Source: Candidatus Pampinifervens sinense (lineage in GTDB: Bacteria > Aquificota > Aquificia > Aquificales > Aquificaceae). Taken from it: a stretch of 64,000 nucleotides of DNA. This document shows positions 1 to 64,000 of this stretch, in pieces; positions within the stretch are counted from its first letter, which is position 1, and each line of letters opens with the position of its first letter. The DNA is taken from positions 1-64,000 of the forward strand of contig JAXSPP010000009.1 of the NCBI GenBank assembly GCA_037927135.1. The letters are read 5' to 3'. The position numbers and the translations under genes are program-made. The notes below the pieces were generated by a model. That model did no database searches. It worked only from the letters and a program-made list of their open reading frames with translations, and had not been told where the DNA came from.

Positions 1-126
1 AGCTTTTCAATGCTGGTAGTGGGTGGAGGACTTTAACTTGTGTGCTTGTGTATGTATATGCTTATGCTATTGGATATAGTTATTACAGGAGGGGTGAACT
101 TGAGGTCTAATTTCTCACCCAGCGTA
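1..126 (+). mobile_element. Probable right end of an insertion sequence: transposase-like C-terminus (3-110) followed by a terminal inverted repeat (109-126)
   Basis: Frame open from the window edge (LFNAGSGWRTLTCVLVYVYAYAIGYSYYRRGELEV*) stops directly at AATTTCTCACCCAGCGTA. The reverse complement of this 18-mer recurs with 16/18 identity at 56883-56900. The peptide resembles, from memory, C-termini of Aquificae DDE transposases. Confidence 0.5.
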
Positions 127-226
127 TGCTAAAATATTATACACTTCACTTTGCAATCACCCATGGCTCACCTCCTCCTACCCCCCTTTTTGGGGGGTAA
201 AAAAAAGATGTGTTAAGATTATTTAA

Positions 227-1231
227 ATGCTTCTTCTTGAAAGCATAAAAGGAGAAAGGATACGGCGCTTCCCTGTTTGGCTTATGCGCCAGGCTGGCAG
301 ATACATGCCACAGTATAGAGAACTAAGGGACAAAGAAAAGGACTTTCTGAGCTTTTGCAAAAAGGTGGACCTTGCAGTAAGGGCAAGCTTGCTTCCTTTG
401 GAAATCCTTGGAGTGGATGCCATCATCATCTTTTCAGACATCCTTGTGCCCCTTGAGCCTATGGGTGTGAAGATAAGCTTTGAGGAGGGAGAAGGGCCAG
501 TGCTCTCTTGGGATGGTGATGTTTCTTCTTTGAAAAGGATAAGCTTTTCTCAGGTGGAGTTTGTGGGTGAAATAATAAAGGGAGTAAAAGATCAAGTCAA
601 AGAGGTGCCAGTTATAGGCTTTTGTGGCGCTCCTTTTACTCTGATGGCCTATATGGTGGAAGGCTCTTCTAACAGGGACTTTAGAAGGACAAAGCTTTTT
701 ATGTGGACAAAAAAAGAAGAATACAGAAGGCTTATGAGTTTACTTGTGGAGAACCTTTTGGAGTATTTGAAGGGGCAGATCAAAGCTGGTGCGGACCTAC
801 TTCAGGTCTTTGACAGCTGGGCCATGTACATGCCCTATGAGGACTTTGAGGAATACGCTCAAGGCTATTTGAAAGTTCTCTTTGAAGAGCTTAAAAAATA
901 CTCAGACACACCCATCATATACTTCTATAGAGGCTCTGGCTCCTTTTTAAAGGCCCTTGAGAGCCTTCCTGTAGATGCCATCTCTGTAGACTGGACTGTG
1001 GATATGATTGAGGCCATGAGAAAAAGCTCTAAGGCCTTTCAGGGGAACTTGGATCCTACGGTGCTTTATGCAGATGAAGAGACTATAGTAAGGAAGGTGT
1101 TAGATCTTTTGAGGTGCATTCCAAGGAAGTCTAAGTATATATTCAACTTGGGCCATGGGCTTATGTCCGATATGGACCTAAACAAGGTAAGGCTTTTGGT
1201 GGATACGGTAAAGGGCTACAGGCTCACATGA
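227..1231 (+). CDS. hemE: Uroporphyrinogen decarboxylase
   Basis: PVWLMRQAGRYMPQY, IIFSDILVP, GFCGAPFTL, QGNLDP and IFNLGHG motifs. Confidence 0.97.
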   Translation: MLLLESIKGERIRRFPVWLMRQAGRYMPQYRELRDKEKDFLSFCKKVDLAVRASLLPLEILGVDAIIIFSDILVPLEPMGVKISFEEGEGPVLSWDGDVSSLKRISFSQVEFVGEIIKGVKDQVKEVPVIGFCGAPFTLMAYMVEGSSNRDFRRTKLFMWTKKEEYRRLMSLLVENLLEYLKGQIKAGADLLQVFDSWAMYMPYEDFEEYAQGYLKVLFEELKKYSDTPIIYFYRGSGSFLKALESLPVDAISVDWTVDMIEAMRKSSKAFQGNLDPTVLYADEETIVRKVLDLLRCIPRKSKYIFNLGHGLMSDMDLNKVRLLVDTVKGYRLT

Positions 1232-2349
1232 TAAGGGAAGGGAAGGTGCTTTTGGACCTTGAGCTTCCAGAGGTAGTATCTTCCAAGATGGAAGTCTTTT
1301 ACAACCCCCATATGAGGGAAAACAGGGACATAAGCCTTTTGATACTTTTGAGCCTGCCATACCAAGATGTAAGGATCTGTGATCCAATGGGAGCAAGCGG
1401 TGTAAGGCTTCTTAGAATGCTTTTGGAGACAAACAAGGTAAAGCTGGCAGTTTATAACGATATTAGTCCAAAGGCTGTGGAGTTCTTTAGAGGGCTCATA
1501 AGGAGCCATGGAGTTGAAGAGGAAAGAGTGGAGATATACCAAGAGGATGCCTGTATGCTCTTAAGAAAGTTAAGAAATTTTCACTATGTGGATATTGACC
1601 CCTTTGGATCCCCCGTGCCCTTTTTGGAAAGCGGTATACTCCCAGTGGCAAGGTATGGCATCCTGGCCATAACGGCCACAGACACATCAGTCCTCTCTGG
1701 CACCTACCCTAGCACATGCATAAGAAGGTATGCCTCCAAGCCTTTGCTTTCTGCCGAGTTTTACCATGAGGTGGGCATAAGGATACTCATAAAGAAGGTC
1801 ATAGAAGAGGGTGCAAAGCTTGACTATGCTCTGAGGCCCATATTCTCTTACTCTTATAGGCACTACTTTAGGGTCTTTTTCCAAAAGGACATAGGGCCCA
1901 AAAGGGCGGACAAGCTTTTGAAAAGGATAGGCTATTTACTTTATTGTGATGGTTGCCTATACAGAGAAGGTGTAGGTCTTGAATCTTTAAAGGATAGGTG
2001 TCCACATTGTGGCAAGAGGCTCCTTTGGGCTGGACCTCTCTGGCTTGGAGAGCTTTGGGACAAGGACCTTGTGGAAAATCTGTGGCAAATACGGGGGATG
2101 GTGGAGATATCCAAGGAAACAAACAAGCTTCTTAAGATAATAAGGGAGGAGTCTAAAATAAACAGCCTTGGCTTTTACACCATATCTTCAATGGCTAGGG
2201 CCTTTAGGCTTGGCCAGCCTCCACCCATAGAAAGGTTTTTGAAGGTCTTTGAGGGCGTGAGAACCCATTACACGGGAGAGGGCTTTAGAACAGCGCTTCC
2301 TCATGATGAGGTACTAAGGAGGGTCCATGAGCTACTACAAAGAGCTTAG
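1228..2349 (+). CDS. trm1: tRNA (guanine-26/27 N2)-dimethyltransferase, archaeal type
   Basis: VFYNPHMRENRD, SAM motif DPMGASGVR, DIDPFGSP, TATD, two CxxC pairs, GPLWLGEL. Confidence 0.95.
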   Translation: MIREGKVLLDLELPEVVSSKMEVFYNPHMRENRDISLLILLSLPYQDVRICDPMGASGVRLLRMLLETNKVKLAVYNDISPKAVEFFRGLIRSHGVEEERVEIYQEDACMLLRKLRNFHYVDIDPFGSPVPFLESGILPVARYGILAITATDTSVLSGTYPSTCIRRYASKPLLSAEFYHEVGIRILIKKVIEEGAKLDYALRPIFSYSYRHYFRVFFQKDIGPKRADKLLKRIGYLLYCDGCLYREGVGLESLKDRCPHCGKRLLWAGPLWLGELWDKDLVENLWQIRGMVEISKETNKLLKIIREESKINSLGFYTISSMARAFRLGQPPPIERFLKVFEGVRTHYTGEGFRTALPHDEVLRRVHELLQRA

Positions 2350-2860
2350 GGATTTTATACTAAAGATAAAGGGAGACTTTTTCCTTTCACCAAGGGACGC
2401 ATGGTTTTTAAAGTTCTTGGAGGAAGAAGGCTATCCATTGCCAGCGGTAAAGGAAGGCATAAAAAGGTTTTTCCTCTATTATCCTCCAGAGAAGAGGTCC
2501 AAGCTTCCCCTCTTTATGAGCTTTGAAGAGATAAAAAAAAGAAGGCAGAAGGCTATAAAAAGGCATTCGCAAGGTTGGAAGGAAAAGTTCTACCAGAGGC
2601 TTGAGCTTGCCAAAAGGTTCTTAGGAGAAAGTATTACCTACCAAGAGCCAAAGGATCAAGCACAGGCCGAGGAGATACTCCTAGGCTTGGAAAACAAAAT
2701 AGCCCAAAAGCTCTATGATTCACTTAGCAAGGAAGAAAAGATAAGCCTTATGAGGAAATTTTCAGTTTTTAAGGAAAACAAGGAACTTCTAAAGGCTATG
2801 ATAAAGAGGGAATTATTCAAAAGGGTAGGCCTAAAGGGCCTTTCCCTATTCTTGGACTGA
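2327..2860 (+). CDS. Hypothetical basic helical protein, possible DnaD/DnaB_2-like N-terminal domain
   Basis: 177-aa ORF overlapping the trm1 end, GGAGGG SD, host-like codons; LSPRD...YPLPAVKEGI pattern. Confidence 0.6.
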   Translation: MSYYKELRDFILKIKGDFFLSPRDAWFLKFLEEEGYPLPAVKEGIKRFFLYYPPEKRSKLPLFMSFEEIKKRRQKAIKRHSQGWKEKFYQRLELAKRFLGESITYQEPKDQAQAEEILLGLENKIAQKLYDSLSKEEKISLMRKFSVFKENKELLKAMIKRELFKRVGLKGLSLFLD

Positions 2861-2865
2861 TTCCA

Positions 2866-3120
2866 GGGTGTTTCAAAAATAGCCTGTGCTTTAACACAGA
2901 CTACCGCCCCTACCCCCTGCAGTAGGAGCTCGTGCCCATATCGGGTCTCCCCACAAGCCCCGAAAGAGAATATCTTTCAGGACAGAGAGGTCCCTAAGGA
3001 CCCTCTCAGGGGAGAGTGCGGTTAGCACCACTACCTTGAGAACTCGCCATGGATTTAGAGTATCCCCGCTTGTTCCATCCAGAGGCTGGGATACCCTCCA
3101 TGGCTCACTCCCAAGGCTTA
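2866..3120 (-). ncRNA. Putative omega-RNA (TnpB guide scaffold) overlapping the tnpB 3' end
   Basis: Abrupt GC-rich segment at the end of an AT-rich gene. Hairpins at 3047-3103, 2984-3007, 2960-2980, 2906-2929 and 2878-2905 include G-U pairs that favour the minus strand. Confidence 0.65.
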
Positions 3121-4354
3121 AAGACTTTATCAAAGCTTCTATTTCCTTTATGTGCTTAGCTTTCAAATAGACATTCTTTACCTTCTCTTTCACATACTCT
3201 TTTAATTCCCTTAACTCCTCTACGCTTAACTTTTTAAGAAGCCCCATATAGTTCTTTGGGATCTTTTCTTTTAATCCTAAGCCCCTTCTTGCTATCACAT
3301 AGGCAGAAGCTACATCCTTACTTACCATGTATTGTGGTGCATACTTTAACATGCCTATGATAGATGTGTAGGCTGGATTTACTTCTATCACTTCTATGCC
3401 ATTTCTTTTTGCAAGTAGTTTTATCCTCTCTAAGAGCTTTCTATAAGCAAAGTTATGCTGTATTCTTCTTACCTTCCTTCCAGAACAGTCCCCTCTTTTG
3501 TTTTTCTTCATTTTTAACTTCTCTATCACTATAGCCTTTCCCTTCTCTTTGGCTAAGCTTATAACCTTATGTGCGTATATCCATGTGTAATAGTCTCTCT
3601 TATTGCTATTGCCACTTCCTAGTTCTGGCATTGGCAACTCACCATAGCTTAAGAGATTTCCACATTCATCTGTTTCTGCCCAAGCTATGTGGTTTGGATA
3701 GGCGTTTAAATCTATGCCTATTACTCCATAATCCTTTGTAATCTCTACCTCTGGATATTCTTCCTCTATAGTGAAGTAGGCATAGATGTTGCCATCTCTT
3801 AGCTTTAGCTCCACTGTATAAGCCTTCCCAGAAAAGGCTAATTCTTTAATCTTCTCTATCCTCTCCCCCGCACTTATCAAGGCATATACATACTGCCTTT
3901 CTCCTGTGTTTATCCTAAGATATGTTCCATTCTCTCTTACCTCTATCCTTGTGTTTTGATTACCTTTTGAGTGTTTTTGTCCTATGGAATAGAGATTGCC
4001 TTTTCTTCTCTCTTGGAATTGGTTTTTTAATCTTTGATAGTCTTTCCCGTTTATATGTCTTTTTTGCAGTTTTCTAAAAATATCCTTTCCACCAAAGATG
4101 ACCTTCCTTAAGCTTTCTCCTTTCTCTTTTCTTACTTTCATCAAGGCTTGAGCTTTAACAATGGCTGAGTGTGAATATCTGGCATTTAGTCCAAACACAT
4201 TTTGAATTAACTTTCTTAAAGTGTTTATTTCCATGCCTTCCAAAAGTCTTTTGTAGGCATATCTCATAGCTGAAGACCATCTTCTCATAAGGTCTACAAC
4301 TCTCTCTTTGCCATGATGGTTTGACAATAAAAGCTTAGCGCTTATTGTTATCAT
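2891..4354 (-). CDS. tnpB: IS200/IS605/IS607-type TnpB-related RNA-guided endonuclease (no adjacent transposase)
   Basis: RuvC-I GIDLN (D215), RuvC-II VIEKL (E278), EVNPAYTS, RuvC-III SKDVASAYVIARRG (D347); N-terminal SSAMRYAYKRL; AT-rich relative to flanks. Confidence 0.9.
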   Translation of the reverse strand: MITISAKLLLSNHHGKERVVDLMRRWSSAMRYAYKRLLEGMEINTLRKLIQNVFGLNARYSHSAIVKAQALMKVRKEKGESLRKVIFGGKDIFRKLQKRHINGKDYQRLKNQFQERRKGNLYSIGQKHSKGNQNTRIEVRENGTYLRINTGERQYVYALISAGERIEKIKELAFSGKAYTVELKLRDGNIYAYFTIEEEYPEVEITKDYGVIGIDLNAYPNHIAWAETDECGNLLSYGELPMPELGSGNSNKRDYYTWIYAHKVISLAKEKGKAIVIEKLKMKKNKRGDCSGRKVRRIQHNFAYRKLLERIKLLAKRNGIEVIEVNPAYTSIIGMLKYAPQYMVSKDVASAYVIARRGLGLKEKIPKNYMGLLKKLSVEELRELKEYVKEKVKNVYLKAKHIKEIEALIKSLSLGSEPWRVSQPLDGTSGDTLNPWRVLKVVVLTALSPERVLRDLSVLKDILFRGLWGDPIWARAPTAGGRGGSLC

Positions 4355-4379
4355 CTTCTGTTATTTTAACATAACCGGT

Positions 4380-5855
4380 CTAGACTGACTCTGCCATGCT
4401 TATGGCCTTCATGAGGGCCTTTGCCTTGTTTACCGTCTCCCACCACTCTTTTTCTGGGTCCGAGTCGGCCACAATGCCAGCTCCAGCCTGCACAAAGACT
4501 TCATTTCCAAGGACCAGTGCAGTCCTTATGGCTATGGCCATGTCCATATTTCCATCAAAGGATATGTAGCCAACCGCACCCGCATATATGCCCCTTCTTT
4601 GATTTTCAAGCTCCTCTATTATCTGCATGGCTCTTACCTTTGGAGCTCCAGAGACGGTACCAGCGGGAAAAAGGGCCTTTAGCACATCCACCGCAGAAAG
4701 CCCCTCCTTTAGCTCACCTACCACATCGCTCACCATATGCATCACATGGGAGTACCTTTCCACCCTCATAAAACCTTCTACCTTTACGCTTCCTGGCTTA
4801 CTAACCCTTCCTACATCGTTCCTGGCAAGGTCCACAAGCATAAGATGTTCCGCTCTTTCTTTTTCATCGGCCAAAAGGTCCTTCTCAAGCTCCAAATCTT
4901 CTTCTTCGGTGAGTCCCCTTTTCCTTGTGCCCGCTATAGGCCTTGTTTCAATCCTTTTCCCTTCAAGCCTTACGAGCACCTCAGGGGAGGAGCCTATAAC
5001 TTTTAGGTCTCCAAGGTCCATGTAGTACATGTAGGGTGAAGGGTTTAAATACCTCAAGGATCTGTATATACTCTCAGGCTTTCCAGAAAAGTCCTTTTTA
5101 AAGCTTTGGGATAGCACCACCTGCACCACATCACCTTGGGCTATGTATTCCTTTGCCCTTTTGACTATGCTTAAAAATTCTTCCTTTGTAAAGTTGGAGC
5201 TCCATTCCTTTAGGTCTGGCTCCCTGCTTGGAAAGTGTATGGGATAAACACAGCTTTTGAAGATCCTCTCCTTTATACCTTCCATCATTCTCTTTGTCCT
5301 CTCATACTCTTCTTTTATGTTCCTCTCCCCATGGAGTGGTACTACTATACGTAGGCTACCACTCAAATTGTCATGCACCACCACAAGGTCGCTCATGAGC
5401 ATAAAAAGGTCAAAGACATTCAAAGGGTCAGGATTTTTGTCCTCTATGGGTTCATAGCACTTGATTATGTCGTAGCCCACATAACCCACCATACCACCCC
5501 AAAACCTCGGAAGCCTTGGATCTTTGTAGGGTCTGAAGGCCTTAAGAAGATCCTCAACGGGCTTTAAAGGATCCCTCTCTTCAAAGAGCTTTACCCTTCC
5601 CCTGTCGTATATGCAACCTATACCCCTTTTCCATGCATAGTAGAATCCAGAGGAGAGCACTATGAAGGAATATCTGCCCCACTTTATGCCCCCCTCTGCG
5701 CTCTCAAGAAGGAGGCTATACCTCCATCCGTCCTTCAACTTAAGATAGAGGGATAGAGGAGTTTCTGTATCCGCCATAAACTCTGCAAAGACAGGTATAA
5801 GGTTGTAATCCTTTGAAAGGGCCTCCACCTCTTCTATGCTAAGGCTTAACTTCAT
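4380..5855 (-). CDS. trpE: Anthranilate synthase component I
   Basis: LLESAEGG..WGRYSF, NPSPYMY, GSSPE, RPIAGT, EHLMLVDLARND, FPAGTVSGAPK, QAGAGIVADS. Confidence 0.95.
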   Translation of the reverse strand: MKLSLSIEEVEALSKDYNLIPVFAEFMADTETPLSLYLKLKDGWRYSLLLESAEGGIKWGRYSFIVLSSGFYYAWKRGIGCIYDRGRVKLFEERDPLKPVEDLLKAFRPYKDPRLPRFWGGMVGYVGYDIIKCYEPIEDKNPDPLNVFDLFMLMSDLVVVHDNLSGSLRIVVPLHGERNIKEEYERTKRMMEGIKERIFKSCVYPIHFPSREPDLKEWSSNFTKEEFLSIVKRAKEYIAQGDVVQVVLSQSFKKDFSGKPESIYRSLRYLNPSPYMYYMDLGDLKVIGSSPEVLVRLEGKRIETRPIAGTRKRGLTEEEDLELEKDLLADEKERAEHLMLVDLARNDVGRVSKPGSVKVEGFMRVERYSHVMHMVSDVVGELKEGLSAVDVLKALFPAGTVSGAPKVRAMQIIEELENQRRGIYAGAVGYISFDGNMDMAIAIRTALVLGNEVFVQAGAGIVADSDPEKEWWETVNKAKALMKAISMAESV

Positions 5856-5921
5856 GCTATATCATGTTAACACAGTAGAATCAAAATAGGTAGGCAAAGC
5901 CTACTGAAATTTTTTTACCCC

Positions 5922-5950
5922 TTGACAAATGAAAAAAATTTGCATATAAT
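5922..5950 (+). promoter_or_regulatory. Perfect-consensus sigma70 promoter upstream of rubrerythrin
   Basis: TTGACA (5922-5927), 17 nt, TATAAT (5945-5950). Confidence 0.85.
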
Positions 5951-5986
5951 ATGTATTAACTAAAAACCTAAAAGGAGGTGAAGGCC

Positions 5987-6424
5987 ATGAGCAAGAGCTT
6001 GCAAGGCACCAAGACCCTAGAGAACCTTCTGCATGCCTTTGCTGGCGAGTCTCAAGCCAACAGAAGATACCTTTACTTTGCCAGGAAGGCAGACATTGAG
6101 GGCTACCCAGACATAGCCAACATATTCAGGGAAACAGCAGAAGGTGAAACTGGACACGCCTTTGGACACTTGGAGTTCCTTGAGAAGTATGGCGGTGGAG
6201 ACCCAGCTACCAAGATGCCCATAGGAACTATAGAGCAGAACCTCCAGGCTGCCATAGCTGGAGAAACCTATGAGTACACCGAGATGTACCCAGGCTTTGC
6301 AAAGGTGGCAAGAGAAGAAGGCTTTGAGGACATAGCCGAATGGTTTGAGACCCTCGCTAGGGCAGAAAAGTCCCATGCAGGAAGGTTCCAGAAGGCTCTT
6401 GAATCTCTAAAGAGCTCCACATAA
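5987..6424 (+). CDS. Short rubrerythrin (no rubredoxin domain; ferriperoxin/aerobic type)
   Basis: [29 protein letters not shown] diiron motifs; AGGAGGT SD before ATG 5987. Confidence 0.93.
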
Positions 6425-6439
6425 CCTTTTGATCCTTTA

Positions 6440-6454
6440 GGGGGCTTTGCCCCC
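6440..6454 (+). repeat. GC hairpin GGGGGC-TTT-GCCCCC after rubrerythrin (identical copy at 41953-41967 on the minus strand)
   Basis: Perfect 6-bp stem; no clean U-tract follows. Confidence 0.6.
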
Positions 6455-6483
6455 ACCCTTAATTAATTAAAAAGGAGGGGATT

Positions 6484-7773
6484 ATGAACGAACTCGCCAT
6501 AGGTGGTGTAAAAGACTTTGAATTCAATATAAAGGATCCAAACTTTTTAAATGAAGAGGCCCTATGGGAAGAGGCAAAGAGGGTCTTCTCCAAATGCAAA
6601 GACTGTAGGATGTGCGTTACCTACTGTCCCTCCTTTCCAACACTCTTTGATGCGGTAGACAGACACAACGATGATATTGAGAAGCTTTCAAAGGAAGAGC
6701 TAGCCCTACCCCTAGAGCTATGCTTTCATTGCAAACAGTGCTACTTTAAATGCCCTTATACACCACCCCACGAGTGGAGGATAGACTTCCCCCACCTCTC
6801 TTTGAGGTATAAAGTATGGAAGTTCAAAAACAAAGGAGCAAGGATAACGGATAAGCTAATATTGAACACAGATTTGGTAGGTAAACTCTCCGTTCCCTTT
6901 GCTCCCATCGTGAATAAACTAAACAACACACCCACCTTCCGGGTGATTATGGAAAGCTTTATGGGCATTGACAGGAGGGCAAAGCTCCCACCCATTAACT
7001 CAGAGACCTTTGTAAGCTGGTTTAAAAAGAACAGAAAGCCGGTAAAGGGTGAGAATGGTAAGGTGGCCCTCTTTTACACATGCCTTTTAAATTACAACTA
7101 CTTAGAGAGGGGAAAGGCCCTTGTAAAAGTCTTTGAGAAGAACGACATATACATAGAGCTTCCAGAACAGCAGTGCTGTGGCATACCCTTCTTTGACATA
7201 GGAGACTTGGACTCCGCTATAGAAAAGGCAAAGTATAATGTGGAGAGGCTAAAGGAGTATGTAAAGGCTGGCTTTGATATTGTGGTGCCCGTGCCCACAT
7301 GCGCCCTTCAGATAAAATATGAATACCCCCTTTTACTACCCGATGACCCAGACGTTAAACTGGTCTCCAAAAAGGTTTACGATGTGCACGAATACCTCTT
7401 TAGGCTCCATCAAGAGGGCAAGTTCAACAAGGACTTTAAGCATTCTGTGGGAAGCATAGCCTACCATATACCCTGCCACCTTAAATCCCTAAACGTAGGC
7501 TACAGGGCTGTGGCCCTCATGAGGCTAATACCAAACACAAAGATTCAGATAATAGAGAGATGCTCTGGACATGATGGCACCTTTGGTGTGAGAAAGGAAA
7601 CCTTTGACATGTCTATAAAGGTAGGATCAAGGCTCTTTGAAGATATGAAAAGCTCCGGTGCAGACCTCTTTGTGTCCGACTGTCCACTTTCGAGCAACCA
7701 TATAGAGCTGGCAACGGGCAAAAGGGTCTATCATCCACTTGAGGTGCTTGCAATGGCTTATGGAGAGGATTGA
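6484..7773 (+). CDS. Fe-S oxidoreductase with 2x[4Fe-4S] and CCG domains (GlpC/HdrD-like; rubrerythrin-associated)
   Basis: CKDCRMCVTYCP, CFHCKQCYFKCP, QCCG, YHIPCH, RCSG, SDCPL. Confidence 0.88.
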   Translation: MNELAIGGVKDFEFNIKDPNFLNEEALWEEAKRVFSKCKDCRMCVTYCPSFPTLFDAVDRHNDDIEKLSKEELALPLELCFHCKQCYFKCPYTPPHEWRIDFPHLSLRYKVWKFKNKGARITDKLILNTDLVGKLSVPFAPIVNKLNNTPTFRVIMESFMGIDRRAKLPPINSETFVSWFKKNRKPVKGENGKVALFYTCLLNYNYLERGKALVKVFEKNDIYIELPEQQCCGIPFFDIGDLDSAIEKAKYNVERLKEYVKAGFDIVVPVPTCALQIKYEYPLLLPDDPDVKLVSKKVYDVHEYLFRLHQEGKFNKDFKHSVGSIAYHIPCHLKSLNVGYRAVALMRLIPNTKIQIIERCSGHDGTFGVRKETFDMSIKVGSRLFEDMKSSGADLFVSDCPLSSNHIELATGKRVYHPLEVLAMAYGED

Positions 7774-7815
7774 CGAGTTTATTCAATAACCCCTTAATGC
7801 CTTTAAATATTTCTT

Positions 7816-9528
7816 ATGAAATACTTTCCTCTAGGTGTGGCCGGTCATGTGGACCACGGAAAGACAAGCCTTGTAAAGGCCCTTACCTCCATAGATACAG
7901 ACAGGCTTCCAGAAGAGAAAAGGAGGGGTATGAGCATAGACATAGGCTTTGCCTTTCTGGACTTCCCAGAGGAGAGCTTGAGGGTGGAGATAATAGACAT
8001 ACCTGGGCATGAGAGGTTTATAAAGAATGCCATATGTGGCCTTGCTCCCGTGTGGGGGCTTATGCTGGTAGTGGATGCAGGAGAAGGCGTCATGCCCCAG
8101 ACGGTAGAGCATCTGAAAATAGCCAAAAGCTTTGGCATTAAAAAAGTTCTCCTTGTTCTTACAAAGATAGACAGGGTGGACCAATCTACTGTGGAGCTAG
8201 CTTCAGAGGAGGCCTCAGACCTTATAAAAAAAGAGGGCCTTGACCTCTTTGGTATCTATAGCGTCTCTTCCATCACAGGGGAGGGCATGGAAGGCTTAAG
8301 GCTTGGCATAAGGGAGTACGCAAAGGAAAACATAAAGGACAGAGAAGATTGGCTCTTTAGGTTTTACATTGACTCTGCCTTTAGCGTAAAGGGCTATGGA
8401 ACGGTGGTGAGGGGTAGCTGTGTGTCTGGCAAGGTAGAAGAAGGAGACCTTCTTACCCTTGAGCCTTTGGGCCTTGTCTGCAGAGTAAAAAGGCTTCAAA
8501 ACCATGGAAGGTTTGTAAAGGAAGGAAAGGCGGGAGAGAGGCTAGCCTTAAACATTCCAGAGCTTGAACCAGATAAAGTAGAAAGGGGCTACTTTTTGGT
8601 AAAGGGTATCAAAAGCTCCAAAAGGCTTATAGTGAGGCTTGAGGGCCAAAGGCCAAAGGGCGTAGGCTATGCCTTCTTTGGAATGAGGGAGGTGTCCTTT
8701 TCCTCTCAGCACATCTTGGAAGACTACTACCTTCTTAAACTCTCAGAACCTGTGCCTTGTATAAGGTGGGACAAGGGTCCCATACTTGACTCCTCCGGAA
8801 GGCTTGTGGGCCACTATGAGGTTCTCCATCCAATTCCCACAAGAGCTTCCAAAAGGTTTTTGAGGGAAAACCTTGGCCTTTTGAGGGAAGACCCACTTCA
8901 ATACCTCCTTCTTGAAAGGGGCCTTATGGGCCTTAGCCTCTCAGACCTTTTCTCCTTTTACGGACATGCCATCAACCCACCCAACCTCCCGAGGCTAAAA
9001 GATACCCTTTACTATCCCAAAAGCCTTGAGGAACTTGCAAAGAGAGTAAAAGATATTCTTTCCACAAAGGGAGGCATAGTTTCTTTGCCCGAGCTTCTGT
9101 CAAAGCTTGGTGTCTCTGAAGATGTTTTAAAATTGGCCCTAAGTGGCCTGAAGGATGTGAAGGTGGTGGAAGGCTACCTGCTTGATGCCAAAAGGGCAAG
9201 GCTTGAGGACCTAAAGGGTTATAGAGAGCTTATGGACCTCCTCTCTCAGGGCATAAGGGAGGAGAGGGAGCTTGAGGCCTACAAGGAATACCTCTCTATG
9301 GCCGTCAGAAAAGGCCAAGTTTACAGCCTTGGGGACTACCTTTATATTTCAAAGGAGCTCTTTGACAGCTACGTGGAGAGGTTAAAAGCCATAGGGAAAG
9401 AGTTTAGCATCAAAGAGGCAAAGGAGGCCCTTGGACTTACAAGAAAGTATTTAATACCCTTGCTTGAACACATGGACAGGCTTGGCATCACAAGAAGGGA
9501 AGGAGATAGGAGGGTGTTTTTGAGATGA
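7816..9528 (+). CDS. selB: Selenocysteine-specific elongation factor
   Basis: GHVDHGKTSL, EEKRRGMSIDIGFA, DIPGHERF, TKID; C-terminal winged helix LTRKYLIPLLEHMD; adjacent to selA. Confidence 0.95.
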   Translation: MKYFPLGVAGHVDHGKTSLVKALTSIDTDRLPEEKRRGMSIDIGFAFLDFPEESLRVEIIDIPGHERFIKNAICGLAPVWGLMLVVDAGEGVMPQTVEHLKIAKSFGIKKVLLVLTKIDRVDQSTVELASEEASDLIKKEGLDLFGIYSVSSITGEGMEGLRLGIREYAKENIKDREDWLFRFYIDSAFSVKGYGTVVRGSCVSGKVEEGDLLTLEPLGLVCRVKRLQNHGRFVKEGKAGERLALNIPELEPDKVERGYFLVKGIKSSKRLIVRLEGQRPKGVGYAFFGMREVSFSSQHILEDYYLLKLSEPVPCIRWDKGPILDSSGRLVGHYEVLHPIPTRASKRFLRENLGLLREDPLQYLLLERGLMGLSLSDLFSFYGHAINPPNLPRLKDTLYYPKSLEELAKRVKDILSTKGGIVSLPELLSKLGVSEDVLKLALSGLKDVKVVEGYLLDAKRARLEDLKGYRELMDLLSQGIREERELEAYKEYLSMAVRKGQVYSLGDYLYISKELFDSYVERLKAIGKEFSIKEAKEALGLTRKYLIPLLEHMDRLGITRREGDRRVFLR

Positions 9529-10862
9529 ATCTTTTGAGGCAGATACCGTCCGTTTCAAGGCTTCTTGAGGAGTTCAAGGGCTATCCGCAAGAGATTGTAA
9601 AGAGGGCCATAAGGGAGGTGCTAAGCAGGGTAAGGGAGGAGATAAAAGAAGGCAAAAGGCAGGACCTCAAGGACCTACACAGGCTCATTGAATATAAGAT
9701 TAGAGAGCTTTCTGGCACAAACCTAAAAAGGGTCATAAACGCCACAGGCGTGATAATAAACACAAACCTTGGAAGGGCTCCCATTGCAAGGGAGGTGGCC
9801 CAGTTTATAAAGGAGATAGCCCAAAGCTACTCCAACCTTGAGTATGACCTTGAGGAGGGGAAAAGGGGGTCAAGGCTTAGCCATGTGGAGGGCTTGCTAA
9901 AAGATCTTACCGGAGCGGAGGCTGTGCATGTGGTGAACAACAATGCGGCGGCAGTTTATCTTGTGTTAAACACTCTTGCTTTTGGAAAGGAGGTGATAGT
10001 CTCAAGGGGTGAGCTGGTAGAGATAGGCGGAAGCTTTAGGATACCGGACATAATGAAGGCCTCTGGCGCAAGGCTTGTGGAGGTGGGAACCACCAACAGA
10101 ACAAGGCTATCCGATTATGAGAAGGCCATCTCAGAGGATACGGCCCTTTTGATGAAGGTGCACAGAAGCAACTTCTACATGGAGGGCTTTGTGGAGGAGA
10201 CAAAGATAGAAGAGCTTTTGAAATTGGGACTTCCCGTCTATTACGATATAGGCAGTGGTGTGCTTATAGACCTTAGGGAGCTTGGTATAAACACGGAAGA
10301 GCCAAGCTTTACTGAGTGTATAAAAAAGGGTGTGCATATAGTTTCTGGCAGTGGAGACAAGCTTTTGGGTGGCCCTCAGGCGGGCATAATCCTTGGCAGG
10401 GCAGAGTACATCCAAAGGATGAAAAAGAACCCCATGAGCAGAGCCTTAAGAATAGATAAGCTTACCCTTGCGGGCCTTGAAGGCACACTAAGGCTTTACA
10501 TAAAAGGCGAATATGAGAAGATACCGGTGCTTTCCATGCTTTTACAGAGGCCTGAAGAGCTAAAGAGGAAGGCCAAAAGGCTTTCAAAAAGGCTAAGGGG
10601 TATAAAGGATTTAGAGGTTCATATAATTAGGGAGTTTTCTGCCTGCGGTGGTGGTGCCATGCCAGAGCTGCTTTTGGAGACCTACTGCGTTGGGATTAGG
10701 CACAAAAACCTTAGCACTTCAGAGCTTGAAAGAAGGCTAAGGAGTTCTGAGCCACCCATAGTGGCAAGGGTGAAGGAGGATATGCTTTTGCTGGATGTAA
10801 GAACCTTGAGCCATGAGGATATGGAGGATATAGCAAAGGTTATAAGCCAGCTTGCTTTATAA
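9525..10862 (+). CDS. selA: L-seryl-tRNA(Sec) selenium transferase
   Basis: INATGVIINTNLGRAP, VNNNAAA, SRGELVEIGGSFRIPD, SGDKLLGGPQAG. Confidence 0.97.
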   Translation: MNLLRQIPSVSRLLEEFKGYPQEIVKRAIREVLSRVREEIKEGKRQDLKDLHRLIEYKIRELSGTNLKRVINATGVIINTNLGRAPIAREVAQFIKEIAQSYSNLEYDLEEGKRGSRLSHVEGLLKDLTGAEAVHVVNNNAAAVYLVLNTLAFGKEVIVSRGELVEIGGSFRIPDIMKASGARLVEVGTTNRTRLSDYEKAISEDTALLMKVHRSNFYMEGFVEETKIEELLKLGLPVYYDIGSGVLIDLRELGINTEEPSFTECIKKGVHIVSGSGDKLLGGPQAGIILGRAEYIQRMKKNPMSRALRIDKLTLAGLEGTLRLYIKGEYEKIPVLSMLLQRPEELKRKAKRLSKRLRGIKDLEVHIIREFSACGGGAMPELLLETYCVGIRHKNLSTSELERRLRSSEPPIVARVKEDMLLLDVRTLSHEDMEDIAKVISQLAL

Positions 10863-10869
10863 TCTTTCT

Positions 10870-11817
10870 GTGTGGGTTTTAGGTCAGCACGACGAGGCTT
10901 ACAGGAAGATAAGGAATTCCATACTAAACCTTGTGGGCAACACGCCCTTGGTAAGGCTTAGAAAGGTCATACCACCTTACATATCACCCAAAGTGGAGAT
11001 ATACGCCAAGCTTGAAAGCTTTAACCCTGGAGGTTCTGTAAAGGACAGGCCAGCCTTGAGCATGTTCCTTGATGCCATAGAAAGGGGGCTTATAAAGGAG
11101 GGCAAGGTGGTTATTGATGCCACATCGGGCAACACGGGCATAGCCCTTGCCATGGTGGGCGCCTGCCTTGGTGTGCCTGTGGAGCTAGCCATGCCAGCCA
11201 ACGTAAGCGAAGAGAGAAAGAGGATAATAAAGGCCTACGGCGCCAAAGTATACTTTACAGACCCCCTTGAAGGCACCGATGGAGCCATACTCTTTGTGAG
11301 GGAAAAGGTAAGCAAGGAGCCAGAAAAATACGTTTATCTTGACCAGTATAATAACCCGGCCAACTGGAAGGCACATTTTTATTCCACGGGTATAGAGATA
11401 TGGAACCAGACGGGTGGAAGGATAACCCATCTTGTAGCTGGTATAGGGACCGGTGGGACCATAATGGGAACGGGCAGAAGGCTAAAGGTATACAATCCAG
11501 ATATACAGATAATAGGTGTACAACCAGCCTACCCCTTTCATGGTATAGAAGGTCTAAAGCACATAGAAAGCTCTATAAAGCCTGGCATCTTTGATGAGAC
11601 CTTTTTGGACAGGACCATCTTTGTGGAAACGGAGCCAGCCTATGAGATGACAAAAAGGCTGGCAAGGGAGGAGGGGATTCTGGCGGGTCAGTCTAGCGGT
11701 GCAGCCTTGTATGCTGCCCTTGAGCTGGCAAAGGAGCTGGAGGAAGGTGTTATAGTGGTCATATTCCCCGATGGGGGTGAAAAGTACCTTACCACCTCAC
11801 CCTACAAGGACCTATAA
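10870..11817 (+). CDS. cysM: PLP-dependent cysteine synthase (CysM/CysK family)
   Basis: GNTPLV, KLESFNPGGSVKDR, TSGNTG, GIGTGGT, FPDGGEKY; GTG start chosen just after TATAAT (start uncertain). Confidence 0.88.
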   Translation: MWVLGQHDEAYRKIRNSILNLVGNTPLVRLRKVIPPYISPKVEIYAKLESFNPGGSVKDRPALSMFLDAIERGLIKEGKVVIDATSGNTGIALAMVGACLGVPVELAMPANVSEERKRIIKAYGAKVYFTDPLEGTDGAILFVREKVSKEPEKYVYLDQYNNPANWKAHFYSTGIEIWNQTGGRITHLVAGIGTGGTIMGTGRRLKVYNPDIQIIGVQPAYPFHGIEGLKHIESSIKPGIFDETFLDRTIFVETEPAYEMTKRLAREEGILAGQSSGAALYAALELAKELEEGVIVVIFPDGGEKYLTTSPYKDL

Positions 11818-11835
11818 GCATGTTAAAATATCCCT

Positions 11836-14142
11836 ATGAAAGTTCCCTTCTCCTGGCTCTCTGAGTTTATAGACCTACAGGACCTTGACCCATACAAGGT
11901 GGCGGAAGAGCTCACCCTAAAAAGCGTAGAAACTTCGGTAAGCAGATGGGACCTTGACCTTGACGGCGTTGTGTATGCAAAGGTGGTGGAAAAGAAAAAG
12001 CATCCCACAAGGGACCTTGCTGTCTATAAAGTAAAGGCGGGTGAAGACCTTTACCTTCAGGTAGTATCAGCGTACAAGAGTTTAGAAGAAGGGAAGGGTG
12101 TGCTTTTGGCCTTGCCCAACTCAAGGGTAGGAAACATGTGTATAAGCGCCAGGGATTTTGACGGTATTACTTCTCAAGGCATGCTCCTTTCTGCAAAAGA
12201 GCTTGGCTTGGAGGACCAATCTGAAGGTGTTTTGACCTTTGATGAAGATATAAAGCCTGGCACCTCCGCCTATGACCTTTTGGGCTTTGGTGAATACATC
12301 CTTGAGATAGAACCCACACCCAACAGGGGAGACCTCCTCTCTGTAAAGGGTCTTGCAAGGGAAATAAGCGCCCTCTTTGGCCTAAGGAAGAAAGAAAGAA
12401 AATATCCAGAGTATGAGGACTTTGGGGAGATAGATATAAGGATTGAGTCAAAGGACTGCAAAAGGTACAGAGGAGCCATAATAGAAGGCATAAAGGTAAA
12501 ACCCTCCCCCCTTTGGCTAAGAAGGAGGCTTTGGCAGTGTGGCATAAGGGCCATAAACAACGTGGTGGATATAACCAATTACGTAATGCTTTTGGAGGGC
12601 CAGCCCCTCCATGCCTTTGACCTAAAAGCTATAAGCTTTCCACTCCTTGTAAGGGATGCCTATGAGGGAGAAAACATAAGGACCTTAATGGGAACGGAGA
12701 AGGACCTTATGCCCATAAACCTCCTTATAGCGGACAGGGAAAAGCCCTTGGCCCTTGCGGGAGTGGTGGGAGGGCTTGAAAGCTCGGTAAAAGAGGATAC
12801 AAGTTCCATACTCCTTGAATCGGCATACTTTGACCCCTATAGGATAAGGAAGTCTGCCAGGTCCCTTGGACTGCAAACGGAGAGCTCCTACAGGTTTGAG
12901 AGGAATGTGGACATAGAGGGTGTAAAAAGGGCCCAAGACCTTGCCATAAGCCTTTTGCTAGACATTGCCGGCGGAGAACTCAAAGCCATAAAGGATGTAT
13001 ACCCAGAACCTTATGAGCCAAAGAGGGTCTTTTTGAGCCTTGAAAAGTACAGAAGGTATTCGGGAAGGGATTTTGATAAGGAGGAGATATCAAGGATTTT
13101 AAGCTCCCTTGACATACCCCATCAGACCCAAAGGTGCGGTGTGGAGGTGTATATACCACCCCATAGAAGTTTTGATATGCAAAGGGATGTGGATGTGATA
13201 GAAGAAGTGCTAAGGGTAATAGGCTATGCGGACATAAAGGCTGAACCTTTGAGGATTCCCTCCAGGCCATCAAAGATAGAAAGCCTTGAAGAAAGGATAA
13301 GGGATTTTATGGTATGCAGGGGCTTTTCCGAGGTTATAACCTTCTCCTTTGAAGAAAAGGACCTATACGAGCTTCTTTCTCTCCCAGAGCCACAGCTGGA
13401 GATATTAAATCCTTTAAACAGGTCTCAGAGGTTTTTGAGGACCTCCTTGATCCCTTCCCTCTTGAAGGTTTGTGTTGAAAACACAAAGAATTACAACTAC
13501 AGTATGGCCATATTTGAGATAGGAAAGGTTTTCACAAAGGAAGGCGAAGAAACAAGGCTTGCCTTCCTTATGACTGGAACAAAGAGGCTATTCCCAGAGG
13601 AGGAGTATTCGCCCTATGAGGCCGTAGGCCTTGTGCAGGACCTTTTAAGACTATACTCGGAGGACTATACCTCCCAATCGTCAAGCTTGCCCTTCCTCCA
13701 CCCTTATCTTCAGAGGGTCTACAGCGTGAATGGAAAAGAGGTGGCCTATGTGGGTGTGTTAAATCCTGTTGTTCAGGAGAGGCTGGAGCTAAGATATAGG
13801 GTGATGTTGGGTGAGGTAAACTTGAACTTTTTAAGGGAGGTAAAGAGGACCTATAAGCCCATATCAAGCTTTCCACCCCTTATTAGGGACATTACCCTCC
13901 TTATGGACAAAGGGATGGATGTGGATAAATTAATATCCTATATCAGAAAGTATGAGCTTGTGGAAGATGTGAAGGTGTTTAGCGTGTATACAGATCCAAG
14001 GCTTGGGAAAGGCAAGAAAAGTGTAAGCTTTAGGTTGGTTTTTAGAAGTAAAGAAAGAACGTTGTCCGATGAGGAAGTAAATCAAGTGGTTGGTAGGCTT
14101 TTGGAGGACCTAGAAGGGGCCTTTGGTGTCAGGCTAAGATAA
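11836..14142 (+). CDS. pheT: Phenylalanyl-tRNA synthetase beta subunit
   Basis: MKVPFSWL, TPNRGDLLS, NNVVDITNY, GQPLHAFD, SYRFER, C-terminal anticodon-binding domain. Confidence 0.97.
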   Translation: MKVPFSWLSEFIDLQDLDPYKVAEELTLKSVETSVSRWDLDLDGVVYAKVVEKKKHPTRDLAVYKVKAGEDLYLQVVSAYKSLEEGKGVLLALPNSRVGNMCISARDFDGITSQGMLLSAKELGLEDQSEGVLTFDEDIKPGTSAYDLLGFGEYILEIEPTPNRGDLLSVKGLAREISALFGLRKKERKYPEYEDFGEIDIRIESKDCKRYRGAIIEGIKVKPSPLWLRRRLWQCGIRAINNVVDITNYVMLLEGQPLHAFDLKAISFPLLVRDAYEGENIRTLMGTEKDLMPINLLIADREKPLALAGVVGGLESSVKEDTSSILLESAYFDPYRIRKSARSLGLQTESSYRFERNVDIEGVKRAQDLAISLLLDIAGGELKAIKDVYPEPYEPKRVFLSLEKYRRYSGRDFDKEEISRILSSLDIPHQTQRCGVEVYIPPHRSFDMQRDVDVIEEVLRVIGYADIKAEPLRIPSRPSKIESLEERIRDFMVCRGFSEVITFSFEEKDLYELLSLPEPQLEILNPLNRSQRFLRTSLIPSLLKVCVENTKNYNYSMAIFEIGKVFTKEGEETRLAFLMTGTKRLFPEEEYSPYEAVGLVQDLLRLYSEDYTSQSSSLPFLHPYLQRVYSVNGKEVAYVGVLNPVVQERLELRYRVMLGEVNLNFLREVKRTYKPISSFPPLIRDITLLMDKGMDVDKLISYIRKYELVEDVKVFSVYTDPRLGKGKKSVSFRLVFRSKERTLSDEEVNQVVGRLLEDLEGAFGVRLR

Positions 14143-14303
14143 GGCCTGCCCTGCGCGTGGAGAAGGAACTTATATTGGGGTCCACACCTTAAGGTAATAG
14201 GGAGCCCGGCCTCCGGGGGAGTCCCATGGGCCTCCCGGGAGGGCACCCACCTAACGCCTTTGGGGCCCACCGAAGGTTCCTTTCCCCACGGCATGGGCGG
14301 GTT
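14143..14303 (+). ncRNA. ssrS: 6S RNA
   Basis: GC-rich ~160-nt rod: CCTGCCCTGCGCGTGGAGAAGGAAC pairs with GTTCCTTTCCCCACGGCATGGGCGGG around a central bubble; pheT-6S-ygfA synteny as in Aquifex. Confidence 0.9.
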
Positions 14304-14344
14304 GTCCTCTTGCCTTCCCTTCCTTGAAAGAGGAGGTGGAAGAG

Positions 14345-14908
14345 TTGCTAACAAAGAAGGAGTTAAGAAGGAGATACATAGAAGAAAGGCAAAGGCTCTC
14401 TCAAGAGGAAAGGGAGAGACTGTCTTCTAAGATAGTAAACAGAGTAGCAAACCTACCCTACTTTAAGGAAGCAAAAAGGGTTTTGCTCTTTTGTCCCCAC
14501 AAGGGTGAGCCCGATATTACCCCCCTCTTTTCTCTGGTATGGGAAGAGGGAAAGACCCTCATCCTGCCTAAGGTTAACGGTGATGAGCTAAAGCTGTTGG
14601 CCGTTGAAAGGGAAACAAGGCTTGATGTTGGAGCCTTTTGTCTGATGGAACCGCAAGAAGGGGAGGAGGTGGAACCAGAAAGGGTGGATTTTTCTCTCAT
14701 ACCTGGTGTGCTCTTTGACAAGTATGGCTACCGCATAGGCTATGGGAAGGGTTACTACGATAGGTTGCTTAGGAGGTTGGGAGGTATAAGGGTGGGAGTT
14801 TGTTATGAGTTTCAAGTTTTGGAAGAGGTTCCAAGGGATAGCTGGGATATACCCGTTGACCTGGTTATAACAGAGGAAAAAATCTATAAAGGAGGTAAGG
14901 AAGAATGA
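14345..14908 (+). CDS. ygfA: 5-formyltetrahydrofolate cyclo-ligase
   Basis: KKELRR, PGVLFD..GYRIGYGKGYYDR, WDIPVD; TTG start after AGGAGGT. Confidence 0.93.
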   Translation: MLTKKELRRRYIEERQRLSQEERERLSSKIVNRVANLPYFKEAKRVLLFCPHKGEPDITPLFSLVWEEGKTLILPKVNGDELKLLAVERETRLDVGAFCLMEPQEGEEVEPERVDFSLIPGVLFDKYGYRIGYGKGYYDRLLRRLGGIRVGVCYEFQVLEEVPRDSWDIPVDLVITEEKIYKGGKEE

Positions 14909-16560
14909 GCACTGGTATGGTTTTACTGATAGCTTTTGGTGCTTTAGTTTTGGGTGGTTTGATAGGTTTTTTAATGAAAGGAAGGAAGGTTTCCTTTGAT
15001 AGTAAAGAGGTGGAAGAGCTGGTAAGGAAGGCAAGAGAAGAAGCTCAGGATATCCTAAGGAGGGCTCAGGAAGAGGCTAGAGAGATAAAGCTTTCTGCGG
15101 AAAAGGAGGCAGAGAAGATAATAAAGGTGGCCCAAGAGGAGGCTGATAAGGTAAGAAGCAGTGTGAAGAGTATGGAGGAATATATATCCGAAAGGCAGAA
15201 GGAGCTCAGTAAGCTAGAGCAAGCTCTCTATCAGAGGGAGTCAAACATTGAGAGGAGGGCTCAAGCCCTTGAGAGGAGAGAAGAGGAGCTCTACAGAAGG
15301 GAAAGGGAGATAAGGGAAAAGGAGAGAGAGATAGATGAGGCTCAAAAGTACATTCAGTCACGTATCAAAGAGCTTGAAGAAAAAGAAAAGGAGATAGAGG
15401 AGTTAAATCAAAAGAAGCTGGCGGAGCTTCAAAGGATAGCTGGCATGACTGTTGAAGAAGCAAGAAGTGAGCTTTTTAAGAAGGTGGAGGAGGAGGCAAA
15501 GATTGAAGCTATAAGGATTATGAAGCGTATAGAAGATGAGGCAAGAGAAAAGGCGGAGTTTGAAGCAAGAAGGATAATAACTACAGCTATACAAAGGTTG
15601 GCCTCTGAGATAGCCATAAACTACACCACTACCACCGTAGAGCTTCCAAGCAACGAGTTTAAGGGAAGGATAATAGGAAGGGAGGGAAGGAACATAAGAA
15701 CCTTTGAGCTTCTAACAGGCGTGGACCTCATCATTGACGATACACCAGACATAGTGACCATATCCTCCTTTGATCCGCTAAGAAGGGAGATAGCCAAAGA
15801 AGCCCTTGAAAGGCTCATACAAGATGGGAGGATCCACCCTGCACGCATAGAGGAGGTGGTACTGGAGGTTAAGAAGGAGATGGATGAGAAGATAAGGAAG
15901 ATGGGGGAAGAGACGTGCATGGAGCTTGGCCTATATGACATAAACCCAGGCCTTTACTACTACATTGGAAAGCTCTACTACAGGACAAGCTACTCTCAGA
16001 ATGTGCTTTTGCACTCTAAGGAAGTAGCCTATCTGGCTGGCCTTATGGCGGAGGAGCTTGGGCTTGATGCCAAGATGGCAAGGAGGGCTGGACTCTTGCA
16101 CGATATAGGAAAGGCCGTATCCCATGAGCTTGGAGGCTCTCACACCGACATAGGTATAGAGCTGTGCAAACGCTACGGCGAGCCAGACCCAGTGCTAAAC
16201 GCCATAAAGGCACATCATGAGGAGGAGCCTGTAAGGTATCCAGAAGTTGCCCTTGTGTGTGCTGCCGATGCCCTATCTGCCGCAAGGCCAGGAGCAAGGA
16301 GGGAAAGCCTTGAGGCTTACCTCAGAAGGCTTGAAAAACTAGAGGAGATAGTAAAATCCTTCAGCGGAGTCCAGAATGCCTATGCAGTGCAGGCTGGAAG
16401 GGAGGTAAGGGTCATAGTGAACCCAGAAGAGATAAGCGACGAGGAGGCCTATTTGCTCTCTAAGAACATAGCGAGGAAGATAGAGGAGGAGATGCAGTTT
16501 CCCGGTCAGATAAAGGTGGTGGTAATAAGAGAGGTAAGGCATGTGGAATACGCCAAGTGA
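14905..16560 (+). CDS. rny: Ribonuclease Y
   Basis: N-terminal TM helix, coiled coil, KH domain [15 protein letters not shown] domain [17 protein letters not shown]. Confidence 0.97.
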
Positions 16561-19081
16561 AGACCTCACCCCCATGCTCTCTCAGTACCACTACTTTAAA
16601 AAGCAGTATCCAGACTGCCTTCTCCTCTTTAGGCTTGGAGACTTTTACGAGCTTTTCTATGAGGATGCGGAGATAGGCGCAAGGGAGCTGGGCCTTGTGC
16701 TCACCTCCAGGCCTGCGGGAAAGGGCAGGGAAAGGATACCCATGTGCGGAGTGCCTTACCACTCTGCAAGCTCTTACATATCAAGGCTTGTGGCAAAGGG
16801 CTACAAGCTTGCCATATGCGAACAGTTAGAAGACGCCTCTCAGGCCAAGGGCCTTGTAAAGAGGGATGTGATAAGAGTTATAACTCCCGGCACATACTTT
16901 GAGAAGGAGGCCTGCGGGCTTGTGGGCCTTGTAAGGAGGGGGAAGGAATACCTATGCGCCTATTTGAACCCAGCAACGGGCGAGTTTGTAGGCGGTAGCT
17001 TTGACCAAAGGGGTGCCAAAGAGTTTATCCTCAAGTTTTCACCGAAAGAACTTTTGCTTCCAAAGGACCTTGACTTTGAAATAAAGGAGATGGAGGTCTT
17101 CATAAGCAGGCTGGATGAAGAGTTCTTTGAAGAGGGGCTAAGGACACTAAAGGAGGACATGAACATATACAGCGCCAAGGGCCTTGGCTTTGAAAAGGAG
17201 GAGGACCTTTTGCCCTTTGGTGCCTTGTACCTTTACCTTAAGAGAACCCAAAAGTCCTTTTTGCCCTATTTGAGGAGGCCAAGGCCTTATGGAAGTGAGG
17301 GCTATGTGCGCATAGACTATAGGACGGCCAGAGGCCTTGAGCTTTTAGAGTCCTACGATGGCTCCGAGAGGTATTCCCTCTTTGGTGTGATAAACAGGAC
17401 CCTAACGGGCATGGGAAGAAGGAGGCTAAGGTTTCATATATTGCACCCCTTCAGAGACAAGGAGACAATAGAGAGAGTTCAAGAGGCTGTGGAGGACCTA
17501 ATAGACAAAAGAGAGCTTCTAAGGTCTATAAGAGAGAGCCTTGAAAACATGCCAGACCTTGAAAGGCTCATAAGCAGGATAAGCGGAGGACTTTCCACGC
17601 CCAAGGACCTTGTGCATATAAAGAAAACGCTATACGCCATTGAGAACTTAAAGGCTATCCTCTCTTCTGCCAAGGCATCCATGCTGAAAGAAATAGGCCA
17701 AGGCCTGCTTGAGCTAAAGGACCTAAGGGAAGACATAGAGAGGACCCTTGTGGATGACCCACCCCTTCACCTCAAAGAGGGAGGCCTTATAAAGGAAGGT
17801 GTGGACCCAGAGCTTGACCAGCTAAGATACTACAGGGACAACGCCCAAAGGCTCATAGAGGAGTATGAAGAGAGGCTAAGGAGGGAGACGGGCATACAGA
17901 GTCTAAAGATAGGCTACAACAGGGTGATGGGCTACTACATAGAGGTGACAAAGCCCAACCTCAAGTATGTGCCAGACTACTTCAGAAGAAGACAGACCCT
18001 CTCCAATGCGGAGCGCTTTACCACCGATTACCTTCAGGAATTGGAAGATAAGATCCTTTCCTCTCAAAGCAAGATAAACAACCTTGAGTATGAACTCTTT
18101 TTAGCCCTCAGGGAAAGGGTTTTAAAGAGGCTTGAGGAGCTTGCGGAGAACGCAAAGCTTTTGGGCTTGCTTGACTATCTTCAAAGCCTTGCCACCATAG
18201 CCCTTGACAAGGGATGGGTAAAGCCAAAGCTTGTGGAAGACAAGGTGCTTTACATAGAGGAAGGGAGGCATCCGGTCATTGAGGAGTTTGTAAGGCCCTA
18301 CTGCCCAAACCCAACCAGACTGGACGAGGAGAACCTTGTCCTCATCATCACAGGGCCCAACATGGCCGGAAAATCAAGCTACATAAGGCAAGTGGCCATC
18401 CTCACCATCTTAGCCCACATGGGATCTTTTTTACCCTGCTCTTCTGCCACTATAGGCTTAGTTTCTTCCATCCATGCCCGCATAGGCTCTGGAGACATCC
18501 TTGCCCTTGGTGTCTCCACCTTTATGAACGAGATGCTGGAGGTGGCAAGCATCCTAAACAACGCAGATTCAAGAAGCCTTATAGTGCTTGATGAGGTGGG
18601 AAGAGGCACATCCACCTACGACGGCATAGCCATAAGCAGGGCAATAATAGAGTACATATTGGATAACATAAGGGCCAGGACCCTTGTGGCCACCCATTTC
18701 CTTGAGCTCACAGAGATAGAAAGGAAAGGCATTAAAAACTACCACATGGCCATAAGCAAGGAGGGAGAGGAGATAAACTTCCTCTACCTTTTGAAGCCCG
18801 GAAGGGCGGAGGGTAGCTTCGGCATAAAGGTGGCCCAAAAGGCAGGACTGCCCAAAGAGGTCATAAGAAGGGCAGAAGAACTCCTTATGGACCTCAAGAC
18901 TTCAAAGAGCCTGCCTGTGCTGGAGAGGGTATATACAGAAAGCTTAAAGGAGGAAGAAAAACAGATATTGGAAGAGATAGCCCAGCTGGACATAGCCAAC
19001 CTCACACCCCTTCAAGCCCTTCTGAAGCTGGCAAGCCTAAAGGAGAAGCTTATGGAAGTGAGGAGGGTGGGTGGTAGATGA
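16541..19081 (+). CDS. mutS: DNA mismatch repair protein MutS (MutS1)
   Basis: [45 protein letters not shown]. Confidence 0.97.
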
Positions 19082-19126
19082 TTAGTATCATCAATAAACC
19101 TGTCTGAACTGGAGTAAAATAAGAAC

Positions 19127-19768
19127 ATGAACGAAGAGGTAAGGGAGGGCTTAGAAGAGAAGGGTGAGTTTGGCAGGTTGCTAAAGTACACCGTTGGAGG
19201 GTATGTTGGTGGGCTTTCCCTTGGGGCTTTGCTGGATTTTCTAGGCTATCAGCGCAACCCTGTCGGAGAATGGGCAGTTCGCACCCTTTCGGGAGAAGGA
19301 GAAAGTATCTTTGAAGGGGTTTATGCCTTACGTCAAAGGCTTAGTGGTGTGGCAGGGTCTATGGCGGAGGCCTACGGATGGGGCAAGTTTTTGGGAATGG
19401 CTTTCCCATGGTTTATTGACTGGGGAAGTCGTCTCTTTGGTATAAACGTTTATGGAGTGGAAGGCTTTTACATTCCGTACTTTTATGCACTCAGCGACCA
19501 GATAGGAGCCAACATATCTGGGTTTATCTATCTTTACAGAAAGGAAGGATCTTTGTTAAAGGCCATAAGCCAGTATATTCGTCATCCGGTGATGCTTACC
19601 AGTCTATTGATTATTTTGATTGTTCCAATAGGATTGCTTATAGCCCGCCTTATAGGCTTTAGCCCAACCACACAGGTCTATACGGCCTTAGAAACGATTG
19701 CGGCAAATCTTTGCTGGCTTCCCCCTTTGGTGGGATGGCTGAAGGAAAGACTTGATGCTAAAATATAA
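19127..19768 (+). CDS. Hypothetical membrane protein
   Basis: 213-aa Gly-rich ORF with several hydrophobic segments and its own TAAAAT box. Confidence 0.7.
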
Positions 19769-19774
19769 ACCTTA

Positions 19775-21367
19775 ATGAAAAAGGTTCTAATTCTTGGCAG
19801 TGGTCCCAATAGGATAGGTCAGGGTATTGAGTTTGATTATGCCTGCGTGCATGCCGTTTTTGCGCTAAAGGAGCAGGGCATAAGGACCATAATGTTAAAC
19901 TGCAATCCGGAGACGGTCTCCACCGATTACGATACGGCCGATGCCCTCTACTTTGAGCCCATAGTGCTTGAAAACGTTTTGGAAGTGATACGCAGAGAGA
20001 AGCCCGATGGGGTCTTTTTGCAGTTTGGGGGCCAAACGCCTCTAAAACTCTCCTTACCTCTTAAAAACCTTGGTATAAACATCCTTGGCACACCGCCGGA
20101 AAGCATAGACATGGCCGAAGACAGAGAACTCTTCAGAAACCTCATAAACTCCCTTGGGATAAAACAGCCCCCAAGCGGGACAGCAAGGACAAAAGAAGAA
20201 GCTTTAAAGATAGCACAAGAGCTTGGCTATCCTGTGCTTGTGAGGCCCTCTTATGTGCTTGGTGGTAGGGCAATGAGGATCGTTTACGATGAGGAGGAGC
20301 TTTTAAAGTATCTTGAGGAAGCAGTAAGCGTTAGCTACGAGAGGCCCATACTCATAGACAAGTACCTATCCGACAGCGTGGAGGTGGATGTGGATGCCAT
20401 TGGGGACGGTGAAGATTACCTCATAGGTGCGGTCATGGAACACATAGAAGAGGCTGGAGTCCATTCGGGAGACAGCGCAGCCAGCATACCACCCTACACC
20501 CTCTCAAGAGAGATTGTAGAAGAGATAAAAAGGCAGTCAAAGCTTATAGCCAAGGCCCTAAAAGTAAAAGGCCTTGTAAACTTGCAGTTTGCCGTAAAGG
20601 ATGGAGAGGTTTATGTGCTGGAGGTAAACCCTAGGGCATCAAGGACTGTGCCCTTTGTGAGCAAGACCATTGGCTACCCCCTTGCCAAGCTATCGGCCCT
20701 TGTAGGCATAGGAAAAAGGCTAAGGGATCTGGTGCCGGAGGTCTTTGAAAGGCTATCTCAAGGGAGGGCCCACTTTGCCAGCGACTTTATGCCGGCGGAC
20801 AAAAACATATACTCGGTCAAAGAAGTGGTCTTTCCTTGGAACAGGTTTCCAGAAGAAGACCCAGTGCTAGGTCCTGAGATGAAAAGCACCGGTGAGGTGA
20901 TGGGCATTGCGGAAGACTTTGGCCTGGCCTACTATAAGGCACAGCTTGCAGCAGGAAGCAGGCTACCCTTAAAGGGCAAAGTATTCATAAGCGTGGCAGA
21001 CAGGGACAAGCCAAAGATAGTGGACTTGGTAAAGGGCTTTTTGGAGCTTGGCTTTGAGGTGTATGCCACAACGGGCACCTACAGATTTTTGAAGGAAAAG
21101 GGCCTTGATGTAAAGCATGTGCTAAAGGTGTCAGAAGGAAGGCCCAACGTGGTGGATATGATAAAGAACCAGGAGATAGACCTGATAATAAACACGCCCA
21201 CGGGCAGGAAAGAAAGGAGCGATGCATACCATATAAGGAGGTCTGCGGTCCAGTATAGGGTTCCTTACACCACTACTGTGAGAGGTGGCTATGCCATGCT
21301 TTTGGCCATAAGGAGCTATTTAAACTATGGGGGAAGGCTAAAAGTTTATGCCTTGCAGGACCTATGA
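19775..21367 (+). CDS. carB: Carbamoyl-phosphate synthase large subunit, C-terminal half (split carB)
   Basis: GSGPNRIGQGIEFDY, NPETVSTDYD, RPSYVLGG, EVNPRASRT, LGPEMKSTGE, MGS domain; only 530 aa. Confidence 0.95.
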   Translation: MKKVLILGSGPNRIGQGIEFDYACVHAVFALKEQGIRTIMLNCNPETVSTDYDTADALYFEPIVLENVLEVIRREKPDGVFLQFGGQTPLKLSLPLKNLGINILGTPPESIDMAEDRELFRNLINSLGIKQPPSGTARTKEEALKIAQELGYPVLVRPSYVLGGRAMRIVYDEEELLKYLEEAVSVSYERPILIDKYLSDSVEVDVDAIGDGEDYLIGAVMEHIEEAGVHSGDSAASIPPYTLSREIVEEIKRQSKLIAKALKVKGLVNLQFAVKDGEVYVLEVNPRASRTVPFVSKTIGYPLAKLSALVGIGKRLRDLVPEVFERLSQGRAHFASDFMPADKNIYSVKEVVFPWNRFPEEDPVLGPEMKSTGEVMGIAEDFGLAYYKAQLAAGSRLPLKGKVFISVADRDKPKIVDLVKGFLELGFEVYATTGTYRFLKEKGLDVKHVLKVSEGRPNVVDMIKNQEIDLIINTPTGRKERSDAYHIRRSAVQYRVPYTTTVRGGYAMLLAIRSYLNYGGRLKVYALQDL

Positions 21368-21888
21368 AGATAATCATCACTGGCGAGCCAGGAATAGGTA
21401 AGACCACCCTTATAAAAAGGCTTGTAAAGGCCCTGAAAGGCAAGGCTATAGGCTTTTGGACGGAAGAAGTGAGAGATCCACAGACAAAGAAGCGCACAGG
21501 TTTTAAGATAGTAACCACAGAGGGCAGAAGGTTGCTCTTTGCCAGCAAAACTTTCACATCAAAGCATCTTGTAGGATCTTATGGTGTGAATGTGGAGAGG
21601 TTTGAAAGCCTGGCACTGCCTATACTTCAAAAGGCTCTATCGGAAAAGAAGATAGTGGTGGTGGATGAGGTGGGTAAGATGGAGCTCTTTTCCAAGCCTT
21701 TCAAAGAGCTGATAAGACAGATCATTTACGATCCTACCAAAAGTTTTGTCATCACCATACCCATAAGGGATGTGGACCCACTTGTGGCCGAGATAAGAAG
21801 ACTCAGGGGTGCGGTGCTTTTAGAGATGACAAAAGAAAACAGGGATAGCTTGCTTGAGGATGTGCTGTACCTTTTAGAAAGTGCTTGA
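21364..21888 (+). CDS. THEP1/NTPase_1 family nucleoside triphosphatase
   Basis: ITGEPGIGKTT, GFWTEE, VVDEVGKME. Confidence 0.92.
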   Translation: MKIIITGEPGIGKTTLIKRLVKALKGKAIGFWTEEVRDPQTKKRTGFKIVTTEGRRLLFASKTFTSKHLVGSYGVNVERFESLALPILQKALSEKKIVVVDEVGKMELFSKPFKELIRQIIYDPTKSFVITIPIRDVDPLVAEIRRLRGAVLLEMTKENRDSLLEDVLYLLESA

Positions 21889-21933
21889 CTTCTATAAGGA
21901 TTGGTTTTAAATTGTTAAACAAGCGGAGGGGTG

Positions 21934-23334
21934 ATGAGGAGTGAAGGTGTAGATCTAATATTGCCTTTTGAGTGTAGCTTGCAGTTTGCACCTTGTTTTT
22001 CTAATGTTTCTCAAGGGGAGGACTTTTTGTCCGTACTATTGGAAATTATGGAAGGGGAGGGAAGTGGAAAGGCAAGCGACAACAAAAAACATGAAGCCTT
22101 TATTACATCTTTTGTGAATATTCCAAATATCATTCCACCTGTTAAGGTTGATGCTACTTTAGAGTTTCAGGATCAAGGTGCTGTAATTAATAGAGAGGAA
22201 AGCACTTATCAAAAAGTTTCAGTTCAAACAGAGGTAAAAGTATTTGTAGACAACGGTGAGTTTATAAAACTGTCTTGGGTACAGCAAGACGGTATAAAGT
22301 ATGCTGTATCCTTTGAAAAGGCTGAAGGGTCTGAGGAATTCCTCGGTTTTAAAAGTGATAAAAATGATAAGGTAATCACAGAAGGGTTTATATTAACACA
22401 TGAAAATACCAGCTTAAAGGAAGAAGAAAAAATTCAGACTACTAGCTTGTATAAGAAAGGCAAAAAGCTTATTACAAATAACGCAGAAGTAGTGCACCTT
22501 TTAAAGCCTATGGAGGTAGAAGGTTCACACAGGGGGAATAAGAGCAGTCAATATACTGTTAATCAGAAAGGTGGCGATAATGAGGTTTTTATAAACATTA
22601 GAGAACCAGGACAAGCTACCGAACAAAAAGATTCATACATTTTAGAACCTTTTAAAGACCCAGAATCTACAGCTACAAAGGAACTTTTAAAACCTTTACA
22701 ATCTTTTCAAAAAACGCAATTTGATAGCAAAGATATACCACTTGAAAATAAAACAGTAGAACAGAAGGTTTCCAATAAGGATGCTGTCCAGAGCTTTATT
22801 TTGGAAGATAGATCACAAAAGGATACATTAACACCCTTTGAAAAAAACGCATCTTCATGGGAAGAGTATCAAAAGGTAAAAAGTGAATACAAGGAAGAGA
22901 GATCTTTGGATGAACTAACGCTTCATAACTCTGTCCGTAAAGGAGAAGTAACACCTATTAAACAAGATGGTACAAAGGTAGAATCTGTAAGAAGGCAGGA
23001 GCCTGTTATAAACCACGAGCCAAAGCAGATAAGCATAAAGCTTGATGAGGCCTCCTTAAGGCTCAACCTTTTGGGAGACAGGCTCAGGCTCTCAATAAAC
23101 CTCAAGGAAGAGATCTATAGACAGCCTACCGAGTTTGAAGTCCAAAGGCTTGTGCAATCCTTACAAAGCCTTGGCTTCAACCTTGAGGCTTTGAAACTAA
23201 ACGGTAGCATGATCTACCATAGCGATCAAAGACAAAATAAAAGGGAAGATAAAGAAAGGAGCTTTTTAAGCGATGTAGGTGAAGGGAGCAAAGTTAGCAA
23301 AGAGGAAAAGAAGAGCTTTAGCCTATACCTTTAG
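21934..23334 (+). CDS. Possible flagellar hook-length control protein (FliK-like)
   Basis: Long low-complexity K/E/S/T-rich region followed by a C-terminal alpha/beta domain (ISIKLD..LRLNL..LVQSLQSLGFNLEALKLNG) and a charged tail. Confidence 0.5.
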   Translation: MRSEGVDLILPFECSLQFAPCFSNVSQGEDFLSVLLEIMEGEGSGKASDNKKHEAFITSFVNIPNIIPPVKVDATLEFQDQGAVINREESTYQKVSVQTEVKVFVDNGEFIKLSWVQQDGIKYAVSFEKAEGSEEFLGFKSDKNDKVITEGFILTHENTSLKEEEKIQTTSLYKKGKKLITNNAEVVHLLKPMEVEGSHRGNKSSQYTVNQKGGDNEVFINIREPGQATEQKDSYILEPFKDPESTATKELLKPLQSFQKTQFDSKDIPLENKTVEQKVSNKDAVQSFILEDRSQKDTLTPFEKNASSWEEYQKVKSEYKEERSLDELTLHNSVRKGEVTPIKQDGTKVESVRRQEPVINHEPKQISIKLDEASLRLNLLGDRLRLSINLKEEIYRQPTEFEVQRLVQSLQSLGFNLEALKLNGSMIYHSDQRQNKREDKERSFLSDVGEGSKVSKEEKKSFSLYL

Positions 23335-24824
23335 ATTTTAAAAAGTCTTAGCTTACTTAAAAGTTCAAGGAATACCTTGGCAAAGTATACATTGGAAACA
23401 AAGGAGGCTATGGTGCCTATGGTAAGGGTAGTGGCAAAGCCTTTTACTGGGCCACTACCAAACTGAAAGAGGATGAGGGCTGCAACCAATAGGGTTATAT
23501 GCGTGTCCCAAACGGCGCTTAGGGTCCTCCTGTAGCCAAGCTCTATTGCCTTTCTTACGCTGTTGCCAAGCCTTAGCTCTTCCTTTACCCTTTCAAAGAT
23601 GAGCACGTTGGAGTCCACTGCAATGCCCATGTTTAGGATTATGCCCGCAATGCCGGGCAGTGTTAAAGTCCCACCAAGAAGCACCAATCCAGCCCAAAGC
23701 ATGAGAGCATTGAGGAGTATGGAAAGGGTGGCAGTTATGCCAGAGGTTTTGTACCTAAATATGAGTAAAAGCACAAGAAGGACAAAGCCTATTATACCGG
23801 CTTTTATGCCTTGCTCTATGGCGTCCCTACCGAGGGAAGGCCCCACCACCGTCTCTTGGAGAAATTCTACCTTTGTAGGCAAGGCTCCAGCCCTTAGCAC
23901 AATGGCAAGCTCCTTTGCCTCTTCTGGTGTAAAGTTTCCGCTTATCTGACCCCTATCGCTTATCCTACTCCTTATCACCGGTGCAGAGATCACCTTTTTG
24001 TCAAGCACTATGGCAAGCCTTCTACCTATGTTCTTTTCCGTAGCCTCTGAAAAGGCTTGAGAACCCTTGTCTGTGAGTTCAAAGCCTACCGCCGGCATGC
24101 CAAACTCGTCTGTGCTAACATAAGCCGTCTTTAGGTCCGCTCCAGTTATGACAGGCACCTTTTCCAGCAAAAACCACTCAGCACCCTTTTGGTCTGGAAG
24201 AAGTTCATAGTCCCTTGTCAGCTTCTCTTGCAAGGCCTCCTTTGGACCAGAGTCTACAACCAGCTTTAGCTCCAAGAGGGCAGTTTTACCCACTATGGAT
24301 TTGGCCTTTTTTATGTCCAAAACGCCGGGAAGCTCCACCAATATCCTATCGGAGCCTATACGTGTTATAACGGGCTGTACCACACCAAGCTCATCAATCC
24401 TTTTCCTCAAAACCTCTATAGTCTGCGTAAGCACCCCACTTTTAAGCTGTTCTATCTCCGACTCCTTTAGCCTTAAGATCACTTCACCCCTTTGTCTAAA
24501 GATTTCAAACCTTGGAAATTCTTTCTCTAAAAGTGTAAAAAGCTTAGCATAATCACCCTCTTCTAAGAGCTCAATCCTTATCCCATCCTTTTGAGGCACC
24601 ACATCAAGCACCTTTATATCCCCCCTCCCCCTTATCTTCCTCTCTACATCCTTTGCGTACCTTTCATACTCCTGCTCAAGGCTGTAGTTTATGTCCGGCT
24701 GTATCACCATAGATATGCCACCCTTTAGATCAAGTCCAAGGTTTATAGGCCTTAAAAGGACAATGGCTATGCATAGAGAGACCAAAGCAAGCAAGAGGAT
24801 AAGGTTTAGTCTAAGGTCCTTCAT
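23331..24824 (-). CDS. secD: Protein translocase subunit SecD
   Basis: LGLDLKGG, RIDELGV, ILVELPG, LRAGALP, VGPSLG, AVDSNVLIFERVKEE, GPVKGFA. Confidence 0.97.
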   Translation of the reverse strand: MKDLRLNLILLLALVSLCIAIVLLRPINLGLDLKGGISMVIQPDINYSLEQEYERYAKDVERKIRGRGDIKVLDVVPQKDGIRIELLEEGDYAKLFTLLEKEFPRFEIFRQRGEVILRLKESEIEQLKSGVLTQTIEVLRKRIDELGVVQPVITRIGSDRILVELPGVLDIKKAKSIVGKTALLELKLVVDSGPKEALQEKLTRDYELLPDQKGAEWFLLEKVPVITGADLKTAYVSTDEFGMPAVGFELTDKGSQAFSEATEKNIGRRLAIVLDKKVISAPVIRSRISDRGQISGNFTPEEAKELAIVLRAGALPTKVEFLQETVVGPSLGRDAIEQGIKAGIIGFVLLVLLLIFRYKTSGITATLSILLNALMLWAGLVLLGGTLTLPGIAGIILNMGIAVDSNVLIFERVKEELRLGNSVRKAIELGYRRTLSAVWDTHITLLVAALILFQFGSGPVKGFATTLTIGTIASFVSNVYFAKVFLELLSKLRLFKI

Positions 24825-24845
24825 GTATGGGTAATTATCCTACAT

Positions 24846-25895
24846 TTAAAACACTTTTTCAAGTAGCACTCCCTCTAAAGCAGAAAGGTAGCACTCCAAA
24901 ACCCTTTGAGAATACTCTTTAAGGCTAAAAGGCTCTTTTGAAAGCTCGCTAGAAAGTAATTCTTTAAGCCTTGTGTAAAGATCCCTTTCATCTTTTACAG
25001 GAAAGCCAAGGCCTACCTTTTCAAGGAAGTCTTTTAGATCCTTTACATTGTGGGTGTGAGGTCCATAGAGGACTGGCTTTCCAAAGTAGGCAGGCTCCAA
25101 AAGGTTGTGCCCACCAACAGAGACAAAGGTGCCTCCCACAATAGCCACGTCCGCATAGGCATAAAGAGAAAAAAGCTCACCAAGGGTGTCCACCACAAGC
25201 ACATCCCAGTCTTCCTCTTGACTGCTTCTAAAACTTACCCTATAACCTTTGAAGACCTCCGCCACCTCTTTGGCCCTCTTTATATGCCTTGGTGCTATTA
25301 TTAGCTTGACGCCTTCAAAATCCCTTCTCAAAAGGTCAAAGGCTTTTTTTATGATCTCTTCCTCTCCCTGATGGGTGCTTCCAGCCACTATAAGCCTTGA
25401 GGCATGCACTTTTAATTCTACAGGCCTTGGCTCTTCAAGGACAAACTTTAGATTTCCACAGGGAATGACCTTTTTACAGCCATAGCCTTTAAACCTTTCT
25501 GCGGATGGCTCGTCTCTTGTGATAATTAAAGAGAACTTTTTAGATAGGCATCTTTCCAAAAGCCCTCCCTTTGTGTAGGCGTTTAGCCATACTTTTGGTG
25601 CTTTTGTAAATGTCAAAAGGGAGGGCCAGAGTTCTCTTTCCATAATGACTATGGCCACAGGTCTGATTTTCCTTTCAAAGGATATCACAAAAGGTGGAAG
25701 GTCAATGGGAAGTCTATAGAGCTTGTGAAAGTATGCCTTGCCCTCTTGGGTTTTCAGGTATTCTTTTGCCCTAAAGGAAAAATAGGTAAGAACTATTTCG
25801 TACTTTGGATAAAGCCTTTTTAGAAGTGGCCTTATGGTGTTAAACTCGCCTACGCTGGCAGTGTGAACCCACAGCCTATCTTTCTCTTTCTCCAC
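24846..25895 (-). CDS. waaA: 3-deoxy-D-manno-octulosonate (Kdo) transferase
   Basis: [42 protein letters not shown]; start approximate. Confidence 0.93.
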
Positions 25896-26976
25896 GAATG
25901 AATTCTTCCACCATCTTCCTTGCCTGCCAGTCGGGATACTGGATGGGTGGATGTTTCATGGTGTAGGCGCTTATGGAATAAAGGGGTCCTCCTATGCCCC
26001 TGTCCCTTGCCAGCTTACAGCACCTTATGGCATCAATCATTGATCCCGCACTGTTTGGTGAGTCTTCCACATCAAGCTTGACTTCCACATACATAGGCAC
26101 ATCGCCAAAAAGCCTACCTTCTATACGTATATAGGCTATCTTCCTGTCCTTTAGCCAGGGCACCCAGTCGGAAGGACCTATATGTATGTTCATTGGGTCC
26201 ATCTCGTAAGGTATGAGGGAAGATACCGCTTCCGTCTTTGAGACCTTTTTAGTCTTTAACCTCTCCCTCTCAAGCATGTTGAGAAAGTCCGTATTGCCAC
26301 CGAAGTTAAGCTGGTATGTTCTGTCAATCTTTACACCCCTGTCAAGGAAGAGCTGGACTAGGGTCCTGTGTAAAATGGTAGCACCAACCTGAGATTTTAT
26401 ATCGTCTCCCACCACAGGAATGCCTTCACTTTCAAATCTCTTTGCCCACTCTGGGTCGGAGACTATGAAGGTGGGCATACCGTTTATGAAGGAAACGCCA
26501 GCCCTAAGGCAGGCTTCCGCATAAAAGCGTGCAGCCTGTTCTGAACCAACGGGAACGTAGTTTATAAGTATGTCCGCTTGAGTCTCTTTTAGAACGCTTA
26601 CCACATCCTCTAGCTCATCCTCCTTTTCATCGGACAAAACAAAGCTTCTTTCCGGTGGATAGTTGGCCATATGAGGTGCATAGCCGTCCAACACCTTACC
26701 CTTCCTCACCTTTACACCCATTTTGGGAACATCTGGTTCAAAGATCGTTGTGCAATTGGGTGGTGCAAAGATAGCCTCTGATACATCTTTACCTACCTTT
26801 CTCGCATCAATGTCCCATGCGGCAACGATTTCAATGTCCCAGGGCTTGTATCCACCTACATCCTCAAACATAAGACCGCTTACACCCTCTTTGTGCTTTG
26901 CGTAGTAGTAGATGCCTTGAATTAGACTACTGGCACAGTTGCCAACGCCTGCTATTGCCACTCTTATTTTAGGCAT
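25876..26976 (-). CDS. ino1: Myo-inositol-1-phosphate synthase
   Basis: [39 protein letters not shown]. Confidence 0.95.
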
Positions 26977-27012
26977 ATCAACCTCCGCAGAAGCTTATAA
27001 TATTATAACAGG

Positions 27013-27501
27013 ATGAAGGTTCTTTTAGTTTTTTATTCAAAATTGCTCGGCGACAGCGATCTTCTTCAAAAGGTAAGCGAAAAGGTAAATATATTCAAAA
27101 GGCTTGTGGGTCCTGACAGCTTATATGCGGTCATAACCTCCGAGATGAAGGACTTTATAGATAAGTTCCCAGACCTAGTTTTCATAAGGAACGATAGGGG
27201 AACTTTCTTGTACGGTCTTTATAAGGGCTTGAGAAAGCTAAGGGGTAACGATGTGATGGTACTTGATCCATCTCAGATTATAAGCCTTGATAAGATAAAA
27301 GAATTTATAGGTAAAAGAAGGGTAAATGCTTTACATTTCTTAAATGAACACGGAAAGGGTATGGCGCTTTTTAGATTAATTGACCTTGATTACTTTATAA
27401 GGTCCTTAGAGTTTTTGCTCCTTGAAAAGGATGAAGAGGACCTCAGCACGCTTATGGAGAAGGTAAAACAAGATTATGGTATAGAATATGAAATGCTCTG
27501 A
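27013..27501 (+). CDS. Hypothetical protein, possibly a degenerate NTP-transferase (GT-A) fold
   Basis: 162-aa ORF; pattern FIRNDRGTFLYGLYKGLRKL..DVMVLD without GxGxR. Confidence 0.55.
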   Translation: MKVLLVFYSKLLGDSDLLQKVSEKVNIFKRLVGPDSLYAVITSEMKDFIDKFPDLVFIRNDRGTFLYGLYKGLRKLRGNDVMVLDPSQIISLDKIKEFIGKRRVNALHFLNEHGKGMALFRLIDLDYFIRSLEFLLLEKDEEDLSTLMEKVKQDYGIEYEML

Positions 27502-27513
27502 GGAGGTAAGATT

Positions 27514-28038
27514 ATGGAAGACATTGTGGTTGGCAAGTATGTGGTGAAAAGGGATAGGTATTACACAAAGGATCATGAATGGGCCCTTGTTAAAGGCAAC
27601 AAGGCATGGATCGGCATTACCGATTATGCACAAAAGGAACTGGGTGATGTGGTCTATATAGACCTGCCACAGGTAGGTGAATCTTATGAGAGCGGAGACA
27701 CTATAGCCAACGTGGAATCTGTAAAGAGTGTATCCCCTATATATGCACCCCTCTCTGGCACAGTGGTAGAGGTCAATGAAACCTTAAGCGATGAACCTCA
27801 TCTTATAAACGAATCTCCTTATGAGGATGGATGGATTGCAGTCATTGAGCTTTCTGATCCAATGGAGGTGGAAGACCTAATGCCAGCAGAAGACTATGCC
27901 CAGCTTCTTGCAGAGATAGTCAAGGAAGAAAAAGGAGAAGAGGTAAAGCTTGAAATGCCAGAGGAGGAAGAAAGGATAGAAGAGTCTTTAGAGGCATTGC
28001 CTGAGGAAGAACTGGGCTACGAAGAAAGGGAAAGGTAG
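27514..28038 (+). CDS. gcvH: Glycine cleavage H protein with acidic C-terminal tail
   Basis: YTKDHEW, GITDYAQKELGD, lipoyl motif VESVKS, NESPYEDGW. Confidence 0.93.
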   Translation: MEDIVVGKYVVKRDRYYTKDHEWALVKGNKAWIGITDYAQKELGDVVYIDLPQVGESYESGDTIANVESVKSVSPIYAPLSGTVVEVNETLSDEPHLINESPYEDGWIAVIELSDPMEVEDLMPAEDYAQLLAEIVKEEKGEEVKLEMPEEEERIEESLEALPEEELGYEERER

Positions 28039-29349
28039 ATGTACATACCCCACTCTGAAGAAGAAACTGAAAGGATTTTAAAAACGCTTGGCCTCTCCCG
28101 CCTTGAGGACCTCTTTTCACACATAGACCCTTCTCTACTTTCTGAACCTTCTTTGCCTCCACCAAAAAGTGAAGAAGAGATAAGAAGGTATATAAAAGAA
28201 TTGGGAAGTCAAAACGCAGAGCTTGTGTGTTTTGCAGGCTTTGGTGCCTACGATAGGATCGTTCCATCGGTTATATGGCAAATACTAAACAGGGGAGAGT
28301 TTTTGACAGCCTACACACCCTACCAGCCGGAGGCCTCTCAAGGAACCCTCCAGGCCATCTTTGAATACCAAAGCCTCATATGTGAGCTTACCAAGATGGA
28401 TGTGGCCAATGCAAGCATGTATGATGGTGCCTCTGCCCTTGCGGAAGCCATCTTGATGGCAAGGGCTATAAGGGGAAAGGGCAAAAGGGTTATACTTTCG
28501 GAGGGCATAAACCCTCTTTATAGACAGGTGGTAAGCACCTACCTTATGGGCTATAGGGATGAGATAGCCCTTTGCACTCTCACAGAAGAAGGCCATACGG
28601 ACCTTGATAGGCTGGAAAACCTTTTAAAGGATGGAGAGGTCCATGCACTTGCGGTGCAATATCCAAACTTTCTGGGCTTTGTGGAGCCACTAAGGGAGAT
28701 ATCTGAACTTTCCAAAAGGTATGAAGTACCACTGGTGGTGGTGGCGGACCCCATAGCCTTGAGTATTTTGAAGCCACCGGGAGAGTTTGGGGCTGACATT
28801 GTGGTGGGAGAGGGCCAGCAGATGGGAGTGCCTTTAAACTTTGGCGGTCCCTATGTGGGCTTTTTTGCCACAAGGATGGAGCATGTGAGAAGGATGCCCG
28901 GAAGGCTTGTAGGCATGGCGGAGGACATAGAAGGAAAGAGGGCCTTTACCCTTGTGTTGCAAACAAGAGAACAGCACATAAGAAGGGAGAGGGCCACATC
29001 CAACATATGCACCAATCAAAACCTCATAGCCCTTGCCAACCTCTTATACATGGTGCTTCTTGGAAAGGAAGGACTAAGGGAGGTGGCAATTCAAAGCCTC
29101 TCAAAGGCGTTTTACTTAAAAGAAAGGCTTTTAAGCCTTGGCTTTGAAGAGGTTTATAAAGGGAAACATCTTTGGGAGTTTCCACTAAGGCATGAAAAGA
29201 GTAAAGAGCTCTATCAAAAGGCCTTAAACTCCGGCTTCCTTTTTGGCGTGCCCCTTGATGACTTTGGGTATAAAAACACCTTACTTATAGCCATCACAGA
29301 AAAGAGGACAAGGGAGGAAATGGATAGGCTTGTACAGGTCCTTCTTTAA
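28039..29349 (+). CDS. gcvPA: Glycine dehydrogenase (decarboxylating) subunit 1
   Basis: TAYTPYQPEASQG, NASMYDGASA, QTREQHIRRERATSNICTNQ. Confidence 0.95.
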   Translation: MYIPHSEEETERILKTLGLSRLEDLFSHIDPSLLSEPSLPPPKSEEEIRRYIKELGSQNAELVCFAGFGAYDRIVPSVIWQILNRGEFLTAYTPYQPEASQGTLQAIFEYQSLICELTKMDVANASMYDGASALAEAILMARAIRGKGKRVILSEGINPLYRQVVSTYLMGYRDEIALCTLTEEGHTDLDRLENLLKDGEVHALAVQYPNFLGFVEPLREISELSKRYEVPLVVVADPIALSILKPPGEFGADIVVGEGQQMGVPLNFGGPYVGFFATRMEHVRRMPGRLVGMAEDIEGKRAFTLVLQTREQHIRRERATSNICTNQNLIALANLLYMVLLGKEGLREVAIQSLSKAFYLKERLLSLGFEEVYKGKHLWEFPLRHEKSKELYQKALNSGFLFGVPLDDFGYKNTLLIAITEKRTREEMDRLVQVLL

Positions 29350-29897
29350 AAGGTGCAAGCCTTACTTTTAATTTCAAGTTCTTTACAAACTTTCCTACAG
29401 TAATTTTTACTTTCAATCATACTTTCTTGATCGTTAATTACAAAAAACTTTCCGTCAAAATCATACACTTTAGCCCTGCAATAATCCTCTTTCTTGCCAT
29501 ATATGGAGTATTCATAAACTTTTAGTTTTTCCTCAAGCTTTACATTGTAAGAATACCTTCCAGCGCCTCCTGTACCAACCAAAAATATAGCATCTTTGTA
29601 TTTATCTCCATCTTTAATTTTAGCAACTTGAAAATTGTTGTCTTTATAAATTAAAAGAACTGTAAGGTCCGTTGTGGCACCCATACTTGCAAAATGAACC
29701 AAAATTAGATTTTTAGACCTACCCACAATGAAGGGCTTTTCAAAAAGGTTGTCGCTCCTGATTATAAACTCAGAACTCCTATAGTTGCTAAAGGACTTTT
29801 TTATGAATTCTTTTAACTTATTTTCGTCAATCTCCGGCTGGGACATAGAAAAGCCAAAAAATAGGAAAAGGATAAAAAGAAGCCTTGTAAAAACCAT
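29346..29897 (-). CDS. Hypothetical exported protein (AT-rich)
   Basis: Signal-peptide-like N-terminus, four C-terminal Cys, own TAAAAT box. Confidence 0.65.
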   Translation of the reverse strand: MVFTRLLFILFLFFGFSMSQPEIDENKLKEFIKKSFSNYRSSEFIIRSDNLFEKPFIVGRSKNLILVHFASMGATTDLTVLLIYKDNNFQVAKIKDGDKYKDAIFLVGTGGAGRYSYNVKLEEKLKVYEYSIYGKKEDYCRAKVYDFDGKFFVINDQESMIESKNYCRKVCKELEIKSKACTF

Positions 29898-29913
29898 AGG
29901 TATAATTTTACAC

Positions 29914-31455
29914 CTATCCTTTTCTTTTACGCACTAAAACATCTTTAAAAAGAAGATAAAAGATAGGAACACTTCCCAACAGGGCCCAAAGGCCAGCTAA
30001 AAATAGGGTGGAGCCAAAGGCATCAGATAGGGCATAGAGGCTTTGAAGCTGGTAGAAGAGGGCTTGTGCCTTTTCTTGAGACTGATGGGTGAGGAGGCTA
30101 AGTTCTTGAGACCACCTTTGGATATGCATCTGGACCCATTGTATATTTTGCACTTCTGTGCTTCTTTGGAAGTTTTCTGTAGCAAACCTTTGAAGGTCGT
30201 TGGTGGCCAAGGCTGTACCAAAGGAGCCTCCCACAAAGCGTATGTAGTGCATAAGGCTAACTCCAAATGTAGTTTTTTCTCCCAAGCTCCTTAGGGCCAT
30301 CTGGGTTATGGGGGCAAAGAAAAAGCCCATGCCCACACCCATAAGGGTAAGGTATAGTATGGCAGTATCTTTTGGAGTAAAGTAGTTTAGCCTTGGAAGA
30401 AGTAGGAAGTTAACAAGGAGATAGCTAAGGGTGGCTATGTAGAGGGCTAATTTGGGGGATTTTTTATCAGATATTAGTCCTGCCACTGGAGACAAAAGGC
30501 CTATGGCGAGGGCCATGGGGAGGATGGCAAGGCCTGCCTGAAGGGTGGTATAGCCCTTTAACTTTTCAAAGTAAAGGGGAATAAGGTAAAAGACCTGATA
30601 CATGGAAAAGCCAAGCACAAAGCAATAGACCCAAAGAGCTATCAAAAACTCCCTTATCTTAAAGAGGGAGTAATCTATTAGCCTGTTTTTGGAAAGGGTC
30701 TCCCACAAGAAGAAGAGCAAAAGTGAAAAGACAGAAAGGATAGTAAGGTAAAGGATAAAGTCGCTGTAAAACCAGCCCTCCTTTTGGCCCCTTGAGAGGA
30801 CTATAAGAAGGCTAACGGTAAAGCTTGTCAAAAATAAATAGGACAAAGGATTAAGTTTTACCTTGTGCTGTGGCCTGTAGTCCTTTAAAAAGAAAAAGGC
30901 CAAAGCAAAGTTAAAAATGCCTATGGGTAGGTTTATGTAAAATATCCATCGCCAGTCTATATGTTCTGTTATCCATCCGCCCAAGGTAGGTCCAAGGGCT
31001 GGCGCAAAACTAGCCCCCAAGCCATATATGCCCATGGCAAGGCCTCTTTTTTCCGGTGCGTAGGCGGAAAAGAGCAAAGCCTCTGCGCTCACCACTATAA
31101 GAGATTCTCCAAAGCCTTGCACAGTCCTTGATGCCACCATCCACTCCAAGGATTGGGCTTGACCGCAGAAGAAGGAAGATGTGGTAAAAAGGAAAAGGCC
31201 CAAGAGAAATACCTTCTTTCGGCCCATTATGCCCTCCAGCCACTCTACCAAAAGGATGGCGCTTGCGGCTGAGGTCATGTAAGCTGTTATTACCCATTGC
31301 ACGCCGTAGAAGTCCGTAGAAAGGGGTGCTATCATCTTTGGCACCACAATATCTACGATGGTGGTGTCCAAAATGGCCATAAAGACGCCAACCATCAAAG
31401 AAAAGGTCAATATGATCCTCTCTACTGGGCTTAAAGTCTCGTGAAAGGGCCTCAT
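29914..31455 (-). CDS. emrB: DHA2 (EmrB/QacA) MFS efflux permease
   Basis: MAILDTTIV, QWVITAY, APALGPTLGGW, WRWIFYINLPIG. Confidence 0.9.
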   Translation of the reverse strand: MRPFHETLSPVERIILTFSLMVGVFMAILDTTIVDIVVPKMIAPLSTDFYGVQWVITAYMTSAASAILLVEWLEGIMGRKKVFLLGLFLFTTSSFFCGQAQSLEWMVASRTVQGFGESLIVVSAEALLFSAYAPEKRGLAMGIYGLGASFAPALGPTLGGWITEHIDWRWIFYINLPIGIFNFALAFFFLKDYRPQHKVKLNPLSYLFLTSFTVSLLIVLSRGQKEGWFYSDFILYLTILSVFSLLLFFLWETLSKNRLIDYSLFKIREFLIALWVYCFVLGFSMYQVFYLIPLYFEKLKGYTTLQAGLAILPMALAIGLLSPVAGLISDKKSPKLALYIATLSYLLVNFLLLPRLNYFTPKDTAILYLTLMGVGMGFFFAPITQMALRSLGEKTTFGVSLMHYIRFVGGSFGTALATNDLQRFATENFQRSTEVQNIQWVQMHIQRWSQELSLLTHQSQEKAQALFYQLQSLYALSDAFGSTLFLAGLWALLGSVPIFYLLFKDVLVRKRKG

Positions 31456-32570
31456 TCCCTCTTTATCTCCACCCTTCCACCCATGCCCACCCTCAAAAGG
31501 CTAAGGTCTCCCTTTGTTATCCTTATCTTTACAGGTATCCTTTGCACCACCTTTGTAAACTCTCCTGCAGATATGTCCCTTGGCACAAGGGCAAAGGTAG
31601 CGGCGGAAGCCGGGCTTATCTCTTCTACCACACCCTCAAAAACCACCTTTGGATAGGCATCAAGCCTTATGTAGGCCTTTGAACCTACCTTTACACCCCT
31701 TAGTTTGTCCTCCTCCAGCAGAACCTCCACATAGTAGGAATTTTCCTTTATGAGGCTAAAGGCAGGCTGGCCAGCTTTTACCGTATCTCCCACGCTTACA
31801 AACCTCTTTGCCACCACACCATCAAAGGGGCTAACCAGAAGGGTCCTCTTTAGGTCCAGCCTTGCCTTCTCAAGCTTGGCTTTTAAACCTTTTAACTCTC
31901 CCTCCATGGCCTCTATCCTTTTGTCAATCTCTTTAAGGCTTAGCTCTTCCGCCTTTGCTATGCCATACTCCTTTTCAAGCCTTTGGATGGAAATGTTCAG
32001 CTCCTTTATGTTGGCCTCAAGGGCAGAAAGCCTTGAAAGGAATACCTTATACTGGGTGTCCACCTGCTCAAACCTTTGGCTTGGTACAAGCCCTTTTTCT
32101 AAAAGATTTTTTAACCTTTCCCTGTCCTTGGAAAGTTGGTCAAGCTGTGCTTTCATCTCCTCCCTTTGGCCCAAAAGGGCCTTTTTCTTTTCTCTTAGCT
32201 CCTCTATTGAATCCTTTACAGCACCTGCTTTTAGGCCCACCTGCTTATTAAGCTTTTCCCTTTGGACCTTCAAAGCCGATATCTGAGCTTCCAAAGACCT
32301 GATGTTTTCTTCAAGACCTTCTACCGCTATTTTGTAGTCTGTGTCTTCAAGCCTTGCCAAAGGCTCACCGGCCTTTACCCTGTCCCCCACATCTTTATAG
32401 ACCTCCACCACCCTACCGCTTACTTCAAAGGCCACATTGCTCATGCTGTCCGACCTTACAAAGACCGCATCGCTTATGGCGTAGTCCATCCTATGCTTTA
32501 TCCATCGGTAGGAAAAAAAGGAAAAGACCAAAAGCAAGATTATAAGGATGGTAATCCCCAGTCTCTTCAT
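31452..32570 (-). CDS. emrA: EmrA/HlyD-family membrane fusion protein with a long coiled coil
   Basis: SDAVFV, VSGRV, SPFDGVV, GEFTKVVQRIPVKI. Confidence 0.9.
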   Translation of the reverse strand: MKRLGITILIILLLVFSFFSYRWIKHRMDYAISDAVFVRSDSMSNVAFEVSGRVVEVYKDVGDRVKAGEPLARLEDTDYKIAVEGLEENIRSLEAQISALKVQREKLNKQVGLKAGAVKDSIEELREKKKALLGQREEMKAQLDQLSKDRERLKNLLEKGLVPSQRFEQVDTQYKVFLSRLSALEANIKELNISIQRLEKEYGIAKAEELSLKEIDKRIEAMEGELKGLKAKLEKARLDLKRTLLVSPFDGVVAKRFVSVGDTVKAGQPAFSLIKENSYYVEVLLEEDKLRGVKVGSKAYIRLDAYPKVVFEGVVEEISPASAATFALVPRDISAGEFTKVVQRIPVKIRITKGDLSLLRVGMGGRVEIKRE

Positions 32571-33835
32571 AGCTCTCCCACCTCTCTTAAAAGTTCAAAG
32601 TAAGCCTTAAGAAGATCATAGTAGGCTATGACTTTTGCTTTCCTTGCTTGAGTGAGGCTTGCCTCTGCGCCAAGCAAATCCGTGCCGCTTATTATCTGGT
32701 TTCTATACTGCTCAAGGGAAAGCCTGTAGAACTCTTCTGCAAACTTTAGGTTTTCTTCGGCCACTCGTAGGTTGTCCCTTGCGGTAAGAAGCCTCTCATA
32801 GGCAGACTTTATGCCCAAGACTATCTTTTCTGTGATGTCCTTTAGCTCTTCTTTGGACTTCTTTTCTTCTTCTACATAGGACAAGGCCCTGTAGTAAGAA
32901 CTAAAAGCATTAAAGCTAAGGCTTACACCGGCGCTAAGAGTAAAAAAGCCCTTGGGGTATACGTTGGGGTTTTGGTCCGAGTAGTTATACAAAGCCTCCA
33001 AAAAGGCCTTTGGATAAAAGGCAGAAAGCTCAAGCCTTCTTTTTAGCCTTGCCACTTCTATGCTTTCCTTTGCCAGCCTTATGGCTGGCCTTTGGACCAT
33101 GGCCTTATTTATGAGTTCTTTTAAATCCGGAACCTCCACCTGACTTTTTATAGGCTCTAGCTCCTTTAGTCTCTCTTCCTCTATGCCCGTAAGCCTTGAA
33201 AGATTTGCCAAGGCTATACGGTAGCTTCCTTCTGCCTGTCTTAGGTCCCTTTCTACCTCCGCCAGCCTTACCTTTGCCTGAAGCACGTCCGTGATGGCCA
33301 CAAGACCCTCCTTATAAAAGGCTTCTCTCTGCCTTAGGTCCGCCTCTATGGCCTCCCTTTGCTTTCTTATGACTTCCATCTGGTCCAAGGAAGATAGCAC
33401 CAGAAGGTAAGCCCTTATCACCTCAAGCCTAAGGTCCAAGAGAGCCTCCTTGTATTCCTCCTCTGAAACCTTTAAAAGCCTCTCTGATATGGCCACCTTG
33501 GAAGACCTCTGACCCCCATCAAAGATTATCTGCCTTATGCCTGCCTGAAAGCTTTGGTATGTATCCTTTGAACTCTCTACCACAAGGGGTGGAAGGCCTC
33601 CAAAGGCTGGTATGCTTATGGACTGCCTCTCCGACTGCCAAGAAAACTTGTAGTTTAATAAAAACTCCGGATAATAAAGGCCCTTGTCCGCCTTCAGCTG
33701 TAGCTTGGCCCCCTCTATGGCATACCTCTTGGAAAGAAGGCTTGCGTTCTTCTCTTCTGCAGACTTCAAAAGCTCCTCAAGAGTTAGGGAAAAGGAAAGG
33801 CTAAAAAGACAAAGCAAAAGGCCTACGACCCACAT
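32567..33835 (-). CDS. TolC-family outer membrane efflux protein
   Basis: Signal peptide and two OEP repeats (IFDGG, YKEG..TDVLQA, TDLLGAE). Confidence 0.9.
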   Translation of the reverse strand: MWVVGLLLCLFSLSFSLTLEELLKSAEEKNASLLSKRYAIEGAKLQLKADKGLYYPEFLLNYKFSWQSERQSISIPAFGGLPPLVVESSKDTYQSFQAGIRQIIFDGGQRSSKVAISERLLKVSEEEYKEALLDLRLEVIRAYLLVLSSLDQMEVIRKQREAIEADLRQREAFYKEGLVAITDVLQAKVRLAEVERDLRQAEGSYRIALANLSRLTGIEEERLKELEPIKSQVEVPDLKELINKAMVQRPAIRLAKESIEVARLKRRLELSAFYPKAFLEALYNYSDQNPNVYPKGFFTLSAGVSLSFNAFSSYYRALSYVEEEKKSKEELKDITEKIVLGIKSAYERLLTARDNLRVAEENLKFAEEFYRLSLEQYRNQIISGTDLLGAEASLTQARKAKVIAYYDLLKAYFELLREVGEL

Positions 33836-34401
33836 TTTAGACCCCTAAAGATCACATCAAGCCCCTCTTGTGCCTCTTGAAGTATCTCCTCAAGCCCTGC
33901 GTTGTTCAAAAGTAGCCTCTCCATATACAAAAGCCTCATATAGCCCACAATGAGATTTACCAAGGTCTTCACACTTCCGCATCTAAACTCACCCTCCTTG
34001 TAGCCCTTTTCCACCATCTTGGTCAGCAAGGCCAAAATGTTCTCCATGTGCTTTTTGTGAAGCCTTTTAAACTCCTCCCTGTTGCAAAGGAGTTCAAAGA
34101 AGAAGACATAGGCTATGTGCCTGTCTTGATAGCATTCTACCAAAAAGTCCCTTATATGCCCCCTTATCATCTCCTCCGCAGAAAGGCCCTTATTTAGCCA
34201 CCTTCTCATTATCTCTTTTGTCCTTTCTGCCATGCTGTTTATAAGCTCTTCCATAAGCTGGTCCTTGCTCTTAAAGTAGAAGTAAAAGGCTCCCTTTGAA
34301 AGGCCCGCATGTTTTACTATGTCCTCCACAGTGGTGTGGTTGTAGCCCTTTTTGGAAAATAGCTCCTTGGCAGACTGGATTATCTTTTCCCTTGTGCTCA
34401 T
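33823..34401 (-). CDS. TetR/AcrR family transcriptional regulator
   Basis: TREKIIQSAKELFSKKGYNHTTVEDIVKHAGLSKGAFYFYFKSKDQL HTH. Confidence 0.95.
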   Translation of the reverse strand: MSTREKIIQSAKELFSKKGYNHTTVEDIVKHAGLSKGAFYFYFKSKDQLMEELINSMAERTKEIMRRWLNKGLSAEEMIRGHIRDFLVECYQDRHIAYVFFFELLCNREEFKRLHKKHMENILALLTKMVEKGYKEGEFRCGSVKTLVNLIVGYMRLLYMERLLLNNAGLEEILQEAQEGLDVIFRGLKCGS

Positions 34402-35618
34402 CTTGTTAACCTCTCAAGCCTCGCAAGGCTTGTGTTGTAAAGGTAAAGGGTATAGTAATAGCTTTCCAGAAGGCTGTTGTAGTTGTTTATGGCGTCAAGC
34501 ACCTCAAGCTGGCTTGCCACACCAAACCTATACCTTTCTGTAGAAAGTCTCAAGGACTCTTTTGCAGACTCAAGGGAAAGCTCAAGAGCATTTAGCTGTG
34601 CCTTCAAAGACTCAAGGTCAAGGAGCGTCTTTCTTAGCTCTGCCCTCTGGCTTGCCTCCACATCCTTTAATTTTTCCATCTGTTTTAGCACATCAAGCTT
34701 GGCTTGAGCTACATTGGCCTCCCTTGCAAAGCCGTCAAATATTTTGTAATTTAGCCTCACTCCAAAGGTGTAGCCCTCCACCATTTTGTCGCTACCCCCC
34801 AACCTTGCAGTGTTTCCTTGATAGGTGGCAAAGGCAGAAAGGCTTGGATAGTATTGGGCCTTTTGCACCTCCACTGCTTTTTCAAGCACTTCAAGGCTCT
34901 TTTTTGCAACTTTTATAGTGCTGTTGTTCTCCAAAAGCTTTTCATAGTCCTCCTGTTTGTATTCTATGGCCCTTAGCTCTCCCTCCGGTTCTATGTCCTC
35001 CCCCTCATACTTGAGGAAGCTTTTAAAGTCCTCAAGGCTCTTTTTGTAATCTGCCTTAGCCTTTTCAAGGTCTGCCTTTGCCCTCTCAAGCTGTGCCTTT
35101 GCCCTCATAAGCTCCACCTTTGGCAAAATGCCTGCCTCAAACTTCGCCTGTGCAAGCTTTAAGTTCTCCTCCCAATAGCGCAAGTTCTCCTGAGCTATCC
35201 TTACCACCTCCTTTTTGTAAAGGAGAGCATAAAAGAGCTGTTTGGTCTGAAACTGCACCTCCCTCAAAACATCCTCATAGATAAGCCTTTGTAATTCTTC
35301 TTGATCTCTTGCAAGCTTTATGCCCTCAAAGACGGACTTGTCAAAGATGGTCTGGTCAAGCTCAAAGGTGTAGCTATGCCTGTTTTTGGGAGTGAAGCCA
35401 AAGGCAAGATCTTCCCCAAGCCTTGTATAGCTGTAAGAAAAGCTTATCTGTGGCAGTATGCCAGCCCTTGCCTTTTTTATGCTTTCTTTTGCCTTCTCTA
35501 TATCCAAAAGGGAGAGTTTGGCCTGTGTGTGGTTTTTTATGGCAAGCTCCAAGGCCCTATCAAGGGTCAAAGAAAAGACAAAGGAAAAACTCATCAAAAG
35601 CCAAAGTATGAGTCTCAT
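34398..35618 (-). CDS. TolC-family outer membrane efflux protein
   Basis: Signal peptide and OEP repeats (FEAGILPKVEL, IFDGF, RYRFGVASQLEVLDA). Confidence 0.9.
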   Translation of the reverse strand: MRLILWLLMSFSFVFSLTLDRALELAIKNHTQAKLSLLDIEKAKESIKKARAGILPQISFSYSYTRLGEDLAFGFTPKNRHSYTFELDQTIFDKSVFEGIKLARDQEELQRLIYEDVLREVQFQTKQLFYALLYKKEVVRIAQENLRYWEENLKLAQAKFEAGILPKVELMRAKAQLERAKADLEKAKADYKKSLEDFKSFLKYEGEDIEPEGELRAIEYKQEDYEKLLENNSTIKVAKKSLEVLEKAVEVQKAQYYPSLSAFATYQGNTARLGGSDKMVEGYTFGVRLNYKIFDGFAREANVAQAKLDVLKQMEKLKDVEASQRAELRKTLLDLESLKAQLNALELSLESAKESLRLSTERYRFGVASQLEVLDAINNYNSLLESYYYTLYLYNTSLARLERLTR

Positions 35619-36664
35619 CTTACCTCCACCTTCATACCTTGCTGTAGCACATAGGCATTGTCAAGGGCTATCCTATCTCCATCCTTCAAATCCCCCTTTA
35701 CATAAACCATTCCATTTTGGCCTTCTTTTATCACCTCCACTTCCACCGCTTGAGCCACACCATTCTCTATGCGCCAAAGTATGTTTTTATTCCCTTGTAG
35801 GACCACAGCCCTCTCTGGCACCGCAAAGGCCCTCTCTGTTTTTATAACCAATCTGGCTTCACCATACATGCCCGGCTTTAGCTCACCTTTTGGATTGGAA
35901 AGCTTAGCCTTTATGGTTATAAGCCTACTGCTGTCCGCCACAGGAGATACAAAGAAAACCTTTCCTTCCAAATCTCCAAAGGGTTCCACTTTTATCTTTA
36001 CAGTTGAACCCTTTTTGGCGTAGGGAAGGTACTCTTGGGGCACCTGAAAAACAAACCTTATGGGATCAAGGGCCACAAGGCGAAAAGTCTGGCTCTGGGG
36101 TGTTATGTAGTCCCCTACGTTTACAAACCTTTGGGCTATGTACCCAGAAAAGGGTGCCCTCAAGGTTGTTCTCTCAAGGTTTAGCCTTGCGTTGTTTAGC
36201 TGTGCATAAAGGCTTTTTATAAGCTCCTCTTGTGCCTTTAGCTGTGTTTTGACATTTTCATACTCTTCCCTTGCTATAAGCTCTTTTTCAAACAAAAGCC
36301 TTCTTCTTTCCACAATGGCCTTTTGATTCTCGTAGTTTGCTTTGGCTTGGCTTATCTGGGCTTCTATCTGTCTTACTATGTTTTCATAGTCGGCAGGGTC
36401 TATCTTCAAAAGGGGCTCTCCAGCCTTTACAAAGCTTCCTTCATCTACAAAAAGGCTAAGGACCCTACCGCTTACCAAGGGTCTAAGCACTATGTCTTTT
36501 TCCCCTTCAAAGTATCCCTTTGTGGCATACTCTATGGGAACCTCTTCAGACTTTACGGTGTAAAGGCTAACTACCACCTTTCTCTCTTGGGGCTTTTGCA
36601 CTTCCCTTTTTTGACAGGAGAAGGCAAAAATCACCAAAAGGGCAAGCCATAAAAGCTTTCTCAT
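35615..36664 (-). CDS. RND periplasmic adaptor (AcrA-like) lipoprotein
   Basis: Lipobox FAFSC, VSGRV, RAPFSG, LKPGMY, VPERAV. Confidence 0.92.
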   Translation of the reverse strand: MRKLLWLALLVIFAFSCQKREVQKPQERKVVVSLYTVKSEEVPIEYATKGYFEGEKDIVLRPLVSGRVLSLFVDEGSFVKAGEPLLKIDPADYENIVRQIEAQISQAKANYENQKAIVERRRLLFEKELIAREEYENVKTQLKAQEELIKSLYAQLNNARLNLERTTLRAPFSGYIAQRFVNVGDYITPQSQTFRLVALDPIRFVFQVPQEYLPYAKKGSTVKIKVEPFGDLEGKVFFVSPVADSSRLITIKAKLSNPKGELKPGMYGEARLVIKTERAFAVPERAVVLQGNKNILWRIENGVAQAVEVEVIKEGQNGMVYVKGDLKDGDRIALDNAYVLQQGMKVEVR

Positions 36665-36673
36665 AGTGCCTTT

Positions 36674-36707
36674 ATTATAACATACCGACCGGTCGGTCGG
36701 TTATAAT
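36674..36707. promoter_or_regulatory. Divergent -10 boxes flanking a palindromic TetR-type operator
   Basis: ATTATAAC...GTTATAAT (TATAAT on both strands) around the perfect palindrome ACCGACCGGTCGGT (36684-36697). Confidence 0.8.
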
Positions 36708-36715
36708 ATCTTGCC

Positions 36716-39700
36716 ATGTACAGGTTCTTTATACACAGGCCAGTGACCTCTTGGATGTTCATGATAGCCTTTATTTTGCTTGGCCTATACTCCCTCAGGG
36801 TTGTGCCCATAGATCGCCTTCCCGATGTGGACTTTCCTACAGTCACAATCGTTACCAACTATCCTGGTGCCAACGCCTATGTGGTGGATGTGAATATAAC
36901 AAGGGAGATAGAGGACCAAATAGCCACTATAAGCGGTATAGAAAGCATAACCTCCGTTAGCTTTGCTGGCACCTCCCGTATAACCATAACCTTTTCCCTT
37001 GAGAAGGACATAGACGTGGCAGCACAGGAGGTAAGGGATGCAGTCCAAAGGGCTTTAAGTAGGCTTCCGGAGGGTGTGGACCCACCTTTGGTAAGGAAGG
37101 TAGACACTTCCCTTGCCCCCGTCTTTGTGGCCTTGCTTCACTCAAAGACGGCAGACTATCAAACCTTAGCCTACTGGGCCGACAAGGTAATAAAGAGGGA
37201 GTTTGAAAGGATAAACGGCGTGGGACAGGTGGACCTTGGGGGCTTCAGGGACTATGTGCTATGGGTTAGGATTGACCCAGAAAGGCTATACTCAAGAAAC
37301 TTGGCCATTCAAGATGTGGTAGAGGCTATAAAGAAAAACCATTTAGAGTCTCCAGCGGGAGCCATCTACGGTAAAGACAGAGAGTACATAATAAGGCTCT
37401 ATGGAAAAGTCAAGGATCCAAAGGAATTGGAAGGTGTGTATATAAAAAACGGTGTAAGGCTAAAGGATGTGGGCTTTGTGGAGTTTACAGAGGATGAGTT
37501 TAGAGGCATGGCAAGATATAAGGGGGAGCAGGCTATAGCCCTTGTGGTCTATAAGCAATCAAAGGCAAACACAGTAGCCGTTGTGGATGCAATAAAGAGA
37601 AAGATGGAAGAGCTAAACAGACAGCTTCCCCCTGACATGCGCATTGATTACACCTTTGACTCTTCCATCTTTGTAAAGGACAGCGTAAAGGCGGCCATAG
37701 AGGAGATCATCATAGGTAGCCTCCTTACAGCCCTTGTGGTCTATTTCTTCCTTGGCAGTCTAAGGCTTACCCTTGTTCCCATCTTTGCCATACCCATAAC
37801 CCTTTTGGGAACGGTCTTTTTTATATACCAGCTTGGAAACTCTTTAAACACCTTTACCCTCCTTGCCCTTGCGGTGGCGGTAGGCATAGTCATAGACGAT
37901 GCCATAGTGGTGCTAGAAAGTATCTTTAGAAGAAGGTATGAGGAGGGCCTTGAACCTTTGCAGGCAGGAGAGGTGGGGACCAGAATAGTCATCTTTGCCC
38001 TTTTGGCCTCCACCGCCTCTTTGGTAATAGTGTTTATTCCCATCATCTTTTTAAAGGGTGTGGTAGGCAAGCTCTTTGGTAGCTTTGCCCTCACTTTAGT
38101 GATAGCCATAGCCCTCTCTTACCTAGTTGCCATAAGCTTTACACCCATGGCGGTTTCAAGGCTTGTAAAAGGCGAAGAACCCTCAAACCCCTTTACAAGA
38201 GCATACCAAAGCTTTGAAGCCTTTTTTGATAGGCTTTTGAGATGGTCCCTTGACCACAAGACCATTGTTATAGCCCTCTCACTCATAAGCGTTTTCATAG
38301 GCTTCCAGCTCTTTAGGGCTACTAAGAAAGAATTCTTCCCCATAGTGGATGAAGGGAGATTTCTTATAAGGTTTGAAACGCCTACCGGCTCTTCCTTTGA
38401 ATACACAAGGAAAAAGGCGGAAGAGATAGAAAGGATCCTCTTGAAGAACCCTTATGTGGACCGCTTTGGTATGGCTGTGGGTCAAGGTGTGGCGGGAAGG
38501 CCTGATGTGAACGGTGGCATAGGCTTTGTGTATCTGAAGGAAGGGAAAAGACCCCATCAGGCCAAGATCATGGAAATGGTAAGGGAAGACCTTAAAAAGA
38601 TAAAGGATGTAAGGATAAGCATAGAGCCACCGGGCATAGTGGGACCGGCGGGTGGAAGGCTTGTGGACCTTCAGTATGTCATAAAAGGCCCATCCCTTGA
38701 AGAGCTACAAAACATCTCAGAGAGGTTGGTAAAAGAGTTTAGAAATAGGCCAGGCTACAGAGATGTGGATACGGACCTAAGATTAAACGAGCCTCAGGTG
38801 CAGATAAGGGTAAAGAGAGAAAAGCTTGGAGACCTTGGGGTAAGCGTGGAGGACATAGCCCTTACATTGAACGTGCTTTTCGGAAAGTTCCAGCTTGGCA
38901 CCTATGAGCTCGGTGCAGAAAGCTACGACCTTTACATTAAAGCCTTGCCAAGCTTTGTGGAAAATAGGGAAAACCTTAAAAAGGTATTTGTAAGGAACTT
39001 CAAGGGAGAGCTAATACCCCTTACGGAGCTTGTGGAAATGGAGGTTGCCACTGGATACAAGGCCATAAACCGCTACAACAGGCAATACTCTTTTACCTTC
39101 TTTGCCAACCTTTCACCAGACAAGCCTTTGGCAGAGGCGGTGGAGGAGCTCACAAGTTGGCTTAAAAGCAACCTTCCCCCTGGCTATACCTTTGAGCCTG
39201 TAGGTCAGGCTAAAGAGTTTCAAAGGGCCTTTCAAGGCCTTGGCTTTGCCCTCATCTTTGCCCTTGTGGGTGTTTACATGGTCTTGGCCTCCCTCTTTGA
39301 AAGCTACAAATACCCCTTCTTGGTGCTTTTAATGGTGCCCTTGGCCATATCTGGAACCTTTGGCCTCCTCTTTTTTACCAACACATCCTTAAGCGTCCCC
39401 TCCTACTTTGGCATAATACTGCTTGTGGGCATAATAGTGAGGGATGCGGTCCTCTTCATTGAGAGGATAATACAGCTAAGAAAGGAAGGTGTGCCTGTGC
39501 GCGAAGCCATTCTTCAAGCAAGAAAGGAAAGGCTAAGGCCCATTCTGATGACTACCCTTACCATAGTTTCGGCCCTTATGCCTGTAGCCCTAGGCCTTAC
39601 TGCGGGATCGGAGCTCAGAAAACCTTTGGCCCTTGCCGTCATAGGTGGAATATTGACAGGCTTGCCCCTCAGCCTCTTCCTACTTCCCGTTCTCTACGAG

Positions 39701-39721
39701 CTTTTTAGCAGGAGAAGATAA
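36716..39721 (+). CDS. AcrB/AcrD/AcrF family RND efflux transporter
   Basis: FIHRPV, GIVIDDAIVVLE, RLRPILMTT; 1001 aa. Confidence 0.95.
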   Translation: MYRFFIHRPVTSWMFMIAFILLGLYSLRVVPIDRLPDVDFPTVTIVTNYPGANAYVVDVNITREIEDQIATISGIESITSVSFAGTSRITITFSLEKDIDVAAQEVRDAVQRALSRLPEGVDPPLVRKVDTSLAPVFVALLHSKTADYQTLAYWADKVIKREFERINGVGQVDLGGFRDYVLWVRIDPERLYSRNLAIQDVVEAIKKNHLESPAGAIYGKDREYIIRLYGKVKDPKELEGVYIKNGVRLKDVGFVEFTEDEFRGMARYKGEQAIALVVYKQSKANTVAVVDAIKRKMEELNRQLPPDMRIDYTFDSSIFVKDSVKAAIEEIIIGSLLTALVVYFFLGSLRLTLVPIFAIPITLLGTVFFIYQLGNSLNTFTLLALAVAVGIVIDDAIVVLESIFRRRYEEGLEPLQAGEVGTRIVIFALLASTASLVIVFIPIIFLKGVVGKLFGSFALTLVIAIALSYLVAISFTPMAVSRLVKGEEPSNPFTRAYQSFEAFFDRLLRWSLDHKTIVIALSLISVFIGFQLFRATKKEFFPIVDEGRFLIRFETPTGSSFEYTRKKAEEIERILLKNPYVDRFGMAVGQGVAGRPDVNGGIGFVYLKEGKRPHQAKIMEMVREDLKKIKDVRISIEPPGIVGPAGGRLVDLQYVIKGPSLEELQNISERLVKEFRNRPGYRDVDTDLRLNEPQVQIRVKREKLGDLGVSVEDIALTLNVLFGKFQLGTYELGAESYDLYIKALPSFVENRENLKKVFVRNFKGELIPLTELVEMEVATGYKAINRYNRQYSFTFFANLSPDKPLAEAVEELTSWLKSNLPPGYTFEPVGQAKEFQRAFQGLGFALIFALVGVYMVLASLFESYKYPFLVLLMVPLAISGTFGLLFFTNTSLSVPSYFGIILLVGIIVRDAVLFIERIIQLRKEGVPVREAILQARKERLRPILMTTLTIVSALMPVALGLTAGSELRKPLALAVIGGILTGLPLSLFLLPVLYELFSRRR

Positions 39722-39738
39722 TTTAAAATATCTTTTCC

Positions 39739-40437
39739 ATGGGTTCTCTAAAGGTGGTTGTATTGACTGGTGCTGGCATATCGGCAGAAAGCGGTATACC
39801 CACCTTTAGAGGGCCTGATGGCCTTTGGAGAAGCTATAAGCCTGAAGAGCTGGCCACTCCAGAGGCTTTCAGAAGAGACCCCTCTTTGGTTTGGGAGTGG
39901 TATCTTTGGAGGAGAAGCATAATAGCCAAGGCTGAACCCAATGAAGGCCATAAGGGGTTGGTTCTCTTAGAAGAAAGGTATAAGGATAGTTTTTTACTTC
40001 TCACACAAAATGTGGATGGCTTACACCAAAGGGCTGGTTCTAAAAGGGTTGTGGAATTGCATGGTAATATATGGCGTGTAAGGTGTTTAAACTGTGGAGC
40101 ACGGTATTATGATTACAACACTTTTTATGAGAAGCTTCCACCCAGTTGTAAGGAGTGTGGGGGCCTGATAAGGCCTGATGTGGTTTGGTTTGGTGAAAGC
40201 CTTCCGGAGGATGCCCTTGAAAAGGCCTTTGAGGGTGCATCCTCTTGTCAGGTGTTTGTAGTGATAGGTACTTCTGGCGTGGTTTATCCTGCAGGAGGCC
40301 TCCCCTTTTTGGCCAAAAGAAAGGGTGCAAAGGTCATAGAGATAAACACGGAGGAAACGCCCATATCTTCCATAGCTGACCTTGTGATAAGGGAGCCTGC
40401 AAGCCTTGGAGTAAAAAAACTTCTGGAGGAGCTATGA
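39739..40437 (+). CDS. cobB: NAD-dependent protein deacylase (sirtuin)
   Basis: [28 protein letters not shown], two Cxx[19 protein letters not shown]. Confidence 0.95.
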
Positions 40438-41363
40438 AGGTACATATAATGGGATCTGATCAAAGGATAGTAAGATGTGCCAGAGTTTCCTTCGGGAGGG
40501 ATCAAGAGGTAAATGTAGAAAGGGACATAAAGCTTATAAGGTATCTTCTGAAGCATAAGCATGCATCACCCTTTGAACATGTTATAATAGCCGTGGAAGC
40601 GGACAAAAGCCTATGGCTTGACCTTCTTAGTCGTATTGAAAACCCAGCGGTGCAATTGTATTACTCCGGAGGTTTCATATGGTTCAATCTAAGAAGCTTT
40701 ATAAACGCCTATCCGCATGTGCCGGAGGGTCTAGAAGAATACTTACAGAAGGCCTTGCCCGCTACTGTGGCCATATGGAAGGGGGAGGAAGTAAAAGATT
40801 ACAGCAAAGATGATGCTTATTTAAAGGAAAGGATAGAAACATCTTCTGGATGGGTGGGCCTTGTGGACAGCCTTGAGCTTGGCACCGACATGGACTACTA
40901 TACCTTTGTTATTGAATGCCCACTGTTTGTAGCACGCCAATGGCACAGGCATAGGTTTGGCTCTTACAATGAAATCAGCAGAAGGTATGTGGACTATGAG
41001 CCAGATTTTTATGTGCCAAGGTATTTGAGGAAACAGGCAGAGAGCAACAAGCAAGCATCCATAGACGAACCAATAGAAGAGCCTTGGAATTCTCTTTTCT
41101 TAAAGAAGATAAAATGGTACATAGAAGACCTAAAGTCTCTCTATAGGGCTATGGTGGAGAAAAAAGTGGCAAAGGAGATAGCAAGGGGCATCTTACCCCA
41201 GTTTATGAAAACAAGGTTCTACTGGACTGTTCCTAGGATAGCCTTAGACAACTTTATAGCCCTAAGGACACATCCACACGCACAACAAGAAATAAGGGAG
41301 CTAGCCTTGGCCATAAAAGAATTGGTAGGCTACAAGGAGAGGGATAAAAAGCTTAGGCTGTAG
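40434..41363 (+). CDS. thyX: FAD-dependent thymidylate synthase (long form)
   Basis: [41 protein letters not shown]. Confidence 0.93.
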
Positions 41364-41619
41364 TTGCCTCTACAGGTATGACGCTGACAACCTTCCTATT
41401 TTTCCTTGTTTCAAACTTCACTATACCATCTACCAGTGCAAAAAGGGTAAAGTCTGAACCCATTCCCACATTCCTTCCTGGATATATCCTTGTGCCCCTC
41501 TGTCTTACTATGATATTTCCAGCCCTAACAAACTGTCCATCGTGCCTCTTTACTCCTAGCCTTTTAGAATGACTATCTCTTCCGTTTTTCGTTGAGCCAC
41601 CACTGGCCTTTGAAGCCAT
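41353..41619 (-). CDS. rpmA: 50S ribosomal protein L27
   Basis: [25 protein letters not shown]. Confidence 0.98.
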
Positions 41620-41621
41620 GC

Positions 41622-41921
41622 TTACACCTCCTCAATTTCTTTTATCAATATCTCTGTATAAGGCTGTCTATGACCTCTCCACCTTTTGTAGTTTTTCTTT
41701 GCCCTAAACTTGAACACAATAACCTTTTTGTGCTTTCCATGGGACAGAACTTCTGCCACAACCTTGCCTTTATTGAACTCCAAAGAACCATCCTCTTTTC
41801 TTATAAGAAGTGGCTTAAATTCTATTAGCGTGCCAGGCTCATAGGGTAGCTTTTCTACCTTAAGTCTTAAACCCTTTTCAACCTTATACTGCTTTCCACC
41901 CGTTTCTATAACAGCGTACAT
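41622..41921 (-). CDS. rplU: 50S ribosomal protein L21
   Basis: [21 protein letters not shown]. Confidence 0.98.
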
Positions 41922-41952
41922 AGCCCTTCACTCCTAATTATAAAACTGTTGC

Positions 41953-41967
41953 GGGGGCAAAGCCCCC
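41953..41967 (-). repeat. GC hairpin GGGGGC-TTT-GCCCCC after the Gln-rich lipoprotein gene (same as 6440-6454)
   Basis: Exact reverse-complement copy. Confidence 0.6.
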
Positions 41968-41977
41968 AAACAAAAGC

Positions 41978-42199
41978 TTACTTCTTTTGCTCGCCAGCAG
42001 GCTGTTGTTGTTCAGCGGGTTGTTGTTGCTGCTGTTGCTGTTGTTCAGCTGGTTGCTGTTGTGCAGGCTGTTGTGGTTGTGCAGGTTGAGCGGGTTGCTG
42101 TTGTTCTGCTGGTTGCTGTTGCTGTTCTGCTGGCTTCTGCTGGCAAGATACTGCCAGTAGTGCAAGACCTACCGCTCCAAGTGCTATAAGCTTCCTCAT
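41978..42199 (-). CDS. Small Gln/Pro/Ala-repeat lipoprotein
   Basis: GAGGAGGTGA SD, signal peptide with lipobox LAVSC, PAEQQQ repeats. Confidence 0.85.
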   Translation of the reverse strand: MRKLIALGAVGLALLAVSCQQKPAEQQQQPAEQQQPAQPAQPQQPAQQQPAEQQQQQQQQPAEQQQPAGEQKK

Positions 42200-42236
42200 T
42201 TTTTCACCTCCTCTATAAAAGTATTTTGAACCAAAA

Positions 42237-42728
42237 TTATAAAGCAGACTTATTTAACTTGTCAAGTTCTTTTAAAAGGCTTTCCACATGCCCCTTTGCC
42301 TTTACATTGTACCAAGCCTTTACGACCTTTCCTTCTGGTGATATAAGAAAGGTACTTCTGATTATGCCTTCTTTTTCCTTCCCGTACATCTTCTTCTTAC
42401 CGTATGCTCCATACGCTTTAGCTACCTCCTTTTCTGGATCGCTCAAAAGCGCAAAGTTCAACCCATACTTTTCCCTAAACCTTTTATGGGATTGAAGGTC
42501 ATCCGGGCTTATGCCTACAACCACAAAGCCCTTAGCCTGTAGTATGTTCATATTGTCTCTGAAATCGCAGGCTTCTTGGGTGCATCCTGGTGTGTCATCT
42601 TTGGGATAAAAGTAGAGGATAAGGTGGGAAGAGAGGAAGTCTTTAAGGCAATACTTCCCCTCTCTTCCCTCTTTATCTAAGCCCTCTAGACAAAAGTCTG
42701 GTGCCAAGTCTCCTTCCTTTAGCATCAT
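42237..42728 (-). CDS. bcp: Bcp/PrxQ peroxiredoxin
   Basis: LYFYPKDDTPGCTQEACDFRD, RSTFLI. Confidence 0.93.
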   Translation of the reverse strand: MMLKEGDLAPDFCLEGLDKEGREGKYCLKDFLSSHLILYFYPKDDTPGCTQEACDFRDNMNILQAKGFVVVGISPDDLQSHKRFREKYGLNFALLSDPEKEVAKAYGAYGKKKMYGKEKEGIIRSTFLISPEGKVVKAWYNVKAKGHVESLLKELDKLNKSAL

Positions 42729-44686
42729 CCGTAGGTGTCTCCTTCAGGCTTTACTGGTTCTATCCTAAGCAAGGCATCCTCTGGTGTTACGTTATCTCCA
42801 GGCTTTACAAAGATCTTTTTGACTATGCCCGTAATGGGTGCATGGATCTCGTTCTCCATCTTCATGGCCTCCACTATCGCCACCGTCTGACCCTCGTTTA
42901 CGGGCTGACCTTCTTCCACCAGTATCCTTACAACCCTACCGGGCATAGGTGCTGTGGCATCACCTGGTTGGGTTGCCTTTGGAATGCCTTTTTCCTCCGC
43001 TTGGGCCACCGCTTGAGGAATGCCACCGGAAGGTATAGCTTCCTTTTGGGGCATAAGTTGCACCTCTTCCAACCTTCCATCAACCCTTATGTAATACTTC
43101 CTAGGCTTGCCTGGTTCTGTATGGGCGCTAACACCTTCCACTTTAACCTTAAACTTCTCTCCATGGTAAACTATTTCAAACTCTACCGGTGCTGCACCTG
43201 GAACTGTGCCAGCTTTTACCTCTGTGGTTTCCGCCAACTCTTCTATAGGCTCTGGATGTAACTCTCCCTTCTCTCTTGCTATAAAGAAGTCCTTTGCCTG
43301 CATGGGGAAGAGGGCATATAGAAGCACCTCCTCATCGGTAGGTTCTCTTCCCAAAAGGGCCTTTGTTTCTTCGTAGGCCTTGTCCCAGTCGTTGGGGTCT
43401 GCAAGGTCTGCAGCCCTTATGGAGAAGTCTGGTTCTTTGCCTGGACCAAGTATCTTTTCTGCAAGCTCTTTGGATATGGGGCCCGGTGGCTTTCCATACT
43501 TACCTTCCACATAGTCCCTTACCTCTTTGGTAATTACCTTATACCTTTCTCCAGATATGACGTTTAGGACGGCTTGCACACCCACTATTTGGGAAGAAGG
43601 TGTAAGAAGTGGTGGATAACCCAGATCCCTCTCCACATTTGGCACTTCTGCCAATGCCTCCTCTATCTTGTCCAAAGCGTTGGCCTCTATAAGCTGAGCT
43701 ACCATGTTGGATATCATTCCACCTGGAATCTTGTGTATGAGAACCTTTGCATTTACTCCAGCATACTCTGTTTCATACTTCTTATACTTTCTGCGGATCT
43801 GTCTTGCTATTTCGGCACACTCTTCTATCTTTCTGAGATCAAGGCCCGTATCAAAGGGTGTGCCCTCAAGCATGGCCACTACGGACTCGGTAGCCGGATG
43901 TGAAGATCCAAAGGCTAGAGGAGAAAGAACTGTATCCACCATATCTACACCAGCCAGTATGGCCATCATATGGTTCACTATGGCCGTTCCGCTCATGTCG
44001 TGGTTGTGAAGCAACACAGGCAGTTTACCACCAGTGGCCTCTTTTATACCCTTTATTATGGCATAGGTTTCAAAGGGCATTATAATACCAGTGGCATCTT
44101 TAAAGGAGAGCCAGTCTGCACCCATTTCAGCTATCTCAAGAGCGTACTCAATCCACTTCTGGTAGGTATGCACTGGGCTCCTAGTATAACTTATCTCAGC
44201 ATGGGCCTCTCCACCAAGCTCCTTTATGGCCTTTATGGCCGTTTCTATATTCCTGTTGTCATTGAGGGCATCAAAGACTCTAAAAACGGTTATACCGTTG
44301 GCTATGGCCCTTTCTACAAACTTGTAGACAAGCTTGTCCGATTTTGGCCTATATCCCACAATATTCTGACCTCTAAAGAGCATCTGCAGTTTGGTGTTGG
44401 GCATAACCTCCTTTATACGCCTTAGCCTCTCCCATGGGTCTTCCTTTAAGTACCTCAAGCAGACATCGTAAGTTGCACCACCCCAAACCTCTACAGCGTA
44501 AAAACCTACCTTATCCAGCTTTTCACACAGGGGCAAGAGGTCATCGGTCCTTACGCGCGTTGCCAGCTTACACTGTATGCCATCCCTTGGTGTAAGGTCT
44601 GTGATCAATATCTTCTTTTTAAAGCCTGTCCTCTCATACTCTTTTAACTTCTCTTGAATCTCTTCCATTATCTCCACTGGATGCAT
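42725..44686 (-). CDS. cfiA: 2-oxoglutarate carboxylase large subunit (carboxyltransferase + biotin carrier)
   Basis: RDGIQCKLATR, EVWGGATYD, HNHD, EAMKM biotin motif; N-terminus (VEIMEEI..KKILITDLTPRDG) as I recall it for Hydrogenobacter CfiA rather than PycB. Confidence 0.85.
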   Translation of the reverse strand: MHPVEIMEEIQEKLKEYERTGFKKKILITDLTPRDGIQCKLATRVRTDDLLPLCEKLDKVGFYAVEVWGGATYDVCLRYLKEDPWERLRRIKEVMPNTKLQMLFRGQNIVGYRPKSDKLVYKFVERAIANGITVFRVFDALNDNRNIETAIKAIKELGGEAHAEISYTRSPVHTYQKWIEYALEIAEMGADWLSFKDATGIIMPFETYAIIKGIKEATGGKLPVLLHNHDMSGTAIVNHMMAILAGVDMVDTVLSPLAFGSSHPATESVVAMLEGTPFDTGLDLRKIEECAEIARQIRRKYKKYETEYAGVNAKVLIHKIPGGMISNMVAQLIEANALDKIEEALAEVPNVERDLGYPPLLTPSSQIVGVQAVLNVISGERYKVITKEVRDYVEGKYGKPPGPISKELAEKILGPGKEPDFSIRAADLADPNDWDKAYEETKALLGREPTDEEVLLYALFPMQAKDFFIAREKGELHPEPIEELAETTEVKAGTVPGAAPVEFEIVYHGEKFKVKVEGVSAHTEPGKPRKYYIRVDGRLEEVQLMPQKEAIPSGGIPQAVAQAEEKGIPKATQPGDATAPMPGRVVRILVEEGQPVNEGQTVAIVEAMKMENEIHAPITGIVKKIFVKPGDNVTPEDALLRIEPVKPEGDTYG

Positions 44687-44705
44687 GCCTTACCTCCTCA
44701 AGTTT

Positions 44706-46124
44706 TTATAATCCATGGTAAGCGGCTATGGCCGCAGATATAAGGGCCACAAAATCTTCTTTATCCCTATGCTCTTGATAATCAAAGAGATGAGGGTGTG
44801 TTTCTAAATACCTTGTGTTAAACTTACCAGCTCTAAAGTCTGGATCTTCCATTATCTTTATCAGCAAGGGTATGGTGGTCTTTATGCCTGTAATCTCATA
44901 GGTTTCCAATGCAGCCTTCATCCTGTCTACAGCCACCTCCCATTGAGGCGCCCACACTATAAGCTTTGCTATCATGGAATCGTAATAAGGTGTTATCTCG
45001 TAGCCCCTTGAAGCAGCATGCTCTACCCTTATGCCAAAACCACCAGGCACATAGTACCTTTCTATAGTGCCTATACTAGGAGCAAAGTTCTTCTTAGGGT
45101 CTTCCGCGTTTATCCTACATTCTATGGCATAACCGTTAAACTTTATGTCTTCTTGTTTATACCTTAAGGGCTCTCCAGCGGCTATCCTTATCTGCCACTT
45201 TACTATATCTATGCCAGTTATCATCTCCGTGACAGGGTGCTCCACCTGAATCCTTGTATTCATCTCAATAAAGTAAAGGTTTCCCTTTTCGTCCGCTACA
45301 AATTCCATTGTGCCGGCGCTGTAATAGCCTATCTCCTTGGCCGTCTTTACCACAAGGCTTCCGTAATACTCCCTTTGCTCTGGTGTAAGAAGCAAAGAGG
45401 GGGCTATCTCCACAAGCTTTTGGTTTCTCCTTTGAATGGAGCAATCCCTCTCTCCCAAATGTATCACATTTCCATACTTGTCTCCCAAAACCTGAAACTC
45501 AATATGATGTGGATTTTCTATGTATTTTTCAAGCAAAAGGTCTCCCCTTCCAAAGGCCTTTAGGGCCTCGTTGTAGGCGCTCTCATAGTTTCTCAAAAGC
45601 TCTTCTTCATTTCTACATATCCTAATACCCCTTCCACCACCACCGGCGGAAGCTTTTAAAAGAACAGGATAGCCTATCTCTTTTGCTATCTGCTTTGCTT
45701 CCTGTTCATCCTTTAAAATACCATCGCTTCCCGGCACAGTGGGAAGGCCTGTCTTTTTAGCTATCTCCTTTGACCTTGCCTTGTCTCCCATAAGCTCTAT
45801 AACCTTCCAGTGGGGCCCTATGAAGGTTATTCCCTTTTCTTCGCATAGCCTTGCAAAATGTTCATTTTCTGCCAAGAAGCCATAGCCGGGATGTATAGCC
45901 TCCGCACCAACCTCTAAGGCAAGGTCCACTATGCGCTCCGCATTGAGGTACGTGTCCAGTGGATTTACCCCTATCATATAGGCCTCATCGGCCATCTTTA
46001 CATGCCTTGCTGTAGATTCTATCTCATTGTATATGGCCACCGTTTTAATCCCAAGCTCTTTACAAGCCCTTATGATCCTACAGGCTATTTCACCCCTGTT
46101 GGCTATAAGGACCTTTTTGAACAT
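44706..46124 (-). CDS. cfiB: 2-oxoglutarate carboxylase small subunit (biotin carboxylase)
   Basis: ANRGEIA, HPGYGFLAEN, GGGGRG, ERDCSIQRR, EMNTRIQVEH, YYDSMIAK; adjacent to cfiA. Confidence 0.85.
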   Translation of the reverse strand: MFKKVLIANRGEIACRIIRACKELGIKTVAIYNEIESTARHVKMADEAYMIGVNPLDTYLNAERIVDLALEVGAEAIHPGYGFLAENEHFARLCEEKGITFIGPHWKVIELMGDKARSKEIAKKTGLPTVPGSDGILKDEQEAKQIAKEIGYPVLLKASAGGGGRGIRICRNEEELLRNYESAYNEALKAFGRGDLLLEKYIENPHHIEFQVLGDKYGNVIHLGERDCSIQRRNQKLVEIAPSLLLTPEQREYYGSLVVKTAKEIGYYSAGTMEFVADEKGNLYFIEMNTRIQVEHPVTEMITGIDIVKWQIRIAAGEPLRYKQEDIKFNGYAIECRINAEDPKKNFAPSIGTIERYYVPGGFGIRVEHAASRGYEITPYYDSMIAKLIVWAPQWEVAVDRMKAALETYEITGIKTTIPLLIKIMEDPDFRAGKFNTRYLETHPHLFDYQEHRDKEDFVALISAAIAAYHGL

Positions 46125-46133
46125 GCCTACCTC

Positions 46134-46550
46134 CTAGAGGAGTTCTATCTTGTATTCAATGGGGGCAACTTTGTTTATCATGTATGCTATGGAACATGTG
46201 CCAGGGTCATATATGGTCTTATCAAGGGCCTTTTTTACATCCTCTTCTGTGACATCACCCTTCACCTTTACATATAGGTATATCTTGGTAAAGACCTTGG
46301 GATAGCCTTCGGTTACCCTCTCTGCATCCGTTTCTATCTCTATGTGCTCTGTGTGCTTTCCCTCATTGTGAAGGGCTTCATAGAGGTGGATACCTACACA
46401 GCCCGCTATAGAATGAAAAAGGAGTTCTGGGGGTCTTATACCCCTACCCTTTCCACCCACATAGCCTGCGGCATCTATGGGCACTTCCTTTCCTGCTTCA
46501 CCCACACCTACAAAGTGAAAATCTTCCTTCTGAACCACCCTTACCTTCAT
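46134..46550 (-). CDS. OsmC/Ohr family protein
   Basis: GIRPPELL..IAGC and CSIA; 138 aa. Confidence 0.85.
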   Translation of the reverse strand: MKVRVVQKEDFHFVGVGEAGKEVPIDAAGYVGGKGRGIRPPELLFHSIAGCVGIHLYEALHNEGKHTEHIEIETDAERVTEGYPKVFTKIYLYVKVKGDVTEEDVKKALDKTIYDPGTCSIAYMINKVAPIEYKIELL

Positions 46551-46640
46551 TCCAACCTCCTAAAAAGGGTGATATAAATTATAAGCCATATTTTCAAAAA
46601 GTGGTGGTTTTTATCATAAAAAAGTGAAACTAAAAGTTCC

Positions 46641-47129
46641 TTATTTGGCCCTTGCTTCAAAAAGGCAAAGTTCTTTACCCTGATCTTGACACTCTAATTC
46701 CTTGCACTCCCAAGATCTGCCTGTGATCTCCTCAAGGACACCTGCAAAGGCACCTGCCAAAGGAAGACAAACGGGTTTATTGCTTTGCATCTTCTCCGCA
46801 AAGAAGGACCCTTTCACCCTTGCAAGTATGTAATCCTCCCCTTTTACTTCAAACTCCACCTCCTTACAAAAGCCAGGAATTTCAATAAAGGCTTTTAAAT
46901 AGGGTGTAAGCTCCTCAAGGGAAAAGGTAGCACTTCTTAATAGATTCTTTATATGCTCACCGACCACATGCCCAGACCTCTTTCCCGCAAAGTTCAAAAG
47001 GGCACCCACACCAAAGCCCGATAGTTTAAAGAGTTGAGAATAGAACTCTTGGAGTGGATCCTTTAGTATCATAACAGACCTATTTCTGTAAAGCTCTTCT
47101 ACCTTTGAAACTATTTCCCTGTAATCCAT
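46641..47129 (-). CDS. V4R (4-vinyl reductase) domain protein
   Basis: PVCLPLAGAFAGVLEEITG..CKELECQDQGKELCLF. Confidence 0.8.
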   Translation of the reverse strand: MDYREIVSKVEELYRNRSVMILKDPLQEFYSQLFKLSGFGVGALLNFAGKRSGHVVGEHIKNLLRSATFSLEELTPYLKAFIEIPGFCKEVEFEVKGEDYILARVKGSFFAEKMQSNKPVCLPLAGAFAGVLEEITGRSWECKELECQDQGKELCLFEARAK

Positions 47130-47176
47130 GGAACACCCCCTCAAGCTTTATAGTGTAGTATAAGGTAAGGCATGCC

Positions 47177-49125
47177 TTATGCGAAGATCTCCCTTCCATC
47201 CTCTCTCCAGACTGCTATGGTAGAAGGCCTTGGAATGTTGGCCGTGCCATCATAGGGCCACCTGCTAGAAGGGTTGTTTGTGTCTGTTTCCCCCGGATGT
47301 TGTATGTTGCAGAAGAAGGTCCTCCAATCATCGGAGAATTCTGGACCGCATATTTCACAGCCCCGCACTCCAGAGAGAAACATCTTAAGCTCTTTTGTAA
47401 ATGGGTTTAAAACGTAGACTCCATCGTTTTTCTTAAGCCTGCTTGAGCTTGGATTTCCATCGGTAGCTATCCACACGTTGCCAAGTTTGTCTATCACAAA
47501 GTTGTCCGGTGCCGATATGGCTGGCACTTGGGAGTTTGCAAACTGTCCGTAGATGATGAGCCTGTTGTCTATTATCGGAGAGGAAGGGTCTCCACAGAGC
47601 ACTGGTATCTGCCACCTAAAGGTCAAAGAAGCTGGGTTTTGATTGTCTTCCATTATCTCAAGTATATGGCCCATAAGGTTTGGAGATCTAGGATTTGCTG
47701 CATCGGCAGGAGGCTGACCAGATTGACCCCTTCTCTCATTGTATGTAAGGGCCACCCACACGCTTTTGGTCATTGGGTTCCACTCCATATCCTCAGGCCT
47801 GTCCATCTTGGTGGCGCCTAAGGCATCGGCCGCTCCCCTTGTGTTTATAAAGCATAAGACTGGATCACTTTGAAATTCCTGTGGAAGGGCTGGGTTTGGT
47901 GTAATCTGATATGTGCCATCGGGATTCTTCTCACATTTAGCTATTAGCAACCACTGGCCTGTAAAGTTATCGTTAAACTTTGCCACATAAAGTTCTCCCT
48001 CGTCCAAAAGGCCCCAGTTGGCATCCCTGCTACTTGGGTTATATCTACCCTTGGTTATAAACTTATACACATACTCAAATCTTTCATCGTCCCCCATGTA
48101 GACCACTACCCTACCATCGGGCGCCACCACGCATGTGGCCCCTTCATGCTTAAACCTTCCGAGGGCTGTCCTCTTCACAGGCTTTTTGCTTGGGTCCATT
48201 GGGTCTATCTCCACCACCCATCCAAACCTAAAGGCTTCATTGGGCTCTTGATTTATGTTGAACCTGCTGTCTATGTTGTGAAAGCCATAATACTTACTGT
48301 AGCCACTTGGTACACCATACCTTTGGTGTATGGCTTTAACTGTAGGGTCCTGAAGCTGGTTTATATCTCCCGCAAAGTAAGAATGGAAGTTTTCCTCACA
48401 GGTTAGCATGGTGCCCCAAGGTGTTTTTCCGCCCGCGCAGTTGTTGAGAGTGCCACGAACTACTGTGCCAGTGGGATCATAAGAGGTTTTCATCAGGTTG
48501 TGCCCCCTTGCAGGACCAGAGATCTCTATCTCCGTTGAGCCCGTTATCCTCCTGTTGTATGGTGAGCCCTTCACATACTCCCAAGAGCCATCGGGCCTTC
48601 TTCTTGCCTCCACTATGGAAACTCCATGAGCCTCCAGCATAAACCTTGACTCATTAGCCGTAGGTCTTCCAGAGTTTGGATTGCCTTGATCATCTAAAAA
48701 GTTGCTAAACATGAGCTCTGGGTTTGTGTATTCGTGGTTTATGGCAAGGAGGATCTTTCCGTTGGGAGCTCTAAAAAAGCCCAAAAAGTCGCAGTTATAG
48801 CCAAAGCAATTCTTTTGACGTTCTATATCTTGGTCTGTGGGGCCATTTTGATAGATGCTATCCCAGTTTAGGTTTGGACCACTATCCAGCGCATCTCCCC
48901 ACCTTATTACCACATTGTGCTTGTAGCCTTCTGGCAGAGTTATCCTGTCCTCTGTGTTTGGATAGATGGTCTTAAAGCTCAAGGGTGGTTGGGTTGCCTC
49001 CGCCAAGGAGCCACCACCCCACCACAGGCTACAAGAGCAAGGCCCGCACTACCAAAGATGGCAGACTTTAATACCTCTCTCCTACTCAAGGCTCTTTTCA
49101 ATACGTCCCCAAAATACTCACCCAT
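47177..49125 (-). pseudogene. phoX: PhoX-family alkaline phosphatase, Tat lipoprotein, frameshifted at 49017-49020 (real lesion or sequencing error)
   Basis: AAGGAGG SD + ATG 49125, SRREVLK twin-Arg, LVAC lipobox. The body (NCAGGKTPWGT, CEEN, GRFKHE, MDRPED, PDN, NIQHPG) is offset by one missing base (119 nt from 49125 to 49006). Confidence 0.85.
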
Positions 49126-49168
49126 GGCTTTGCCTCCTTAAGGTTTTGGACTAAGTTTATGGGCTTTT

Positions 49169-49208
49169 TGTTAAGAAATCTTTAAGGTTTGGTTAAGTTT
49201 TGGTTAAC
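49169..49208 (-). promoter_or_regulatory. Pho-box-like direct repeats upstream of phoX
   Basis: TTAACC/TTAACC/TTAAAG/TTAACA at exact 11-bp period (TTAA at 49204, 49193, 49182, 49171). Confidence 0.75.
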
Positions 49209-49246
49209 ATGTGAAACTAAGAGAGACTTCGTGCTAAGATTTTAAT

Positions 49247-49558
49247 ATGGAAGAGCTAGATTTTTACATCTCCCAGATAGCAAAGATTTTGGGCCTTGCA
49301 CAGCCTTTGGGCTTTATGCTTTCCTACGAGCTGGGAGATATATGGATAGACATCTACCTTGAAAAGGATAAGGAAGGCTGGTCTGGAAGAACCTATACTA
49401 TAAGCGTTCCAAAGGAAAAGGCAGACAGGTTAAAAAAACTTGTAGAAAAGGTGGGCTTATCTGGGGAAGAGGTCATATATGATTCAGAAAGGGCATACAT
49501 AAGCTTTCCCTATGAAGATTGGGAAACGGTTAGTCCTGCTATAATGAGTTTACTATGA
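49247..49558 (+). CDS. Hypothetical protein
   Basis: 103-aa ORF with TGCTAAGAT box upstream and ATGA coupling to the next gene. Confidence 0.7.
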   Translation: MEELDFYISQIAKILGLAQPLGFMLSYELGDIWIDIYLEKDKEGWSGRTYTISVPKEKADRLKKLVEKVGLSGEEVIYDSERAYISFPYEDWETVSPAIMSLL

Positions 49559-50424
49559 GAGTGGGCTTTATAGGTTTAGGAAGCTTGGGCAAGGCCATAG
49601 CAAAAAGGCTTATAGAACAAGGTGTAGAGCTTATAGTTTGGAACAGAACAAAGGAAAAGGCTCTAGACCTCGGAGTTCCCATAGCTCAAAGCCCAAAGGA
49701 TCTCGTAGACAGGGTAGATAAAGTCTTTGTAATAGTCTTTGATTCTAAAGCATCGGAAGAAGTGATCTTTGGAGAAGAAGGCCTATCAAAAGGTGATATA
49801 AAGGGGAAGACCATCATAGATATGACCACAAACCATTACCTTTATGCAGGCCTAGCCTATGAAGAGCTAAAAAAGTTGGGTGCCTTTTACCTTGATGCTC
49901 CTATTTTGGGAAGCGTCATACCTGCCCAAAGGGGTGAGCTAACCATATTGGTTGGTGGAGACAAGGAGAAGTTTGAGGAAAATAGAGTCCTTTTTGAAAA
50001 GTTTTGTAAAAACATCTTCTATGTAGGTAGGGCTGGAGATGCTACAAAGTTAAAACTTATAAACAACATAGTGTTGGGTGGTTTTATGCAAGTGCTTTGT
50101 GAGGCTATAGGTATAGGAGAGAGGTGTGGCTTTGACAGGGATCTCATTATAAAGGTTTTAGAAAGTGGTGCTGGCAGATCCTACCTTCTTGAAGTCAAAA
50201 AGAAAAAGCTGTTGGAAAGGGATTACTCCGTCCACTTTTCCGTTGATCTGATTCACAAAGATCTGCATTATGCGGAGGATCTTATAAAGGATGTAGGAGC
50301 TTTTACCTTCAGTGTGCAAAATGTTAAAAACGCTTACGCTTTGGCTAAGTATTTAGGGATGGGGAGCGAGGACTTTTCAGTCCTCGCAGAGATCTACAGC
50401 AGGCTTACCACTCAAAATCCTTAA
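49555..50424 (+). CDS. 3-hydroxyisobutyrate/tartronate semialdehyde reductase family NAD(P)-dependent oxidoreductase
   Basis: [31 protein letters not shown]. Confidence 0.9.
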
Positions 50425-52114
50425 GATATTTAGCTCTTGCAGGATGTCTTAGCTTTCTTATGGCCTTTGTCTCAAGCTGGCGTATCCTCTCCCTTGTTAC
50501 GTTAAACATCTTGCCTATTTGCTCAAGGGTGTATTCTATGCCATCCACAAGACCGTAGCGGTACATAAGTATTTCCCTCTCCTTTTCTCCCAAGGTGTTG
50601 AGCACCTTGATAAGTTGCTCTCTTAAAAGCTTCCTTGCTACCTGCTCCTCCGGTGAAGGAACGCTCTTGTCCTCTATAAAGTCCTTAAGGTGGGTTTCCT
50701 CATCATCACCTATAGGTGTTTCAAGGGATATGGGCTCTTGCGATATGCGCATTACCTTCCTTGCCTTCTCTGGTGATATGCCAAGATACTTTGCTATCTC
50801 TTCTGGAGTAGGTTCTCTTCCAAGCTCTTGGAATAGCTTTTTATGCGCCTTGGTAATATCGTTTATCGTCTCTATCATGTGAACGGGTATACGGATGGTT
50901 CTTGCTTGGTCCGCTATTGCCCTTGTTATAGCTTGGCGTATCCACCAGGTGGCATAAGTGGAGAACTTATAACCCTTCCTGTAGTCATACTTATCCACAG
51001 CCTTCATAAGGCCTATGTTGCCCTCCTGTATGAGGTCTAAGAAATGAAGACCTCTATTTACATACTTCTTAGCTATAGAAACTACAAGCCTTAGGTTGCA
51101 CTTTACCATAACCTGCTTTGCTTGAGTGACCTTTGTCCTTCCCTCCTTTATTATCTGTATCACCCTCTGGAGTTCCTCTGGCAAAATGCCCATCTCCTTC
51201 CTTATCTCGTCAATATCCTTTTTCAAAGCCAAATATTCATCTCTTAATATTTGAAACTTAGCAAAGTCATAACCAGCTCTTTCGGCCTTTTCACGTAAGG
51301 AAGGATCCTTATCATACTCCCTTATAAGCTCCTCTATGTCCGGATGGATGCTTTCCAACTTTTTCTTTCTCAACTCAAACTCTTTGAGCTTTTTCGTGTA
51401 TTTGTTATAAAGGTTCAAGAGTTCATCCGCTATACGTTCAAACTTTGAATACTTAAGCTTCATATCCTTCAAAATCTTATTCATCCTTGCATGTCTTCTT
51501 AAATATTCCTTCTTGTATTCAGGTGTCCCGTAAAGCAGGTAAAGGTCTCTCCAGTAGAGGGCCTCTTTATAGGCCTTTGCCAGCTCCAAACCCTTTTCTA
51601 TAAAGTACCTTTCCAAATATTCATGGCTCTCTTCATATTCTTCCAAGGTCTTGCTGTCATCCACAGTATCCATAAGATCGGTAACCTTTATCTTACCATT
51701 ACACACCTCTCCCCACTCCTTGAGGACCCTATCTATCAGGAAGGAGGTCCTCAAAAGGCCCCTTCTCATAATCTTCCTTCCCATTTCTATTTGCTTGGCA
51801 TACTTTATCTCCTCCTCCCTTTTGAGAAGGGGTATCTTACCCATATCCTTAAGGTATAGCCTTACAGGATCACCGTCCTTTCCACTAAGAAGAAGGCTCT
51901 CTGTGGATACGGTTATGGCATCCTCTCTCTCCTCCTCTAAAGCCTCTTCACTATCCACTATCTTCACTCCCCGCTCTTGTAAAAAGTCCATGATCTCCTC
52001 ATAGAGCTCTGTGTCCACAAGCTCAGGGCCCAAAAGCTCATTGATCTCATCGTAAGTCACATAACCCTTCTCACTTATCTCCATAAGCTTTTTCATGAGC
52101 TGTTTGTAGATCAT
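50405..52114 (-). CDS. rpoD: Primary sigma factor sigma70
   Basis: Region 1.1, [55 protein letters not shown] before ATG 52114. Confidence 0.97.
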
Positions 52115-52204
52115 GTAGAAAACCTCCTGTAAAGGGGGTCTTTCTCTTTTACACACACCTCCATAACCTTTTTAAATATATCTACCTCTTCTCAAAGTTG
52201 CAAG

Positions 52205-52723
52205 CTATTCAATTACAGTAAAAAGGTCTTCCAAACTCCTCCTTGGTGTTGGTATGGGTTCTTCCGCTGGATAGCCTACGGTAAGAATGGCCACTGGCTT
52301 CCAATCTTTTGGTGCAGAAAGACATGCCTTTAGGCCATTTTCCTCAAAGGCACCCACCCAACATGTGCCAAGGCCCAAAGCTACTGCGGCAAGCTGGGCA
52401 TAGGCACAGGCTATTGTGGCATCCTGAATGCAATAGAGCTCCGCACCCCTCTTACCATACTTTATGGCACTTCTCTTTGGATTGGCAAAAAAGACAAAGA
52501 CGGCGGGAGCCTCCGCTATGAACCATTGGTTTAAAGCCCAACGGGCTATTTCAATCCTCTTTGCCCTATCAAGCACCAAAAAGACCTCATAGGCCTGCAG
52601 GTCTCCGGCGGAGGGTGCGCTCCTTATGGCCTCCATTATCTTCAGAAGCTTTTCTTTCTCCACAGGCTTTTCCAAATACCTCCTTATAGAATGCCTTTTT
52701 TCCAAAACCTCAAAGAACTCCAT
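52205..52723 (-). CDS. Nitroreductase family protein
   Basis: KRHSIRRY, APSAGDLQ, LGLGTCWVG. Confidence 0.92.
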   Translation of the reverse strand: MEFFEVLEKRHSIRRYLEKPVEKEKLLKIMEAIRSAPSAGDLQAYEVFLVLDRAKRIEIARWALNQWFIAEAPAVFVFFANPKRSAIKYGKRGAELYCIQDATIACAYAQLAAVALGLGTCWVGAFEENGLKACLSAPKDWKPVAILTVGYPAEEPIPTPRRSLEDLFTVIE

Positions 52724-53342
52724 CCTTTAAAAGCTCCTCCACTTCTTCATCTTCCACCTGGCGAAAATCCTTATAGAACATACCTACAGCAAAGCTTCCC
52801 CCTTTTGCCACATGATAGCACAGAACCTCTGCATAAGATCTTAGCTTTTCTAAAGTCTCTATAGGGCACACTGGCACAGCCACTATAACCTTCCTTGCCC
52901 CTTTCCTTTTAAGATATTCAACGCCAGCTATCATGGTCTGTCCTGTTGCTATCCCATCGTCCACCACCAGCACCACCTTCCCTTCCACCTCTAAGGCCTT
53001 GCCCTTTAAAAACCTCTCCTCCCTTTCCCTTATCTTCTTTAACTCCTCCTTAGCTATCCTCCTTATCTCCTCCTCCGAGATCTTAAAATAATCCACTATC
53101 CACCGGTCCGTGTATATGTGTCCATCTGGGTCTATGGCACCAAAGGCCAGCTCTGGGTTTGATGGAACACCTAGCTTTCTAACTATAAGGAGGCTTAGCG
53201 GTGCTTTCAAAATTTTTGCCACTTCCTTTGCCACCACCACACCACCCCTTGGAATTCCAAGCACAAGATCCACACTCCCCACCTTATCCTTTATAAACTC
53301 ACCCAAAAGCTCTCCAGCCTTTTTCCTGTCTTCAAAAAGCAT
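52710..53342 (-). CDS. Phosphoribosyltransferase family protein
   Basis: FEDRKKAG, GIPRGGV, VVDDGIATG, AVPV. Confidence 0.9.
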   Translation of the reverse strand: MLFEDRKKAGELLGEFIKDKVGSVDLVLGIPRGGVVVAKEVAKILKAPLSLLIVRKLGVPSNPELAFGAIDPDGHIYTDRWIVDYFKISEEEIRRIAKEELKKIREREERFLKGKALEVEGKVVLVVDDGIATGQTMIAGVEYLKRKGARKVIVAVPVCPIETLEKLRSYAEVLCYHVAKGGSFAVGMFYKDFRQVEDEEVEELLKDGVL

Positions 53343-53373
53343 AAAATAAAAAGTTAAAAGAATTTACACCTTT

Positions 53374-54033
53374 TTACAACTCCAATCTTCCATCTTTTAA
53401 CCTGTATATGCGATCAAAGTAGGGTTTTAACTCTTCGTTGTGAGTAGCTACTAAAAGAGTAAGGCCCTTTTCCTCCTTTAGCCTAACAAACAGTTCAAAT
53501 ATCCTTTTGGACTCAACCAAGTCTAAATTTCCCGTAGGCTCATCCGCCAAAAGAAGCTTAGGGTTTAGCATAAGGGCCCTGCCTATAGCTACCCTTTGCT
53601 GTTCCCCACCGGATAGCTGACTTGGCTTATGTTTTAACCTGTGATCAAGCCTCAAATACTCTAAAATCTCCAAGGCCCTTTCCTTAGGTCTCTCTATCCC
53701 TGCTAGCTCTCCAACGATGGTAAGATTCTCCAAAACGTTAAAGTCTTCCAGAAGATAGTAAAACTGGAAAACAAAGCCTATGTAGCTTTGTCTTAGCTTA
53801 GCAAGATCATCTTCACCAAGATGGGCCAAACTCTGGCCAAAAAGGTATATATCACCTTTTGTGGGCCTTTCCAGTCCAGCCACAAGGTGTAGAAAGGTGC
53901 TCTTGCCAGAGCCAGAGGGCCCCATAAGGCCTACCATTTCCCCCTCATAAACCTCAATGCTCACACCCTTTAAGGCCTCCACACCCTTTTCATACACCTT
54001 CCAAAGGTTCTGTGTGTATAGAACCTTATTCAT
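53374..54033 (-). CDS. lolD: Lipoprotein-releasing ABC transporter ATPase
   Basis: GPSGSGKST, LSGGEQQRVAIGRAL, ADEPTGNLD. Confidence 0.85.
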   Translation of the reverse strand: MNKVLYTQNLWKVYEKGVEALKGVSIEVYEGEMVGLMGPSGSGKSTFLHLVAGLERPTKGDIYLFGQSLAHLGEDDLAKLRQSYIGFVFQFYYLLEDFNVLENLTIVGELAGIERPKERALEILEYLRLDHRLKHKPSQLSGGEQQRVAIGRALMLNPKLLLADEPTGNLDLVESKRIFELFVRLKEEKGLTLLVATHNEELKPYFDRIYRLKDGRLEL

Positions 54034-55192
54034 TCCTCAAGACTTCCACTATGCTTTCCCTGCTTGCCCTGTATGCTGGCAAAAGGCTAGAGAGTAAGGA
54101 GAGTATGATCGCTCCTGCCAAGGTGAATATCACATCCCTCATCTCAAAGTATACGGGCACATGATCCATCATATAAACATCTGCTGGCACCCTTATAAGC
54201 CTATACTCGTTTATAAGATGGGCTCCCACAAGGGAGAGCAAAAGGCCTATAAGCGTTCCAAAGGCTCCAAGGAAAAGCCCTTGGAATAAAAAGATGAGTA
54301 AAACCTGTCTCCTTCTTAGCCCAAAGGTCCTCAGTATAGCTATATCCCTTATCTTCTCCTTTATCTTCATAAACAAAAGGCTGGTTATGTTGAAAGAAGC
54401 TATAACTATCATAAGCATAAGCACAAAAAATATACCTACCTTTTCCACCTGCAAAGCGTTAAAGAGGGGTTTGTTGAGGTCTATCCAAGAGCGCACTATG
54501 GCCTCATTGCCTAGGACCTTTTCAATCCTTTCCCTTACCTCCTGTGCCTTGTACGGATCTCTCAGGTATACCTCGTAGCCCAAAAGCTGGTAAGATTGTC
54601 CAAAAAAGTCTTCTGCCACATCCATCTCCATGACTATAGTGGCATAATCCTGCTCAAAGGTACCCTTTTGAAAAAGGTCATCTACAAGAAAGCTCCTAAC
54701 CTTAGGCAAAAAGCCTAAAGGTGTATGCTGACCCATGGGAGAGATAAGGAGTAGCTCTTCACCCTTTTTTATTCCCAAAAGGTCTGCCAAACCACTCCCA
54801 ACTGCCACACCACCCCTCAACCTCACACCGTATATCTTATGGGCATCATCCTTTCTTAAGGCCTTTACGCTTACGCTGTAAACTCTCCCATCCCTTGAAA
54901 CAAGGCCCTGATACAGAACTACTGAATATACACTTTTCACACCTTCCACGTTCCTTAGCTCTTTTTCAACCCTTTCAAATTCATCTTGATTTAAAAGGCT
55001 GACTATTATGTGAGGTGAAACGGAAAGTATCTTCTCCTTTAGCTCGTGTTGAAAGCCAGCAAAAACACCCATGGTAAGGAGAAGGGCACAAACACCTAAA
55101 GAGACACCAAGAAGGGCTATAAAAGAAACCAGCTTTGTAGAACCTTTCCCCGATATTAGGTATCTTAAGGCTATCTTAAGGATAGTTCTCAT
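54026..55192 (-). CDS. Lipoprotein-releasing ABC transporter permease (LolC/E)
   Basis: IALRYL, GVSLGV, IVIASFNI, IAILRTFG, LLPAYRA. Confidence 0.88.
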   Translation of the reverse strand: MRTILKIALRYLISGKGSTKLVSFIALLGVSLGVCALLLTMGVFAGFQHELKEKILSVSPHIIVSLLNQDEFERVEKELRNVEGVKSVYSVVLYQGLVSRDGRVYSVSVKALRKDDAHKIYGVRLRGGVAVGSGLADLLGIKKGEELLLISPMGQHTPLGFLPKVRSFLVDDLFQKGTFEQDYATIVMEMDVAEDFFGQSYQLLGYEVYLRDPYKAQEVRERIEKVLGNEAIVRSWIDLNKPLFNALQVEKVGIFFVLMLMIVIASFNITSLLFMKIKEKIRDIAILRTFGLRRRQVLLIFLFQGLFLGAFGTLIGLLLSLVGAHLINEYRLIRVPADVYMMDHVPVYFEMRDVIFTLAGAIILSLLSSLLPAYRASRESIVEVLRNE

Positions 55193-55890
55193 AGGGACTT
55201 TATCTGATCCAATATCTCCCTTTGCCTTCTCATAACATACTGTCTTATCTTCTTTCTTTGACTTTCTTCCATGTCCAGTTTAAAGCCCAATCTGATGTAA
55301 ATATCCCCCTGTGTTCCTATTATGTTATTATGTTTTTTTAGCTCACCCTTTGTTCTAACCGTCCCCTCCCTTGGAAGCTCAATCTCTATATCAAAAGGTG
55401 TATGTATCCTTTGTATATCCGATACTATCTGAGAGAGAAGATCTATAAGCCTGCCTGCCTCTTCCTGATTTACCAAAACGCCCACACCCGACTCACTTAT
55501 ATCAACCGCCTTCACCTTTACCACACAATCTTCCGATATGCAAAAGGATACATACACAGGCTCCTTTTCTGTAGGCTGTACCCTTATAAATTCCCTTAAA
55601 ACTATAGGTGGTGCAGGAACGGGAGAGTCAGCCTCCAGCACTAGCTCATCCCTTATATTGCTAAAGACCTTACAAAGAATGAACAGCTCTCCTACCTTTA
55701 TGTACACTTGGCTTCTGTCGGAAAAAAGATGTTTAAACTTGCAGTTTTTGACATCAAAGCTTATAAACCTTTCCAACGGGGAAACCCATTTTACCTTTAG
55801 CTTCAACCTTATGGGAATCTCCTTCCAAGAGGTTATTACCTCACACTCTCTTCCACTCTTTATGTCTCCTAGTATTTCTGTGAGGCTCAT
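55189..55890 (-). CDS. PilZ-domain (c-di-GMP-binding) protein, YcgR/flagellar-brake-like layout
   Basis: REFIR (RxxxR) and DISESG (DxSxxG) motifs. Confidence 0.82.
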   Translation of the reverse strand: MSLTEILGDIKSGRECEVITSWKEIPIRLKLKVKWVSPLERFISFDVKNCKFKHLFSDRSQVYIKVGELFILCKVFSNIRDELVLEADSPVPAPPIVLREFIRVQPTEKEPVYVSFCISEDCVVKVKAVDISESGVGVLVNQEEAGRLIDLLSQIVSDIQRIHTPFDIEIELPREGTVRTKGELKKHNNIIGTQGDIYIRLGFKLDMEESQRKKIRQYVMRRQREILDQIKSL

Positions 55891-56840
55891 GGTTTTATTA
55901 TACCTTCCTCCGTTATTATGGCTGTTATGTTCTCTGGCGGCGTGATATCAAAGGCAAGGTGTAAAGCGGGAGAATCCTTGGGGGCTATAGGAACACCCTT
56001 GCAAAGCTTTACTTCCTCTTGGCTCCTTTCCTCCAACTTTATGCTCTCCTCTCCTTCAATGCTCATATCAAAGGTGGACTTTGGTGCGACAACGTAGAAG
56101 GGGATGCCATGGACTTTAGCCAGCACCGATAGGGTATAGGTGCCTATCTTATTGGCCACATAATAGTCTCTCGTTATCCTATCCGCACCCACTATAACAC
56201 AGTCCACAAGACCTTTCTTCATCAGAAAGCCAGCTGTAGAGTCTGTTATTATCTTGTGTGGTATACCTTCCTTTGCAAGCTCCCAAGCTGTAAGCCTTGA
56301 ACCCTGAAGGTACGGCCTTGTCTCATCCACCCAAACAAAGATATCCTTTTTAGCGTAGTGTGCAGACCTTATTACACCTAAGGCCGTTCCCCACCCTGCT
56401 GTGGCAAGCGCTCCAGTGTTGCAATGGGTAAGTATCCTTGCACCTTTAGGTATAAGCTGTTGACCTATCTCACCCATCTTCCTATTTGCCCTATAGTCCT
56501 CTTCCTCTATGGCTCTGGCTTCAGCCTCCAGATCCTTTCCCTCTTCCAAGGCCCTTTTCATCCTGTCTAAAGCCCAAAAGAGATTATAGGCTGTTGGTCT
56601 TGTGTTCTTTAGAGTTTGGTAGACAAGGGTAGGGTCTTCACCAGACCTTACTCCAAGAAGAAAGCCGTAGGCTGCCACACAGCCTATGGCCGGCGCTCCC
56701 CTCACTACCATATCCTTAATAGCCTTTGCCACATCCTTATAGTTATCTAGCTTCAACCACACTTCCCTTTCTGGGAGTTCTCTCTGATCCAAAAGCAAGA
56801 GCGCATCACCTTGCCAGATAAAGGCCCTTACCTCTTCCAT
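55887..56840 (-). CDS. mtnA: S-methyl-5-thioribose-1-phosphate isomerase
   Basis: LDQRELP, MVVRGAPAIG, RPTAYNL, THCNTGALAT, ETRPYLQGSRLT, GADRI, NKIGT. Confidence 0.95.
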   Translation of the reverse strand: MEEVRAFIWQGDALLLLDQRELPEREVWLKLDNYKDVAKAIKDMVVRGAPAIGCVAAYGFLLGVRSGEDPTLVYQTLKNTRPTAYNLFWALDRMKRALEEGKDLEAEARAIEEEDYRANRKMGEIGQQLIPKGARILTHCNTGALATAGWGTALGVIRSAHYAKKDIFVWVDETRPYLQGSRLTAWELAKEGIPHKIITDSTAGFLMKKGLVDCVIVGADRITRDYYVANKIGTYTLSVLAKVHGIPFYVVAPKSTFDMSIEGEESIKLEERSQEEVKLCKGVPIAPKDSPALHLAFDITPPENITAIITEEGIIKP

Positions 56841-56882
56841 GTAGGACTATTTTAAAGCAATGTTATATAATATTTTCCAGTA

Positions 56883-56900
56883 TATGCTGAGTGAGAAATT
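56883..56900 (+). mobile_element. Isolated degenerate copy of the IS terminal repeat seen at 109-126
   Basis: TATGCTGAGTGAGAAATT vs TACGCTGGGTGAGAAATT (16/18). Confidence 0.45.
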
Positions 56901-56956
56901 CATTCTTCGTAGTGGCAAGTTTTAAACCGTGTGTATGATAAAATTACATACGTAGC

Positions 56957-58293
56957 ATGAACATTACACTTCTCATTGTGCTTGCTCTTTTAAGCCTTAT
57001 GCCAAACCTTTCCAAGTATCCTTTTAAAGGAGAAGAATCGCTCCGCACTATCGTAGCTTTTGAAATGTGGTATTCAAAAAGCTATTTCCAGCCTACTTTT
57101 CTTGGCGAGCCATATTTCAATAAACCTCCCCTCTTCAACTGGCTTATAATAGCTTACTCCCATACCTTCCCGTGGAGTGAGATAACAGGAAGGGCTGTAA
57201 GCTTGACTTTTCTATTTTTAACCACCTTAGCCGTAGGCCTTTTTTCTTATAACTTATTTAAGAAGGTTAATCTATCTCTCCTTTCTTCCTTAATATTCCT
57301 CACCTTTGGCAACGTGCTTTTCTTTTATGGATACTTGGCGGAGATTGATATAACCTTTACCTTTTTTGTCTTTGGTGGTATGATTTCCCTTTACCTTTGG
57401 CAAAGGGCGCCTTTTCTTGGGCCATCCTGTCTGGCATTATCTTTGGCCTTTCTGCCCTTCTCAAGGGCCTTCCTGCCTACGCCTTCCTTACGCTTTCCCT
57501 CCTTGCCTTTGCCATATACAACAGGAACCTAAAAGCCTTATTAAATAAAGGGACGGTGCTTATCTACCTTATTTCCCTCCTTATTCCCTTGCTTTGGCTA
57601 CTTCAAACTCCAGAACCTCTTGAATATTTAAAGAATCTTTGGAGAGAATCCTTTAGCAGGGTGGAAGGGGATTTTTCAAGGCTAAAGCATATGCTTATCT
57701 ACCCTCTGATTAACTTTAAGGACCTTTTGCCATGGAGCCTTATCTTTCTCCTTTCTTTATACTCCCTAAGAAGAGAGTTAAACCTTCCTTCTGAGATAAA
57801 ACTCCTACCTCTTCTTTTCTTTATAAACTACATACCCTACTGGATTTCCCATTCGGCGGGAAGGTATATACTGCCACTCTATCCCATACTGGCCCTTATC
57901 TTTTCTTACTACATCCATCAAGCCATGCAAAAGGAGGCTATCAAAAGATTAGTCCTTGGCTTGTTGATAATCACCATAGCCTTAAGGTTTGTTTATGGCT
58001 TTGTCTTTTTTAGCTATGAAGAAAACAGACCAAACTCAAGGAAGGGAATAGCCAAAGACATGGCTACCCTTATAGACTTAAGAAAGGGTATAGCCTGTGA
58101 ATGCCCGGAAGAAAAATCCATATGCCTATACTTGGGAATATGGAAGGGTGAGCCGCTAAAAAGGCTAAGCAAAAACCCCACGGCGGATTACATCATAAGT
58201 TGCAATAAAAGCTTAGGTAGGATTATCAAAGAGTATGACCTAAGTGGTAGAAAGGTATACCTTGAGGCATCCTCTGGTGGTTTAAATTATTAA
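56957..58293 (+). pseudogene. ArnT/PMT (GT-C, family 39-like) glycosyltransferase, frameshifted near 57402-57407
   Basis: GEE..R..VAFEM, GEPYFNKPPLFNW in ORF1; LKG, LPW, RYILPLYP in ORF2. Adding one base at CAAAGGG joins them. Confidence 0.8.
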
Positions 58294-58296
58294 AAC

Positions 58297-59343
58297 ATGG
58301 ATATAAAGCCGGAAGAGGTCTACACTTTAGAAAAGAGAATTCTGGTGGATATTAGAAGTCCATCCGAATACGAGGAGTTTCATATACCGGGAGCCATTAA
58401 CATACCCATCTTTGAAGATGAGGAAAAGAGGCTAATAGGTCTTGTGTATAGGAGCGAAGGGGTAGAAAAGGCAAAAGAGCTTGGCTATGAAATAGCTTGG
58501 AAAAAGCTACAAAGCCTTCTTGAAAGGTTTAAAAGCCTCAAAAGGGATTATAAAAATGTGATAGTCTATTGTTGGAGGGGAGGGCTAAGGAGTCAAGAGC
58601 TTTGCAAAGTGCTAAGGTCTATGGGTATTGAGGTTCTAAGACTTGAAGGGGGCTACAGGGCCTACAGGGAGTTTATCCTAAAGGACATGGAAAGACTCTT
58701 GGAGGGTAAAACCTTTTTGGTGCTCACAGGCAAAACCGGAGTGGGCAAAACAAGGCTTCTTAGAAGGCTAAAGGAGGAGGGCTACCCTGTTGTAGACCTT
58801 GAGGACCTCGCCCAAGATAGGGGGTCTGTCTTTGGAAAGGTGGGCATAAAGAAGAGGGTAAGCCAAAAGATGTTTGATGCACTGCTATATGAGGAGCTAA
58901 GAAGGATAAACTCTGAGCTTTTGATAGTGGAGGATGAGAGTAGGGTGATAGGAAACATACAGCTTCTGGAAGCCTTTTGGCAAAAAAAGGAAGGGGGTAT
59001 ATTTATAGAGATAGAAACAAGCCTTGAAAGAAGGCTAAAAAACATCATAGAAGAATACACTGCCTTTGAGGGCTGGCAGGAGGAGGTAGAAAGAGCCTTA
59101 GGTAAGATAAGAAAATACCTTGGGGAGGAGAAATACAGAAGGGCCTTGAGCATGCTAAAGGAAGGAAGAATAGAAGAGCTTGCCATCTTTCTGATGACCG
59201 AATACTACGACAGGACCTATAGAGTTAGCAAAAGCGTCTTTTTAAGGCTTTACTGTTCCAATGAGGAGGAGTGCTTGAATAAGATAAAAGAGGTATACTC
59301 AAGTCTTCTTAAGGAAGGGGTAATTTCTAAGCTTGGCGGGTAG
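58297..59343 (+). CDS. mnmH: tRNA 2-selenouridine synthase
   Basis: Rhodanese DIRSPSEY, YCWRGGLRS, GGYRAYR; P-loop GKTGVGKT; EDESRVIG; YYD. Confidence 0.93.
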   Translation: MDIKPEEVYTLEKRILVDIRSPSEYEEFHIPGAINIPIFEDEEKRLIGLVYRSEGVEKAKELGYEIAWKKLQSLLERFKSLKRDYKNVIVYCWRGGLRSQELCKVLRSMGIEVLRLEGGYRAYREFILKDMERLLEGKTFLVLTGKTGVGKTRLLRRLKEEGYPVVDLEDLAQDRGSVFGKVGIKKRVSQKMFDALLYEELRRINSELLIVEDESRVIGNIQLLEAFWQKKEGGIFIEIETSLERRLKNIIEEYTAFEGWQEEVERALGKIRKYLGEEKYRRALSMLKEGRIEELAIFLMTEYYDRTYRVSKSVFLRLYCSNEEECLNKIKEVYSSLLKEGVISKLGG

Positions 59344-60318
59344 CCTTCTATTTCTTACTTCAAGCTCCACCTCAAGGCCCTCTTGCCTAAAATTGACATC
59401 CACGAAGCACAAGGCTATGCCCTTTTGAAGGATAGGAGAAAAGGTGCCGCTGCTCACATACCCTATGGGCTTACCTTCGTAAAAGACCCTATAGCCTTCT
59501 CTTGGCACACCCCTCTGTAATAGCTCCAAACCAAAGAGCCTTCTCTTTATTTCCTTTTTTAAAAGCTCCTCTTTGCCCAAAAAATCTTTTTCAAGGCTTA
59601 CATACCTGTCCAAGTTTGCCTCAAAGGGTGTTATATCTTCAGAGATCTCATGACCATACAAGGGCATGCCAGCCTCAATCCTTAGCACATCCCTTGCACC
59701 AAGCCCGCAAGGAGTGCAAACCTTTACCAGTCTTTCAAAAAGATCAATCCCTTTAGAGATATCCGCATACACCTCAAAGCCATCCTCTCCCGTATAGCCC
59801 GTCCTTGATACGATGATGCCGTCAAAGACCTCAAAGTGGTAATACCTTATGCTTTCCACTGGAAAGAACTCCTTTAGCACTTCCACAGCCCTTGGGCCCT
59901 GAAGGGCAAACTGCACAGTCTTATGACTTATATCCTCCACCTTAATCCCTTCTTCTTTAAACCATTCGCACACCTTCTCCTTATTTACCGCATTCACACA
60001 AAGGAAAAACTCATCCTCAGAGAGCCTGTATATAGTTATATCATCCCTTATGCCACCCCTTTGATTCATAAGTAGGTTGTATTGGACCCTTTTGGGCTTT
60101 AGCTTTGCCACGTTCCTTGAAGTGATATATTCAAGCTTTTCAAGGCTGTCTTTTATCAAAAGCCTTCCCATGTGGGATATGTCAAAGATGCCACAATCTT
60201 CCCTTACAGAAAGCACTTCCTTAGAAATGGATGAATACTCTACTGGCATCTCCCAGCCTGCAAACTCTGTAAACTTGGCTCCGAGGCTTTTGTGCAGATG
60301 GTATAAGGGCGTCTTCAT
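59299..60318 (-). CDS. gcvT: Glycine cleavage aminomethyltransferase T
   Basis: KTPLY, FAGWEMP, FDISHMG, SRTGYTGEDGFE, GLGARDVLRIEAG. Confidence 0.96.
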   Translation of the reverse strand: MKTPLYHLHKSLGAKFTEFAGWEMPVEYSSISKEVLSVREDCGIFDISHMGRLLIKDSLEKLEYITSRNVAKLKPKRVQYNLLMNQRGGIRDDITIYRLSEDEFFLCVNAVNKEKVCEWFKEEGIKVEDISHKTVQFALQGPRAVEVLKEFFPVESIRYYHFEVFDGIIVSRTGYTGEDGFEVYADISKGIDLFERLVKVCTPCGLGARDVLRIEAGMPLYGHEISEDITPFEANLDRYVSLEKDFLGKEELLKKEIKRRLFGLELLQRGVPREGYRVFYEGKPIGYVSSGTFSPILQKGIALCFVDVNFRQEGLEVELEVRNRRLPAKLRNYPFLKKT

Positions 60319-60319
60319 A

Positions 60320-60331
60320 TTAAAATTTTAA
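60320..60331. promoter_or_regulatory. Palindromic bidirectional -10 element between gcvT and lptF/G
   Basis: TTAAAATTTTAA gives TAAAAT on both strands within a 16-bp spacer between two ATGs. Confidence 0.6.
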
Positions 60332-60334
60332 CCC

Positions 60335-61393
60335 ATGCTAGCCAAATACATGCTTTTGAACTACATAAAAACCTTTTTCATCATACTTTTTGTGCTTTTT
60401 GGCATATTGTATTTTTATCTTATTGGTGAAGTTTTTGCAGTCTTTAAGCAAAAAAGCCTTAGTATTCTTTTGTCTTATACATTTAACTTCCTGCCATTGG
60501 CCTTCTTTTACATCAGCGCTTTTGTAGGAGGCCTTGCCTTGATTTTATTCCTCAGAAGGCTCACACAGAAGAAGATTGATCTCTTGACTCAAAGCTTTGG
60601 TATATCTCCTCTAAGCTTTTCCTTTTCTATCATAGTTTTTTCCCTATTCCTCTCTTTTATCAACCTTTTTGGATCTTATGAGATTTATCCAGAGAATCAA
60701 AGAAGATTATACATTATAGAAAGGGAATATAAAAAGGCCAAAGAGCTAGAAAAAGGAATAATAAGGAACCTTTGGCTTTTAGAGGAAAAAAATGGAGAAA
60801 AGGGCTTTTACAACTTTGAACTTATAGATCTGTCCACTGGAAGTGTCTACGGTTTTTACTACCTTAAGGTGGCAGAGGGTTCCATAAGAGAGCTAGTGGT
60901 GGCACAAAGGGGACTGTGGAAGGGAGAAAACATAGAACTGAGGGAGGCAAAGATAAAAAATCTATTTACGGGTGAGGAGTCTATAAAAGATATGACAATC
61001 CATTATATTGACCTTTCCCAAATAAGACCCCTTGCCGAAAGGCCAGAGCACCTATCTATGAAAAATCTATTTATGCTTAGCTTGATAGGTGAAAAGATAG
61101 GTATAAATCAAAGGTATTACCTTTATGAGATCTTGAGGCGTGTGCTTACGGCCCTTCTTCCCATCTTTATAACCATAAGCGTAAGCTGGGTGTGTTTGAG
61201 GTGGCGACGATTTAGCCTCTCTTTGTTAGCCCTAATTTCCCTATTTTCCTACCATTGGCTTTCTTTGAACCTAATAAAATCCTTTGTGGAGAACACCAGC
61301 ACAAGCCTCACCCTTCTTTCCTTTATCTATGCACCCTTGCCTCTGCTATCTCTAAAAGGACTTTACGATCTTGGCAAAGGATTCAGGGTCTAG
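60335..61393 (+). CDS. LptF/LptG family LPS export permease
   Basis: Three TM helices, beta-rich periplasmic domain (LVVAQRGLW), three TM helices; FGIS motif. Confidence 0.75.
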   Translation: MLAKYMLLNYIKTFFIILFVLFGILYFYLIGEVFAVFKQKSLSILLSYTFNFLPLAFFYISAFVGGLALILFLRRLTQKKIDLLTQSFGISPLSFSFSIIVFSLFLSFINLFGSYEIYPENQRRLYIIEREYKKAKELEKGIIRNLWLLEEKNGEKGFYNFELIDLSTGSVYGFYYLKVAEGSIRELVVAQRGLWKGENIELREAKIKNLFTGEESIKDMTIHYIDLSQIRPLAERPEHLSMKNLFMLSLIGEKIGINQRYYLYEILRRVLTALLPIFITISVSWVCLRWRRFSLSLLALISLFSYHWLSLNLIKSFVENTSTSLTLLSFIYAPLPLLSLKGLYDLGKGFRV

Positions 61394-62092
61394 GCTGGCT
61401 CCACCCACCAGTAGCCCATCCACGTCCTTCATCTTCATAAAATCTGGTGCATTATTCGGGTTTACACTTCCACCGTATAGGACCCTCGTCTTTCCAGTAT
61501 GCTGTGGGTTTATGCTACAAAGTAGGTCCTTTATGAAGGCATGCACAAGCTGAGCATCCTCTGGCGTGGCTGGGTTTCCCGTGCCTATGGCCCAAACGGG
61601 CTCGTAGGCTATGTCTATGCTATCTGTATAGGCCTCTATGCCCGAAAGGGCAAGCCTTATCTGAGTTTCTATAACCTTAAAGGTAAGCCCTGCCTCCCTC
61701 TCCTCTATCCTCTCTCCCACGCACAGTATGGGTCTTATGCCCGCCTTCAAACAGGCTGTTAGCTTTTTGTTTATAAGCTCGTCCGACTCTCCAAAGATCC
61801 ACCTCCTTTCCGAGTGGCCCACTATCACATAGGAGACTCCAAGCTCCTTTAGCATATCCAAAGATATCTCACCGGTAAAGGCACCCTTTGGCTCAAAGTG
61901 GCAGTTCTGGGCCCCAAGCCTTACCTTTTTGTCCTTTAGCATCTCACTTGCCACGCATAGGGAAGTGAAAGGCGGGCAAAGAAGAATTTCCCTGTCCTCT
62001 ATTCCCTCCACAAGGGGCAAAAACCTTTGTATGTATTCCTTGGTTTGAGATGGTGTTAAGTTCATCTTCCAATTGGCGGATATGAGTTTCAT
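61352..62092 (-). CDS. tpiA: Triosephosphate isomerase
   Basis: ANWKMN, GAFTGEIS, GHSERR, AYEPVWAIGTG, LYGGSV, LVGGASL. Confidence 0.97.
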   Translation of the reverse strand: MKLISANWKMNLTPSQTKEYIQRFLPLVEGIEDREILLCPPFTSLCVASEMLKDKKVRLGAQNCHFEPKGAFTGEISLDMLKELGVSYVIVGHSERRWIFGESDELINKKLTACLKAGIRPILCVGERIEEREAGLTFKVIETQIRLALSGIEAYTDSIDIAYEPVWAIGTGNPATPEDAQLVHAFIKDLLCSINPQHTGKTRVLYGGSVNPNNAPDFMKMKDVDGLLVGGASLDPESFAKIVKSF

Positions 62093-62099
62093 CGGATAA

Positions 62100-62870
62100 T
62101 TATAACATATTTTCTTCTGAATTTTTAAGCTTGTGTAAAAGGTGTAAGCCAAAGTATGCCTTAACAGACCTTACAAGTTTATCGTATTTTTCTCCTATCT
62201 GAAGTCTAAAACTTTTTGTTATGGAGTTTTCGGATAGTGGTGGATGGAGCTGAAAAAGCCTTTCTAAAAAACTGGTATGTTCCTTTTTACCTTCAAGATA
62301 AGCCAAATAAAAGGGTAGAATAATATTAAAAAACATCTCTCTTTTTCTTAAAATGCCTATACCTTTAAAATCCATTATTCTATTTACGCATTGCCTTGCC
62401 TTTTCTGGAGTATCAACCAGCTCTTTTTCTTCTCTTGTTATCTTTGTCAAAAAATACTCAACCAAACTGGGCAAACTTTCTGCCAACAACACAGAAATTC
62501 CTTTTATCCTTCTATCTGGGTAATTTGCCGGACGTATGTTCTTAAAATTCCATACACTTTTATCCATCTTCAAGGAAAGGTCAAAGCCTTCCAAAGAACC
62601 TTCTCTTAGCTCTATAAAACCAGCACGGTGTAGCAAAGCCTTTTCTATCTTTTCCCTTTCTTTTAGCTTTTTTATCTCTTTAAAAGGTGTTATCAGCGCA
62701 AGCTCCAAAAATTGTGTTTTATTTTTTGGATAACCCAAAGAAAGCATTATTTCTCTATACAAGGCTTCATCTGCCTCTGCAATCCTAAGGAGATTTTTCA
62801 TCCTTTGTATTTTCGTCTTAAGCCACCTTTCTCCAAGCTTTTCCAAAAGGCTTGCATCAATGTTTTTCAT
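62100..62870 (-). CDS. DUF2851-like protein, C-terminal helical part only
   Basis: EALYREIMLSLGYPKNKTQFLELA, W.F..IRPANYPDRRI, NIILPF; AT-rich. Confidence 0.55.
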   Translation of the reverse strand: MKNIDASLLEKLGERWLKTKIQRMKNLLRIAEADEALYREIMLSLGYPKNKTQFLELALITPFKEIKKLKEREKIEKALLHRAGFIELREGSLEGFDLSLKMDKSVWNFKNIRPANYPDRRIKGISVLLAESLPSLVEYFLTKITREEKELVDTPEKARQCVNRIMDFKGIGILRKREMFFNIILPFYLAYLEGKKEHTSFLERLFQLHPPLSENSITKSFRLQIGEKYDKLVRSVKAYFGLHLLHKLKNSEENML

Positions 62871-62926
62871 AAGTATTCATCACGCCATGATGTTTTAAAT
62901 TCAATATTCTGAGATTCTTTCATATC

Positions 62927-64000
62927 TCACACACTCCTTGCCTTCTCCAATCTATTTTTGACCAATTCCGCCACCGCCCAATAGACCTCTTTTCTTTCTT
63001 CTTCTGTTAATCCTAAGGCATCAAAGACAATATCATCAAGGGCTTTTCTATCTGGCAACGGATTTGGCTCTTGCTCACGGATGGGCTTATTGGGGTCAAA
63101 GCCAAGCTCGGTGAAGATGGAGTGGATAGGACGGTTAATAAGTTGAGTAAATTTGTTCATTGATAACTTTAAATTGTTTAAAATTGGCAATTTTACTATA
63201 TCAATTTTTACCAATCTTATCGCTCCACCTCCTAACCCTCGCCTCCCAATTACCTCAATAAAAAACCAACTTAAAGTTGAATTAAGAATCAGACATAAAG
63301 TTTCATTATCTACCTTGATTCCAGAAATTCCATAAAAATTGTGTTCGAATGGTAGATTATCTTTATTGTAATGACAAATATGTTTATCACCTCTCAAATC
63401 TACCCACAATAATGGAGCTCTTCTTATTTCATAAGGGACATCTTTTATTTTAATCAGCCATACTGCATCATCAACTGTAAGCAAAATTTTATTTACCTCA
63501 CGGGGACTTTTAAAAACAGGTGAATAAGTTAATGGATCAAACTCCCCAATCATTCGTGTGTAATACTTTTTATTATTACCTGTGATAATTCCAGCTTTTA
63601 CCTCCGCAATATCTCCCAACCTCACCAATTTCCCTTTCCCCTTTTCCAAAATCTTAAAATAAATCTCTGGTGCCCTTAGGTATTTCCCGCCCCATTTATT
63701 GCCAACATAAACAAGCTCTTCTGGCTTACTATATCCTATCAAGCCCTCTTCTTCTGGAATTTCACTGCCTTCAAGCAAAAGCTCCCTTTTTGACTTTGGA
63801 AACACCCTAAAATCCTCATCGTCAAAAACAGGCTCTTTTATGCTTTCAAGCCTCTTTATTACTTCTGCATTTACCACTTCCTCAAAGGGCTTCTTAAAGG
63901 CTACAAACTTAACCGTATAATCATCAAGCTCCTCTTTTGGCCTTTGAATCAAAACAATCACCGTATTTACATCTGCCTGCTTAAAGGAACGCTTCCGCAG
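62927..64000 (-). CDS. C-terminal part of a type IIG/Eco57I-like restriction-modification (adenine MTase) protein with target-recognition domain; runs off the window
   Basis: Frame open to the window end: KRSFKQADVNTVI, KWGGKYLRAP, LVRLGDIAEVKAGIITG, ILNSTL..FIEVIGR..LGGGA, DRKALDDIVFD. Confidence 0.8.
   Translation of the reverse strand: MRKRSFKQADVNTVIVLIQRPKEELDDYTVKFVAFKKPFEEVVNAEVIKRLESIKEPVFDDEDFRVFPKSKRELLLEGSEIPEEEGLIGYSKPEELVYVGNKWGGKYLRAPEIYFKILEKGKGKLVRLGDIAEVKAGIITGNNKKYYTRMIGEFDPLTYSPVFKSPREVNKILLTVDDAVWLIKIKDVPYEIRRAPLLWVDLRGDKHICHYNKDNLPFEHNFYGISGIKVDNETLCLILNSTLSWFFIEVIGRRGLGGGAIRLVKIDIVKLPILNNLKLSMNKFTQLINRPIHSIFTELGFDPNKPIREQEPNPLPDRKALDDIVFDALGLTEEERKEVYWAVAELVKNRLEKARSV

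Follow-up and report, generated by a model that had tools for sequence, protein, structure and literature searches.

Results

A TnpB-related gene inside an inverted-repeat transposon

The window (the whole stretch of DNA analysed, 64,000 nucleotides of contig JAXSPP010000009.1 from Candidatus Pampinifervens sinense, assembly GCA_037927135.1) carries on its minus strand a transposon whose only gene encodes a TnpB-related protein. The insertion hit the overlap of two convergent genes, the end of trpE and ORF 2327-2860 (plus strand, 177 aa), the latter belonging to no Pfam or NCBIfam family and conserved beside trpE across the genus. The limits of the element were obtained from the empty site in relatives and from alignment of the ends. 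Specifically, the end of trpE overlaps the right flank in 17 of the 19 genomes of the genus, with a 10-mer present there once, as in genome G010, where the site reads GGCG GAATTAGTCC AAGAATAGGG; hence the element spans 4381-2864, with target duplications at 4391-4382 and 2863-2854. Because of the 10-bp duplication, both trpE and ORF 2327-2860 keep their 3′-ends. The trpE reading frame now closes on a TAG made of the last T of the duplication and the first AG of the element, with about two residues lost relative to G010 (…SV before the stop, compared with …LVQE). The features of the element and its borders are as follows.

2864..4381, minus strand: whole copy of the type A transposon; holds only the TnpB-related gene and is without the outer left inverted repeat found in sister copies
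2891..4354, minus strand: TnpB-related ORF, 487 aa (TIGR01766; invariant RuvC D215/E278/D347; AF2 fold)
4392..4396, minus strand: target motif and putative TAM as judged from sequence, TGGCA here and not TGTCA; across the family the consensus just 5′ of the duplication is (T)TGNCA
4382..4391, unstranded: left target-site duplication, reading GAGTCAGTCT on the minus strand; the present trpE stop codon is formed by the last T of this duplication and the first AG of the element
2864..2880, minus strand: right terminal inverted repeat ATTTTTGAAACACCCTG, 17 nt; contains TTGAAAC (2876-2870) and the 3′ strand of the proposed pseudoknot, CCCUG
2854..2863, unstranded: right target-site duplication, 10 bp, reading GAATCAGTCC on the minus strand; present once in the empty site of relatives
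2844..2863, minus strand: predicted guide GAAUCAGUCCAAGAAUAGGG, by analogy with the known TnpB arrangement; a 20-nt length is assumed, and similarity among copies stops at 2864

A second full copy, 89% identical to the one in the window, lies at C5:75235-76752 of the same genome, and the left ends of sister copies carry the right repeat in inverted form (GAGGBTGTTTCAAAAAT). The missing outer left repeat of the window copy may reflect a deletion, or an inner degenerate repeat may be used in its place. Duplication of the target is a property of the family: among 19 left-right pairs there were five 10/10 duplications, one element with 9/10 (counted from both strands) and one with 8/10, while none of 342 mismatched pairs reached at least 9. 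No second empty site was found for the C5 copy; synteny breaks there in G010.

The left flanks share a motif. In full-length elements with a duplication, G-N-C-A stands directly 5′ of the duplication in six of seven, and 20 of 47 left flanks, compared with 4 of 31 right flanks, have GTCAA at positions -16 to -12. Read as its reverse complement, the left-flank motif is TTGACA, which resembles a -35 hexamer. Among flanks with such a hexamer at this place, 13 of 35 also have at least five of the six bases of TATAAT at 16-18 nt, against a background rate of 2.2%, so that many of the targets are promoters firing away from the element.

Shortened forms of the element also exist. Miniature derivatives at C6:69934-70248 and C1:79227-79426 of the same genome (G000) consist of a left repeat and the last ~192 or ~115-118 nt of the RNA region described below, and a solo right end lies at C5:111512-111607. 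At one locus of G010 (C1:~661350-661380), exactly 10 bp separate the right end of a full element from the left repeat of another, truncated one, a tandem or nested arrangement. In genomes G089 and G101 the left-repeat pattern has 42 and 22 matches, compared with 4 and 3 for a control pattern, and the repeat-bearing loci contain only the TnpB-related gene or miniature derivatives; this excess suggests a burst of miniature inverted-repeat derivatives together with a second gene subfamily (~72% identity) that has the same ends.

A large RNA fold at the 3′-end of the gene

The region was originally predicted to be highly structured, and this held: the minimum free energy (MFE) of 3125-2864 on the minus strand is -130.7 kcal/mol, compared with -94.6 +/- 5.0 in 200 shuffles (z -7.17), with none of the 200 as good. 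The opposite strand folds to -99.5 kcal/mol (z -4.69), 31 kcal/mol worse. Every stem that had been named beforehand is present in the MFE fold, and an extra outer helix absent from that earlier list, 3117-3107/3043-3033, opens the structure; because the structure starts with this helix, we place the 5′ limit of the RNA at ~3117.

2864..3117, minus strand: proposed omega-RNA scaffold, ~254 nt, from MFE (z -7.17), covariation (46 sequences) and a synonymous-site freeze from about codon 401
3033..3117, minus strand: 5′ domain, comprising P1 (3117-3107/3043-3033) and a long hairpin (3104-3088/3066-3046)
3086-3085/3069-3068 and 3081-3080/3072-3071, minus strand: apical pairs of the 5′ domain; the loop encodes PLDGTS
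3016..3028, minus strand: short hairpin, 3028-3025/3019-3016; register refined from the MFE fold
2946..3015, minus strand: multibranch domain, closing helix 3015-3009/2952-2946
3006-2998/2993-2984 and 2983-2973/2967-2957, minus strand: inner hairpins of the multibranch domain, from MFE and covariation
2906..2929, minus strand: hairpin P9, 2929-2921/2914-2906; its loop 2919-2915 (CAGGG) is the 5′ strand of the proposed pseudoknot
2878..2905, minus strand: terminal hairpin, specific to type A elements, with the ORF stop TAA (2893-2891) in its loop; followed by UUUUUGAAAC and the flank

Rfam, searched with window positions 2000-5000 and four related loci, gave no relevant family. A set of 57 non-redundant 3′ regions was compared directly; it was drawn from the copies in the same genome, from genomes of the same order and from 80 loci found via the protein, and 46 of these sequences, carrying Aquificota, Bacillota, Thermotogota and Dictyoglomota labels, made up the covariation alignment once 11 near-duplicates were left out. 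Two end types occur among them, which we label type A (as in the window) and type B (ending in GTAACCAGG). The structure tested was the window fold without its terminal hairpin and without a long-range outer helix, and with one hairpin re-registered. The omitted outer helix, 3125-3118/2876-2870 of the MFE fold, is without alignment support.

Across the 46 sequences, 88.1% of cells are paired, compared with 41-50% when the partners are slid by 1-3 columns, a percentage that is inflated since the structure was derived from one of these related sequences; the two-sided changes are not so affected. The latter occur at 31 of 75 pairs and in 209 cells; shuffles gave 63 +/- 7 such cells, with none of 500 reaching 209, and the slid controls gave 41-64. 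For the unrefined structure the corresponding values are 86.5% of cells paired and two-sided changes at 28 of 76 pairs. An alignment of 3′-ends with a covariation test had been proposed along with the original prediction. By helix, the figures are as follows: helices 1-4 of the 5′ domain are 81-88% paired, with both sides changed in 13 of 32 pairs; the short hairpin 3028-3025/3019-3016 (helix 5) is 93.5% paired, with changes on both sides in three of four pairs, one of them GC in 24 sequences and CG in 17; in the multibranch domain, helix 6 is 95% and helix 9 is 92.8% paired, with four pairs changed on both sides; and hairpin P9 (helix 12) is 99.2% paired, with four of eight pairs changed on both sides. 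The terminal hairpin forms 7-11 pairs in 18 of 18 type A ends with differing inner sequence, including two or three G-U pairs in 17 of the 18. At 12 of the 75 positions of the tested structure G-U is more frequent than any other pair; therefore only the tnpB strand fits. RNAalifold run on the raw alignment recovered the fold in part only, owing to misalignment of the 5′ domain in 11 rows. The structure is real, conserved and strand-specific.

Extent of the overlap with the coding sequence

When the window gene was compared with 25 homologues, identical amino acids were encoded by identical codons at a rate of 0.30-0.59 over codons 1-400, and at 0.83, 0.85 and 0.70 over codons 401-420, 421-440 and 441-460 (window 3154-2975). 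Amino-acid identity in the overlap region is 0.5-0.7, and indels within it are multiples of three, so the frame is kept. Past ~2950 the picture changes, with frame-breaking indels, amino-acid identity down to 0.35 and stop positions that vary among homologues. In the predicted protein structure, residues 415-487, which correspond to the RNA region, have pLDDT below 50.

The predicted scaffold of ~250 nt overlapping the 3′-end of a TnpB-type gene is thus borne out both by compensatory changes and by synonymous suppression confined to the overlap. The accompanying proposal, that the RNA is dual-coded in the TnpB C-terminus, needs to be narrowed. It stands for roughly 3117-2950 (~55 real codons), the part where synonymous sites are frozen; it fails for the last ~20 codons, which are not conserved as protein and in the window copy are incidental read-through of RNA-coding DNA.

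The 3′-end, a guide-adjacent pseudoknot and the predicted guide

The RNA had been expected to end in TTGAAAC (2876-2870). Conservation in fact runs six bases further, and the conserved element ends …CACCCTG at 2864. All five copies in the same genome (that in the window, the full C5 copy, the C6 and C1 miniatures and the solo C5 end) finish with …GCTATTTTTGAAACACCCTG at this base, and nearly all matches in relatives stop there as well (13 of 121 genomes of the order have a match, all in one family). Since conservation stops at the right end of the transposon, the guide would be the host flank, as had been anticipated. The flank, at bases 2863-2844, was also correctly described as antisense to the end of gene 2327-2860; the overlap takes in the final 17 nt of this ORF.

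The last five bases of the element, CCCUG (2868-2864), are complementary to the P9 loop CAGGG (2919-2915), and we propose that the two form a pseudoknot. In type B the loop reads CYUGG and is complementary to CCAGG. Of the 52 rows, 51 are fully complementary (5/5), namely 15 of the 16 of type A and all 36 of type B, whereas cross-type combinations, used as controls, reach 5/5 in 0 of 592 and 32 of 666 cases. The pattern of sequence change suggests that a guide-adjacent pseudoknot co-varies between the subfamilies, and its position at the last five bases points to a functional RNA that extends as far as the element itself. A pseudoknot adjoining the guide is described for TnpB and IS607 reRNAs in PMC10711439.

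A zinc-finger-less TnpB/Cas12-like protein

The product of ORF 2891-4354 matches the NCBIfam family TIGR01766 ‘TnpB-related protein’ at 66.6 bits (cut-off 32) and, at its N-terminus, TIGR01765 at 60.6 bits. It scores 63.8 bits with NF040570 guided_TnpB, under the cut-off of 100, and 20.2 bits with Pfam PF07282 (Cas12f1-like TNB), under the cut-off of 26.3, the latter match covering profile positions 1-28 only. The RuvC D-E-D triad (D215, E278, D347) is invariant in 38 aligned sequences. Between E278 and D347 there is one non-conserved Cys and there are no CxxC pairs; therefore the C4 zinc finger expected between RuvC-II and RuvC-III is absent.

When a profile of 12 homologues was compared by sequence with solved structures, only Cas12f1 matched (E 0.008). 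An AF2 model built from the 38 sequences (pLDDT 76.7) was matched by Foldseek to Cas12f, Cas12k and TnpB, the top match being Cas12f 9i8y (E 3.3e-10), with TnpB 8exa at 2.0e-4 and TnpB 8h1j at 1.6e-4. According to this model, the protein is predicted to have the TnpB/Cas12 fold (WED, REC, RuvC). The group to which it belongs is large, with 2651 homologues at E <= 0.001 among 8000 candidates scored, and homologues 57-65% identical to it occur in Thermoanaerobacter, Caldanaerobacter, Caldicellulosiruptor and others. Given the guided_TnpB and PF07282 scores below cut-off and the missing zinc finger, guided cleavage in this clade is something that we assume.

Search for a mobilizing transposase

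What moves the element was sought in several ways. The genome itself has no match to Y1 TnpA (PF01797), and a self-BLAST gave no repeated transposase gene. Its only trace of an IS607-like serine recombinase is a fragment at C1:51979-52335 (34.6 bits) with two TAA stops. The search for DDE transposases covered two families: ISL3-type (PF01610) was found in none of five genomes, and DDE_Tnp_1 (PF01609, IS4/IS5-type) was found neither in this genome nor in the complete genome G010, which has at least seven copies of the element. In G089 and G101, DDE_Tnp_1 occurs as fragments only, not flanked by element ends. The IS607 TnpA genes of G010 and G089 were considered as mobilisers and rejected, as they belong to other TnpB types.

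The interiors of eight repeat-bearing loci contained no transposase candidate. A metagenome scan for the left repeat returned 119 stretches, and none of the 80 examined encodes the nuclease; one of the stretches (L204) has the full TTGTCA-N10-repeat context, without an ORF. At another locus (L161; G101:C95, at 1035 and 1402), two repeat-like sequences lie beside a DDE_Tnp_1 fragment and have only the first 8 bases (GGBTGTKT) in common with the element repeat, which points only weakly to an IS5-type transposase.

Discussion

Relationship to known TnpB systems

It is informative to compare this locus with the TnpB systems that have been described. Like the omega-RNA of ISDra2 and other IS200/IS605 elements, the RNA overlaps the tnpB 3′-end up to the right end of the transposon and has a guide that is predicted here to derive from the flank; the protein likewise combines the RuvC D-E-D triad with, in the model, the TnpB/Cas12f fold. 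The window system differs from these in having no Y1 TnpA, no zinc finger, a score below the guided_TnpB cut-off and no Rfam match. In addition, it has inverted repeats and a 10-bp duplication, neither of which occurs in IS200/IS605 elements according to the review PMC13565253.

There are also ties with IS607-family TnpBs and their reRNAs (ISXfa1; PMC10711439): close homologues (57-65% identity) directly follow an IS607 serine transposase. In Caldanaerobacter, for example, the homologue stands directly after an IS607-family serine transposase (NF033518, 230 bits), and there is no duplication in those elements. The IS607 reRNA as described in that paper also resembles the window RNA in its pseudoknot, formed by an internal loop with the last scaffold bases adjoining the guide. 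Whereas the type B relatives have the serine TnpA upstream and no duplication that characterize IS607 elements, the window element has neither of these characteristics: its subfamily has lost the serine transposase, and the last ~115 nt of the RNA are swapped for a 28-nt hairpin and the terminal inverted repeat, with the pseudoknot loop changed to match.

The frame around the gene has its own parallels. PMC10691335 and PMC10711439 report that TnpBs and Fanzors occur within DDE or inverted-repeat transposons and that solo TnpBs can be bordered by ends of this kind, and the latter describes Fanzor reRNAs that absorb TIR and TSD bases. Judging from these accounts (PMC10711439; Altae-Tran et al. 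2023, PMC10691335), the likeness to the window element is that of a nuclease inside a TIR and target-duplication element, with a guide RNA whose 3′-end absorbs transposase-recognised bases. The terminal repeats and target duplication typical of a DDE-type transposon are present in the window family; a DDE transposase with the same ends was not found in the search for two DDE families, nor a transposase gene in any element or genome checked here. The family is further set apart by its 10-bp duplication and by a strong left-end preference for TTGNCA or -35-like sites.

Loss of the zinc finger is described for some TnpB branches in PMC10691335, for example RIIIr-4, where, as here, RuvC-II and RuvC-III are no longer separated by a C4 zinc finger. 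In that branch, as characterized in the same source, RuvC-III has a histidine instead of the aspartate, whereas D347 is invariant in our sequences, which makes membership in RIIIr-4 doubtful. Because TnpBs and Fanzors in inverted-repeat transposons and the loss of the zinc finger are already published, the kind of system is known. A search of the literature on the family, on TIRs or TSDs with TnpB and on zinc-finger loss (supplements lay outside its scope) found no description of the window RNA or subfamily, and as far as this literature goes, the member in the window and its details are new. What is unusual is the transposon frame, with inverted-repeat ends and a 10-base target duplication, around a TnpB-type gene.

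A proposed guide RNA that would recognize the empty site

We consider it likely that 3117-2864 on the minus strand is the omega-RNA (reRNA) scaffold, that is, the predicted guide RNA with which the TnpB-related RuvC nuclease of ORF 4354-2891 would work. The RNA would be transcribed with the tnpB message or processed from that message; its first ~170 nt would double as protein codons ~413-468, and its last ~85 nt would form two hairpins and a single-stranded tail. At the end of this tail, CCCUG would pair with the hairpin loop directly before the guide, and the guide would be the DNA past the transposon end, from 2863 downward, composed of the 10-bp target duplication and the right flank. With a guide so composed, the unoccupied site, (T)TGNCA followed by the 10 nt that become duplicated and the flank, would be a full match next to the candidate TAM; the occupied site would match over 10 nt only. 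The nuclease would then cut empty alleles, favouring retention of the element. The use of the transposon target motif as TAM and of the duplication as guide start would correspond to the TnpB homing arrangement. Within this model we infer the guide length, the TAM, the production and binding of the RNA, the cleavage of DNA and the homing itself; four metatranscriptome runs gave no read mapping to 2300-4500, which bears on expression neither way.

How such a system arose invites speculation. One scenario, to which we give about an even chance, is that a cut-and-paste-type element took up a bacterial IS607 TnpB along with its guide RNA, that the 3′-end of the RNA was rebuilt around the new inverted repeat with the pseudoknot kept by compensatory change, and that the promoter-proximal target motif doubles as the TAM. 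A more radical scenario starts from the fact that the TnpB-related nuclease is the sole protein encoded by this inverted-repeat, 10-bp-duplication family, and holds that the nuclease, with its RNA, itself performs or directs integration next to TTGNCA. If true, a relative of RNA-guided nucleases would work as a transposase and not merely as a homing accessory, but we regard this as improbable.

Other explanations of the conserved structure

It is also worth considering that the RNA could be conserved and structured without being a guide, for instance as a 3′ element of the mRNA with a role in stabilizing or ending the tnpB message or in controlling how it is translated; such an element would end at the hairpin and U-run. 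The terminal hairpin (-14.3 kcal/mol) is directly followed by UUUUU and could terminate transcription ahead of the guide; a simple terminator scan did not have this hairpin and U5 among its matches. However, in both subfamilies an upstream loop co-varies with the last five bases, which lie past the U-run; such covariation would be superfluous for a terminator-only role, and a multi-domain fold of 254 nt conserved across phyla goes far beyond what a terminator needs. Since, furthermore, the protein encoded beside it is modelled with a TnpB/Cas12f fold, we think this explanation unlikely.

A structure at the right end of a transposon could instead act as DNA, with single-stranded hairpins recognised by a transposase, as at the right ends of IS200/IS605 elements, whose ends form DNA hairpins according to the account in PMC13565253. 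The position of the structured region would fit. Yet the genome has no Y1 transposase, the relatives use a serine recombinase that acts on double-stranded DNA, and type A elements have inverted repeats and a duplication. Nor would one expect a structure of 254 nt with G-U as the most frequent pair at 12 positions, or miniature derivatives that retain only its last ~115-118 or ~192 nt. Recognition as DNA hairpins is accordingly very unlikely to account for the fold.

The original prediction had also raised the thought that GAAAC recalls the 3′ handle of CRISPR repeats and might mark an intermediate in the transition from TnpB to Cas12. The resemblance is one of a pentamer only. GAAAC lies within the 17-nt terminal inverted repeat that is common to the left end of sister copies, the scaffold runs six bases beyond it, and the sister RNAs of type B, ending in GTAACCAGG, are without it. 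Comparison with the repeats of the host had been proposed, and two k-mer scans of its 12-contig, 99.96%-complete assembly found no CRISPR array with which to make it, so that the handle idea is now scarcely credible. The only match of a loose CRISPR-like scan was a 14-mer present three times at ~84-nt spacing (C7:53177-53345). Finally, chance folding together with ordinary protein-coding conservation, which the location inside an ORF with amino-acid identity of 0.5-0.7 might suggest, has a negligible probability in view of the z-score of -7.17, the two-sided compensatory changes at 31 of 75 pairs, the freeze of synonymous sites in the overlap only, and the covariation of the hairpins, which is kept in the non-coding miniature copies that retain the structure.

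Implications

If the RNA is the guide RNA that we predict, then a secondary structure backed by covariation, together with a guide-adjacent pseudoknot, becomes available for a large, thermophile-borne clade of zinc-finger-less TnpBs, and it would be directly useful for testing compact thermostable editors. The two end types would represent a natural module swap, in which the 3′ third of the RNA was replaced on the move of the gene from an IS607 to an inverted-repeat frame; that the pseudoknot was kept through a two-position compensatory change would mark bases that the nuclease needs. The arrangement would also be a bacterial case of the logic proposed for eukaryotic Fanzors, in which the target duplication becomes the start of the guide. 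One can further imagine that sites ~10 bp upstream of -35 hexamers, which the element prefers, could serve as safe harbour and TAM at once.

The module found at the 3′-end of type B RNAs has features of its own. Over its ~115 nt (for example at L042:2960-3079) it contains seemingly nested or pseudoknotted helices, GGCTTTCCC/GGGAAAGYC, CCGCC/GGCGG and CTGGGG/CCCCAG, followed by a terminal hairpin, and a shorter variant of it is present in loci of the L107 type.
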